This document shows positions 1 through 37,976 of a stretch of DNA of 37,976 bases, piece after piece. The DNA is from a virus (taxonomy: Duplodnaviria; Caudoviricetes): positions 1 to 37,976 of IMG/VR virus record IMGVR_UViG_3300043932_000064. One strand, given 5' to 3'. The notes beneath the pieces were generated by a model. That model was not told the origin of the DNA. It saw only the letters and a list, made by a program, of their open reading frames with translations, and did no database searches. Position numbers and translations under genes: made by a program. Within the stretch, counting starts at the first letter, position 1; each line of letters opens with the position of its first letter.

Positions 1-111
1 CGTTCTTGGAAGCCAAACCTTCAAAAAGTTCGCATTCTTGTAAACGGCAAGCCTAAGCGCGTTTGGGTTTCAACCAAGACTTTGAAGTCTGGTAAAGTTA
101 CCCGTGTCTAG
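1..111 (+). CDS. rpmB: 50S ribosomal protein L28, 3' part (host gene)
   Basis: Frame 1 reads [36 protein letters not shown], the typical Firmicutes L28 C-terminus; TAG at 109-111. Confidence 0.96.
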
Positions 112-123
112 TGACGAAACGGG

Positions 124-158
124 CCCGTCAGATCAACGATCTGGCGGGTTTTATTTTT
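124..158 (+). terminator. Intrinsic terminator after rpmB
   Basis: CCCGTCAGATC-AAC-GATCTGGCGGG stem followed by TTTTATTTTT. Confidence 0.85.
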
Positions 159-168
159 CTCTAAAAAC

Positions 169-203
169 GTGCATCAAAGTGATTTGTGCATCATTTGTGC
201 ATC
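169..203. repeat. Direct repeats, probable integrase arm-type binding sites at the prophage att junction
   Basis: GTGCATC at 169-175 and tandem ATTTGTGCATC at 182-192 and 193-203, lying between the host gene and the phage lysis module. Confidence 0.6.
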
Positions 204-213
204 GGCCTCACTC

Positions 214-255
214 AAACAAAAATAAGCCTCACTTCAAACGAAGTGAGGCTTATTT
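214..255 (-). terminator. Terminator ending the late/lysis transcript (possibly bidirectional)
   Basis: Perfect 16-bp inverted repeat AAATAAGCCTCACTTC/GAAGTGAGGCTTATTT at 220-255, with a T-rich tail on the minus strand. Confidence 0.85.
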
Positions 256-260
256 CATTT

Positions 261-585
261 CTATTGAATTGATTGCACTAACGTAATCGTTGCGTATCCA
301 ACAGTTGGATAGATGGTGACGCCATCTTCAGTTGTCTGCCAGAGTTCAATATGTCCCTGCCGGGACTCCGGCCAAATTGCCGGAGCTGGCAAACAGAGTG
401 CCATCCGCATTGACACTGGTGGTCAAAGTCGCGATCTGCTTGTGACTTGCATCCCCGACCTTGACCACTAATCCGTCCGTCGATGCAAAGGTCTGTGTCT
501 CACCATCTTGAGCAGCACTCAGCATGAAGTCGTGTGCCGTGTCTCCAACGTTGCAGGTGGAGGCGTCAATTGTAAGTGTGTTCAT
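261..585 (-). pseudogene. Frameshifted small beta-rich phage protein downstream of the lysin
   Basis: ORF 346..585 stops at ...PAGTY*. A shifted frame continues IELWQTTEDGVTIYPTVGYATITLVQSIQ* to TAG at 261-263. Total is 325 nt, 2 nt short of a multiple of three. Confidence 0.65.
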
Positions 586-588
586 TCG

Positions 589-1497
589 CTAGCCCTTCTT
601 GTACTTGATCTTGCCAGTGGCCTTGCCATATTTGTCTTGGGCAACGATATAGCCGTACTTACCGCCCGAACGTGGTTGTCTCAACCAAACTCGTTTTGGG
701 CCATGAAGGATTGCATCGAAATTGACTACATCCCCAGCCTTGAGCTCAGCGATGTTTCCAGCGGTGATTTTGGGCTCTTTGTGAAGGTGGAGCGGCGTTT
801 TAAGTGTGAAGGCGCCCTTTTTCTTAACCCACGTGCTAGCAGACTTAGTTTTCTTCGGCGTTGTCTTCTTGTGCAGGTCAACCACTGCTACATTACCATC
901 TAGGCTGAGACCGTGGTAGTGGCTAGTAAACTGCCAAATGGCCACGCCGTCAAGGGAAGGGAAGTAGCCGAAGTTAGCAGTAGAAACCGCGTCATCAGTT
1001 GGGTAAGACGCAACCCAAAGGCAGGTCCCGAACTTCTTGACTACTTGTTTATAGTCGATATTGGTCTTGAGCACATAGGCGCCAGAGTAGAGGCCAGTTT
1101 TAAAGCCTGCCTTCTTTACCGTGTCCATAAAGGCGATAATTGCTGCAGTGTTCGCCGCCTTGTCGCCGTGTACGGTATTCCCGTTGCCATCCTCATAGTC
1201 GAGCCAGAGGTAGCGACTTTTTGCGATGTCGATATTAGCCTGCTTGGCAACCTTAACGAAGAATTGAGCTTCCGCTTTGGCCTTGCTTACACTAGAGCCA
1301 AATTCTGCGTAATGGTAGGCGTGAGTATACATGTGCCCTTTTCGTGAGCTTGCTACTTGGTAGCGGGCCAAAGGATTAGTGTAGCTGGTGCCTTGTGTCA
1401 ACTTCACGATACAGAAATCTGCGCCTTTTGAGTGGTAGCCGCTAACATCTCCTGGCTGGTAACTAGCGACGTCCACGCCGTATTGCTTAAAAGTCAT
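589..1497 (-). CDS. Endolysin: GH25 muramidase with C-terminal SH3-like wall-binding domain
   Basis: GVDVASYQ, YHYA, WLDYE, WVASY and WQFTS motifs of GH25; Lys-rich linker; SH3_5-like C-terminus. Confidence 0.93.
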   Translation of the reverse strand: MTFKQYGVDVASYQPGDVSGYHSKGADFCIVKLTQGTSYTNPLARYQVASSRKGHMYTHAYHYAEFGSSVSKAKAEAQFFVKVAKQANIDIAKSRYLWLDYEDGNGNTVHGDKAANTAAIIAFMDTVKKAGFKTGLYSGAYVLKTNIDYKQVVKKFGTCLWVASYPTDDAVSTANFGYFPSLDGVAIWQFTSHYHGLSLDGNVAVVDLHKKTTPKKTKSASTWVKKKGAFTLKTPLHLHKEPKITAGNIAELKAGDVVNFDAILHGPKRVWLRQPRSGGKYGYIVAQDKYGKATGKIKYKKG

Positions 1498-1841
1498 TAT
1501 TTATCCTCCTTGCTTTCCAGTGCTTGATCAGCTAGCTTCATACCCTTAACGGCGTCTTCGACAGCACCGTTAATCATAACGGGAGTAACCCCCTTAATAC
1601 CTAGCCAGCCCAGGGCCTGCGTAACGGCTTCGACGGCGTATTTACGTTTGGTCTCACCGTCAGTGCCCAAGTGTTCGGCTTCCTGGACCGCAAAAGTAGC
1701 CAGCTCACCAACAATGGTAATTGCCTTGCCTGCTGCAGTTGTTTTGTTGATTTTGGCCTTATTTTTGCCATAGATTGCTGCACCAATGGCTACAATTAGC
1801 CAGCCCAGCGTAATTGCTAGATCAATCCACGTCTTGCTCAT
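1497..1841 (-). CDS. Phage holin (LL-H family-like)
   Basis: Single N-terminal TM helix, AVQEAE...GETKR...A...I.GAVE pattern, GGAGG before ATG 1841, coupled to the lysin start. Confidence 0.82.
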   Translation of the reverse strand: MSKTWIDLAITLGWLIVAIGAAIYGKNKAKINKTTAAGKAITIVGELATFAVQEAEHLGTDGETKRKYAVEAVTQALGWLGIKGVTPVMINGAVEDAVKGMKLADQALESKEDK

Positions 1842-2133
1842 CTTTATCCTCCTTCTTATTTTTTGCATTATAAAGGGGCTCTTGGATAGCCCCTGACATG
1901 TATTTAGTTAACTCTTTACGTAAATCGTAAATTTCTTTATCTTTCGCTTCGATCAGCTTGCGGTAATGGTCGATTTGCTTGGTCAGCTTGTCGTTCTCCT
2001 TGTTCAGCCGGTCAAACTGATCTGCTTTCTCTTCCTTACTGTTTTTAGCCGTACTGAGCCGGTAAGACGCCCAGTACATCAAGATAGTAGGGATCAGTGG
2101 CACAAATTTTGTTAAAAAGTCCTGCCATTTAAT
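1822..2133 (-). CDS. Membrane-anchored coiled-coil lysis-cassette protein (probable ATT start)
   Basis: Hydrophobic N-terminus then heptad-rich region. AGGAGG lies 8 nt before an in-frame ATT at 2133-2131; the track's GTG at 2103 has no RBS. Confidence 0.7.
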   Translation of the reverse strand: MKWQDFLTKFVPLIPTILMYWASYRLSTAKNSKEEKADQFDRLNKENDKLTKQIDHYRKLIEAKDKEIYDLRKELTKYMSGAIQEPLYNAKNKKEDKDEQDVD

Positions 2134-2145
2134 AGCGATCTCCTC

Positions 2146-2580
2146 CTATCTTTCATACTCATCTCGCTTTGTTGGGCTCTTTTTGGCCATGTATAACGTA
2201 ACTAACAGCAGTGCAATCTCAGAAAAGCTGGTGGTCACCATGTGTGGTTCGCCCATTGGTGACAGCAAGCCATGCATCAGCTCAGTTGCGCTCAGCAGTG
2301 CATAGTAGGCGCTAGACGCTGACAGACAGAGCCGGTTTAGCCGGATTGACTTGTCGTGTTGAAGTGCCCACCAGATCAGGCCGGTGCCGGTGACTAGGCC
2401 TACAAAACCAACGATAGAGTCATTCTCGATTACTGTGATCCACTTTGGATATGGTGGCCAAAAGAAATATTGCTGGTGGAATAACAGGATCAAACCAGTA
2501 GCAATTAAATCACCGCCAATAATTGCATGAAGTGGATCATGACTAATCCTTTGGATCAGTGTTCTTACTTTCTTCTTCAT
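2146..2580 (-). CDS. Multi-TM membrane protein, putative accessory holin
   Basis: About four hydrophobic segments, GGAGG upstream, located in the lysis cassette. Confidence 0.75.
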   Translation of the reverse strand: MKKKVRTLIQRISHDPLHAIIGGDLIATGLILLFHQQYFFWPPYPKWITVIENDSIVGFVGLVTGTGLIWWALQHDKSIRLNRLCLSASSAYYALLSATELMHGLLSPMGEPHMVTTSFSEIALLLVTLYMAKKSPTKRDEYER

Positions 2581-2713
2581 TCTTGGCTGCCTCCAATTCT
2601 TGCTTGTATTGAGTGGCCATAGCTGACAACTTGGCGATTTGATCGTCCTTTTCGGCCAGCATTTGGCGGAGGGCTTGAATGTACAATTCGGGCTTAATGT
2701 TTTCTTGTTCCAT
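2543..2713 (-). CDS. Small coiled-coil hypothetical protein (56 aa, not in ORF track)
   Basis: AAGGAGG RBS; reads MEQENIKPELYIQALRQMLAEKDDQIAKL...DPKD*. Confidence 0.75.
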   Translation of the reverse strand: MEQENIKPELYIQALRQMLAEKDDQIAKLSAMATQYKQELEAAKNEEESKNTDPKD

Positions 2714-2725
2714 TTTTAGCCCTCC

Positions 2726-2986
2726 TTACTTAGTGGTGGTGGTGTCGCTAACGGTAAGCCAGCCGGTCATTTTCTTAGATACGATAGCCAGAATTTGCGT
2801 GTAAGTAAGCCCCATAAAGTTAGCCCCGTCTGGCAAATCTGCCTTGCTAATGGTTGCACGCGCGTTAAAGTAGTCAACCCCGGTTTGGTCTTGACCACTC
2901 AAAGAAACGATTGCTTCAGTAATTTCCAGCTTGCCTTCTTCATTATTTGCGTAACGGAATTCCATTGAACTTAATTGTGTAGTCAT
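2726..2986 (-). CDS. Hypothetical protein downstream of the tail fibre
   Basis: 86-aa ORF with GAGGA RBS, co-linear in the late operon. Confidence 0.75.
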   Translation of the reverse strand: MTTQLSSMEFRYANNEEGKLEITEAIVSLSGQDQTGVDYFNARATISKADLPDGANFMGLTYTQILAIVSKKMTGWLTVSDTTTTK

Positions 2987-2991
2987 GATTT

Positions 2992-5900
2992 TTAAATCCT
3001 CTCTTTCAATTCTTGAATTTCTTCTTTTAACTTTTTAATCACCGGCAATAATGCAACAGCCAGGCGGTCGTATTGGATACCTTCCACTTGGCCTTCTTCG
3101 CCATAGGTTACTAACTTGTTTAAACCGGCCCGGTCTAACTCGTCTGCAATCAAACCATAGTAATAACCGGGCTTTTTATTTTTAGCCGGATCGTTCTTGT
3201 AACGCTTAACCTCTGCCTTGTCCAGCCAAACTTTAGGCGTTAGGTTGATTAACTTGTCGCCATAGTCCGCAAATTCATTAGCCGGCTGAATGTCTGTCTT
3301 GTATTTAGCGGCAGAAGTTGATCTAATCAGTGCCCCGTCCGCGGCAACATAAACGTTGGCCCCGGCTGAAGTAGTCTTAATATAGGTCGGGTACATGTGG
3401 ATATAGTCGGCTTGGAAGGCAATACGTGCATTGCCGCCATTCGCTTCGAAGTTGATCCAGTCCCTTGCAGTAACGTTGAAATTGGCTGCATGAACAGAAA
3501 CCGAATTGCCACGACTATCATGGTTAGCTGGAATGAACATCCAAGCGCCGGAGTGGTTGTAATATTCGCCTGTCCCTACTGAAATTGTAGGTTGCGCGTC
3601 CAGTCCAGAAGGGTAAGAACTGTTGATTGGATATCTCGGACCAGCTGATAAATACAGTGTGGAGTTTGAATACAAATAACTTGCGTAATTAACATCATCG
3701 GACAATCCCAGACCTGAGCCTGCACGAAAACCTAATGGTCCGTAAGTGTTAGTTAATAAACTATCTGCGTCACATGAACCGCTGTAAATAGTAACGCCGT
3801 CACGGCCAGTAATTCGTAACCCGTCTTTTGAGGCACTAAAGATGTCAGCATCACGGCTAATGCTCCCGTAAACCTTGCTACTGTCGCTAGACCAGTAAGG
3901 TAACTTAGAGAATTGAACATTACCATTTTTGAAGGTTACCCCTTGACCGCTGGAGTCAGCATTGGTTAAGCTGTCGTCTTTAATCCAGGTCCCGTTTGGG
4001 TTGCTACTCGTGTAATTGTGGAATCCATCCTTATTAATCCATAAATCCGAGGTTGAATTAGCTTTGTAATGGAAACCGTTATTGTCAATCCATAAACCAC
4101 CGCCATTATTAGGCTGAATTTGGAAAAACTTATTATCGAGGTCGATGTTGAACATGCCATCTGTTGAATGTAACGAGCCTTTGGTAAATGCTACCTGGCC
4201 ATTATCCAAGTTAATAGACAGATTATTACCGTTGATTGTACCGGCAGTAATATTGTTAGCATTTAAGTTAATAACGTTGATCTTGCTTGCATCAATGCTC
4301 CCGGCCACTAATTGATCGACCGTAATCCCTGTAGCCTTTAGCTTCTTGGCAAACGCCGCCCCGGTAATGGTTACATCACCATCAAGCATTATCTTTTTAC
4401 CGGCTATTAGCGCATCGCCACTTGAAGATACATTAATTGCTGACACCACTTGTCCATTAACCAGTGCCGACAAGCTAGCGTTACTTGCCGACTGATTAAG
4501 CAATGTAGCGAGCAGCCCGCTCCCGTTTGATTTCTGTACATAATTAGTTATTTGGTTGGCTTTTTGATCAACTTGCGAAATTTCGTTTTCTGCGTCTTCT
4601 GGCGCTGGGCTCCAGTCAGTTGCTACGTTGCCTTTTTCAACTTGGTAATGATTAACACTTATGCTATATCCAGTTGGTGCCATATTGAGCCAGAAATAAG
4701 GGCTTGGCGATTCCCAACCTAATTGCTCCGAGTTGCCGATTACAAATGTTTCCTTAACCTTATAAGTAGTTTGGCCATCAACTAAGTCTTCTTTACCAAT
4801 TTTCGCATGTATAAGCCAGTTATGAGTCGTTCTAAAAAGTCCAAGAGTGAAATTATCATCAAAGTCACTTTTTTTCAGCGTACCATTTTTCGATATAGTC
4901 AAAGCCCCGGTTACGGTTAGAGTGTCGTTATATGTTAAGCCAAGATTTGATAAGTGTTCTTTCAAAACAACGTGTTGGCAGTCTGGCCAATAGTAACCTG
5001 ATTCAAGCGTAATGTCATTAATGTTGGCATAAGTAGCATCATCAAAAATAGCTTTAGCCTTTTGGGTGCCCAAAACCAGATTTCGCCCGCCAACCTGCAT
5101 TTTCTCAACGGTCGTTTTAACCCCGTTGGCCGTTACCTCTACCGTGGCTAACCGCCCTTCAGCATTGCCAACTCTGCCTTTAATCCCGCTAGCGTCTTGT
5201 TCGATCTGTGTAAACTTGCTACCGATTGATACGCCAGTAGATAGCTTGGCATTATCCGCATTGGCAATAGTAACCTGGTTGGCGTTCAGTATGCCTGTTT
5301 TAATCTGATTGGCGGAAATATCATCAGCTACAACGGCCGCGCTGTATTTAGCTTGTACCCAACTAGAACCGTTCCAGACTTTAGCGCTGGCAACGTTGCC
5401 GTTAGCGTCTGGCGTTGCCCATACACTACCCTTAGTTGGGTTAGGCGGTGCATCGTTGCCCATGTAGTAGCCTGTTGCGCCTGTGGCACCTGTGTTGCCT
5501 TTAAGTCTGGACCAGGTATATTTGGTATTATCTCCGCTATCGTTTAGCGAGTAATCAGTATAGACCCCTACATATAGTGCGTTATCGAAATAATCTGTAT
5601 TAAAATCTGTTGACCCGTCCGCTGAATTGGCGTATGCAATATGAACGTAAGGCGTCTTACCGTCTGCCCCGGCCTTGCCTGGCACACCTTGCGGGCCTTG
5701 CGGGCCGGTTACGCCGTTCTCGCCGTCTAGCCCGCTAATACAGTAAGGCGTGCTAGTCTTTTGGCTACCATTGGCGTTATTGGTAATATATCTGATCCAG
5801 ATATACTTACCCTTAACTTTACCGGGCGGGGTATCTGACCAGCTCCCGCCCGTTATTTGCGTATAACTGGTAGATACGTAATATTGCTCTTTATAGTAGT

Positions 5901-7329
5901 TAATTGCATTGCTGGCCGTGGCCTTAGCTGCATCGGCTGCTGTTTGGGCTTCGCTAATGTCGCTATCTAACTCTGCCTTAGTCTTAGCCGCGTCCGCTTC
6001 GATTTGGCTTTTGACACTATCGGAGTAAGCCTTAGCTTCACTTGTAGCCTTTTCAACGTCCGCTTTCGCTTCGCCGTCAACTACTCGCTTTTGCCAGCTT
6101 GCATTGCCTGAACTATCGCGTGAATAAGTCCACAACTCGACATTATTACCGTTTTGTTTAAACCACACGTCACCAATTTTGGCGTTCTTTGGTTCACTAG
6201 TAAATGAAGGATCATAGACATTGTTACCGGTTGCCGTTTTACGCGTGTTAGCCTGCTCGATAGCGTTTTGCGTTGGCCCGGTCCATGGTGTAACCGTTGA
6301 ACTTTGGCTGGCTTGACTAGCGCTGATTGTCGATTCTAACCCTCCGTTAAAGGTGAAGGCTAACTGGTTAATTGGCACATTAAACTTGTTACCTTGCGTG
6401 TCCGTTAAGGTTACCCAGTCACCAGCTTCAATGCCCGGGTTACCAAACCAGTTAAGGCTATAAGGATAGAAACTGATGTCTTTAATACCAGTCCAAATCG
6501 TGCTTAACGCGTCACTAGTCATGACGTTATTAGTTAACTCGATTTGTGATCCGCTAGTTTCTCCGGCTTGTAAAGTGGTCGTCTTGTCCTCTTTCTCACC
6601 AGTTTCCGTAGTGGAGGTAGTGGTTACGCTGACTTTAATACCACCGGCCTTGTAAGTAACTTCATTTTTGGTTAGCCCACCCTGCATGTATTCACTAGGA
6701 TTAATAACATAATCCGGTGTAGCGGTCGTTCTAATCGTTAATTGGCCGTTGCGGTCAAATGCCGCAAAACCAGCGTAAAATTGAGCAATCCAGCCAATAG
6801 CCGTTCTTAACGTTTGGCCGGTAATTGCGCTATTAAGTTTAGGCAAGCTAGGCAAGTGGGTTAAGTCTGTCTGGTTAACAGTTACTCCACCTTGATTAGC
6901 AATTTCTGCAATCACATCTAGCATTGTGGCCGGGTATGTCAAAGTAGAAGTGTAAGCTCGTTCTAGCTTAACCATTTGGTCCAGTGCCTTAATGGTGGTT
7001 AAGCTATTATTTCTATCGCGGTTAACTTCAGAAATGATAAAAACGCCTAAAGGCGTATATTCAAAGGTGCCGTTAACCTTGATCCCAATTTTAGGCTTAA
7101 CCACTTGACCAGCCGCAAATGCTTCAATGACGCTTGAAAACTCCGCTGAAATGGAATTTTCATAATTTGAGCCAATTCCAAGACTATCACCAGTGAAGGC
7201 CCCAGCATCATAACTCAAAGAGTTAATACTAGTTGCCTGGTAGTCTTGACCATCAACATTAATAACAATGTCCAGTGTTCTTTCGCTGGCTTGCCAGGCT
7301 TGTTTAACTGCATCACTCTGTTCTAACAC
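2992..7329 (-). CDS. Tail spike/fibre host-specificity protein with collagen-like repeats and C-terminal intramolecular chaperone (Peptidase S74-like)
   Basis: Tail-hub-like N-terminus, GPQGPQGVPG collagen stretch, YVHIAYANSADG module, C-terminal S..KYK.DI...YYGLIADEL...YDRL..coiled coil. Confidence 0.85.
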   Translation of the reverse strand: MLEQSDAVKQAWQASERTLDIVINVDGQDYQATSINSLSYDAGAFTGDSLGIGSNYENSISAEFSSVIEAFAAGQVVKPKIGIKVNGTFEYTPLGVFIISEVNRDRNNSLTTIKALDQMVKLERAYTSTLTYPATMLDVIAEIANQGGVTVNQTDLTHLPSLPKLNSAITGQTLRTAIGWIAQFYAGFAAFDRNGQLTIRTTATPDYVINPSEYMQGGLTKNEVTYKAGGIKVSVTTTSTTETGEKEDKTTTLQAGETSGSQIELTNNVMTSDALSTIWTGIKDISFYPYSLNWFGNPGIEAGDWVTLTDTQGNKFNVPINQLAFTFNGGLESTISASQASQSSTVTPWTGPTQNAIEQANTRKTATGNNVYDPSFTSEPKNAKIGDVWFKQNGNNVELWTYSRDSSGNASWQKRVVDGEAKADVEKATSEAKAYSDSVKSQIEADAAKTKAELDSDISEAQTAADAAKATASNAINYYKEQYYVSTSYTQITGGSWSDTPPGKVKGKYIWIRYITNNANGSQKTSTPYCISGLDGENGVTGPQGPQGVPGKAGADGKTPYVHIAYANSADGSTDFNTDYFDNALYVGVYTDYSLNDSGDNTKYTWSRLKGNTGATGATGYYMGNDAPPNPTKGSVWATPDANGNVASAKVWNGSSWVQAKYSAAVVADDISANQIKTGILNANQVTIANADNAKLSTGVSIGSKFTQIEQDASGIKGRVGNAEGRLATVEVTANGVKTTVEKMQVGGRNLVLGTQKAKAIFDDATYANINDITLESGYYWPDCQHVVLKEHLSNLGLTYNDTLTVTGALTISKNGTLKKSDFDDNFTLGLFRTTHNWLIHAKIGKEDLVDGQTTYKVKETFVIGNSEQLGWESPSPYFWLNMAPTGYSISVNHYQVEKGNVATDWSPAPEDAENEISQVDQKANQITNYVQKSNGSGLLATLLNQSASNASLSALVNGQVVSAINVSSSGDALIAGKKIMLDGDVTITGAAFAKKLKATGITVDQLVAGSIDASKINVINLNANNITAGTINGNNLSINLDNGQVAFTKGSLHSTDGMFNIDLDNKFFQIQPNNGGGLWIDNNGFHYKANSTSDLWINKDGFHNYTSSNPNGTWIKDDSLTNADSSGQGVTFKNGNVQFSKLPYWSSDSSKVYGSISRDADIFSASKDGLRITGRDGVTIYSGSCDADSLLTNTYGPLGFRAGSGLGLSDDVNYASYLYSNSTLYLSAGPRYPINSSYPSGLDAQPTISVGTGEYYNHSGAWMFIPANHDSRGNSVSVHAANFNVTARDWINFEANGGNARIAFQADYIHMYPTYIKTTSAGANVYVAADGALIRSTSAAKYKTDIQPANEFADYGDKLINLTPKVWLDKAEVKRYKNDPAKNKKPGYYYGLIADELDRAGLNKLVTYGEEGQVEGIQYDRLAVALLPVIKKLKEEIQELKERI

Positions 7330-7342
7330 TCAATCACCCCTC

Positions 7343-7705
7343 TTATTGCTCGACCAAGTCAAAACTTAAGTTCTGCCAAACGTAACCATCTAATTCGTCA
7401 GACCAAATTAAAGAGGGCACTGTTCGGTCCCCTACATAAAAGGTCTTGGTGGTTAATCCTCCAATTTCTGGATCTAGATACTCAACTTTGAAGAACTCTG
7501 ATTTAACCGCGCTTAGAATGGCCTTGGCATCACTTAGAGATAAAGCCCCCCACTTAATAGTTAGCTTGCGTTTAGTGGTTAGCCGGTCACGGTGTAATAG
7601 CCCATGCGCATCACGTGATGCTTTAGCGTCAATGTCTTGGATAGCCACATCAAAGGACTGCGGGGCCTTAACCCGTGTCCCAGAAATTGTTAAATGATAG
7701 TCCAT
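7343..7705 (-). CDS. Short distal-tail-like protein (DUF6711-like)
   Basis: Lies between tape measure and tail spike; RDAHGLLHRDR...KRKL...W...FYVGDR pattern. Confidence 0.7.
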   Translation of the reverse strand: MDYHLTISGTRVKAPQSFDVAIQDIDAKASRDAHGLLHRDRLTTKRKLTIKWGALSLSDAKAILSAVKSEFFKVEYLDPEIGGLTTKTFYVGDRTVPSLIWSDELDGYVWQNLSFDLVEQ

Positions 7706-7721
7706 TAATGGTTCTCACCTC

Positions 7722-10700
7722 TTAAATTCTTAACATGTTCTTTCCGTTGGCTTGGTTAACCTGGTTAATTCCTTTAATAGCTGCTTCGCCCAATTTGGTC
7801 GAATCAACTTGGATCGTCACATTAATTGGCTGATTATTGCCGGCTGGTTGACTGCCCATATTGGCCATTTGCAAGCCCTGAACGATTGCGTTAACAATGC
7901 TTGAAGTGAAGTCATTATTTGCCTTAATGCCGCTATTAGCCGTGCCAGCAAATGAAATTTGCTGTTCTAATCCTCTAGGCATCGAAACGCCATTTTTAAA
8001 GTTCTCGCCCATGAACGCCATTGACTTTTGAATCAATGCAAGGGCTCTAACCTTGTCAGTTAGTGGAATAACCATCTCTGGCTTATTTCCTTCGCCTACA
8101 AGATAATAGCCTTCCTTATTGATTAAACCACCGTTTTCAAATCCAAACCCCTTGGAAAAGATCTTGGACAAGCTGGCCATAGACTTGTTAAAGACGTCCC
8201 AATTTCCACCGCTTGAGCTGGAAGAACTGGAAGACTTTTTCTTTTCCTTTTTGCCAAACCGTTTCAAGAAATCTGTAGCCCAGCCAAACAGTTTCTTATT
8301 CATGATTGACTTTAAGCCATCAAACAGCTTTATAGAGATTGACGCAGTTTCTGAATTGGATCCGACAAATTTAGAAATAATATATTCCACCAGTTTTGAA
8401 GGGTGTGTAATGTCCTTTAAAATGTCTTCGAACGTATCCAATACCCCGCCGGCAAAATCTCCGATTGAGCTAGCAATACTGTTAAGCCCGCTAAAATCAA
8501 AATTAAAGTCAAAGTCACCAATACCCCCGGCATAGTGTGGAGCATCTCCCAGCAATGTTTTAGTTTGAGCTGCTGGCATAACTTTGGTACCGGCTGGTAA
8601 ATCCATAAGTAAATTTCTAACTGCTGGAAATAGCCCGGTTTGGCCGTTTGGCAACTGGAACGCTTCTCTGTAGGTGTCGCCTTCCTGGTCGTTAACCAGT
8701 GCAAGCCCGCCAGGGTGTCCGCCAGTACCATTTTCGTAATGGTATGACCAGTCAAAGGACCAGTTAAAGCCAGATTGGCCAACTTTACCAAGTGCCCAGT
8801 TAATACCTTGGCCAACCTTTTGAATTACGGTTTGAATTGGTTTAATGATCTTATTTGCAAGCTTGCTAACCGTTGACGTTACGGCATTCCAGCCGCCACT
8901 AATCGCCTTGGCAATCTTGCCACCTAATGAACCAGCACTCTTAACTAATGAGCTAAAAGCCCTAGTTAATGTGGTTTTTACGCTATTCCACTTCTTAGAC
9001 CAAGAAGAAGAGAAACCCGGCCACCACTTGGCCAAACTGGTTGTAAAGTGGTTCCAGGTTTTGCCTGATTCTGTTTTAAGATTGTCCCAAACGCCGCCTT
9101 TACCGGTTACATGCTTTTTAACACTGTTCCAGTGTTTCTTCCAGTCCGGGTTAAACGTCTTCCACCAAGTGGATAATGAACTGGTGAATTTATTCCAGGT
9201 CTTGCCTGATTGCGTCTTTAAGTGTTCCCAGACACCGTTTTTACCGGTTACGTGTGTTTTAACGTTGTTCCAGTATTTCTTCCAGTCGGGGCTAAATTTA
9301 CCCCACCATTTAGACAATGAACTGGTGAATTCCGTCCAGGTCTTGCCGGCTTGAGTTTTAAGGTGTGTCCAGACACCGTTTTTGCCAACTACACCATCTT
9401 TAATGCTTGACCAGTGCTTACTCCAGCTTTTGCTAAAGGATTTTTTGAAGTCTCCCCAGCCTTTGGTAACGTCGGCCCACTTTTTGCCGAACCACTTTCC
9501 TAAGCCGCCGAAGTATTTGGTGATATTACCCCAAATGCCGTTGCACCATTCTCTAAATGGTTTGTTGGTTGCGTAAAGGGTCGCGAAAATAGCCACCAGC
9601 GCGGCAATAGCTGCAATCACCGCGCCTATTGGATTAGCCGCCATAACCACCCAAAGGGCTTTTAAGCCAGTCCCTAACAGTTGAACAAATCCAATTAATT
9701 TAGACCAGCCTAATTTAATTAAGTCGCCCATGTAACCGGCTAACAATTTGACATTAGACCAGCCCAATTTTGCCAATTCTGCCAGCTTGCCAACGCCAGC
9801 TTTTAAACCGTCCCAGGCCAAACCTGCAATAGTCTTGAGGTAACCACCAGCGGCTTTTATCTTTTCCCAGCCTAAACCGGCAATAGTTTTAAGATAACCA
9901 CCGCCAACTTTTACCTTGTCCCAGCCAATACCCGCAATAGTCTTGAGGTATCCACCAGCTGTCTTGATCTTGCCCCAGGAAATAGAGACTAGATCTTTGG
10001 AGTAAGAATAAATGGTTTTAATGTTCGTCCCAATCTCCTTGATCTTGGTAATACCAATACCATCTAGCAGGTCTTTAAACACTGTTTTCTTGGTCCAAAG
10101 CTCTTTGGCAATGCCTAGCAAGGATCCAAACTTCGATGTAGCACTCTCGATTGCACTAACTGACACTTTAAACGTAAACCAAGTAATTAGGACCTTAGCA
10201 ACGTTTGTAATAAGTTTCTGGTGCTTACTTGCCCAACTTGACAAGCCATTTAAGGCGCTTGTAAGAAGTTTCAAACCTTCAATAACCGCTTTACCAGTCC
10301 ATTTAGCTATTGGCTTTAAGAACGATTCCCAGGCCCATTTTAAGGCTGGTTTAGCCGCATCAATGACGGTATGCACCAACTTCAAAGCGGCTGCCAGCGC
10401 TTTAATAAAGTTTGGCGCTAATTGCGTGATCGTCCATTTTGACAAAGGCAAAAGAACGTTCTTGTAACCCCATTCAATACCGCTCCAAATGTCCTTATTA
10501 ATTGATCTTACGGCTTTTAAGAGAACATCAATAGACTTTAAAAGTGGGCCAAAGTCGATGCTCTTAGCCCATTTGGCGGTTGCCGCTGACATCTTATCAA
10601 GGCTTGCCAAAGTGTCGTTAATAATGTTTAGGACGTCTTTAAAGATCTTGGTGCCAGTACCGCCAGACTTCCAGGCTTTATCAAATTCGCCTGCAAGATT

Positions 10701-13004
10701 TCCAACAGTCTTGTTTAAATTTGTAGCGATAGAGATTAAGTGAGAGAAAATCGAAACTCCCACGCCGGAATTGAAGGCCTTTCTGAACGAGTTGCCAATG
10801 TCGTTGCATAGATTTAAAACTTTGTTTAAGGCATTGAAATAAGATTGAATAAGCTTAGTTCCGGCCCCGTTATCAGTCCATGCCTTTCTAAACGCTCTAG
10901 CAATGTCACCGACAATGTTAAGCATTGTCTGCAATAGCTTTAGTAAGTTTCGAACTGTTGTTTCGCCAGTACCATTAGTCCAAACAGATTTAAAGGACCG
11001 GCCCACGGCTTCCACTGCCTTTTGGAGTTGCTCCCAGGCGTATTTTGCTGCCTTAATGGTCTTGGCGCCTTCCTTATCCCAGGCCTCTTGCATAGGCTTA
11101 AACAATTCGCCTAAAAGCTTCTTTAAGTCTTTGGCCGCTTTAAAAGCCCCACCGTTTTCGTCAATTGGCTTGCTGAAGTCTAATAAGTTGGCACCATTGC
11201 CACCCGAACCGGTCCCAGTGTCGCCCGTATCGCTGCCAACACTAGGCACCGTCTGTGTAGGCTGTGGAGTAAATGTCTTTTTGGCTTGCTTGTCATAACC
11301 GCCATCATCGATAGAATTGTCCTTGTCTAGAACGTTAATCTCATCAAACCCCATTAAGGAATTCTTGAGATCTTCCGCGGCCTTTTTTTGCTTTTCGTAA
11401 GATTCCTTGGCCCTGTTATTAGCTTCTTCGATCTTTTTGTTTTCTTGCTGTACAGCCAAACGCCCGGCTTTATTGGCTGCTTGAATTTTTGCGTTTGACT
11501 CTCTAACGGCCTTAGCCTGTTCTTCTTGCTGTTTCTTAACCGCTGAAGTTGCTGACTTGGAGGCGCTGGAAGTGTCTTTCATTGCCTGGATTTGGTTATA
11601 CAAGCCTTTAGCGCCGGCCTGGTTAGCTTTAACACTAGTACCAGTTAACGCCGCAACAAAATTAGCAATCCACGCCGTGGCCTGGCTTAAAGCTGACATC
11701 AAGGCATTTAAGGCCGGTAAAACCGTCTTATAAATAGGGTAAAAGGCGGTTAATAGGTTAACCTGAATTTGGTTAAGTGATGCCGAGAATTGCGTATTAG
11801 CCTTTAGAGCGCTAAAGAACGCTGACCCCAGGGCCATAATCGCCTTGTTTAAAAGCTGGTAAACAAGAATCTGCATCGCCAGCATTCGCCCAATCGAAAC
11901 AAGGTTAAGTCCTGACCGGTAGCCCCGGTTAAAGCCATTGCGCGCACGGTTGCCGGCCTGTTCTGCACTATTGCCGAATAAATTGAAGTGGCTTCTTAAC
12001 CCGCTTAGCATGTTTCTAAGCCCGGCGAATCTGGATCCTAGCCCGGCATTCTTGCGCCCGGCCTTGTCTGCCGCTTCGCCGTTTTCGTTCAAAGACAAGT
12101 CAAGGTTATCAATAACTTTCTTATAGGCCTCTGCCTTATCTTCGGTGTAGGCGTACTGTTTGCCCAACTTGTCCTGTTTGACAATCAACCGCTCTAAGGC
12201 GTCATTCTGTCGGTCGTAAGCTTGCTGGAATTTCGCAATCTGATTAGGATCATACGTGTATTCCATCTTTTCTTTAAGACTGGCCATTAACTGCTTTTGG
12301 TTGTTAATAGCCGCTTCGTTGCGGTCCATAGCCCCGGCTATTTGGTCAAGGCTAGCAGGAATCTTATTAAATTCCTCTCGCATATTTTGCGCTAAATTTT
12401 TGGCCTGGTTTAAATAGCGCGTCATCTTAACCCGTTGCTGGTCAATTTGTGCATCAAGTTTTGGTAAACTTTCCGGGTCCGTCTTAATAACGTCCGTCCG
12501 CATACTCATTAACTTCTGTAGTTTTGCCTGTTCTCGCCGGGCTTGTTCCATTTTTTGGTTAATGGTGTCCACTTGCTTGAGAACATCACGGGTGGCCTTG
12601 TTTAAGTCGCTGGTATCAACTTCAGGCGCTTTAATCTTGGTATCTTCTACCTTTTTAGCCGACTGCTTTAACTTGTCAAAAGTGTGGTCAAAATTGTTAT
12701 TTGCTAACTTACTTTTTAACGTTTGAAATGCTTCGGAAATACGGCTAAAAGCGCCGTGTTCTGAATTGGCCGCGTCATTTACTTGGCTAGCTTCATTTCT
12801 TTTCGCATTAACGATGTCATTAGAATCTTGCTTAACCTTTTGCGCGTTTTGGTTGCTGGCATTGGCCATTTGGTTAAGAGAATTCTGAACATTACTAGAA
12901 ATTTGCCCAAAATTGTTTTGAAAAAGGTTGGCCAATTCTTGTGTCTTTTGAATGACGTCTGAATAATTGGCCTTGAATAATACCTCTAATTGCTCTAACT
13001 CCAC
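7722..13004 (-). CDS. Tail tape measure protein
   Basis: 1760 aa, helical, Ala/Lys/Trp-periodic repeats, follows the tail chaperones, AGGAGG before GTG start. Confidence 0.93.
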   Translation of the reverse strand: MELEQLEVLFKANYSDVIQKTQELANLFQNNFGQISSNVQNSLNQMANASNQNAQKVKQDSNDIVNAKRNEASQVNDAANSEHGAFSRISEAFQTLKSKLANNNFDHTFDKLKQSAKKVEDTKIKAPEVDTSDLNKATRDVLKQVDTINQKMEQARREQAKLQKLMSMRTDVIKTDPESLPKLDAQIDQQRVKMTRYLNQAKNLAQNMREEFNKIPASLDQIAGAMDRNEAAINNQKQLMASLKEKMEYTYDPNQIAKFQQAYDRQNDALERLIVKQDKLGKQYAYTEDKAEAYKKVIDNLDLSLNENGEAADKAGRKNAGLGSRFAGLRNMLSGLRSHFNLFGNSAEQAGNRARNGFNRGYRSGLNLVSIGRMLAMQILVYQLLNKAIMALGSAFFSALKANTQFSASLNQIQVNLLTAFYPIYKTVLPALNALMSALSQATAWIANFVAALTGTSVKANQAGAKGLYNQIQAMKDTSSASKSATSAVKKQQEEQAKAVRESNAKIQAANKAGRLAVQQENKKIEEANNRAKESYEKQKKAAEDLKNSLMGFDEINVLDKDNSIDDGGYDKQAKKTFTPQPTQTVPSVGSDTGDTGTGSGGNGANLLDFSKPIDENGGAFKAAKDLKKLLGELFKPMQEAWDKEGAKTIKAAKYAWEQLQKAVEAVGRSFKSVWTNGTGETTVRNLLKLLQTMLNIVGDIARAFRKAWTDNGAGTKLIQSYFNALNKVLNLCNDIGNSFRKAFNSGVGVSIFSHLISIATNLNKTVGNLAGEFDKAWKSGGTGTKIFKDVLNIINDTLASLDKMSAATAKWAKSIDFGPLLKSIDVLLKAVRSINKDIWSGIEWGYKNVLLPLSKWTITQLAPNFIKALAAALKLVHTVIDAAKPALKWAWESFLKPIAKWTGKAVIEGLKLLTSALNGLSSWASKHQKLITNVAKVLITWFTFKVSVSAIESATSKFGSLLGIAKELWTKKTVFKDLLDGIGITKIKEIGTNIKTIYSYSKDLVSISWGKIKTAGGYLKTIAGIGWDKVKVGGGYLKTIAGLGWEKIKAAGGYLKTIAGLAWDGLKAGVGKLAELAKLGWSNVKLLAGYMGDLIKLGWSKLIGFVQLLGTGLKALWVVMAANPIGAVIAAIAALVAIFATLYATNKPFREWCNGIWGNITKYFGGLGKWFGKKWADVTKGWGDFKKSFSKSWSKHWSSIKDGVVGKNGVWTHLKTQAGKTWTEFTSSLSKWWGKFSPDWKKYWNNVKTHVTGKNGVWEHLKTQSGKTWNKFTSSLSTWWKTFNPDWKKHWNSVKKHVTGKGGVWDNLKTESGKTWNHFTTSLAKWWPGFSSSWSKKWNSVKTTLTRAFSSLVKSAGSLGGKIAKAISGGWNAVTSTVSKLANKIIKPIQTVIQKVGQGINWALGKVGQSGFNWSFDWSYHYENGTGGHPGGLALVNDQEGDTYREAFQLPNGQTGLFPAVRNLLMDLPAGTKVMPAAQTKTLLGDAPHYAGGIGDFDFNFDFSGLNSIASSIGDFAGGVLDTFEDILKDITHPSKLVEYIISKFVGSNSETASISIKLFDGLKSIMNKKLFGWATDFLKRFGKKEKKKSSSSSSSSGGNWDVFNKSMASLSKIFSKGFGFENGGLINKEGYYLVGEGNKPEMVIPLTDKVRALALIQKSMAFMGENFKNGVSMPRGLEQQISFAGTANSGIKANNDFTSSIVNAIVQGLQMANMGSQPAGNNQPINVTIQVDSTKLGEAAIKGINQVNQANGKNMLRI
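8975..9395 (-). repeat. Three 141-nt (47-aa) tandem repeats in the tape measure gene
   Basis: V.GK.GVW..LKT..GKTW..FT.SL..WW..F...W.K.WN.VK occurs three times; TTACCGGTTA anchors at 9100 and 9241 are 141 nt apart. Confidence 0.85.
9690..9980 (-). repeat. 54-nt (18-aa) tandem repeats in the tape measure gene
   Basis: Three near-identical W.K.K..GGYLKTIAG.. units followed by degenerate copies. Confidence 0.85.
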
Positions 13005-13024
13005 GCTAGCTAACCTCCTTTCTT

Positions 13025-13462
13025 TTATTGATTTTGTCTAGACCGTTTAATCATTTCTGCTTGTTGCATTAAAATTAGCTGGTCTTTCTTCCATTCTGGC
13101 ATTTCCTCCGCCTGGTCTTGATCCTGGTTAACAAATGGATATGCTTCTTCCACTCTTGGCATTTTGCCCGGGTCATTAAAAGCATAGGCAATTAAGCTTG
13201 CTAATTGGTGATCCATGTAAGCCCTGGCCGTTAACTGTTCTTTTTCATGTTGAACATTGGCTTCAGTCTGAACCATGACTTCTTCAAAAGTTAAGTCCCA
13301 AAATTCAGCCGCTGGAATACCACTTTCAACAGCCTTTGGATAGATAGCCCAAAGCAATTCGCTAACAGTGGAATAGCTTATTCCTCGTTGTCCACTAGGC
13401 TTAGGCCGGTTTGTGCCAATTCTGTAGCAGTCTTCGAATCGTCCTTCTGCTTCCCGAAAAAA
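13025..13462 (-). CDS. Tail assembly chaperone C-terminal extension (gpT-like), reached by -1 frameshift
   Basis: The -1 frame is open from T-TTT-TTC (13462-13456) into ...SYSTVSELLWAIYPKAVESG; no RBS before TTG 13357. Confidence 0.8.
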   Translation of the reverse strand, partial: FFREAEGRFEDCYRIGTNRPKPSGQRGISYSTVSELLWAIYPKAVESGIPAAEFWDLTFEEVMVQTEANVQHEKEQLTARAYMDHQLASLIAYAFNDPGKMPRVEEAYPFVNQDQDQAEEMPEWKKDQLILMQQAEMIKRSRQNQ

Positions 13463-13764
13463 CCAGAATCAGCAAGCAAATCATTTACCGCCGTATAAAG
13501 GTCTGTGGTAGTACCGCCGTTATCAATGTAATCTTCAAAGGCGCTAATAATGTCTTCATCACTAACCCCGTGGGTCTTGTTTGAGCCTTGCAAGACTACC
13601 AGAATTTCATTAATTGGTGGGAATTGAACCTGGCCTTCAGGCCCGATGAATAAAGTCAAAATTGACTTCTTCAGCCGCTTTTCAACTTGTAAAATTGCCC
13701 GGCCGTCTAACTTGCATTCAAGCGTTAACTTACCCAACTTAATTTCCTTAGTGCCCTTAACCAT
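13378..13764 (-). CDS. Tail assembly chaperone (gpG-like)
   Basis: Between major tail and tape measure genes, ends with SGFF slippery motif, AAGGAG RBS. Confidence 0.85.
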   Translation of the reverse strand: MVKGTKEIKLGKLTLECKLDGRAILQVEKRLKKSILTLFIGPEGQVQFPPINEILVVLQGSNKTHGVSDEDIISAFEDYIDNGGTTTDLYTAVNDLLADSGFFGKQKDDSKTATELAQTGLSLVDNEE

Positions 13765-13781
13765 GTAATTTTCTCCTTCTA

Positions 13782-13829
13782 AAAAAAATCTAAACTAAAA
13801 GGCGCTAGAGAATCGAACCCTAACGCCTT
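13782..13829 (-). terminator. Terminator-like hairpin capped by a TTCGATT T-loop after the major tail gene
   Basis: AAGGCGTTAGGG-TTCGATT-CTCTAGCGCCTT followed by TTAGTTTAGATTTTTTT. Confidence 0.7.
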
Positions 13830-13849
13830 AACTATTTACTTGTAACTTA

Positions 13850-14314
13850 TTATGAACCAGATACGGCCGTACCTGCTGGAGTGAAGTTAGGACCATCACT
13901 AACAGTAATAGTGATAGTGAACCCAACAGCCGCGTTGGTTGAAAGTGAATCCATCGCCAACGTTGCCCGGCCTTCAAATTGTGCGGTCATACCGTCTGGA
14001 TAGGTTACCTTAAATTGGTAAGTTACATTGTTATCACAGATTGCTTGCGCCTTCTTAAAGTTGTCGCCCTTGTAAACGCATTGGAAAGCCAGTGAAGAAC
14101 TCTGCTTAATACCTGGAATTTGCTTTTGCCGGGTATCTGCCAGCGTGGTTACATCAATAGTTTGTGGAGTACCGCCGACAGCTGGAATGGTCTTAACGTC
14201 CGTGATATCAGTCCACGCTTTGCCATCTTGAGAATATGATAGCTTGGTACCAGTACCGGCCAAACCATCGCTAGCGTCAACGCCTGCAAATTGTTGCAAC
14301 TTAAATTCTTGCAT
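13850..14314 (-). CDS. Major tail (tube) protein
   Basis: IPAVGGTPQTIDVTTL...GI...FKVTYPDG pattern of siphovirus tube proteins; position in tail module. Confidence 0.88.
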   Translation of the reverse strand: MQEFKLQQFAGVDASDGLAGTGTKLSYSQDGKAWTDITDVKTIPAVGGTPQTIDVTTLADTRQKQIPGIKQSSSLAFQCVYKGDNFKKAQAICDNNVTYQFKVTYPDGMTAQFEGRATLAMDSLSTNAAVGFTITITVSDGPNFTPAGTAVSGS

Positions 14315-14329
14315 CTTGTAATATCCTTC

Positions 14330-14695
14330 CTATTTTTGGTAAACGTGCTTTAGCTGGTTATCCACCACCCCGTAAAAGGTGATAGCCACCCGCGAAACGC
14401 CGTTTAAATCTTGGTCAACTGCCGAATAGGTAAAGCCCATTTGGCTAAAAGTATCAATAATTTGATCTTCGATTTCTTGCGGTGATCCTTCACAAAATAG
14501 ATCAATCGTAAAGGACCAGCTAGTTAATAATTCTTCTTGGTCCGCATTTCGCTGAACCGTGACATGTGAAGTTGAATAAACTGCTACCGGGTATGTAGTT
14601 AGTTCTTCAGGATAGCGAGGAAAAACGTTTCCTTGAAGCTCTGGAATGCTATCTAACGTTTGATAAACCAGAGTTTTAACATCAAAGATTTTCAT
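14330..14695 (-). CDS. Tail completion/terminator protein
   Basis: Position before the tube gene; acidic 121 aa with YP..VY and IDLF motifs. Confidence 0.7.
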   Translation of the reverse strand: MKIFDVKTLVYQTLDSIPELQGNVFPRYPEELTTYPVAVYSTSHVTVQRNADQEELLTSWSFTIDLFCEGSPQEIEDQIIDTFSQMGFTYSAVDQDLNGVSRVAITFYGVVDNQLKHVYQK

Positions 14696-15233
14696 TTAAC
14701 CCCTCCTTAACTCTTTTAGAAATGATTTCGTCTGCGTCACGTCCGGCCTTTTCGATCGCTGGCGTTAAGAATTGACGGGCTGGCTGGCCGTTTGTCCGAT
14801 AGAACTCTTTATCATGGATCTTGATTTTCTGCATACCGTAAATAGCGGTTAAATCAAGATCCACTTTATCAACTGGTATAAACCAGGTTGTTTGCCTATA
14901 GGTCAAAGTTACATTTGGCGGGGTGATTTTTGGCGACTTTTCACCATTGCGCCCGGTCCCAAATTCACGGTAAACGGCTATAGGGTCATTAGACCATAAC
15001 CGTCCAACAATTTCGCCGGTTGATTTTAGTTTAACTTCAGTTCTCAAAGATCTAGTTAATTCACCGGTGGAATACTTAATAGACTTTTGGAGTTCTTCAA
15101 CCGCGTAGGCTTCCGCCTGGTCCATTACGTCTTCTTCGCCGTCGTGGATTGCCTTTTCCGTGACACCAGGCAACTTTTTCAGCTTTTCCTGAAGTCGGTC
15201 AAGACCCTTGATTTCAAAGGAAAACTGCATCAC
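14682..15233 (-). CDS. HK97 gp10-like neck protein
   Basis: IKGLDRL, TGEL.RS, Y.EFGTG and PARQFLTPA motifs. Confidence 0.85.
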   Translation of the reverse strand: MMQFSFEIKGLDRLQEKLKKLPGVTEKAIHDGEEDVMDQAEAYAVEELQKSIKYSTGELTRSLRTEVKLKSTGEIVGRLWSNDPIAVYREFGTGRNGEKSPKITPPNVTLTYRQTTWFIPVDKVDLDLTAIYGMQKIKIHDKEFYRTNGQPARQFLTPAIEKAGRDADEIISKRVKEGLNENL

Positions 15234-15568
15234 TTATTCCTTCTTTTCAGAGAAATATTCTTGTGAGTTGAATATTCTTGTATTGCTACGATTTCATAGT
15301 CCGGATCAGCTTCCGGATCAGCATCAACACAGAGCCCATCGCCTTCATTCTCCGCCGATTTTAGCAAGTTGCCCTGGTACTTACCTGACAGCATGTAATT
15401 CAAGCTCTCACCGTAAATTTGAGCGTTAATGCTGCCTCCAGCCGGTTGAAGGTTGATAAGCAATGGAACAGCTTTAGACCAGCCCTTTAATGCATATCCT
15501 TGTTTGTCTTTGCCAGATTGCTTGCGTCTTAAATAAACCAGACGTAAATTTTTATTTACCAGTCTCAA
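15230..15568 (-). CDS. Head-closure/head-tail joining protein
   Basis: Position and size; QPAGG...AQIYG motif. Confidence 0.7.
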   Translation of the reverse strand: MRLVNKNLRLVYLRRKQSGKDKQGYALKGWSKAVPLLINLQPAGGSINAQIYGESLNYMLSGKYQGNLLKSAENEGDGLCVDADPEADPDYEIVAIQEYSTHKNISLKRRNK

Positions 15569-15876
15569 AACGGCACCACCTTTGCGAGTCGATAGCGCTT
15601 TAAGCCTTGCTTGATCTCAGTAGGAATGCCAACTTCAAAGTCAGCTTTGATCCCACCTTCTGTTCTGGAACTTTCCCCTTCTGCCCCCTGACGATTAAAA
15701 GCAATCACCGTTAATTGCTTAACGTATGTTGCCATATTACCGATTAATGCAGTTCGATTAGTGTAGTCAAGGACCTTAGCCAGTGATTCGTCATACAACT
15801 CTCCGACTAATTCGGCATCGTCAGTATTCAGTCGTTTTAGTAGCCTCGCGACTTCCTTCTCTTTTATTTCGTCCAT
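15565..15876 (-). CDS. Head-tail connector (SPP1 gp15/HK97 gp6-like)
   Basis: LDYTNR...FNRQGAEGESSRTEGG motif, directly after the capsid gene. Confidence 0.85.
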   Translation of the reverse strand: MDEIKEKEVARLLKRLNTDDAELVGELYDESLAKVLDYTNRTALIGNMATYVKQLTVIAFNRQGAEGESSRTEGGIKADFEVGIPTEIKQGLKRYRLAKVVPF

Positions 15877-15893
15877 TACTACATCTCCTCTAA

Positions 15894-16937
15894 TTAGCCT
15901 AAAACAGTAGCCTGGAATACTTCATCTACTGCCGCAAAGCTTGGCAGGAAAGTAGCAGAAGCCATTTCCCAAGTGCCCACAGGGTCTTGAGTTGATTCAT
16001 AAATCTTAGTAAAGACTTGGTTGTCTTGAGAAATCTTAGCGCCAGAAGCAATCAAGTGACTTTCGTCTGGAGTAGGGCCGTAAAGCTTTTCACCGAGCAA
16101 GTCATCATTCATCAATACAATAGAGTTTTCTGGGAAGTAGCGCTTCACGTTGTACTTACCCTTAGAAACCTTTTCGCGGTAGGTGCCGTCATAAGCACGA
16201 ATTACTGGCAAGCCTTGTTGGATCATGAATGCATCAAAGTCGGCTTGACCTAATACTCTCCCCGTGTTGTTATCACCGTATACGGCAGCAATAACCTTCT
16301 TATTCCGCATGATAGTTCTCAAAATCTTTTTAGAAGTCAATGCTCTAGTTGGGGCAATGCTCAAGGAGTCAGACCAGTCTTGCAAATTGGTGAGGATATC
16401 TGCATCTGCACCGTCCCAGGTATTGCCACCTGAAAGAGCCTTTTGGTGAGCACTTGGCACGCCATAATTAATACTGATCCCATGCTTACGGTCTACAATC
16501 TTACCAGTTGCCAGCATTTGCATGGTCATTTCTTCACCACGGGCACGAACGCTTTGAACCAGGTTAGCCAAGTCATTGTAAATTTGACTAACTACATAGT
16601 TTTGCTCAGCATCACTACGTGGATTAGCCAAAGCAATCAAATCTGCTTCCTTAATTTGAGTCTTTCGCTTAATGTAGCTCAGTTCAGCAGTTGCTTTTTG
16701 TGCTTCGCGGTCGCCAATTTCTGCTTCAGTATCAAAGGAAGCATAGTCAGCGATAACTGGAGTGCGGTCACCTTCAAGCAGCATATCAACCGTGAGTGAT
16801 TGCACGCGCTTTGCTGGGAACAAAGTATCGCCCAACAATTCAGGAAAATCGCGCTTGCGAGTGTAGTCTAAAACAGATTGTTGAGAAAACAACTCAGTCA
16901 ATGGAGTTGCAAACATTTGTAAATCGAACTTAAACAT
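15894..16937 (-). CDS. Major capsid protein
   Basis: 347 aa from ATG 16937 (GAAGGGAG RBS); LFP, E.M.MQ.L.TG and GPT.DE patterns of the capsid-E family. Confidence 0.9.
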   Translation of the reverse strand: MFKFDLQMFATPLTELFSQQSVLDYTRKRDFPELLGDTLFPAKRVQSLTVDMLLEGDRTPVIADYASFDTEAEIGDREAQKATAELSYIKRKTQIKEADLIALANPRSDAEQNYVVSQIYNDLANLVQSVRARGEEMTMQMLATGKIVDRKHGISINYGVPSAHQKALSGGNTWDGADADILTNLQDWSDSLSIAPTRALTSKKILRTIMRNKKVIAAVYGDNNTGRVLGQADFDAFMIQQGLPVIRAYDGTYREKVSKGKYNVKRYFPENSIVLMNDDLLGEKLYGPTPDESHLIASGAKISQDNQVFTKIYESTQDPVGTWEMASATFLPSFAAVDEVFQATVLG

Positions 16938-16951
16938 ATTTACTCCCTTCA

Positions 16952-17302
16952 TTAATGACCAGAATCTGAAACGATTGGGGTGCTAAGGTCCTTAAAGTGA
17001 ATGGTAGTCATTGCCTTAATGGCTTCTGCACTAGGCGTTACTGGCATTTGGTCAGACAACAGCCAACCTTCCCGAATTACGCCTACTAGCTGAGCACCAT
17101 CGTTAACGTAAACGTCGTTAATCGTTACACCGATTGCTTTAGCGTCGTTCGTTGGGTAAACAGTCCCTGCTGGAACATACTTCTTACCTTCGTCGTCAGT
17201 TTGAACATTGTAGTTAGTAGCGTCAATTGCTTCGGGGAATGCTACAAACTTTTCCGATGCCAAAAAATTAATCTGCTCGGAATTCATTCTTTTCACGTAC
17301 AT
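16952..17302 (-). CDS. Head decoration-like protein
   Basis: Between scaffold and capsid genes; GKKYVPAGT..P motif. Confidence 0.65.
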   Translation of the reverse strand: MYVKRMNSEQINFLASEKFVAFPEAIDATNYNVQTDDEGKKYVPAGTVYPTNDAKAIGVTINDVYVNDGAQLVGVIREGWLLSDQMPVTPSAEAIKAMTTIHFKDLSTPIVSDSGH

Positions 17303-17323
17303 AAACCATGTACTCCTTTCTCA

Positions 17324-17950
17324 CTATGACCAAAAATCAGATTTCTTATTTGCTTTGGTGCGTTCATTAGCTCTATCCGCTAACCGTGCCCCTACCGTGG
17401 AAGCAGCACCACTTGAAGCACCACCAGGCGCACCAAATGACTTAGCCAACTTAATTTGGACCTGATCATCCACTGCCTTTTTAAACGCTTTAGACACTTT
17501 CTCATATTGATCTTCAAGCGAGTCGGTATCATCAAGTTTGAACACATCGACAAGTGAAGCTTGAAGGCCGTCGGATGCTAAGCGATTAGCCACATTGGCA
17601 CGATTTTCTCTAATGGTCACATCTGCCAGGCGCTTGTCCAACTCTTTTTGCTTTTGATTGTAATCAAACTCTTTCTTTTCGGAGTCTGACATATCATCAT
17701 AGGCTTTTTGCTGGTTCTGCTCTTGCTCCCATTTGGCCCTTGCTTTGGTTAGTGCCTTTTCATAGCGCTTGTCAAAGTTAGAGTCAAACCATGAATTGAA
17801 TTCTTTCTCAGTTTGGAATACTTTGAAAAGCTTACCTTCTGTTGTCTGCTCATTAGAAGATGGTTCAGCGACATTGCTAGGTGATGTGCCTTCATTATCT
17901 TCTGCTGCAAAGAATTGCAAATTGAATCTAAATTGGTTGTTCTTAATCAT
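17324..17950 (-). CDS. Capsid scaffolding protein (DUF4355-like)
   Basis: N-terminal NLQFFA, charged coiled coil, position upstream of capsid genes. Confidence 0.85.
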   Translation of the reverse strand: MIKNNQFRFNLQFFAAEDNEGTSPSNVAEPSSNEQTTEGKLFKVFQTEKEFNSWFDSNFDKRYEKALTKARAKWEQEQNQQKAYDDMSDSEKKEFDYNQKQKELDKRLADVTIRENRANVANRLASDGLQASLVDVFKLDDTDSLEDQYEKVSKAFKKAVDDQVQIKLAKSFGAPGGASSGAASTVGARLADRANERTKANKKSDFWS

Positions 17951-18001
17951 TTTTCGTCCTTCTGTTTAAAACCCACGCACATAGTCGTTTTAAAGCATAG
18001 A

Positions 18002-18118
18002 AAAACAGAGCTCATACACGGCTATCGCCTCATACACGCTCTGTTTTATATTATTGCTTTAACTATCCACGTACGAAAATGCATTGGATACGAGCCTTTT
18101 AATGACTTGCTCAGGTCA
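18002..18118 (-). promoter_or_regulatory. Structured leader of the scaffold/capsid genes
   Basis: Possible H-type pseudoknot TGAC-CTGAGCAA-GTCA..GCTC (18118-18092) and a 10-bp stem enclosing two CGTGTATGAG repeats (18002-18047). Confidence 0.5.
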
Positions 18119-18205
18119 AAGCTTCAAAATTATTTTAATTAGCAGCACAATCACAAGAATTAAGATGAAATCAATTAAACATCCGCATCCCATATAGTTG
18201 TCCAT
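18116..18205 (-). CDS. 29-aa hydrophobic peptide
   Basis: AAGGAG RBS; reads MDNYMGCGCLIDFILILVIVLLIKIILKL*. Confidence 0.6.
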   Translation of the reverse strand: MDNYMGCGCLIDFILILVIVLLIKIILKL

Positions 18206-18231
18206 ACGCGCTCCTTACTTAAAATTAGTGT

Positions 18232-18267
18232 AAACAAAAAGCGATCAGTTTTACGCTAATCGCTTTT
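18232..18267 (-). terminator. Terminator after the MuF gene and its small partner
   Basis: AAAAGCGATTAG-CGTAAAA-CTGATCGCTTTT followed by TGTTT on the minus strand. Confidence 0.65.
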
Positions 18268-18282
18268 CTAGATGTTGAAAAA

Positions 18283-18450
18283 TTATTTTCTTCCAGATTT
18301 CTTTTTCTTTATTCTTTCGTCAATAGCTTTCAGAACACGTTCTGTTTGCTTTTCGTCTTCTTCAGTAACTTGACTATAATCAAATTCAACACCATTAGTT
18401 GGTGCTTCCCGCCACCGCCGATCAGAATACGGCTTTTTATTTTGGCTCAT
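18283..18450 (-). CDS. 55-aa protein, candidate immunity partner of the MuF ADP-ribosyltransferase
   Basis: GGAGG RBS, overlaps the MuF stop; reads MSQNKKPYSDRRWREAPTNG...KKKSGRK*. Function inferred from position only. Confidence 0.65.
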   Translation of the reverse strand: MSQNKKPYSDRRWREAPTNGVEFDYSQVTEEDEKQTERVLKAIDERIKKKKSGRK

Positions 18451-19951
18451 TTAATTCCCTCCACTTCATCTGTATAATTCCATCGGAATCTTCCCATACA
18501 CTTTCGATTTTAAATCGTGTGTTTCTGCCAAATAAAACTTCTTGTTCTTGATTATTATACAGCGAAATGTCATGGCCGCTTACTGAATTTCTTATTTCAA
18601 CATGAATTTGTTCAGTTCCTTCGCCGTAATGTTCCTTAGAAGTAGAAATATAGCTTTGGTCTTTAAAAATACTGCCTTGCTTGTGTTCTTTTAAAAACTC
18701 TTTTACACCTTCATCTGTCATGAAATAGTCCCTTTGCAGTGGCCGAGTAGATGTATATGTTGGCAGCTTACTTAGAGCGGAATCAAGATCCTTAACCATT
18801 TCTTTATATGAATCTGACAGGCCATTAATTCCATGACTCCTTAGTTCATTATTCAATCTATAAGAATCTGAACTAAGATAACGATTCAAAGCATATTGCT
18901 CTGCATCAGTTAGTTTTGGAACCATAACGGCAACTGACCGACAAAAGGGATGCATTGGCGGAAAATTTTTGCCTGTCTGTGCTTTTACCACTTCTAATAC
19001 TTTTGCATTTAAAGACCGGCATATTTTGCTGGTGCGGTTGTCCAGAACTGCCACATAGCGATAATACTTTACACCTCTGGCTTTCCATCGGTCTATCTTG
19101 GCTTGGTTAGCCAAGTGTGCAGCTTCTGTTCGAATCAATCTCTTAGAATTAAATATTGATGTTTGAAACTCATCAGCTATCTTATTTGCTAAATCCGTTT
19201 CGCTCATTCCGGCTATTTCCTTGGCAGTAAAGAGTTCTCCTAAATGATTTGCCAATTGATCAGTATTATTCCAAATACGTTGAGAATAGTTACGGCCACT
19301 CCACTTGCGATTGGCTACTTTCTCAACATAATCTGCTGGAATTTCTTTTACTTCTTTAATTGGCTGGTCCTTTTGTACCTTAACGTCAGTGACTTTTTCA
19401 CCTTTCGAATTGTTCAAAGAGAGTTCGAATTCTTCACTAACGCTTTTGCCATTATTTGGCAGTTCAAACTCTTTACCAGTTTGATAAGCTATGCCTTCTT
19501 TGTCTGCCTGTTTCCAAGCTTGTTTAACTACTTCAGAATAGAGCTTTAAATTTTCTGCTTTTTCAGTAGCCCCAGCTGCTTTAGCAGAAATATATGCTTT
19601 AAATTTCCACTCATCCAGCCGAGTTATCCGGTTCTTTGCTGCAAGTTGACTAAGATAATCGCGTATAGCTTTCTTGCTTTCTCTGTCTTGAACAGTACTC
19701 GCTAATGACTTCAAAGCTACCATTTCCGAAGCCGAAATGGTGGAATTCAAAATTTTATTTGCGTCATCTTCACTAACCTGGCCATTAAAATAGCGCCGGT
19801 ATATTTGATCAGCTTGATCCATCAAATATATCTGCGCTTCTAGGTAGGCATTATTTATTTTTTTGAGATGCTCAGTTGTTTCGTCATAAGCTTGCTGCTC
19901 ATATTCCAAAGCTCTTAACGTCCAGTAGTCATCAATTTTATTCTTGCTCAT
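18437..19951 (-). CDS. Minor head protein (MuF/SPP1 gp7) with C-terminal ADP-ribosyltransferase domain
   Basis: RLIRTE, LDNRTSKIC and PPMHPFCRS MuF motifs, then Y..LN..LR, R, YISTS and QEQEVLF motifs of R-S-E type ARTs. Confidence 0.88.
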   Translation of the reverse strand: MSKNKIDDYWTLRALEYEQQAYDETTEHLKKINNAYLEAQIYLMDQADQIYRRYFNGQVSEDDANKILNSTISASEMVALKSLASTVQDRESKKAIRDYLSQLAAKNRITRLDEWKFKAYISAKAAGATEKAENLKLYSEVVKQAWKQADKEGIAYQTGKEFELPNNGKSVSEEFELSLNNSKGEKVTDVKVQKDQPIKEVKEIPADYVEKVANRKWSGRNYSQRIWNNTDQLANHLGELFTAKEIAGMSETDLANKIADEFQTSIFNSKRLIRTEAAHLANQAKIDRWKARGVKYYRYVAVLDNRTSKICRSLNAKVLEVVKAQTGKNFPPMHPFCRSVAVMVPKLTDAEQYALNRYLSSDSYRLNNELRSHGINGLSDSYKEMVKDLDSALSKLPTYTSTRPLQRDYFMTDEGVKEFLKEHKQGSIFKDQSYISTSKEHYGEGTEQIHVEIRNSVSGHDISLYNNQEQEVLFGRNTRFKIESVWEDSDGIIQMKWRELNEPK

Positions 19952-20234
19952 AATCGAACTCTAAATTATCTGGATATTGGCCAGCTAGCACTTCCACTGA
20001 ACGGTGAAAAGCTCTGCACAGAACTAGATTATTTTCTGTACGCAATGGAATAGTAATCCTGTCAACCTGGCCGTCTTGTCGCTCTTCAGCATCATTGCAG
20101 TTATAGAGGGTATGTTGCCAGAGCATTGAAAAAGCGGCACATACAATGTCTTGGCCTTTAGGGGCTTGCATTGCGTGTCCGCTTGCTTGAAGAACAACTT
20201 TGTTCTTACTCTTCTTCATTTTTACTTTGATCAT
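19938..20234 (-). CDS. Phage-encoded Prp-family cysteine protease (ribosomal-processing protease homologue)
   Basis: MIKV...SGHA....GQDIVCAAFS...QYPDN with intact His/Cys dyad; ATG at 20234. Confidence 0.88.
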   Translation of the reverse strand: MIKVKMKKSKNKVVLQASGHAMQAPKGQDIVCAAFSMLWQHTLYNCNDAEERQDGQVDRITIPLRTENNLVLCRAFHRSVEVLAGQYPDNLEFDYEQE

Positions 20235-21675
20235 TTTCGGCTGCTCCGTCTCCTTGTCCCTCAATATAATCAGGATTTCCTTGCAACATTGCACTTTGTT
20301 GGCGCTTAATGCTTTCAAAGTTCTGCTGGTTCATCAATTCAATCACTTCTTTAGGATCGTCGATGTCAGGCAGCCAGCTGTAAGTGATTTCTCGCGGAAT
20401 GTGAGAATCCGCTTGGACAATGTTCTGCACTGTCTCAGACAGGTTGGCTGGAATATTAGGTGTGATTTTAATATCACATCCAGAAGCATCACACTGTGAA
20501 GCACCAAAATTTAGAATTGATTGCATGAGATCTAGCCGTTTCCGCAAGCCTTCCACAAAATAGCGGGACTTGGTAGCTAATAAATTAAGCAGCCCAAACA
20601 GTTTGTACTTCATCGCCTCACCAGACGTGTTGCCCATAAACTTTTCGTCATTCATGTTAGGAACAAAACTGGTTTTGTGAATGTCATCTTCAATTGACTT
20701 TGAAAGAAGCTCAAGCTGGCTCTCGTCCAGTGTCTTGGTCAGCCATTCTGCACTAGCCCCTTCATCTTTGCTTGGTGCGTTATTGATAAAGCCGTTCTTA
20801 ATCTGAGCAGTATCTTCTTCGTCAACACCAAAGCCATAAAAAATCAGCAGTGCATCAACGAATGATTCTTTGTCAACCACCCGGTCTGACTGGATGGTGT
20901 TATAAGCATCGATCAGGGAAATTTCTTGTTCAAAGTCGCCCTGGCGCTCTTCGTTATTTCGATACTCGATTACAGGAACATTACCAAAGTAATTGGGCTG
21001 CACTGTTTTTACGCTGGCAGCATCTACATGCTTGCTCATTCTGGTCCGGTAGGTAATAGTTTGAGTCTTGGTATAAACGACCACTAGCCAGCCATTAGGT
21101 GAACCTGCTAAATTATGCTTTTCCTGTGCATAAATCGCAAAAAGCGGCTTGTGTTCAACCGTGTCATCAGTAACCATAATGACGCCACGAGGATCAATAC
21201 ATTCTGCTTTAATTTGAATCAGGCGCGGCTGGCCTTCGCTTTCTACGTCTTCTGTACTTTCAGCCTTTTGTTCCAGATAAAGCACTTCGTAACCAACACC
21301 GAAAACAGATAGATCTTTTTCAAGTTCCGTGTCGTGCTTTTGAATTCCCATTCCGTCCATTTCTTCAAGAATTGGATCGATACTTTTTCCTTTAGCTGCA
21401 ACATACTTGATCGGATTGCCAGTCATGAAACCCACATTCATGTCAGTAATGTACTTTGCATGATTAACCATAACTTTAGCATTTTTAGCTTGAGCACTAC
21501 GCAAAACGCGGTTACCAATAGCCTGTTGGCCATTGTAATAATTGAAAAGCATGTCATATCTCGGCTTTGCTCTGTCCAGCTCATCAAGAGCATGATTGAT
21601 AACATCAAAGCCAGGATCATCTAGTGTGTTGTCTTCTGTATCAAAAAGGCTAGCATCTACTGCCAGTGTTGCCAT
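20206..21675 (-). CDS. Portal protein (SPP1 type)
   Basis: YY.G.Q, N.AKYI.D...GF..GNP, P.IEY.NN and GNTSGEAMKYKL motifs; AGGAGG before ATG 21675. Confidence 0.93.
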   Translation of the reverse strand: MATLAVDASLFDTEDNTLDDPGFDVINHALDELDRAKPRYDMLFNYYNGQQAIGNRVLRSAQAKNAKVMVNHAKYITDMNVGFMTGNPIKYVAAKGKSIDPILEEMDGMGIQKHDTELEKDLSVFGVGYEVLYLEQKAESTEDVESEGQPRLIQIKAECIDPRGVIMVTDDTVEHKPLFAIYAQEKHNLAGSPNGWLVVVYTKTQTITYRTRMSKHVDAASVKTVQPNYFGNVPVIEYRNNEERQGDFEQEISLIDAYNTIQSDRVVDKESFVDALLIFYGFGVDEEDTAQIKNGFINNAPSKDEGASAEWLTKTLDESQLELLSKSIEDDIHKTSFVPNMNDEKFMGNTSGEAMKYKLFGLLNLLATKSRYFVEGLRKRLDLMQSILNFGASQCDASGCDIKITPNIPANLSETVQNIVQADSHIPREITYSWLPDIDDPKEVIELMNQQNFESIKRQQSAMLQGNPDYIEGQGDGAAENDQSKNEEE

Positions 21676-21685
21676 TATCTTCCTC

Positions 21686-22981
21686 CTATCCTCTGAAGTA
21701 GCTTGGCTTAGCTTTAACTCTAACTTTGGCTCTTCGCATAATGTCGTAAAAGGCGTAACGTGTAGCGTCAATAGTATGGTTATTCTTGTCTTCTAGTCTT
21801 GCTTGAGGCTCACCGTTTCTGTCAGTAGCAAAGTCGATATTTTCAAATTCCCAGGCAATGCTTGGCGTTCTAACCGGATCAATTATTATTGCGTCGAGAT
21901 CTTCTAACCATCGTTCACCAAACTCAACGCTGTCTGGCCCTTTCTTTGCAGGTCGTGCTTTAGAAATGCCGTATTCTCTGAGCTCAGCTATAGATTTTGG
22001 CTCAGCAGAGTCACAATAGATCAATTGATATTGGTAGCCATGACCTTTCAACCACTGTGCACATTTTCTATTGCTTACTTGGAGCTTATATAGCTCGTCT
22101 ACTGCGTAAATTGTCCGGTGACGTTCATCGTAAGCCCACCGAACGAAAGCCAGCTGGTCGTTAGCAAAACCAAAGTCAAGGCCATTAACAAACGTGTCCA
22201 TCGTGTCCAGCAAATCATCGGTGACATAGTTCTTGATGATTTTCAGATTGTCAAATGGTTCAACGCCAGAGCCGACTGTTTCACCCATATATTCCCAGCG
22301 GTAACGACGCTCATTTGTCTTTTTAGCTGCCTCTGCTTCGATCTTGAATTCCTTGGCAACAAATGGATTGTCCAAATATGTTGTATGATGGACAACCGTA
22401 TTGTCTGGCAACATAGAAGAATTGTATTTCTTATTTACCCAGCTTTGCTTCCGCTTTGGTGGGTTGTAGCTGTAGAAGAATTTATAATGGCAGCCTTCAG
22501 GAAGCTCACCACGAAGCAATGAGTTAGTAATTGTAGTTACGTCAGATTCTTTCTTAAATTCAGCCAGCTCTTCAATCCACGCAATCGCAAATGGAAAGCG
22601 ACTGTCTTTCAAAGATTTGATTCGTTCCGGATCTTGTGCGCCTCTGAAAGTAATGTAATTTCCTCTGGGCAAATAGGTTAACTGCATCGGGTTTTTGGTT
22701 TGCTTCCATAAGTGACTAACGCCCTGTTCTTCGATTGCCCACTTCAATTGTTCAAAGACTGATAACCGAACCGTGTTCTCGACTGCTCTAATCGCTACTG
22801 CGTTGACAGGTTCTCGCATAAGCAGCTGCACAATTACGTGCGCAATGTCGGAGGACTTGCCAGAGCCACGGCCACCTTTTTCAACAATATTGAGCTTGGA
22901 TGGATCCATAGCTGCACGCCACAAAGAATAAAAAGCTGGCGGAAGAAAATCGCTAATCCTCTTCTGAATGACTTGCATCAT
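21686..22981 (-). CDS. terL: Terminase large subunit (PBSX family)
   Basis: GGRGSGKS Walker A, WIEE Walker B, SYNP, GLDFG and NNHTIDATRYA; GAAGGTG RBS before ATG 22981/22978. Confidence 0.95.
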   Translation of the reverse strand: MMQVIQKRISDFLPPAFYSLWRAAMDPSKLNIVEKGGRGSGKSSDIAHVIVQLLMREPVNAVAIRAVENTVRLSVFEQLKWAIEEQGVSHLWKQTKNPMQLTYLPRGNYITFRGAQDPERIKSLKDSRFPFAIAWIEELAEFKKESDVTTITNSLLRGELPEGCHYKFFYSYNPPKRKQSWVNKKYNSSMLPDNTVVHHTTYLDNPFVAKEFKIEAEAAKKTNERRYRWEYMGETVGSGVEPFDNLKIIKNYVTDDLLDTMDTFVNGLDFGFANDQLAFVRWAYDERHRTIYAVDELYKLQVSNRKCAQWLKGHGYQYQLIYCDSAEPKSIAELREYGISKARPAKKGPDSVEFGERWLEDLDAIIIDPVRTPSIAWEFENIDFATDRNGEPQARLEDKNNHTIDATRYAFYDIMRRAKVRVKAKPSYFRG

Positions 22982-23501
22982 GTTCACCTTCCGAAATGTC
23001 ATCAATAAACTCAATTCTTGAAAGTGCAGCCTCTTCATGTTCTTCCACGCGCTTTGCAGTAGCTTCAGAAATCTGTGCTTCTGCTTCCGCTTTACGGGCC
23101 TCAGCTTGCGTTTTAAGTTCAAGTGCGGCTTGCATCTTAGAAGATACCGGAAACCTCTTTCCAAGCTCTCTGAGGGCCGCTAGGCGGTCGCTGGTACGAG
23201 TTTTTAGAGTAACCACATCGCCATTATTTGCCAATTGCTCTTCGGTTGTCTCCCCTCTCGCAATGGAGGTGAGAGTTTGAAGATATTCAACCGCATCCAT
23301 GATCTTATGAGACTCAATCTCTGCCATCTTTTCATCGATAGCTTTCTTAACCCGATCATTTCGCAACAATCTAGCAGCTAAAGTGCTAGCTGTATTTCCA
23401 TTTTTGGCAGAGTAACCAGCAGACAAATAGGATTGAGTAGCATTTCCAGTTTTCACATATTCAGCTACGAATTTTCTTTGCTTAGCTGTTAATTCATCCA
23501 G
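22953..23501 (-). CDS. terS: Terminase small subunit (probable CTG start)
   Basis: LT.KQ.KF..EY...GNATQ....AGYS...A.RLL motif; AGGAGG 8 nt before CTG 23501. Confidence 0.92.
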   Translation of the reverse strand: MDELTAKQRKFVAEYVKTGNATQSYLSAGYSAKNGNTASTLAARLLRNDRVKKAIDEKMAEIESHKIMDAVEYLQTLTSIARGETTEEQLANNGDVVTLKTRTSDRLAALRELGKRFPVSSKMQAALELKTQAEARKAEAEAQISEATAKRVEEHEEAALSRIEFIDDISEGEHDASHSEED

Positions 23502-23523
23502 AAATGCCACCTCCTTTTTTTGC

Positions 23524-23553
23524 AAAGAAAAAAAGACAGCCGTTAAGCTGTCC
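23524..23553 (-). terminator. Intrinsic terminator between the late leader and terS
   Basis: GACAGC-TTAACG-GCTGTC followed by TTTTTTTCTTT. Confidence 0.75.
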
Positions 23554-23924
23554 GTAAAAGCACCGCCTTGTAAATATTGTACCTTCCGCTGTAGAAGACT
23601 AGTTTTTAATAATAATTCTGGTGCTTTTTATAGCACGTCCAGGAATCGAACCTGGATAATCCAATCGTGCCGGCCATAGCTGAAGGCAATATCCAGCCTG
23701 GCTCTTATTTATTGTTACAAGCTTGTCCGTAGTAACCTACAAACAAGAAAATCTGACAAGTGTTGCATGACCCGTCAGATCATCGCTAATTGTTAATCGG
23801 GATCTACAAACTTGATTTGCAATTAGCATACATGCCTCGCTCTCTCTATGTGTCCCGCATTGGTCCCCGCAGGGATCCCAACACTCTCTAAGTAAAGAAC
23901 ACTGTCAAGGTCATCGCAAGGCTA

Positions 23925-23996
23925 CAGAAACAGTTGGAATCGAACCAACTTCTCAGATTTTGGAGACCTGCATTTTGCCGATTAAACTATGTTTCT
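23925..23996 (-). tRNA. tRNA-Trp (CCA)
   Basis: Acceptor AGAAACA/TGTTTCT, D arm GTTT..AAAT, anticodon arm CAGGT-CTCCAAA-ATCTG, T arm GTTGG-TTCGATT-CCAAC, discriminator G; 3' CCA not encoded. Confidence 0.92.
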
Positions 23997-24705
23997 AAAA
24001 CGCCGTCCCATGGTGACGGCTACGAGAACTTAGACCAGAAGCAGCTGTCTTCCGGCCTTCGTAAGAGACCAGCTCTTTTCAATTGGAACATTCACGGACT
24101 CTGCCGCTGTTTTCCCTGAACCCGCGTATGGCTTAAAGCACTCGCTATACTGAGCACCAGCCAGGGACCGGCTCATAAGGTTGAGCCCTGGAATCGCACC
24201 AGAGCCGCTAGGGAAAGATTGAATACACGGGCGCTTGCCTCAACCTACAAAAATAATGTGAGTAATGTACTTGGACCTAATACTACAAATACTTAAATAT
24301 CGCCTGGAACGCCCAGGCTATGGACCATGTACGAGTCGAACGTAATAGGTCCTATGATAGCTGCAGAGAAGTTTGTCATTGCTTAAAGAAACGCTCATCT
24401 CAAGATGGTGTAAATAACTACTAAGGAGATAATTAATGACAAAGTATAGAGATAACGCACATATAGCGGCTATCAATGCCCAGCCAGGGAGTCGAACCCT
24501 GACCAGATACCAGCTTGATCTGCCAAATGACATTGATGATAAAAGACTGCGGGACCGCCCACAGTTTGAGCACTCGCTCTAAGCTGGCTGCCGGAGTTGA
24601 ACCGGCCAAGGGGCCGTGCCAGCTGACATTGTGTTGTAGTTATAGTTGTAAGTGATTTTTTCCGAATTGGAGGAACATCAATGTGAAAAAGAAAAGCATC
24701 ATCCA

Positions 24706-24745
24706 TCGAAAGCCTAAACTTTCGACACTACCATAGTAGCGCATT
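24706..24745 (-). promoter_or_regulatory. Putative activator-dependent late promoter and 5' hairpin
   Basis: -10-like TACTAT (24738-24733) just after the ArpU stop, no clear -35, followed by hairpin TCGAAAG-TTTAGG-CTTTCGA. Confidence 0.5.
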
Positions 24746-25245
24746 CAAGCTTGCAGTTGGCTAGGTGTTTCCTGGCAGAAAACTGTTAGTTCAGGGAGCT
24801 CTTTAAGTCCAAACGAGTCCTTGGAGAAGTCGTAGTTCTCAGCGAATTCGCATAGTGCATCAACCTTGTGCGGTGCCAAACTGTCCACTTCCCAGCCAAG
24901 GCGCGGGGCTACGATCTTGTCTGGCTTGCGTTCGATATAGCACTCAATAACGATAGTCTTATGAAAGTGGTAGAACTCGCTGTCAACCATCACTCCCACT
25001 GCGTGTTGGATGCAGTCGAAAAGCCGCTCATATAGTTCTCGATCGTTTAAGTGGTTAACTAGACTGATTTCCGTCGCATTTTTTGGCGATCCACTACTCC
25101 CACCAGTCGAAGATGAATAGTCAATGCCGGTTAGATCTGTCAGTGGTCTCCCAGCTCTAGCCATGATGTGCGGTAAATCCTTAATCAGTAGCTCCCTGGC
25201 GTTGGCCGCCGTTGCTACTCGGTCGATAGGTGCAAACAAGCTCAT
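24745..25245 (-). CDS. ArpU-family late transcriptional activator
   Basis: LF..ID...TA.NAR..L N-terminus, I....Y and K..AL.EFAE C-terminus; last gene before the packaging module; AGGAGG before ATG 25245. Confidence 0.8.
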   Translation of the reverse strand: MSLFAPIDRVATAANARELLIKDLPHIMARAGRPLTDLTGIDYSSSTGGSSGSPKNATEISLVNHLNDRELYERLFDCIQHAVGVMVDSEFYHFHKTIVIECYIERKPDKIVAPRLGWEVDSLAPHKVDALCEFAENYDFSKDSFGLKELPELTVFCQETPSQLQA

Positions 25246-25265
25246 TTTTCTCCCTCCTTTCCTGG

Positions 25266-25484
25266 TTAATCCACTGTAAATAGATCGATATACGGCCAGG
25301 GAATCCGCCATTCTTGCCCGGTCATTTCGTACAAGATCAATTCGTCTGGCTTACGCTTGTACCACAGCAACATATTTTCATGATCCATCAATTTTCTCAG
25401 CGCCTTAAGCGGGCACTGCCGGCTTGGAGTGATAACCAGCCTGGTTGCTGAGTCGTAAAGGTTAAAGACTATCCGATTGCGCAT
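25266..25484 (-). CDS. Hypothetical protein
   Basis: 72-aa ORF overlapping the upstream gene, AAGGA RBS. Confidence 0.6.
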   Translation of the reverse strand: MRNRIVFNLYDSATRLVITPSRQCPLKALRKLMDHENMLLWYKRKPDELILYEMTGQEWRIPWPYIDLFTVD

Positions 25485-25662
25485 GTTTCATTACATCCTT
25501 CAACATGATTTCAATTTTTCTAAGTTCCGTAAAGTCCAGCGCTTTTGCCGTTTCTGGACTGATGTAGATTGATAGTTTGCCTGGCTTAAGCAAGGTATAG
25601 CCGATTTGTGGGGAATATTTCTGATAGTATCCATACCGATTCTCGCTTTCGTTGAATGTCAT
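25462..25662 (-). CDS. Hypothetical protein
   Basis: 66-aa ORF coupled to the rusA stop. Confidence 0.65.
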   Translation of the reverse strand: MTFNESENRYGYYQKYSPQIGYTLLKPGKLSIYISPETAKALDFTELRKIEIMLKDVMKHAQSDSL

Positions 25663-26078
25663 TACTCCACCTCCTCAATCATGATCTTTAATCCTTCCTC
25701 TTCCGAGTAAACCTTACTGCAAGTAAACTCGACCACTTGGCAATCGTCACCATATGCCGTGCCATTCATGGCGTCTTGCACTGCCTTAACGATGTTATCT
25801 AGGTCAGGCTTTTTCGTCGGTCTCTCTGTACCAGATAAGCACGCCTTTCGGCGCTTCTTCGAGTAGCTCTTGGGTACTTTAAAGCAAGCAACCATTCGAA
25901 GCCTTATAGCACGTTCTAGGGGCTTCCCAGCGTATGTAGATACTAAGGCTTTTTTGATAACTGCCTTAAAGGCGGTATCCTTTTTCTGCTCATACGTACG
26001 AACCCCTTTCCCGATTCTTGCGAATCTCGGCCGGCCTTGGCCTCTCGGAGCTACGTTTACTTTGAATTGAATTTCCAT
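25662..26078 (-). CDS. rusA: RusA-family Holliday junction resolvase
   Basis: RPRF, KPDLDNIVKAVQDAMNG and DDCQVV motifs. Confidence 0.92.
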   Translation of the reverse strand: MEIQFKVNVAPRGQGRPRFARIGKGVRTYEQKKDTAFKAVIKKALVSTYAGKPLERAIRLRMVACFKVPKSYSKKRRKACLSGTERPTKKPDLDNIVKAVQDAMNGTAYGDDCQVVEFTCSKVYSEEEGLKIMIEEVE

Positions 26079-26088
26079 TCTTACTCCC

Positions 26089-26241
26089 TTACCAAGTTAA
26101 GTAACAGATATAGAAGCTGGTTATCATTAAAGCCGTAAAGGCTAAAAGCGATAGTCTGCTAGGCTTGAACAATAGCCAAAGTGTGGCTAGTATCCAACAG
26201 CCCCAGCTTAAAGCAACGGCGAAGGAAGCTAAATCAATCAT
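26089..26241 (-). CDS. Small two-TM membrane protein
   Basis: AGGAGG before ATG 26241; two hydrophobic stretches. Confidence 0.65.
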   Translation of the reverse strand: MIDLASFAVALSWGCWILATLWLLFKPSRLSLLAFTALMITSFYICYLTW

Positions 26242-26545
26242 CTTCATCCTCCTTTGATTTCCCCGTTGGCAGGCCTGCATAGGCATCGATTGCCTTTCTA
26301 TCAGCTGTCGTTACTTCTTCTACATCGTACACAACATAGCGATTCCGCACGGCGCCACTGATCCAGCAGATCATTCGGCCGTCATGGTCATAGACTTTCA
26401 CGTCTTTTGTGCCAGCGTTGATCGTCACCGTGCGTCCAAACTTGCTCAGCCGGTCGAAAAGGACAACAAATTCCATAAAACTTCTTCCCTTGGTTATCTC
26501 CAATTCAAAGGTTATCTCCAACTCAGGCACAAGCGCAGTCATCAT
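26234..26545 (-). CDS. Hypothetical protein
   Basis: AGGAGG RBS; overlaps both neighbours. Confidence 0.65.
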   Translation of the reverse strand: MMTALVPELEITFELEITKGRSFMEFVVLFDRLSKFGRTVTINAGTKDVKVYDHDGRMICWISGAVRNRYVVYDVEEVTTADRKAIDAYAGLPTGKSKEDEDD

Positions 26546-26864
26546 TGCTTGTCCTCCTTTTCATCGCTTCGTCAATTTCCGGGGCGTCGTCTGGCTTGTC
26601 ACGGTAGATCGGCATGGTCGCTGCCAGATCCGCCATCAATTTCAACTCATCCCAGTTGAATGCCGCACTGTCAAACTGCCAACCCATTGACTGGCTACCC
26701 AGGTTAGCTACTACTTCTGCATCATCCTTGATAGCCACGCCACCGCCTGGAAACTTGACAGCCTTGTAGTCACCAGAAATTCCGTTAAACTTCTTGACAA
26801 ACATCGTGTAGTTAATTGGATCATCGCTGATTGACGGCAGATCTTGAGTTACGAGTTTATCCAT
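26523..26864 (-). CDS. Hypothetical protein
   Basis: GGAGG before ATG 26864 (MDKLVTQ...); C-terminal ATMPIYR motif. Confidence 0.7.
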   Translation of the reverse strand: MDKLVTQDLPSISDDPINYTMFVKKFNGISGDYKAVKFPGGGVAIKDDAEVVANLGSQSMGWQFDSAAFNWDELKLMADLAATMPIYRDKPDDAPEIDEAMKRRTSNDDCACA

Positions 26865-27078
26865 GATTGTTCCCTCCCTGTAAGACTTTGCAATTGTAGA
26901 TATATCTGCCATTCGCCTTTGCTTCAGCGCGTCGGCAAATTTCTGCGCCGACTGCTTTGGCCTCGTCAGCCGACTTGGCGCTAACTGCTGCGATTCTGAC
27001 CAGCAGAGGGGCGTTAGCACCCAGCTGGCGTGTGATATATAGACAGTAGATCTTCATTTTTTCGCTTTTCTTTGTCAT
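26857..27078 (-). CDS. Hypothetical protein
   Basis: AGGAG RBS; 73 aa. Confidence 0.6.
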   Translation of the reverse strand: MTKKSEKMKIYCLYITRQLGANAPLLVRIAAVSAKSADEAKAVGAEICRRAEAKANGRYIYNCKVLQGGNNHG

Positions 27079-27102
27079 TTTGCTTCTCCTTTTTCTTGCT
27101 CT

Positions 27103-27369
27103 TCATATTTTTTTGAGAATATTGTAGACTGCCCGGTTTAGCCGATTAACGGCCTTTACTCCGGCCGGAGACAGCCGATATGTCCCGTCGCTCCATGAGT
27201 CAACTAGGCCATAGCTGACCAGATCGTCAAACAGCTGGCCGTACTGGTCTTGCTTCAGGTGATGACCATACCAGTCCCCGTTTGCGACCATCAGCAGTCT
27301 CTCTGCCATGCCCAGTGCTATCGGCGTCATTTTCAATTCTTGCTTCTTCAACCCAAATCCTAACTTCAT
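27103..27369 (-). CDS. Small winged-helix-like hypothetical protein
   Basis: AGGAGG before ATG 27369; L...GLV......YRLSPAG pattern. Confidence 0.6.
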   Translation of the reverse strand: MKLGFGLKKQELKMTPIALGMAERLLMVANGDWYGHHLKQDQYGQLFDDLVSYGLVDSWSDGTYRLSPAGVKAVNRLNRAVYNILKKI

Positions 27370-27515
27370 CGTTTTTCCTCCTGCATCTTCTCCAAGGCCT
27401 TGGCGATCCGCTGCAGAGCGACAATCTTTAAGATGTCTAAGCCTTCCTCTGCTGGACAATCTCCATACACGTGTTTTAAATATTCGATGTCCTCAATAAT
27501 AGGTCTAATGTCCAT
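27366..27515 (-). CDS. Hypothetical protein (49 aa, not in ORF track)
   Basis: AGGAGG RBS; MDIRPIIEDIEYLK...EEKR*, ATGA overlap with the next gene. Confidence 0.65.
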   Translation of the reverse strand: MDIRPIIEDIEYLKHVYGDCPAEEGLDILKIVALQRIAKALEKMQEEKR

Positions 27516-27527
27516 CACCAACACCTC

Positions 27528-28010
27528 CTAAAACGGCAAATCGCCACTTGAAACATTGATAGCAGCATCCCCGGCAACAGCGCCAAACGGGTCGCTAGCT
27601 TTCTGAGCTAATGACGCCCCCTGGCTTGTCCCGGCGGCCGGCCGCTGATAGCTGTCTAGTGCACCCACCGACGGTTGCTGGTCACGCTCACGGCGTGATT
27701 CAAGCAGTGAGAAGTTGTCAACGACGACTTCCGTCACATAGACTCTTTGCCCGTCTTTGTTGTCGTAGTTTCTGGTCTGGATCCGGCCTTGGATGCCAAC
27801 CAAGCTGCCCTTGCTGGTGAAGTTGCAGAAGTTTTCTGCCGACTTGCGCCAGATGACGCAGCTGATAAAGTCCGCTTCTTTTTGTCCATTGGCATTTGAG
27901 AATTGTCGATCAACGGCTAAAGTGAACATAGCAACCGAGATGCCGCTCCCGGTAGTACGCAATTCAGGATCACGTGTTAAACGGCCAACCAGTACAACGT
28001 TATTGATCAT
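27528..28010 (-). CDS. ssb: Single-stranded DNA-binding protein
   Basis: [19 protein letters not shown]-terminus and DLPF C-terminus. Confidence 0.97.
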
Positions 28011-28024
28011 TTCTTCCTCCTTTT

Positions 28025-28831
28025 TTAGCTGATTCCTAGTTCGTTAAAAAGGTCTGTGATGTCATTCTGCTCATCGATTGGACTTGATGCTTTATCGCCC
28101 AAACTTTCCGATAACGGTGGCGTATCGACTCTTCTTGGCTTTGGCTTCTTGATTTCAGACTTCGCCCAGCTCCGCTGCCGCTGAATCAGTTGCCTGATCG
28201 CCATCTGCGTTTGAGCATCGCCGTTTATCAGCTCTGCGCGGAACCAATTGGCCGCGTCTTGATCTCCGCCTTGCGCATCAGCCCAGAGATCTACCAAATA
28301 TCCCGATTGGCCGCGGAAGGTGATAACGTAGTTCTCTAGCTCCGACTGACTCAGCTTATGGGCTGATGGGCCAGCGCCCATTTCCGAAGACTGCCGACCG
28401 TCACTGTCGCTTTCTGAGCTGACGCCAAAAATCGACGACAGCGCGTATCTTCGTGCATAGGTCAATGCAGATCCCTTATCCTTGATGCCGTTGCCAGCAG
28501 GCAAGAGGAATTCACCACAGTCCATCTTGTCATCTGAGCTGATCAGGTAAGTATGGACTCCGACCTGCCCGTTTGATGAAATTGGTATTTGGATCCATGA
28601 CAAGTCGGCTGTGCCAATGGCTTGCTGGATCGTATCGATCAAATTATCCAGCGTTGTGTAGCTGTAACTGTAGTCAGAGCCATATTTTGTTTTAACGTCA
28701 ACTTTCTTATTCAGAGTCGGGTTCTTCAGGCGCCGCTTGACTTCAATCAGTGACTCAAGCAGTGTCTTCTTCGGCGTAGGCTTAACCGCCTCTACTTGGC
28801 TTTCTTTACTGCTTTCTTTACTTTTTTCCAT
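28025..28831 (-). CDS. ERF-family ssDNA annealing protein
   Basis: YSYTTLD and [21 protein letters not shown] motifs; GAGG before ATG 28831. Confidence 0.9.
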
Positions 28832-28842
28832 TTCGGCCGCCC

Positions 28843-29709
28843 TCACAGTCTCTTGATTTCCAGCCCCAAGTCCTTGGCAAACTGAAGCAGTTTTGCGAGC
28901 TGTTCTTTGCTCCCACATAACTCCAAGCGAACGTGATAGACCTGCGCTACCACTTCACCTGTCTCCTTGACCACTCGCTTGTTGCCTTTGACCACGGTTT
29001 TTTCTAGCTCTCTCTGTCGTCTCTCAGCGTCTCTCAGTTTCTGCTGCGCTAGGTCTTCCTTGTAGTGCCCCATTTGACTAAGAACATCGCTCAACGGGCT
29101 GTAATTAAGCATTTCGACCCAGTGACTTTCGGGAAGCTGAAGCTCAGCAGCACGGTTGGTAACTGCTTTGACTGCCTCCGCGTACTGACTATACTTAGCC
29201 TGTAGTGCGGCGATTTGTGCCTTGACCTCGACTTCAGTTTTAGGCCAGGTAGAACTCTTGTTGGCCCAGGACGGATTCCATTCGATGTCATCGGCTGATA
29301 CATGTGCTTCGCTACACAAATCAGCGATTCTACGCTTGATAGACTCAGTACGCGCTGCTTTGGCTTTTTCATCATAGGCATTGATCCCGGCTCTTATCTG
29401 TGACACCACACCATCGAGTTCACTGGTCATTGCCTTAACTTCATCTGCGAACTGATCGACTTCCTTGGTAGCCTGCTTCTTGATCTCAATTTTGCGGTCA
29501 TTTAAGGCTTTCTTCAGCTTGTTTAGCTCAGCAGCAGTCTTCTTGTCCTGCTTATAGGAGTCAGCGGTGACCACCAGGCCGGAATAGGCCTTACATACTT
29601 GATCGACTGCCTGCTTCAGGTTAGCGAGTCCAACTACATCAACTTTGGCCGGGGTGTAATTGACTTGAACTTTTTGTGCTATCTTCTCCGGCGTTAATAC
29701 TTCAGTCAT
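28843..29709 (-). CDS. DUF1351-like coiled-coil protein
   Basis: Y.GLVVT.D..K..KK..AELNKLKKAL.D..IEIKK and W.NKS motifs; adjacent to ERF. Confidence 0.78.
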   Translation of the reverse strand: MTEVLTPEKIAQKVQVNYTPAKVDVVGLANLKQAVDQVCKAYSGLVVTADSYKQDKKTAAELNKLKKALNDRKIEIKKQATKEVDQFADEVKAMTSELDGVVSQIRAGINAYDEKAKAARTESIKRRIADLCSEAHVSADDIEWNPSWANKSSTWPKTEVEVKAQIAALQAKYSQYAEAVKAVTNRAAELQLPESHWVEMLNYSPLSDVLSQMGHYKEDLAQQKLRDAERRQRELEKTVVKGNKRVVKETGEVVAQVYHVRLELCGSKEQLAKLLQFAKDLGLEIKRL

Positions 29710-29989
29710 GATTCTTTCCCCCATTCTTTCTGCGCAAGTCAGTCAGCTCACGCAAGATTTCGCCCAGTTCTTCCTCATCACACGGATAGTCGCCATAGAG
29801 TGAGTCTGCCAATTCTTCGACGTCACCAAAGACGCCTTGGCGACCAAAAAGGTCTGGGAACATTGCGATCAGCTGGTCTTCACACGCTTTCCGCATCTCA
29901 TCCCACGAAGGGGACTGACAACCGGTGCGCTCTTGTGGGTCAGTTCCCCACCAGTTTCCAGAAACCATTGAGTTTTCTATCATTTGCAT
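29702..29989 (-). CDS. Hypothetical acidic protein
   Basis: AGGAGG RBS; 95 aa. Confidence 0.7.
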   Translation of the reverse strand: MQMIENSMVSGNWWGTDPQERTGCQSPSWDEMRKACEDQLIAMFPDLFGRQGVFGDVEELADSLYGDYPCDEEELGEILRELTDLRRKNGGKNHD

Positions 29990-30050
29990 GGTATAATCCT
30001 CCTATAATCATGTTTTCCGAGCTCATTAGCATCTGCTAGTGGGCTTTTTT
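29968..30050 (+). ncRNA. Putative antisense sRNA unit 1 (promoter plus terminator)
   Basis: TTGAGT-18-TATAAT with TGn extension (29989-29997), then GCTCATTAGC-ATCT-GCTAGTGGGC-TTTTTT. Confidence 0.55.
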
Positions 30051-30054
30051 GTTG

Positions 30055-30840
30055 CTATTGATCTGGCATGCCAGGGATGCTTAGGCTGTCAATCTCTTCC
30101 CAGCTCTTGCCTTCAGCTAGTGCTTGGTCAATCGCCCGCTTGCGTTCTTCATCCCAGCCATACCACCCGTAGACACCGAAGATAGACTTCTTCCACCGGG
30201 CTTGATCAGTCTCTGATCCACCGTCTGGATGCTCTTGGAGAAACTGCTTATAAGACATGTAGATGGCATCGTGGTTTCCCCGGTTCCGAGATCTGATAGC
30301 CTTTATCTTTGGATCAGATAATAAATTAATTTCTTGTTTTTCCCCCTCTGGGGTTCCCAGGCTCTGCCTGGGTTCCCTTTCGGGGGAATTAATTAATTTC
30401 TTACTTTGTTTATGGGTATTTTGTTGATGGTTACTTTGTAGTTGCTCCTTTACCGCTGTCGGTCGACCGTTGTCGGTGGACCGTTGTCGGTCAACCGTTG
30501 ACGGTAAAGGGGCAACGGTGGGGGCATCCTGTGGATAACTTTTTTCCGGAAGGCTGTCACGCAGCACCCAATCATAGCCACCAAATTTTCCACGAGTTTG
30601 GCGCTTGTTTTTAAGTGCCAGGTAGCCCAGAGCTTTTAGCTCATCGACATAAGAGTCGATTTTCTTTCGCCCCTCTGTTGATTGCTTGTACAGCACCTTT
30701 TTGTAGAACTGCCAGTCATCTGGCATCGACCACATGTAGATGAACAGCCCTCGTGCTCCAAAGGACAAGCGGTCATCCTGGAGAACCGAGTTGTCAATCA
30801 CCGTATATCGGGACTGATAGACTTTTTTCAAGCGCTCCAT
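30055..30840 (-). CDS. Phage replication initiator (N-terminal HTH)
   Basis: YTVIDN..LQD.RLSF.ARGL..Y..S.PDDW motif; internal iterons. Confidence 0.85.
   Translation of the reverse strand: MERLKKVYQSRYTVIDNSVLQDDRLSFGARGLFIYMWSMPDDWQFYKKVLYKQSTEGRKKIDSYVDELKALGYLALKNKRQTRGKFGGYDWVLRDSLPEKSYPQDAPTVAPLPSTVDRQRSTDNGRPTAVKEQLQSNHQQNTHKQSKKLINSPEREPRQSLGTPEGEKQEINLLSDPKIKAIRSRNRGNHDAIYMSYKQFLQEHPDGGSETDQARWKKSIFGVYGWYGWDEERKRAIDQALAEGKSWEEIDSLSIPGMPDQ
30385..30538. repeat. Putative phage replication origin: AT-rich tract, four 14-bp iterons, DnaA box
   Basis: ACCGYTGWCGGTnn at 30452, 30466, 30480 and 30494; AT-rich 30385-30440; TGTGGATAA at 30530-30538. Confidence 0.75.
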
Positions 30841-30934
30841 GGTATAATCCTTTCTAGAGGATGCATCCGGTCTGCAAACTCAATATGCATCCTCGTTCCC
30901 CTAGTTCTTCTTCGAAGAGCTAGGCTTTTTTTTT
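30840..30934 (+). ncRNA. Putative antisense sRNA unit 2 over the rep leader
   Basis: TGGTATAAT at 30840-30848, hairpin GAGGATGCAT/ATGCATCCTC, terminator CCTAGTTCTT..AAGAGCTAGG plus nine T. Confidence 0.55.
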
Positions 30935-31006
30935 GACTTTTTCCTTTTTCCCGGTCGTGAAGGCGTTTGATGCCTTAACCAGACGCTTAATTGTCTCTGC
31001 GCTCAT
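30920..31006 (-). CDS. 28-aa basic peptide
   Basis: AAGGTG RBS; MSAETIKRLVKASNAFTTGKKEKVKKKA*. Confidence 0.4.
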   Translation of the reverse strand: MSAETIKRLVKASNAFTTGKKEKVKKKA

Positions 31007-31148
31007 GATGCTCACCTTCCTGATAAACCATCGCCCAAGTCAAAATAAAAATATCAATGATCGCTGCCCAATTTGAGGCTACGATCATCCCTGATGACCG
31101 CAACCACATCCATAAGGCGGATAATACCGCCACAATTGCGTAAAGCAT
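30987..31148 (-). CDS. Small membrane protein (53 aa)
   Basis: GAGGAGG RBS; two hydrophobic segments starting MLYAIVAVLSALWMW. Confidence 0.65.
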   Translation of the reverse strand: MLYAIVAVLSALWMWLRSSGMIVASNWAAIIDIFILTWAMVYQEGEHHERRDN

Positions 31149-31160
31149 GTTGTCCTCCTC

Positions 31161-31445
31161 TTATAGCTCTTCCCAATGGTCTTCCAGCCATTGCCGAGCC
31201 CGATACTCATTGATTTCAAAGCTACGTCCCCGACCAGGATTGATGTTCTTGCACCAGTCCGGATGGTACTTGTAGATAATGTTTTCCTTGACCCAGTCCT
31301 TGCCATGCTGAGGACAGTACTTTTCGACAAATTCCCCTAGGCCAATTCTCCGGCCAAGGGCATCATCCTTAGGCACATAGCCACGTTCAGCCATAATTTT
31401 GTCAACAGCTGCAACGAGCACTTGATCACCAACCGTGATTTGCAT
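31161..31445 (-). CDS. DUF771-like small DNA-binding protein
   Basis: W..ENI.Y and A..WLEDHWEE pattern; GGAGG RBS. Confidence 0.65.
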   Translation of the reverse strand: MQITVGDQVLVAAVDKIMAERGYVPKDDALGRRIGLGEFVEKYCPQHGKDWVKENIIYKYHPDWCKNINPGRGRSFEINEYRARQWLEDHWEEL

Positions 31446-31611
31446 CTTTGGTTCCTCCTCTCAGATCATCTGCGGTTAACCTGCACCCACATTGTTCGCA
31501 ATAATTGCCCTTGCTGGTGTATTGCAAGCAATTAGTGCATTTGATCATCCCTTGTCGTTTCAGAAACTCAGCATAAGAAGGCTGAGTTTCTTTTTTCTGG
31601 TTCAGCTCCAT
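31426..31611 (-). CDS. Small zinc-ribbon protein
   Basis: CTNC...YCEQCG motif; GAGGTG RBS. Confidence 0.65.
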   Translation of the reverse strand: MELNQKKETQPSYAEFLKRQGMIKCTNCLQYTSKGNYCEQCGCRLTADDLRGGTKDANHGW

Positions 31612-31623
31612 CTTGATCACCTC

Positions 31624-31800
31624 TCAGATCGACTTCTCAAACGCATCAGACAGGTCCTCAATCAGCCTGGTCAACTTCATTTCAGTCTGCTTACTGATCA
31701 ATGCTCCGCTATGCTCATCACACAGTTCTTTTAATCCTGTCGCAATGGCTTCAATCACCAAGTGCTGCACCTTTTTAATTGATTCTTCTGTCTCGTACAT
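31624..31800 (-). CDS. Hypothetical protein (58 aa)
   Basis: GGAGG RBS; MYETEESIKKVQHL...FEKSI*. Confidence 0.65.
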   Translation of the reverse strand: MYETEESIKKVQHLVIEAIATGLKELCDEHSGALISKQTEMKLTRLIEDLSDAFEKSI

Positions 31801-31803
31801 CGC

Positions 31804-31974
31804 CTACGCCTCCCCGTGATCCAGTGCCCACCAGGCAACAGCGGCCCGTACTTCTGGGGCTGGATCATTCACCAGCTTGTCCAGCTTGCGCCCACGGTAG
31901 GCCGCGTAGGACCGTGTGCTGGCGTCTTTGGACTCAGCCAAAGCGTCCAAAAGGTACTCTTTAGTGTCAATCAT
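31804..31974 (-). CDS. Hypothetical protein (56 aa, HEAT-like motif)
   Basis: MIDTKEYLLDALAES...LVNDPAPEVRAAVA..*; fills the gap after the antirepressor. Confidence 0.6.
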   Translation of the reverse strand: MIDTKEYLLDALAESKDASTRSYAAYRGRKLDKLVNDPAPEVRAAVAWWALDHGEA

Positions 31975-31991
31975 TTCAGTCACGCTTTCTG

Positions 31992-32774
31992 CTAAAAATC
32001 AAACTCCTCCTGTTCAATCAGCGGCAGAACGCCGTTAGTCTTCAACAGCTCATACAGCCCCAGGCGTCCTTTTTGGGTCCACTTGGTCTGCATGACTGCC
32101 TTCTTGGTGCCGTCAGTCCGATCAACCACGATGGTGTCGCTGTGGGTCCAGCCGGTCTTCTGGTACTTGGAGTACAACAACCAGGTTGATCCTTGCTTGT
32201 ACTGCACTTTCAAGTCGTGCAGCTTGGCGTTCATCTCCCGGCCTGACATTCCGTAGTCCTTGGCGATCTGAGTAATCGTAACCAAGGACTGGTTCTTGAG
32301 CACAAGATCGTAGTAACTAGCCTTCGGCGTCAGCTCGTTGACTCTCTGTTCAGCGATCAACCGGCCTTCCCGTTCCGCCTTCAATTCGGTGGCTAGCTTG
32401 ATCAATGTGTCTGGGTTGAGCAGCACTTCCTCAATCTTCTCTTGAGTCATGTAAGCCCCGTGCTTGCGGATTGACGGCAAGACTTCAGACGTCACCCAGC
32501 GCTTGAATTTTTTCGCAGTTGGCAGCTTGGAGCTGAGGATCAGGCTGTAGAGGCCGGACTCGTTGATGACCGTCGTTTCCTGCTTCCCGCCAGGGGTGTC
32601 TAAAACGGACACCCCTTTGTCTTCACTATCAACATGTTCACGAACAGCTTTTGCAGTCTGCGAGTAGCCCAAGATTTCCGCAACGTCTTTTCCGACGAAA
32701 TAAGGTTCATCGTTAATGATCGTTGTTCTTACTGATTTGCTTTCAAAGTTGAAAGCTCTGATTTGATTGGTCAT
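31992..32774 (-). CDS. Phage antirepressor (BRO-N plus KilA-C/ANT)
   Basis: PYFVGKDVA.ILGY, INESGLYSLI..SKLP.AK.FK.WVT.EVLP.IRK.G and WTQKGR motifs. Confidence 0.94.
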   Translation of the reverse strand: MTNQIRAFNFESKSVRTTIINDEPYFVGKDVAEILGYSQTAKAVREHVDSEDKGVSVLDTPGGKQETTVINESGLYSLILSSKLPTAKKFKRWVTSEVLPSIRKHGAYMTQEKIEEVLLNPDTLIKLATELKAEREGRLIAEQRVNELTPKASYYDLVLKNQSLVTITQIAKDYGMSGREMNAKLHDLKVQYKQGSTWLLYSKYQKTGWTHSDTIVVDRTDGTKKAVMQTKWTQKGRLGLYELLKTNGVLPLIEQEEFDF

Positions 32775-32787
32775 GTCGGCTCCCTTC

Positions 32788-32808
32788 TAATACGGTTAAA
32801 CCGTATTA
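32788..32808. promoter_or_regulatory. Operator palindrome, copy 2
   Basis: TAATACGGTT-A-AACCGTATTA, a perfect 21-bp palindrome between cro and the antirepressor RBS. Confidence 0.8.
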
Positions 32809-32809
32809 C

Positions 32810-33001
32810 TTACTTAAAAAATAACGTGTCAAATTTGACACCGTAAACATTTTCGATTTTCTTGATCTGTTTTGCGTTAGGGTAAGACTTGCTGTTTTCC
32901 CATTTAGATAGCGTAGACGTTGAAACCTCTAGTTTCTCAGCCGCTTCTTTCTGGGTAAGTCCAGCATTAACCCTTGCCGCTTCAATGCTGAGTTGTGGCA
33001 T
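32810..33001 (-). CDS. Cro-like HTH regulator
   Basis: XRE HTH (LTQKEAAEKL.VS.STLSKWEN), divergent from cI. Confidence 0.9.
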   Translation of the reverse strand: MPQLSIEAARVNAGLTQKEAAEKLEVSTSTLSKWENSKSYPNAKQIKKIENVYGVKFDTLFFK

Positions 33002-33049
33002 TACTATTCTCCTTTCAGTCTCTTAGGTCTGTTTCAACCTTACATGTAC

Positions 33050-33078
33050 ATCATAATACGGTTAAACCGTATTGTCAA
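33050..33078 (-). promoter_or_regulatory. Lytic promoter with operator copy 1 in the spacer
   Basis: TTGACA (33078-33073), 17 nt, TATGAT (33055-33050); AATACGGTTAAACCGTATT spans 33055-33073. Confidence 0.85.
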
Positions 33079-33173
33079 CACGAAATGCAATATTTTTTTA
33101 CTTTTCTAGAAGAAAAGAAGCTATTTGCATATCCAACATGTAAAATAGTATTAAGGAGCATAAGGAGGAAACC

Positions 33174-33818
33174 ATGAAACAAACGGAGGAAAGCAGAAAA
33201 ATATTTGCTTACAACTTAAAGACTAACATTGAGCAACGTGGGCTAACTGTCAAAGAGTGGGCCAAACGAATAGGCGTGGCTTACACCACTGCGATTGATT
33301 GGGTAAACGCTAAAACTTATCCAAGAATTGAAAAAATCGACAAGATTGCAGATTATTTTGGGGTTGACAAATCTGATTTGATTGAGCCAAAAACAAATAA
33401 GCCATCAAATTTAATCCCTATAAAGAAGTTGGAATGGCACCGCATCCCTGTGATTGGGACTATAGCGTGCGGTGACCCTATCGACGCTGAGCAGAACATC
33501 GTAGACTACCTAGAACTCCCAGGTCACTTGCCAGATGGTGCTTTTGCTCTTATATGTGAAGGCGACAGCATGGAACCCGGACTGCAAGATGGTGATCGTG
33601 TGGTTATTGAGCCCACACCTAATGTGGAAGACGGTGAAGTGGCTGCTGTTCTGGTCGATGGTGATACCAAAGCTACTTTGAAAAAGGTACGCCACGTAGG
33701 CGACACAATCTGGCTTATGCCAACTAATCCTGCATACTCACCTATTGTCCTGGACAAAGACCACCCTGGGCGGATCTTAGGAAAGAAGATACAGATGATT
33801 AGATATGGCAGTAGATAA
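33174..33818 (+). CDS. CI-like repressor (XRE HTH plus S24 autopeptidase)
   Basis: N-terminal HTH; IACG cleavage loop, GDSMEP and ATLKK catalytic motifs. Confidence 0.94.
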   Translation: MKQTEESRKIFAYNLKTNIEQRGLTVKEWAKRIGVAYTTAIDWVNAKTYPRIEKIDKIADYFGVDKSDLIEPKTNKPSNLIPIKKLEWHRIPVIGTIACGDPIDAEQNIVDYLELPGHLPDGAFALICEGDSMEPGLQDGDRVVIEPTPNVEDGEVAAVLVDGDTKATLKKVRHVGDTIWLMPTNPAYSPIVLDKDHPGRILGKKIQMIRYGSR

Positions 33819-33854
33819 AAAAGCCCCTTGATAAAGGGACTTGAAGGTAAATTT

Positions 33855-34172
33855 ATGGATTTTATCAAAGCTATCTGGGACTTATACCCTCATACTAGAG
33901 CTGAGACTTTTTGGTTTATTATCGCCTTAGCCGAATTTTTCACTATGGGTCCTTGGGTCCTAAAGCTTTATCACAAAAATAGGAAGCTGACAAATCAATT
34001 AGGTTCCTCTTCAGTGGATCGTATACATATACAGACTGGAAGTATAGACATAGACTTAGCTGGTCAACCAGCTTCAAATCCGTCAAACAAACAAGAACAG
34101 TTAATTAGAGACATCACTTCAGGAACCATAAATAATATTAGTCAAAAAGAATCCACTACCAATGAGAACTAA
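33855..34172 (+). CDS. Single-TM hypothetical protein
   Basis: GAAGGT RBS before ATG 33855; FWFIIALAEFFTMGPWVL hydrophobic segment. Confidence 0.65.
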   Translation: MDFIKAIWDLYPHTRAETFWFIIALAEFFTMGPWVLKLYHKNRKLTNQLGSSSVDRIHIQTGSIDIDLAGQPASNPSNKQEQLIRDITSGTINNISQKESTTNEN

Positions 34173-34473
34173 TATTATTCTTACCGTTCTTTTCTAAAGC
34201 ACGAAGGGACTTATATGCACCAATAATACCTTCATCCAAGAAACCATAGCAAGATCTTAATTCAATCTTTTTCACGTCACTATTAACGTACTTCAGATTT
34301 TCGTCTGCTATTTCCTTTGCTGCGGATATTAAATTATCTCGCGCATCGTCCGATATGGTCAAGAGATACAGCCATGGTGCAAGTGCTTTAAGAATATAAA
34401 CTGCTGAATAGAACACAAAAATGTATACGACAGCATGCATCAACATTGATAAAAAATATAAAAAATATAGCAT
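34156..34473 (-). CDS. Membrane protein convergent on the previous gene
   Basis: GAGGT RBS 7 nt before ATG 34473; long hydrophobic N-terminus; 105 aa open in AT-rich DNA. Confidence 0.55.
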   Translation of the reverse strand: MLYFLYFLSMLMHAVVYIFVFYSAVYILKALAPWLYLLTISDDARDNLISAAKEIADENLKYVNSDVKKIELRSCYGFLDEGIIGAYKSLRALEKNGKNNISSHW

Positions 34474-34499
34474 ATATTCTACCTCAAAGGAGAAATATA

Positions 34500-34889
34500 A
34501 TGATAGGCAACATGTGGATTGCTCCACTAATCAAACAACAAAAAATAGACGGTGAAACTCAATACCTTTTCCAAGCAGGCAGCAAAATCACCGGTTTGTC
34601 GTTCCCAACTTATTATACTATGGACGCATTGATATCCATATCTGAATTGGATCTATCAGACCATAAAATAGACCATAAAATTGAAATAAGGCTAGACGAT
34701 CAAATAATCTCAGTAAGTAATCTGAGTTCTGAGACTCTAATCGAAGCAAATATATTTGATGGTTCCCTGACCGCTGTAATTACACTAAGAAATTTTTTAT
34801 TAAAAGAGTCTGGCATCAAAAAGTTTTCCCTTTATGTTGATGGCCAAGAAATGTCTGCGTTTCGGCTTAACTTTTCATCAACAAAATAA
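34500..34889 (+). CDS. Beta-sandwich hypothetical protein (DUF6941-like)
   Basis: AAGGAG RBS; alternating beta pattern ending G...F.LYVDG. Family call is tentative. Confidence 0.65.
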   Translation: MIGNMWIAPLIKQQKIDGETQYLFQAGSKITGLSFPTYYTMDALISISELDLSDHKIDHKIEIRLDDQIISVSNLSSETLIEANIFDGSLTAVITLRNFLLKESGIKKFSLYVDGQEMSAFRLNFSSTK

Positions 34890-35000
34890 TTTTGCAGCTA
34901 CCACCTAGGGTATATCCTGGGAAAGAAGATCCAGATGATCAGATATGGCAGTAGATAAAAAACCTCGGCTGAGGGGCTTTTGAACTAGGAGCAATAAAAT

Positions 35001-35756
35001 ATGGACCCAAATCATTTTATCGATATGTATAATGCTTTGCCAGAAAACACAAAAGAAGCGCTTTTAAATCCAACAGCTCAAAGCATTGGAGATGCCATGG
35101 GTGGTGCGGCAAAGTTTATTCTGACTCCATTTAAAATGTTAGGTATCCTTAGTGACCATGCTTGTAATGATTTCAAAACAAGAATCAATAATAAATCGAA
35201 AGAAGTTCCGCTTGATAACCGAGATCCCAGTAAGCTTGGCCTGGTATTAAAAGCCATCGAAGAATCACGCTACCAGCTCAATGAAGATTTACTTCGAGAG
35301 ATCTATGCAAATCTAGTGGTTTCTAGTGTAGACAATCGAAAAAACAACAAAATAACTCCTAGATACGCGACCGCTCTGTCGCAACTAGGAGTTGATGATG
35401 TTAGATTTTTACAGAAGCTATACTTTGCTGAGTCTCACAATTTTCCTTGTGGTAGGCTTATTTCAAAACGTGATGGTGGTTCACTAATTCTTACAGAGCC
35501 AGCTTACTATCCAACAAACGGTTCAATCGCGGTTCGTATTGCTGAAACGTTGGATATTCTCGAATCATTAGGATTAATAAAAGTGTTCTTTGACACTTGG
35601 CTTTCAAGTGATATTTATTTTCAGAAATATTCTGAGATTGAAGGTTTTCTCAAAAACTTTCATCCAAGTTTTTTAGCAAACAATGTTGAGCTTGAAAAAG
35701 GATACATTAAGCTCAGTGATTTTGGCCTGTCTCTTTGCTCATGTATTTTTGAATAA
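35001..35756 (+). CDS. DUF4393/Abi-alpha family protein
   Basis: L..P.A.SIG, LREIYANL..SS.D.R and P.Y...LSQL..DD..FL motifs; L.SLGLI and LSDFG near the C-terminus. Confidence 0.78.
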   Translation: MDPNHFIDMYNALPENTKEALLNPTAQSIGDAMGGAAKFILTPFKMLGILSDHACNDFKTRINNKSKEVPLDNRDPSKLGLVLKAIEESRYQLNEDLLREIYANLVVSSVDNRKNNKITPRYATALSQLGVDDVRFLQKLYFAESHNFPCGRLISKRDGGSLILTEPAYYPTNGSIAVRIAETLDILESLGLIKVFFDTWLSSDIYFQKYSEIEGFLKNFHPSFLANNVELEKGYIKLSDFGLSLCSCIFE

Positions 35757-35859
35757 GCAGCTCAACTGCTTGTGTCTGCTCGTAATTCAAAACTATTTTT
35801 GCAAGGCCATCACTATAGCGAATAATTTGGCCATTTTCGAAATTTAATCCTTGTTCCAT
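35713..35859 (-). CDS. 48-aa protein convergent on the DUF4393 gene
   Basis: GAGGTG RBS, TATAAT at 35883-35878; MEQGLNFENGQIIRYSDG...GQNH*. Confidence 0.55.
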   Translation of the reverse strand: MEQGLNFENGQIIRYSDGLAKIVLNYEQTQAVELLIQKYMSKETGQNH

Positions 35860-35934
35860 GTCTGTCACCTCTAGCAAATTATACACCCCTTAAACTAAAT
35901 GGCACAAATATATAGACGTGGCAGCTAAAGCAGC

Positions 35935-36087
35935 ATGATAGCTGGCATGCTTGATGACTATTTAGGGCAGACGGGGCTGTCAATTGAAGAGATCAGCAAG
36001 GCTCAATTCATGGAGCAATGTGGCCTGTCTGGCCAGTACGACAGCGCTGTCGATCGCGTCCTAGCACTACGTCTAATTGGGATTTAG
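35935..36087 (+). pseudogene. Probable C-terminal remnant of an ImmA/IrrE-like metallopeptidase gene
   Basis: MIAGMLDDYLGQTGLSIEEISKAQFMEQCGL resembles the tail of phage ImmA proteins; no RBS, in-frame stop upstream, no HExxH. Confidence 0.45.
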
Positions 36088-36095
36088 TTGCAAAC

Positions 36096-36119
36096 AAAAA
36101 AGCCCGCGCTTGCGGGCTT
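36096..36119 (-). terminator. Hairpin/terminator at a cassette boundary
   Basis: AAAAAAGCCCGC-GCTT-GCGGGCTT. Confidence 0.7.
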
Positions 36120-36132
36120 GAAAGGATATGTT

Positions 36133-36231
36133 ATGAACGATAAGAATCATGTAAATGATACCACTGGCAAGCTTAAGGTCCCAGCACAAGAAGAAAGACA
36201 CGCACCAGCTTTCAAGAAATCATCCAAATAG
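36133..36231 (+). CDS. 32-aa hydrophilic peptide
   Basis: AAAGGA RBS; MNDKNHVNDTTGKLKVPAQEERHAPAFKKSSK*. Confidence 0.55.
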   Translation: MNDKNHVNDTTGKLKVPAQEERHAPAFKKSSK

Positions 36232-36233
36232 AA

Positions 36234-36860
36234 TTAGCTTTTCTTCTTTAGCGTGATCATGATGAACTGCTGCTTAAAGTTAATGTGCTGCTGAACGTCA
36301 TATGTGCTCTGTACCTCATTAGTAGCAATATTTTCAGCAACTTCATTGTAACTTGGCTGATCTTCCAACGTTTCAGTAATTGCTGGCACGATGTTGACAG
36401 AATAATTGTTAGTCGCATCCCCAGACACGTACGCTAAATATCCCCAGCCAAGTGGCTTATGGTCAAAGCTATAGCAATAAGCAAAGATTGGTTCATCGCT
36501 GGCGTTAATGTAGATAGCTTCCCAAGGACTAACTGCCGTAACTTCTGTTTTTCGGTTGCCAAGTCGAACTTTATTAACACACCAATAGATTAGCCGCTGA
36601 GCAGGATTTGCCAAAAGCAGTGTCACGGTAAATGACATGACAATAGTCAGCAATGCAGAGGCAACCAGCTTATGGGTGGCTTGCTGAATCAAGGTATAAA
36701 GTGCCATATCAATTGCCGTGAAAACGAGCGAGATAGCTATGCGGTTGTTATTTCCTTGTGCTTTATCGGCTGCCCCCACCAGGTCAACCAAGATGTAGTT
36801 CAGCGAACCTACCCCACCAACTGTAAGAAGTTCAAGCAAAATGCTGTTGAATGTGTTCAT
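36234..36860 (-). CDS. Three-TM membrane protein with soluble C-terminal domain
   Basis: 208-aa ORF, GAGGGGAG RBS, TATAAT at 36889-36884. Confidence 0.8.
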   Translation of the reverse strand: MNTFNSILLELLTVGGVGSLNYILVDLVGAADKAQGNNNRIAISLVFTAIDMALYTLIQQATHKLVASALLTIVMSFTVTLLLANPAQRLIYWCVNKVRLGNRKTEVTAVSPWEAIYINASDEPIFAYCYSFDHKPLGWGYLAYVSGDATNNYSVNIVPAITETLEDQPSYNEVAENIATNEVQSTYDVQQHINFKQQFIMITLKKKS

Positions 36861-36965
36861 GTTGATGTCTCCCCTCTACCTAAATTATAAGACAGATGAC
36901 GTGGACATGATAACACAAACAGGCCCGCAAGTGCGGGCTTAGAAGGATATAGAAAGAGGCAGAAC

Positions 36966-37436
36966 ATGGAATTGCTTTTATCTGACGAAGAAGCACAACA
37001 TTTGATCAGCATCATTAAGAACATAGTTCCACAGCAGCCACATGTTCTTGAAAAGACTGCCAAGGGTCAAATTTCTATCGAAGCCAAAGAAATAAAGCAT
37101 GGATTTATTCTGTATTACATGTTCGCATTGGACAATATCCATTTGAACTTCACTGATGCACGAACCCATCACACACTAGTAAGAATTAACTTAGACGAAA
37201 AATTCCATAAAAATAGTGACGGCCACAAAGTAAGAGGAAATCGTGTAGAAATATTTTCCGCTGAAGAATTTATAAAGAAGGGCGATGGATATACACACTA
37301 CAAAGCCTATTTATTGCCTTTTAAGACTATTCGGAATACAAATGACTTTTTCGAAGCTATGGATGATATACTAAACTACACACACACCAGCAAAGGAAAA
37401 GAAACAATTTTTGTTCACAACACTACACTACTATGA
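36966..37436 (+). CDS. DUF6978-like protein
   Basis: L.D.EA..LI...K, LVRINL....HKN.DG..V.G motifs; upstream of a DUF1828 gene. Confidence 0.7.
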   Translation: MELLLSDEEAQHLISIIKNIVPQQPHVLEKTAKGQISIEAKEIKHGFILYYMFALDNIHLNFTDARTHHTLVRINLDEKFHKNSDGHKVRGNRVEIFSAEEFIKKGDGYTHYKAYLLPFKTIRNTNDFFEAMDDILNYTHTSKGKETIFVHNTTLL

Positions 37437-37450
37437 ATGGAGGTGATCCC

Positions 37451-37876
37451 ATGTGTAGTCTTGAAAGAGAAATTGAAGCTATCACAGCTGATTGGCTTAA
37501 ATTCTTGTGTCAAAGTTATAACTTCAAAATAGTCGATGACAATCACATCAACGTTGTTACTCCACTGACCGATGCATTTGATGATGGAATAACTATTATG
37601 ATTTCAAAGCATAATCAAGAATACACTGTATCAGACCAAGGGTATACACTCTGGAACCTGGAGTCTCGAGGGATTAATATTTCCAAGGGTAGCCAACGGC
37701 AAAAAATTGTAAATTCTGTTATAAGAACAGAGAATGTAGAACTCTCAAAAGAAAAAGCGATTTTCAAGGTCGGGTTAAAAAGCCAAATTCCACAAATGAT
37801 TTTCGATGTAACCCAAGCAATCATCAAAGTTGGCAACTTAGGTTTAACAAACTTAAACTTCCCACACCAAAAATAA
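37451..37876 (+). CDS. DUF1828-domain protein (short form)
   Basis: GGAGGT RBS; V.TP..D.F.D.I.I, SDQGYTLWNL...G and QAII.V motifs. Confidence 0.75.
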   Translation: MCSLEREIEAITADWLKFLCQSYNFKIVDDNHINVVTPLTDAFDDGITIMISKHNQEYTVSDQGYTLWNLESRGINISKGSQRQKIVNSVIRTENVELSKEKAIFKVGLKSQIPQMIFDVTQAIIKVGNLGLTNLNFPHQK

Positions 37877-37976
37877 CTATGAAGCCTTGAAAACTCAATA
37901 GTTTAGCCAGTAAATATTCAATTAAGCTACTAGTGATGGCGATAATGCCTCTTGCATGTACTTTGGAAGGCGAGAA

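Follow-up and report, generated by a model that had tools for sequence, protein, structure and literature searches.

In the temperate phage record analyzed here (the window, a stretch of 37,976 nucleotides), the gap leading from the gene for an ArpU-like late transcriptional activator to terS, the gene for the terminase small subunit, is occupied on the minus strand by a tRNA-Trp gene and five acceptor-stem/T-arm elements. To judge from their sequences, the elements retain the T-loop, a 12- to 13-bp stack of acceptor and T stems, the discriminator, and a CCA-less trailer with U at position 74 (U74), and have dropped the anticodon arm. Such arrays are real, widespread, and uncatalogued in Rfam 15, and a mechanism that processes them is plausible. 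We give a probability of about one half to the reading that the elements are cutting marks for RNase Z and RNase P whose selected role would be to delimit and mature the neighboring RNAs; that they are cut is, in our estimate, quite likely.

The window carries repressor, antirepressor, replication, packaging, head, tail, and lysis genes in a scan against PHROGs, and its terS (22953-23501, minus strand, with an apparent CTG start; phrog_51, E 4e-39) shares 99% identity with a terS from Lactobacillus equicursoris. The activator gene (24745-25245, minus strand) encodes 166 aa from its likely start, its homologues being 165-166 aa long, and matches phrog_248 (E 4e-20) and, below the curated cut-off, TIGR01637 (E 1.9e-8). 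In Gram-positive phages, proteins of the ArpU family are described as activating a late promoter upstream of terS (PMC3753634). Small ORFs across the leader (77, 71, and 48 aa) were rejected as genes because two of them found no match in PHROGs and because their frame or length changes in the near-copies L004, L005, and L014. When the region was compared by blastn with 50,697 phage records, there were just two matches, both to tRNA-Trp.

An earlier note on this DNA had described one tRNA-Trp and five T-loop elements on the minus strand, and all of them were recovered at or near the positions it gave: a scan for a T-loop, T-stem, and acceptor finds six units in 23524-24727, its loop pattern having been widened to take in the TGCGA variant present in the window. 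In 2000 dinucleotide shuffles the mean count is 0.07 for the T-arm alone and 0.03 with the acceptor, the maximum is 2, and none reaches 6. If the units are numbered as tRNAs are, the discriminator being placed 13 nt past the T-loop, N73 falls at 24582, 24477, 24321, 24179, 23925 (tRNA-Trp), and 23631; U74 follows in all six, and CCA in none. Single elements fold no better than shuffled sequence by energy alone (z -0.5 to -2.3), and the evidence for them is motif, register, and repetition, not folding energy.

The elements differ in how much lies between acceptor and T-arm. The first, E1 (24582-24624; all features of the array are on the minus strand), joins them by a short linker with GG and is identical to its L004 counterpart at 42 of 43 positions; it is followed by two hairpins (24546-24579), the second of which resembles a terminator and has a short U run, and an alignment judged by eye shows them kept in L004 through pair-preserving changes. 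In the earlier note E2 had been drawn from 24536 to 24473 with an outer acceptor stem (TCAATGTC/GGCATTGA), which gains two mismatches in the close relative L004 and was dropped, whereas the 11-bp hairpin around its T-loop has three pair-preserving changes there (again an alignment read by eye); because the outer stem breaks while the hairpin persists, E2 is better read as an 11-bp minihelix at 24477-24508. E3 (24321-24352) is a degenerate 12-bp minihelix with a 4-bp T-stem and a 3x3 internal loop, and a hairpin in the predicted fold (24302-24318) starts 2 nt past its predicted cut. E4 (24179-24245), with an acceptor, a 34-nt interior, and a T-arm with a TGCGATT loop, is 94% identical in L004, L005, and L014. 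A structured spacer, a candidate for a released RNA and about 80 nt longer in relatives, separates it (23997-24178) from the tRNA-Trp(CCA) gene (23925-23996), which ARAGORN calls and which has a cloverleaf with a 7-nt anticodon loop and a score of 63.4 bits for RF00005, over the cut-off. None of E1-E5 has an anticodon arm, an ARAGORN call, or an Rfam call at E<=10. Beyond the tRNA and a kink-turn-like module discussed below, a hairpin cluster (23680-23820, z -3.0) whose sequence is unlike that in close relatives precedes E5 (23631-23671), a 6+6-bp acceptor/T stack with a 9-nt GG linker. E5 is conserved in L007, where terS is 75% identical, and the long hairpin that follows it (23556-23628) reads GCACC/GGTGC in the window and GCGCC/GGCGC in L007. 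A sixth element, E6, stands by itself in the tail region, in the gap after gene 13850-14314: a perfect 12-bp T-loop minihelix (13798-13829, minus strand) with U74, kept in L208-L210 despite different flanks in L209 and L210.

The earlier note had argued that intact pairing in elements of unrelated sequence speaks against simple tRNA decay and had named covariation in relatives as a check, and both points are borne out by elements chosen without a pairing filter. The test set was selected by a nine-letter T-loop motif alone, with no pairing criterion, and left out called tRNAs, the window, its near-copies (L004, L005, L014, and L173), and near-duplicates; it contained 144 sense elements and 2 antisense. 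T-stem pairs hold in 127-138 of the 144 with all six pair types in use, and the three pairs that the motif leaves unconstrained hold in 135, 133, and 127 (shuffle maxima 75, 76, and 79). A 5' acceptor partner for positions 66-72 is found in 103 of the 144 elements, compared with a mean of 17 and a maximum of 29 when strands are swapped, and the signal is highest at the tRNA register, 0/+1. The T-stem thus covaries and the acceptor pairs in register. Position 74 is U in 123 of the 144 (background 29%) and C in 3, and none has CCA; the host tRNA genes examined (28 of 49 matches) are likewise all CCA-less, 26 with U74. Linkers fall into classes: there may be none, which leaves a pure minihelix, or 9-20 nt, or a D-arm alone, or a long interior. 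Their lengths cluster, with 39 of 103 at 9-20 nt and 8 at 0-2 nt. GG is present in 31 of 32 short linkers, where shuffles give a mean of 20 and at most 28; in 24 of them it lies at linker position 3-4, and it is likely the equivalent of G18-G19 at the tRNA elbow. Leaders have U at -1 in 49 and G at +1 in 54 of 103. A search for a shared aminoacylation identity found G3:U70 in 2 of 103 elements and G-1:C73 in 4.

At the level of sequence, the layout is family-wide in Lactobacillaceae and also common in pyogenic-streptococcal prophages. TIGR01637 matches in 166 of 351 Lactobacillaceae genomes, and the 110 ArpU loci analyzed comprise 30 loci and 80 more from the top of the ranking, among the 150 matches listed (there are 125 further matches, and some loci near contig ends were skipped). 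Within 1.5 kb sense-downstream of ArpU these loci hold 126 elements, 23 of them ARAGORN tRNAs; control segments of about 160 kb each hold 5 (upstream, sense), 4 (downstream, antisense), and 8 (upstream, antisense). At least one non-tRNA element is present in 69 of the 110 loci and at least two in 22; since the other 41 have none, the elements are dispensable in many phages. Among named phages, the array is found in JCL1032, phiJB, KC5a, and JNU_P7 (four of four), and elements are found in six of ten others (JNU_P4, Lj928, phiadh, J-1, G2-Guo, and phiNIH1.1); none was found in phiFL1A, 2972, phi9805, or the truncated EV3. When the whole class Bacilli is considered, an element accompanies only one of the 30 best ArpU loci. 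The streptococcal ArpU-terS gap matches 131 Streptococcus phage records, mostly piecewise.

The array has the outline of a single transcription unit. A predicted late-promoter motif (24719-24740, minus strand) has its -10 hexamer TACTAT at 24738-24733 and a predicted start at about 24726, and it scores 20.6 with a matrix trained without the window and its three near-copies. The motif lies on the sense strand in 93 of 139 ArpU loci, the same loci from which the matrix was derived, on the antisense strand in none, and further downstream in 7 of 132; among the 73 loci with both motif and element, every one has the motif ahead of its first element. A first, strict regular expression had matched 12 of 144 loci, and a literal pattern none. 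In the whole-leader fold, predicted to be a string of local hairpins, the first (24705-24726) forms the 5' terminus of the predicted leader. At the other end, a hairpin with a U tract resembling an intrinsic terminator (23524-23553) stands directly before the terS ribosome-binding site and has similar sequences in several loci; terminator-like sites lie past the final element in 53 of 92 loci (antisense, 5) and between elements in only 2 of 54. Trailers tend to begin with a hairpin: in 71 of 99, pairing starts no more than 4 nt past the predicted cut. In the window, E5 has about 2-5 unpaired A's before pairing and E4 has 5 nt. Compared with shuffles, trailers show better folding (mean z -1.36), but the leaders before elements do too (-0.86), and the trailer signal is therefore only partly specific.

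Between the elements lie spacers with structures of their own. Two nucleotides past the predicted cut of tRNA-Trp begins a module (23834-23922, minus strand) with a C-stem GCCTTGC/GCGAGGC, a GAT bulge, and tandem GA pairs, which we label kink-turn-like on the basis of the kink-turn rules. A descriptor of it has 20 sense and no antisense matches in 147 loci, its stems covary, and nine such modules open within 6 nt of a cut, five of these being the window and its near-copies. A further recurrent spacer hairpin has a conserved CGGAAA loop. Modules are swapped between relatives: the E3 slot holds three unrelated elements in the window, L005, and L014, each followed by the same trailer, and another slot, again with one trailer, is filled by tRNA-Asn in L042 but by an element that does not decode in L041 and L044, so that true tRNAs and mimics interchange in one slot. 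In L113 a complete tRNA, absent from L067, is nested in an element. Chimeric elements joined inside the T-loop occur in the prophages Javan488 and Javan489, and when nine streptococcal gaps are compared, the T-arm or trailer takes 34 of the 113 breakpoints in homology internal to the gaps, against an expected 12%, though the pairs compared are not independent.

The earlier note's suggestion that the elements are processing signals is the best-supported reading of these patterns, which offer tRNA-register geometry, U74, the linker GG, hairpins after the predicted cuts, one promoter-to-terminator unit, and the interchange of tRNA and mimic. Under this reading, ArpU would drive a single transcript of about 1.2 kb across the array, RNase Z would cut past N73 and RNase P at +1, and the trailer hairpin would become the new 5' end and shield the downstream piece from 5' exonuclease, as expected from the behavior of RNase J1. 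The products would be mini-tRNA tops, probably CCA-tailed, and spacer RNAs such as the kink-turn-like module. The shared T-arm motif may double as a crossover point, which would account for module swapping. Published work describes CCA-less precursors cut by RNase Z right past the discriminator in a lactic acid bacterium (PMC8549757), and hairpins of acceptor and T-arm cleaved by RNase P, which is described as taking the elbow as its measuring point and as not needing the D-loop (PMC11143913, PMC4919913). B-type RNase P is also reported to rely possibly on contacts with the 3'-CCA (PMC1874595), which counts against cutting because these precursors have none. Interior sequence is kept within some element families, which suggests that the elements may themselves be products.

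RNA data from homologues bear on cutting in two places. For L042 they consist of contigs, as do all 22 runs listed, of which four were mapped to the locus; contigs cannot show RNA ends. In run X13, short contigs with depths of 1130-3990 cover 313-441 between long flanking contigs with mean depths of 44 and 165, and a contig stops with adapter at 313/314, the predicted N73/C72 of the non-decoding L042 element, where there is no terminator; the deep piece reaches 15 nt past the predicted RNase P site. An adapter end in run X12 lies at 375, internal to the element, and runs X10 and X14 read through unbroken. The adapter end at N73/C72 is consistent with a cut there, as a weak hint. The second case is Spy_sRNA544833, described as an 84-nt streptococcal sRNA (PMC4829319). 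As placed by its published probe, it maps to the first leader module of Javan488, a streptococcal ArpU prophage; its start lies within 15196-15206, where our promoter prediction is about 15203, and it ends 8-18 nt before the +1 of a broken chimeric element. Because the adjoining element is broken, this end need not be made by RNase P, and this mapping supports the predicted promoter and a discrete leader RNA in a lysogen, not a specific cut.

Several other explanations share part of this evidence. The mini-tRNAs could themselves be what is selected, excised and CCA-tailed to decoy or titrate host proteins that read the acceptor end or the elbow, with the spacers incidental. Toxins that modify the acceptor end, of the toxSAS and MenT kinds, would be candidates, as would the CCA enzyme, RNase Z, and RNase P. 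A retained elbow GG, interiors kept across species in several element families, the many different acceptor sequences per array, much like a panel of decoys, and expression from a predicted late promoter would all fit. The spacers, however, have conserved structures of their own (the kink-turn-like module and the recurrent hairpins), the elements share no common identity element by the G3:U70 and G-1:C73 counts given above, and E6 stands alone between two tail-region genes; we regard this explanation as doubtful. The earlier note's proposal of decoys for tRNA-targeting nucleases is affected in part: anticodon nucleases are unlikely targets because the elements have no anticodon loop for them to be decoyed by, and decoys of the acceptor-end type are still viable. 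A role in transcription or at the DNA level, as an antitermination or anti-pausing leader before terS or as crossover marks for cassette exchange, is unlikely. It would make sense of the strong terminator-like site directly before terS, of the excess of streptococcal breakpoints in the T-arm and trailer (34 of 113 among non-independent pairs, against 12% expected), and of the two arrays that are T-loop crossovers, but neither function needs a discriminator, U74, or a 12-bp ruler, and loci range from no element to more than 5 with the late operon unchanged. Since crossovers within the T-loop destroy pairing, exchange looks like a by-product.

It is quite improbable that the elements are tRNA genes in decay, left over from a tRNA island and still present only because their ancestry is recent. 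The forms do grade fully from real tRNA into minihelix, with D-arm-only ones in between, several interiors clearly come from tRNAs, Javan488 and Javan489 have broken chimeras, and E3 is degenerate; against this, unrelated elements keep T-stem covariation, an in-register acceptor, U74, and GG, the anticodon arm is cleanly gone, and linker lengths cluster. For the element class the decay explanation is largely refuted, and single members such as E3 may be relics. The earlier note had also considered parts of one large noncoding RNA with several T-loops, such as GOLLD or ROOL, which are described from a similar neighborhood, in prophages near tRNAs (bioRxiv 10.1101/2024.12.08.627333, PMC5737381). 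This idea did not hold up and has very little probability left: neither the window nor the homologous loci match such a family in Rfam, modules swap, insert, and delete independently among near-identical phages, and the predicted fold is a series of local hairpins. Theta ribozymes, which are HDV-like, occur at the 3' ends of phage tRNAs in gut phages, and by that precedent the trailers might be self-cleaving ribozymes that trim tRNA-like 3' ends. They are simple hairpins without an Rfam ribozyme match, and an HDV/theta descriptor, run without a positive control, found nothing in the window and, among 144 loci, 8 loose matches, none at a cut site; this is the least probable explanation of all.

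RNAs that mimic the top half of a tRNA and are processed by tRNA enzymes include stable RNAs of the T4 and T5 tRNA clusters, mascRNA and menRNA, and the tRNA-like domain of tmRNA, which differ from the array in hosts and contexts. No tmRNA was called by ARAGORN in the window, where there is also no tag ORF and no G3:U70, and mascRNA gave a chance-level match (E 2.4) in one homologue only. At the gathering score, Rfam finds only tRNA-Trp in the window, with nothing else credible at E<=10, so that the check for a full-length known family set out in the earlier note returned tRNA-Trp alone; the homologous loci, of which 20 were scanned at gathering score and 16 at E<=5 with some overlap between the two sets, gave tRNA alone. 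Weak matches to wcaG, Plastid-ycf2, mascRNA, and LPR69 were taken as chance. The closest systems are the t-elements of plant mitochondria and bacterial tRNA-like RNAs. The t-elements are described as non-canonical tRNA-like structures, down to acceptor-stem-like stem-loops, with a GGTTCRANYCC motif, whose ends coincide with transcript ends and which are thought to direct cuts by RNase Z and RNase P (PMC1920247). Like the phage elements, they place a T-arm motif on an acceptor-like stem in tRNA register, are non-decoding, and have a non-canonical cloverleaf; unlike them, as that report describes, they punctuate organellar mRNAs and have mapped ends, whereas the phage elements, known from sequence, are tandem, swappable modules of a late leader, mostly between non-coding spacers. 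Salivarius-1 (RF03030), which one Lactobacillaceae genome carries as tandem copies spaced by 150-430 nt, resembles the elements in its 7-bp end stem, discriminator, and U74 and differs in having TTTGAG loops instead of the canonical T-loop. Neither its model nor those of DUF2693-FD (RF02926) and skipping-rope (RF02924) match the window at E<=10, and the phage elements differ from all three in sharing no sequence family and in sitting behind ArpU promoters. YrlA and other Y RNAs are described as having a tRNA-like domain and occurring in phages, with a Mycobacterium smegmatis RNA that is cut by RNase P and gains CCA; the same report gives them circularly permuted domains, a Ro60-binding module, and a neighboring Ro60 gene (PMC4201824), and here Rfam gives no YrlA match, and none of the 30 window proteins compared with PHROGs is a Ro60. 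GOLLD (RF02032) and ROOL (RF03087) are also prophage RNAs found near tRNA islands, but are described as single large conserved folds (bioRxiv 10.1101/2024.12.08.627333, PMC12990946, PMC5737381), and neither matches here. In 151 genomes of the family, the ROOL model matches three, with a 12-bp minihelix 41 nt downstream in one of the three loci, and the GOLLD model, run without a positive control, matches none. We found no description of these arrays in our searches of the openly licensed PMC and bioRxiv literature.

A broader picture, which we offer tentatively and would not bet on, has the late operon of temperate phages that infect lactic acid bacteria begin with a modular cassette for small RNAs. 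Its tRNA-top marks, interchangeable and written in the host's CCA-less RNase Z code, might release a panel of uncatalogued RNAs at packaging (kink-turn modules, hairpin RNAs, CCA-tailed mini-tRNAs, even nested tRNAs) that would neutralize defense or retune translation, with the T-arm as the crossover point for shuffling. The array yields exact predicted cut sites. If the elements are cutting marks, then tRNA punctuation, best known from organelles, would be routine in most of the Lactobacillaceae prophages examined and in pyogenic-streptococcal prophages, and the unannotated gap between activator and terS in the well-studied phages phiadh, J-1, Lj928, KC5a, JCL1032, and phiJB would encode several processed small RNAs. 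The elements would also serve as naturally occurring minimal substrates of RNase Z from bacteria and of B-type RNase P, and the finding would suggest that phages keep some of their tRNA genes as much for the sake of processing as for decoding.

Two modules recur in the spacers and trailers around the acceptor-stem and T-arm elements. One is a kink-turn-like RNA module, present in the window at 23922-23834 (-) and found repeatedly in related loci (L173, L175, L192-L194, L197, L096, L105, L122, L204, L250, and L252), in which the stems covary and the insert is variable; the module is absent from Rfam. The other is a hairpin whose CGGAAA loop is conserved and whose stem covaries; it lies right after a predicted cut in trailers 3' of elements (L172, L177, L179, L184, L188, L194, L195, L059, L060, and L245).

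In L207, a ROOL RNA is followed after 41 nt by a 12-bp minihelix carrying A73/U74 (~2075-2107, same strand as the ROOL RNA). In L253-L261, the salivarius-1 RNAs form tandem copies; every copy has a 7-bp stem, a discriminator, and U74, and precedes a hairpin or spacer. Downstream of ArpU in L113, large variable inserts, one of them containing a whole tRNA, are framed by elements whose D arm is of the tRNA-Leu type and whose T-loop reads TGCAAAT; framing elements of this type also occur in L042, L055, L075, and L122. The ArpU-gap arrays of the streptococcal prophages Javan489 (L262) and Javan488 (L265) have collapsed by crossover within the T-loop motif, leaving chimeric elements without pairing. 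The window prophage is shared by L014/G002.

Within window 23553-23501 (-), a terminator-like hairpin lies directly 5' of the terS ribosome-binding site, and the terS gene itself seems to have a CTG start, as in L007. Among the window's protein genes, the minor head (MuF-like) protein (18437-19951 (-)) carries a C-terminal extension that weakly resembles ADP-ribosyltransferase family phrog_3895 (E 1e-4). Between two tail-region genes, a single T-loop minihelix with a perfect 12-bp helix and U74 (13829-13798 (-)) is conserved in L208-L210; it could define mRNA ends within the late operon, or could be a terminator with a T-loop.

Follow-up and report, generated by a model that had tools for sequence, protein, structure and literature searches.

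Prophages are known to encode trans-acting sRNAs, among them the Pas sRNAs of Escherichia coli and SprD/SprX of Staphylococcus aureus. Like the RNAs proposed here, these are phage-borne regulators that base pair with host mRNAs, but each is a single gene, unlike the array described below, and we know of none among them with a tRNA-like processing array or a retargeted scaffold. A variable insert closed by an acceptor helix and a T-arm is found in the tRNA-like domain of tmRNA and in Y RNAs, and the leader modules are likewise built as an acceptor helix and T-arm around an insert. Unlike tmRNA and Y RNAs, however, the leader gives no tmRNA call and no Rfam match of this kind, holds many copies per locus, and encodes no CCA. 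GOLLD and ROOL are located next to tRNAs. They are described as large noncoding RNAs of Lactobacillus prophages (PMC12286853), but each is one ornate fold, whereas the leader is modular and shuffled, and Rfam models of neither RNA matched the window or any of 20 related loci.

The streptococcal csRNAs (cia-dependent small RNAs) are described as carrying anti-Shine-Dalgarno (anti-SD) and anti-start text between stem-loops, with a proposed block of the ribosome (PMC3091779), and comC is described as a csRNA target (PMC4507080). The leader segments also carry anti-SD and anti-start text. However, csRNAs are chromosomal and each has its own CiaR promoter, whereas the leader RNAs are phage borne, arrayed between tRNA-like modules, and contain guide text that is exchanged between phages; no csRNA family in Rfam matched the leader even at E 10, and the leader lies behind arpU. 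In the MHV68 TMERs, a tRNA-like element is described as directing the release of regulatory hairpins by tRNase Z (PMC4838037). A tRNA-like acceptor/T-arm element adjoins the regulatory hairpin in the leader too, but TMERs belong to a eukaryotic virus and involve Pol III and Dicer/miRNA, whereas the leader is bacterial, its modules consist of acceptor and T-arm, and its proposed action is direct pairing with ribosome binding sites (RBSs). By analogy, the leader RNAs would be csRNA-like in action and TMER-like in release while being members of neither group. A literature search, with subscription papers and supplements outside its scope, found no publication describing an arpU-terS array, and the annotation of phiJB is blank between the two genes. 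This gap of Lactobacillus prophages, usually unannotated, turns out to hold an RNA array that is regular and found throughout the genus.

The arpU-terS leader and its tRNA-like modules

The window, that is, the whole 37,976-nucleotide stretch of DNA analyzed, is the genome of a temperate phage with mostly minus-strand genes, and the features described here lie on the minus strand unless the plus strand is named. Among named relatives, Lactobacillus equicursoris prophages are the closest, with an arpU identity of 94-95% (genome G001), and the match of a type I-E spacer of genome G002 to window positions 37713-37745, at 31 of 33 bases, ties the phage to the L. equicursoris clade. The leader is a noncoding gap of 1.2 kb between the gene for an ArpU-family late transcription activator (24745..25245; phrog_248, E 4e-19; TIGR01637, E 1.9e-8, below the cut-off) and the terminase small-subunit gene terS (22953..23501; PF03592, E 7e-27; CTG start inferred). 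An apparent CTG start of terS behind a strong SD is seen at window position 23501 and also in L007, L016, and L017.

ArpU proteins are described as activating a late promoter via repeats located where their own gene ends (PMC3753634), and the gap therefore probably forms the 5' end region of the late transcript, extending from about 24726 to a terminator-like hairpin detected by sequence scan at the leader end, just before terS (23526..23553). A predicted -10 box of the late promoter (TACTAT; 24733..24738) is consistent with a predicted, rather than mapped, start near 24726, and a motif like TA..T-N-GTCGAAA at this promoter recurs in many relatives. In gut metagenome contigs from four studies, positions 24300-24760 are nearly unchanged. 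Three of these contigs diverge at ~24792-24795, inside the 3' end of arpU and a short way upstream of the late promoter as predicted; this sequence switch at ~24795 marks a recombination point, and the leader thus appears to move as a module.

Besides a tRNA-Trp, the leader of the window contains five tRNA-like modules of the acceptor/T-arm type. The tRNA-Trp (CCA anticodon; 23924..23997) was identified by ARAGORN and by Rfam (RF00005), and tRNA was the only family to reach the gathering score in an Rfam search of the window, two other matches being weak and at chance level (E 2.7 and 8.4). In the five modules, the D and anticodon arms are replaced by short inserts, and the T-arm and an acceptor-like helix remain. 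The predicted leader RNA begins with a 5' hairpin (24705..24726) that has a 9-bp stem in folds and is kept in relatives L001 and L003. Module 1 (24582..24624) is an acceptor helix and T-arm with an 11-nt insert containing CCCCUU; module 2 (24477..24535; T-loop at 24496) adjoins a guide hairpin at its 3' end; module 3 (24321..24352) follows immediately after that hairpin; module 4 (24179..24245), which has a U/C-rich internal loop (UCUUUCCCU), is kept in L001, L003, and L189; and module 5 (23632..23671) is present in L007 too. All five were recognized both in folds and by a T-arm scan.

Comparison across the genus drew on arpU loci from 6 phage records and from 40 stretches of genome sequence, 46 in all, of which 4 had no tblastn match and 1 was too short, giving 41 leaders, a set that includes close relatives and in which a few automatic boundaries take in coding DNA. 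These leaders contain 118 T-arms in the sense orientation and 1 in antisense, compared with 1.8 ± 1.2 in shuffles. An acceptor-like helix closes 92 of the 118 sense T-arms, and roughly a quarter resemble true tRNAs. The leader is a regular RNA array across the genus.

Other elements accompany the modules. Further stable hairpins occur past the tRNA-Trp (window 23720-23920), including a GCGAUGA...GAGCGAG motif pair common to many related leaders. A GGUCUCUUAU/C motif at window positions 24060-24080 recurs in L164, L165, L189, and L190, within tRNA-like module inserts of several Lactobacillus prophages. In leaders L015 to L019 (phiJB 19150-19280), a possible pseudoknot (GGGUA/UACCC and GUGCC/GGCAC) sits within one of the tRNA-like modules; in this module an anti-SD stands 5' of a UGUCAU anti-start, which is the reverse of the usual order, and the layout is tmRNA-like.

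Mirrored start sites and the variable guide hairpin

The original prediction had singled out two plus-strand initiation regions with no substantial gene behind them, the complements of which would act from the leader RNA. The first was found as described, with TAAGGAG at 24422-24428, a 7-nt spacer, and an ATG at 24436 that opens a 48-codon frame to 24582. At the second, the GGAGG at 24669-24673 is present, but the start in register is an ATG at 24681 (7-nt spacer, then TGA) rather than the proposed GTG at 24683, which has a 9-nt spacer. The 48-codon frame (24436..24582, plus strand) is probably no gene, with no Pfam or NCBIfam match and a length of 2 codons in L003 and L001. Across the related leaders, 12 of 15 frames opened on the plus strand are 1-13 codons long, and no frame shows conservation.

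With a strict anti-TIR defined as an anti-SD and an anti-AUG in register, the window leader contains 2 such motifs versus 0.15 expected (P = 0.01, 2000 shuffles). The 41 leaders, close relatives included, contain 15 versus 2.6 ± 1.5 (maximum of 7 in 100 shuffles). Anti-SD text is enriched in the same leaders (60 versus 26.9 in shuffles) and SD text is depleted (20 versus 34), and in 13 leaders the first anti-SD lies 49-84 nt past a conserved start motif. The anti-TIR guides are real and genus-wide.

The proposal that the anti-SD segments lie in exposed loops found no clear support, since the exposure of anti-SD 5-mers does not exceed that of the remaining C-rich 5-mers (p = 0.21). For guide segment 2 (24418..24452), the proposed stem TTTGTCATT/AATGACAAA (24372-24380/24435-24443) exists but hides the anti-AUG and is in competition with alternative folds; the anti-SD of segment 2 is about half open (probability unpaired, 0.51, with predicted folds unstable). 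Segment 1 (24667..24699; anti-SD CCUCC, 7 nt, anti-AUG) does have the proposed ACATTG/CAATGT stem (24679-24684/24626-24631), but this is weak and has a 9-bp alternative partner at 24530-24538. Its anti-SD is predicted to be mostly paired (probability unpaired, 0.03), and L001 keeps segment 1 although the ACATTG/CAATGT partner is lost. Segment 1 is likely a second guide. The weaker stretches CCCCTT and TCTTTCCCT lie in tRNA-like module inserts, as had been noted, but have no in-register start codon and no credible partner; the idea that weaker C/U-rich loops serve as guides found no support, as neither the CCCCUU nor the UCUUUCCCU loop gave a credible partner.

Segment 2 is part of guide hairpin 2 (24356..24474), located between modules 2 and 3, in which an outer stem (GAUAGCCGC/GCAGCUAUC) surrounds a variable guide. 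This hairpin is known in four versions (window, L003, L001, and L007), and the expectation of variable loops on a conserved scaffold among related phages held: the outer stem is kept in all four, while the plus-strand guide text reads AAGGAG-ATAATTA-ATG, AAGGAG-TTTTCGA-ATG, GGAG-TTTTTT-ATG, and AAGGAG-TAACAGA-TTG. The window and L003 share the anti-SD, the anti-AUG, and the spacer length and differ in all 6 bases between; L001 and L007 have different guides within the same outer stem. Over the four versions, 33 of 36 cells of the outer stem are paired, with 1 compensatory pair, and covariation in these four rows is not above shuffles (118/500). A tRNA-like module stands directly 3' of the guide hairpin in 4 of 4 versions. 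The tRNA-like modules bracket the hairpin, a point absent from the original prediction, and are likely to be the cutting signals. No further scaffold copies were found in metagenome contigs or in 401 Lactobacillaceae genomes; 23 of 24 candidate scaffold matches look like chance, with no arpU nearby (of a further set of 7, 3 were examined).

The variable text in a conserved scaffold, the genus-wide enrichment, and the unconserved mini-ORFs all argue for trans-acting guides, with the atp operon, a housekeeping operon of the host, as the lead target; for the phage's own genes and for cas genes of the host clade, the idea found no support. On this sequence evidence, the anti-SD/anti-start segments are likely retargetable antisense sRNAs processed in the manner of tRNAs, and the leader RNAs likely silence in trans.

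Candidate targets in the host

ATP synthase, encoded by the atp operon, is the best current lead for the target of segment 2, whose predicted pairing site is the atpH start at the atpF-atpH junction of the host. Ranking covered 592-795 starts of G001 (~0.65-0.86 of 2.1 Mb, ~40% of one host genome), so a better partner may exist. The window segment ranks atpH first among both 592 and 795 starts, at -27.8 kcal/mol (net -7.4 after opening costs). By computation, all four scaffold versions pair with atp-operon starts: the best atp ranks among the 592 starts for window, L003, L001, and L007 are atpH 1, atpH 1, atpE 2, and atpD 4, the L001 guide placing atpE first or second. Seven other guides have best atp ranks of 33-85 of 592. 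The L007 guide, which is anti-UUG, picks atpD, a UUG-start gene (tested after the atp lead arose). Shuffles with the anti-SD and anti-start kept equal the real guides in 0, 0, 0, and 1 of 22. A set of 52 anti-SD segments included three scaffold guides; these have the three top atp scores, and none of the 49 others, most of which come from other host species, reaches z -2.8 for atp.

The two guides from G001 prophages pair best with G001-type starts, L003 with atpH (-32.8 versus -28.1 to -29.4) and L001 with atpE (-20.7 versus -15.0 to -15.4), and the L007 guide pairs best with G015 atpD, by 1 kcal/mol. The window guide pairs slightly better with G044 atpH, and G001 may not be the host of the window phage. 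The window and L003 guides reach atpH via different spacer pairings. Once opening costs are subtracted, the net energies are modest (-7 to -10 kcal/mol), and single best matches are no outliers: against 300 starts, the best z of shuffled guides is -3.2 to -4.35. As single best matches of such size are common for shuffled guides, the evidence lies in the convergence on one eight-gene operon. The atp lead is post hoc, having come after the holin, own early genes, nhaC, and cas7 were tried. The window is related to L003, the L001 match came to light together with theirs, and only L007 is a clean prediction, its guide heading the 50 non-discovery segments (p about 0.02). A loose precedent is the described drop of atp transcripts in phiKZ infection (PMC8244752).

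For segment 1, the amino-acid ABC transporter mRNA is a candidate target: four versions of the segment rank the binding-protein/permease fusion of G001 at 1, 1, 4, and 1 of 592. This candidate agrees with the suggestion that the MKKK-type start indicates a secreted or surface protein, but it fails the cognate-host test, as the G002 segment 1 guide reaches only -22.3 (rank 10) with its own transporter orthologue versus -30.1 with that of G001. As a target, nhaC was set aside: a segment-1 pattern matches it in many species, but the host-clade orthologues start differently. Neither segment 2 nor segment 1 has a near-perfect host target in G001, the prophages themselves excepted.

Proposed mechanism and alternative explanations

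RNase P and RNase Z cleave at the 5' and 3' ends of tRNAs, respectively. In the mechanism that we infer, from promoter and processing to repression and benefit, ArpU would switch on the late promoter, and the polycistronic leader RNA would be cut at the CCA-less tRNA-like modules, by RNase P on the 5' side and RNase Z on the 3' side, with release of a ~100-nt 5' RNA (segment 1) and a ~120-nt hairpin (segment 2). The half-open anti-SD would nucleate pairing at the atpF-atpH junction, and the hairpin (24356-24474) would cover the atpH RBS, block atpH translation, and lower the synthesis of F1Fo ATP synthase. We regard the case for this course of events as evenly balanced. Held more tentatively, and given slightly less than an even chance, is the broader view of a retargetable guide cassette, free of protein, in the late leader of temperate Lactobacillus phages, released by tRNA enzymes of the host, with one scaffold re-aimed at least three times within a host operon (atpH, atpE, and atpD) and ATP synthase turned off late. 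F1Fo in lactobacilli mainly consumes ATP to pump protons, so silencing might leave more ATP to assembly, or it might reduce the proton-motive force ahead of lysis, although any such benefit is speculative. If true, the mechanism would be a bacterial counterpart to tRNA-processed viral microRNAs, would place host energy metabolism under late-phase phage RNA control, and would provide a natural, multiplexed scaffold for antisense use in food-grade lactobacilli.

The guides may instead be generic or aimed elsewhere, at many host mRNAs in csRNA-like fashion, at defense genes of the type I-E cas kind, or at genes of other phages, with the atp match incidental; this is unlikely, if far from negligible. 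The combination of anti-SD and anti-AUG is the csRNA pattern as described (PMC3091779), type I-E cas7 occurs in 33 of 99 genomes, the single match of segment 2 within 3 mismatches in those 99 genomes is a cas7 start, and cas6e, cas8e, or Abi-like starts rank high for some guides. The atp signal is nevertheless specific to one scaffold, and the reversed control of the cas7 search gave 4 matches. Type I-E cas7, cas8e, and cas6e were rejected as targets, being strong outside the host clade only: for segment 2, cas starts of the host clade get no higher than the top 6-8%, and G001 cas7 is at the 17th percentile. A test for an RNA anti-CRISPR found no match to a CRISPR-repeat family in Rfam, and cognate-clade cas starts were not outliers; of 5 genomes of the clade, 1 had a Cas9 match above the cut-off. 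Nor does the locus have a Cas-linked guide-array layout, with no repeat array, ArpU and TerS encoded on its flanks, and no adjacent Cas7-like gene. Regulation of the phage's own genes (holin, ssb, sak4, or terS), which would time replication shut-off or lysis, is the least probable reading considered here. The holin start is the best own-genome partner of segment 1, phiJB leader segments match their own sak4/ssb starts (13190-13208 and 13900-13918), and a G103 segment matches its own ssb start, one base difference between phiJB and G103 being mirrored in segment and start (pooled test not significant, p 0.16-0.31). The holin, ssb, and sak4 targets, attractive by eye, were rejected, as cognate versus non-cognate tests were flat: 1 of 39 leaders had its own phage on top (p = 0.36), 3 of 62 guides reached p < 0.05 (holin, p = 0.41), and the first downstream gene, as a target in cis, was picked in 1 of 29. 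The G001 holin also has a different start, yet G001 prophages keep segment 1. Four sequencing runs that contain the leader did not yield the holin start region, which does not prove that it is absent.

Two further explanations dispense with guides. The tRNA-like modules could be the working parts, either as stability caps or by binding tRNA nucleases, synthetases, or processing enzymes as decoys or sponges, and the anti-SD a pyrimidine-rich linker. The modules are indeed far more regular and numerous than the guides, several leaders have modules without an anti-SD, and the equal exposure of anti-SD and other C-rich 5-mers fits a linker; that dinucleotide-preserving shuffles miss the SD-to-AUG register (15 versus 2.6) and the atp pairing makes this account improbable. 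There is a smaller chance still, just above that of own-gene regulation, that the plus-strand SD and ATG are real or relic translation starts, either of minigenes or as remnants of deleted opposite-strand genes. Conservation of the SD and the start around a spacer that is free to vary, as seen here, is also the signature of a true RBS on the opposite strand, start-stop or two-codon frames recur, and opposite-strand ORFs lie downstream of arpU in some prophages. However, no peptide is conserved, the RNA structure is all on the other strand (118 T-arms versus 1), the plus strand has one promoter-like site versus 2.9 expected by chance, and the sites lie within a conserved sense-strand stem.

Some observations outside the leader concern the phage and its host clade. 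The type I-E spacer of G002 that matches the window, CRISPR spacer 43 (L217, G002:C12), is identical at 33 of 33 bases to the DUF1828 gene of that genome's own prophage (L189:14408-14440), and the adjacent cas operon is apparently intact; the 5' flank of the target is TTG (presumed crRNA orientation), so active self-targeting in G002 is uncertain. The lysogeny-side cargo of the window (35001-35756 and 36966-37876) includes an Abi_alpha gene and a DUF6978-DUF1828 pair, which are candidate defense genes, and the DUF6978-DUF1828 pair is ~93% identical in the G002 prophage.
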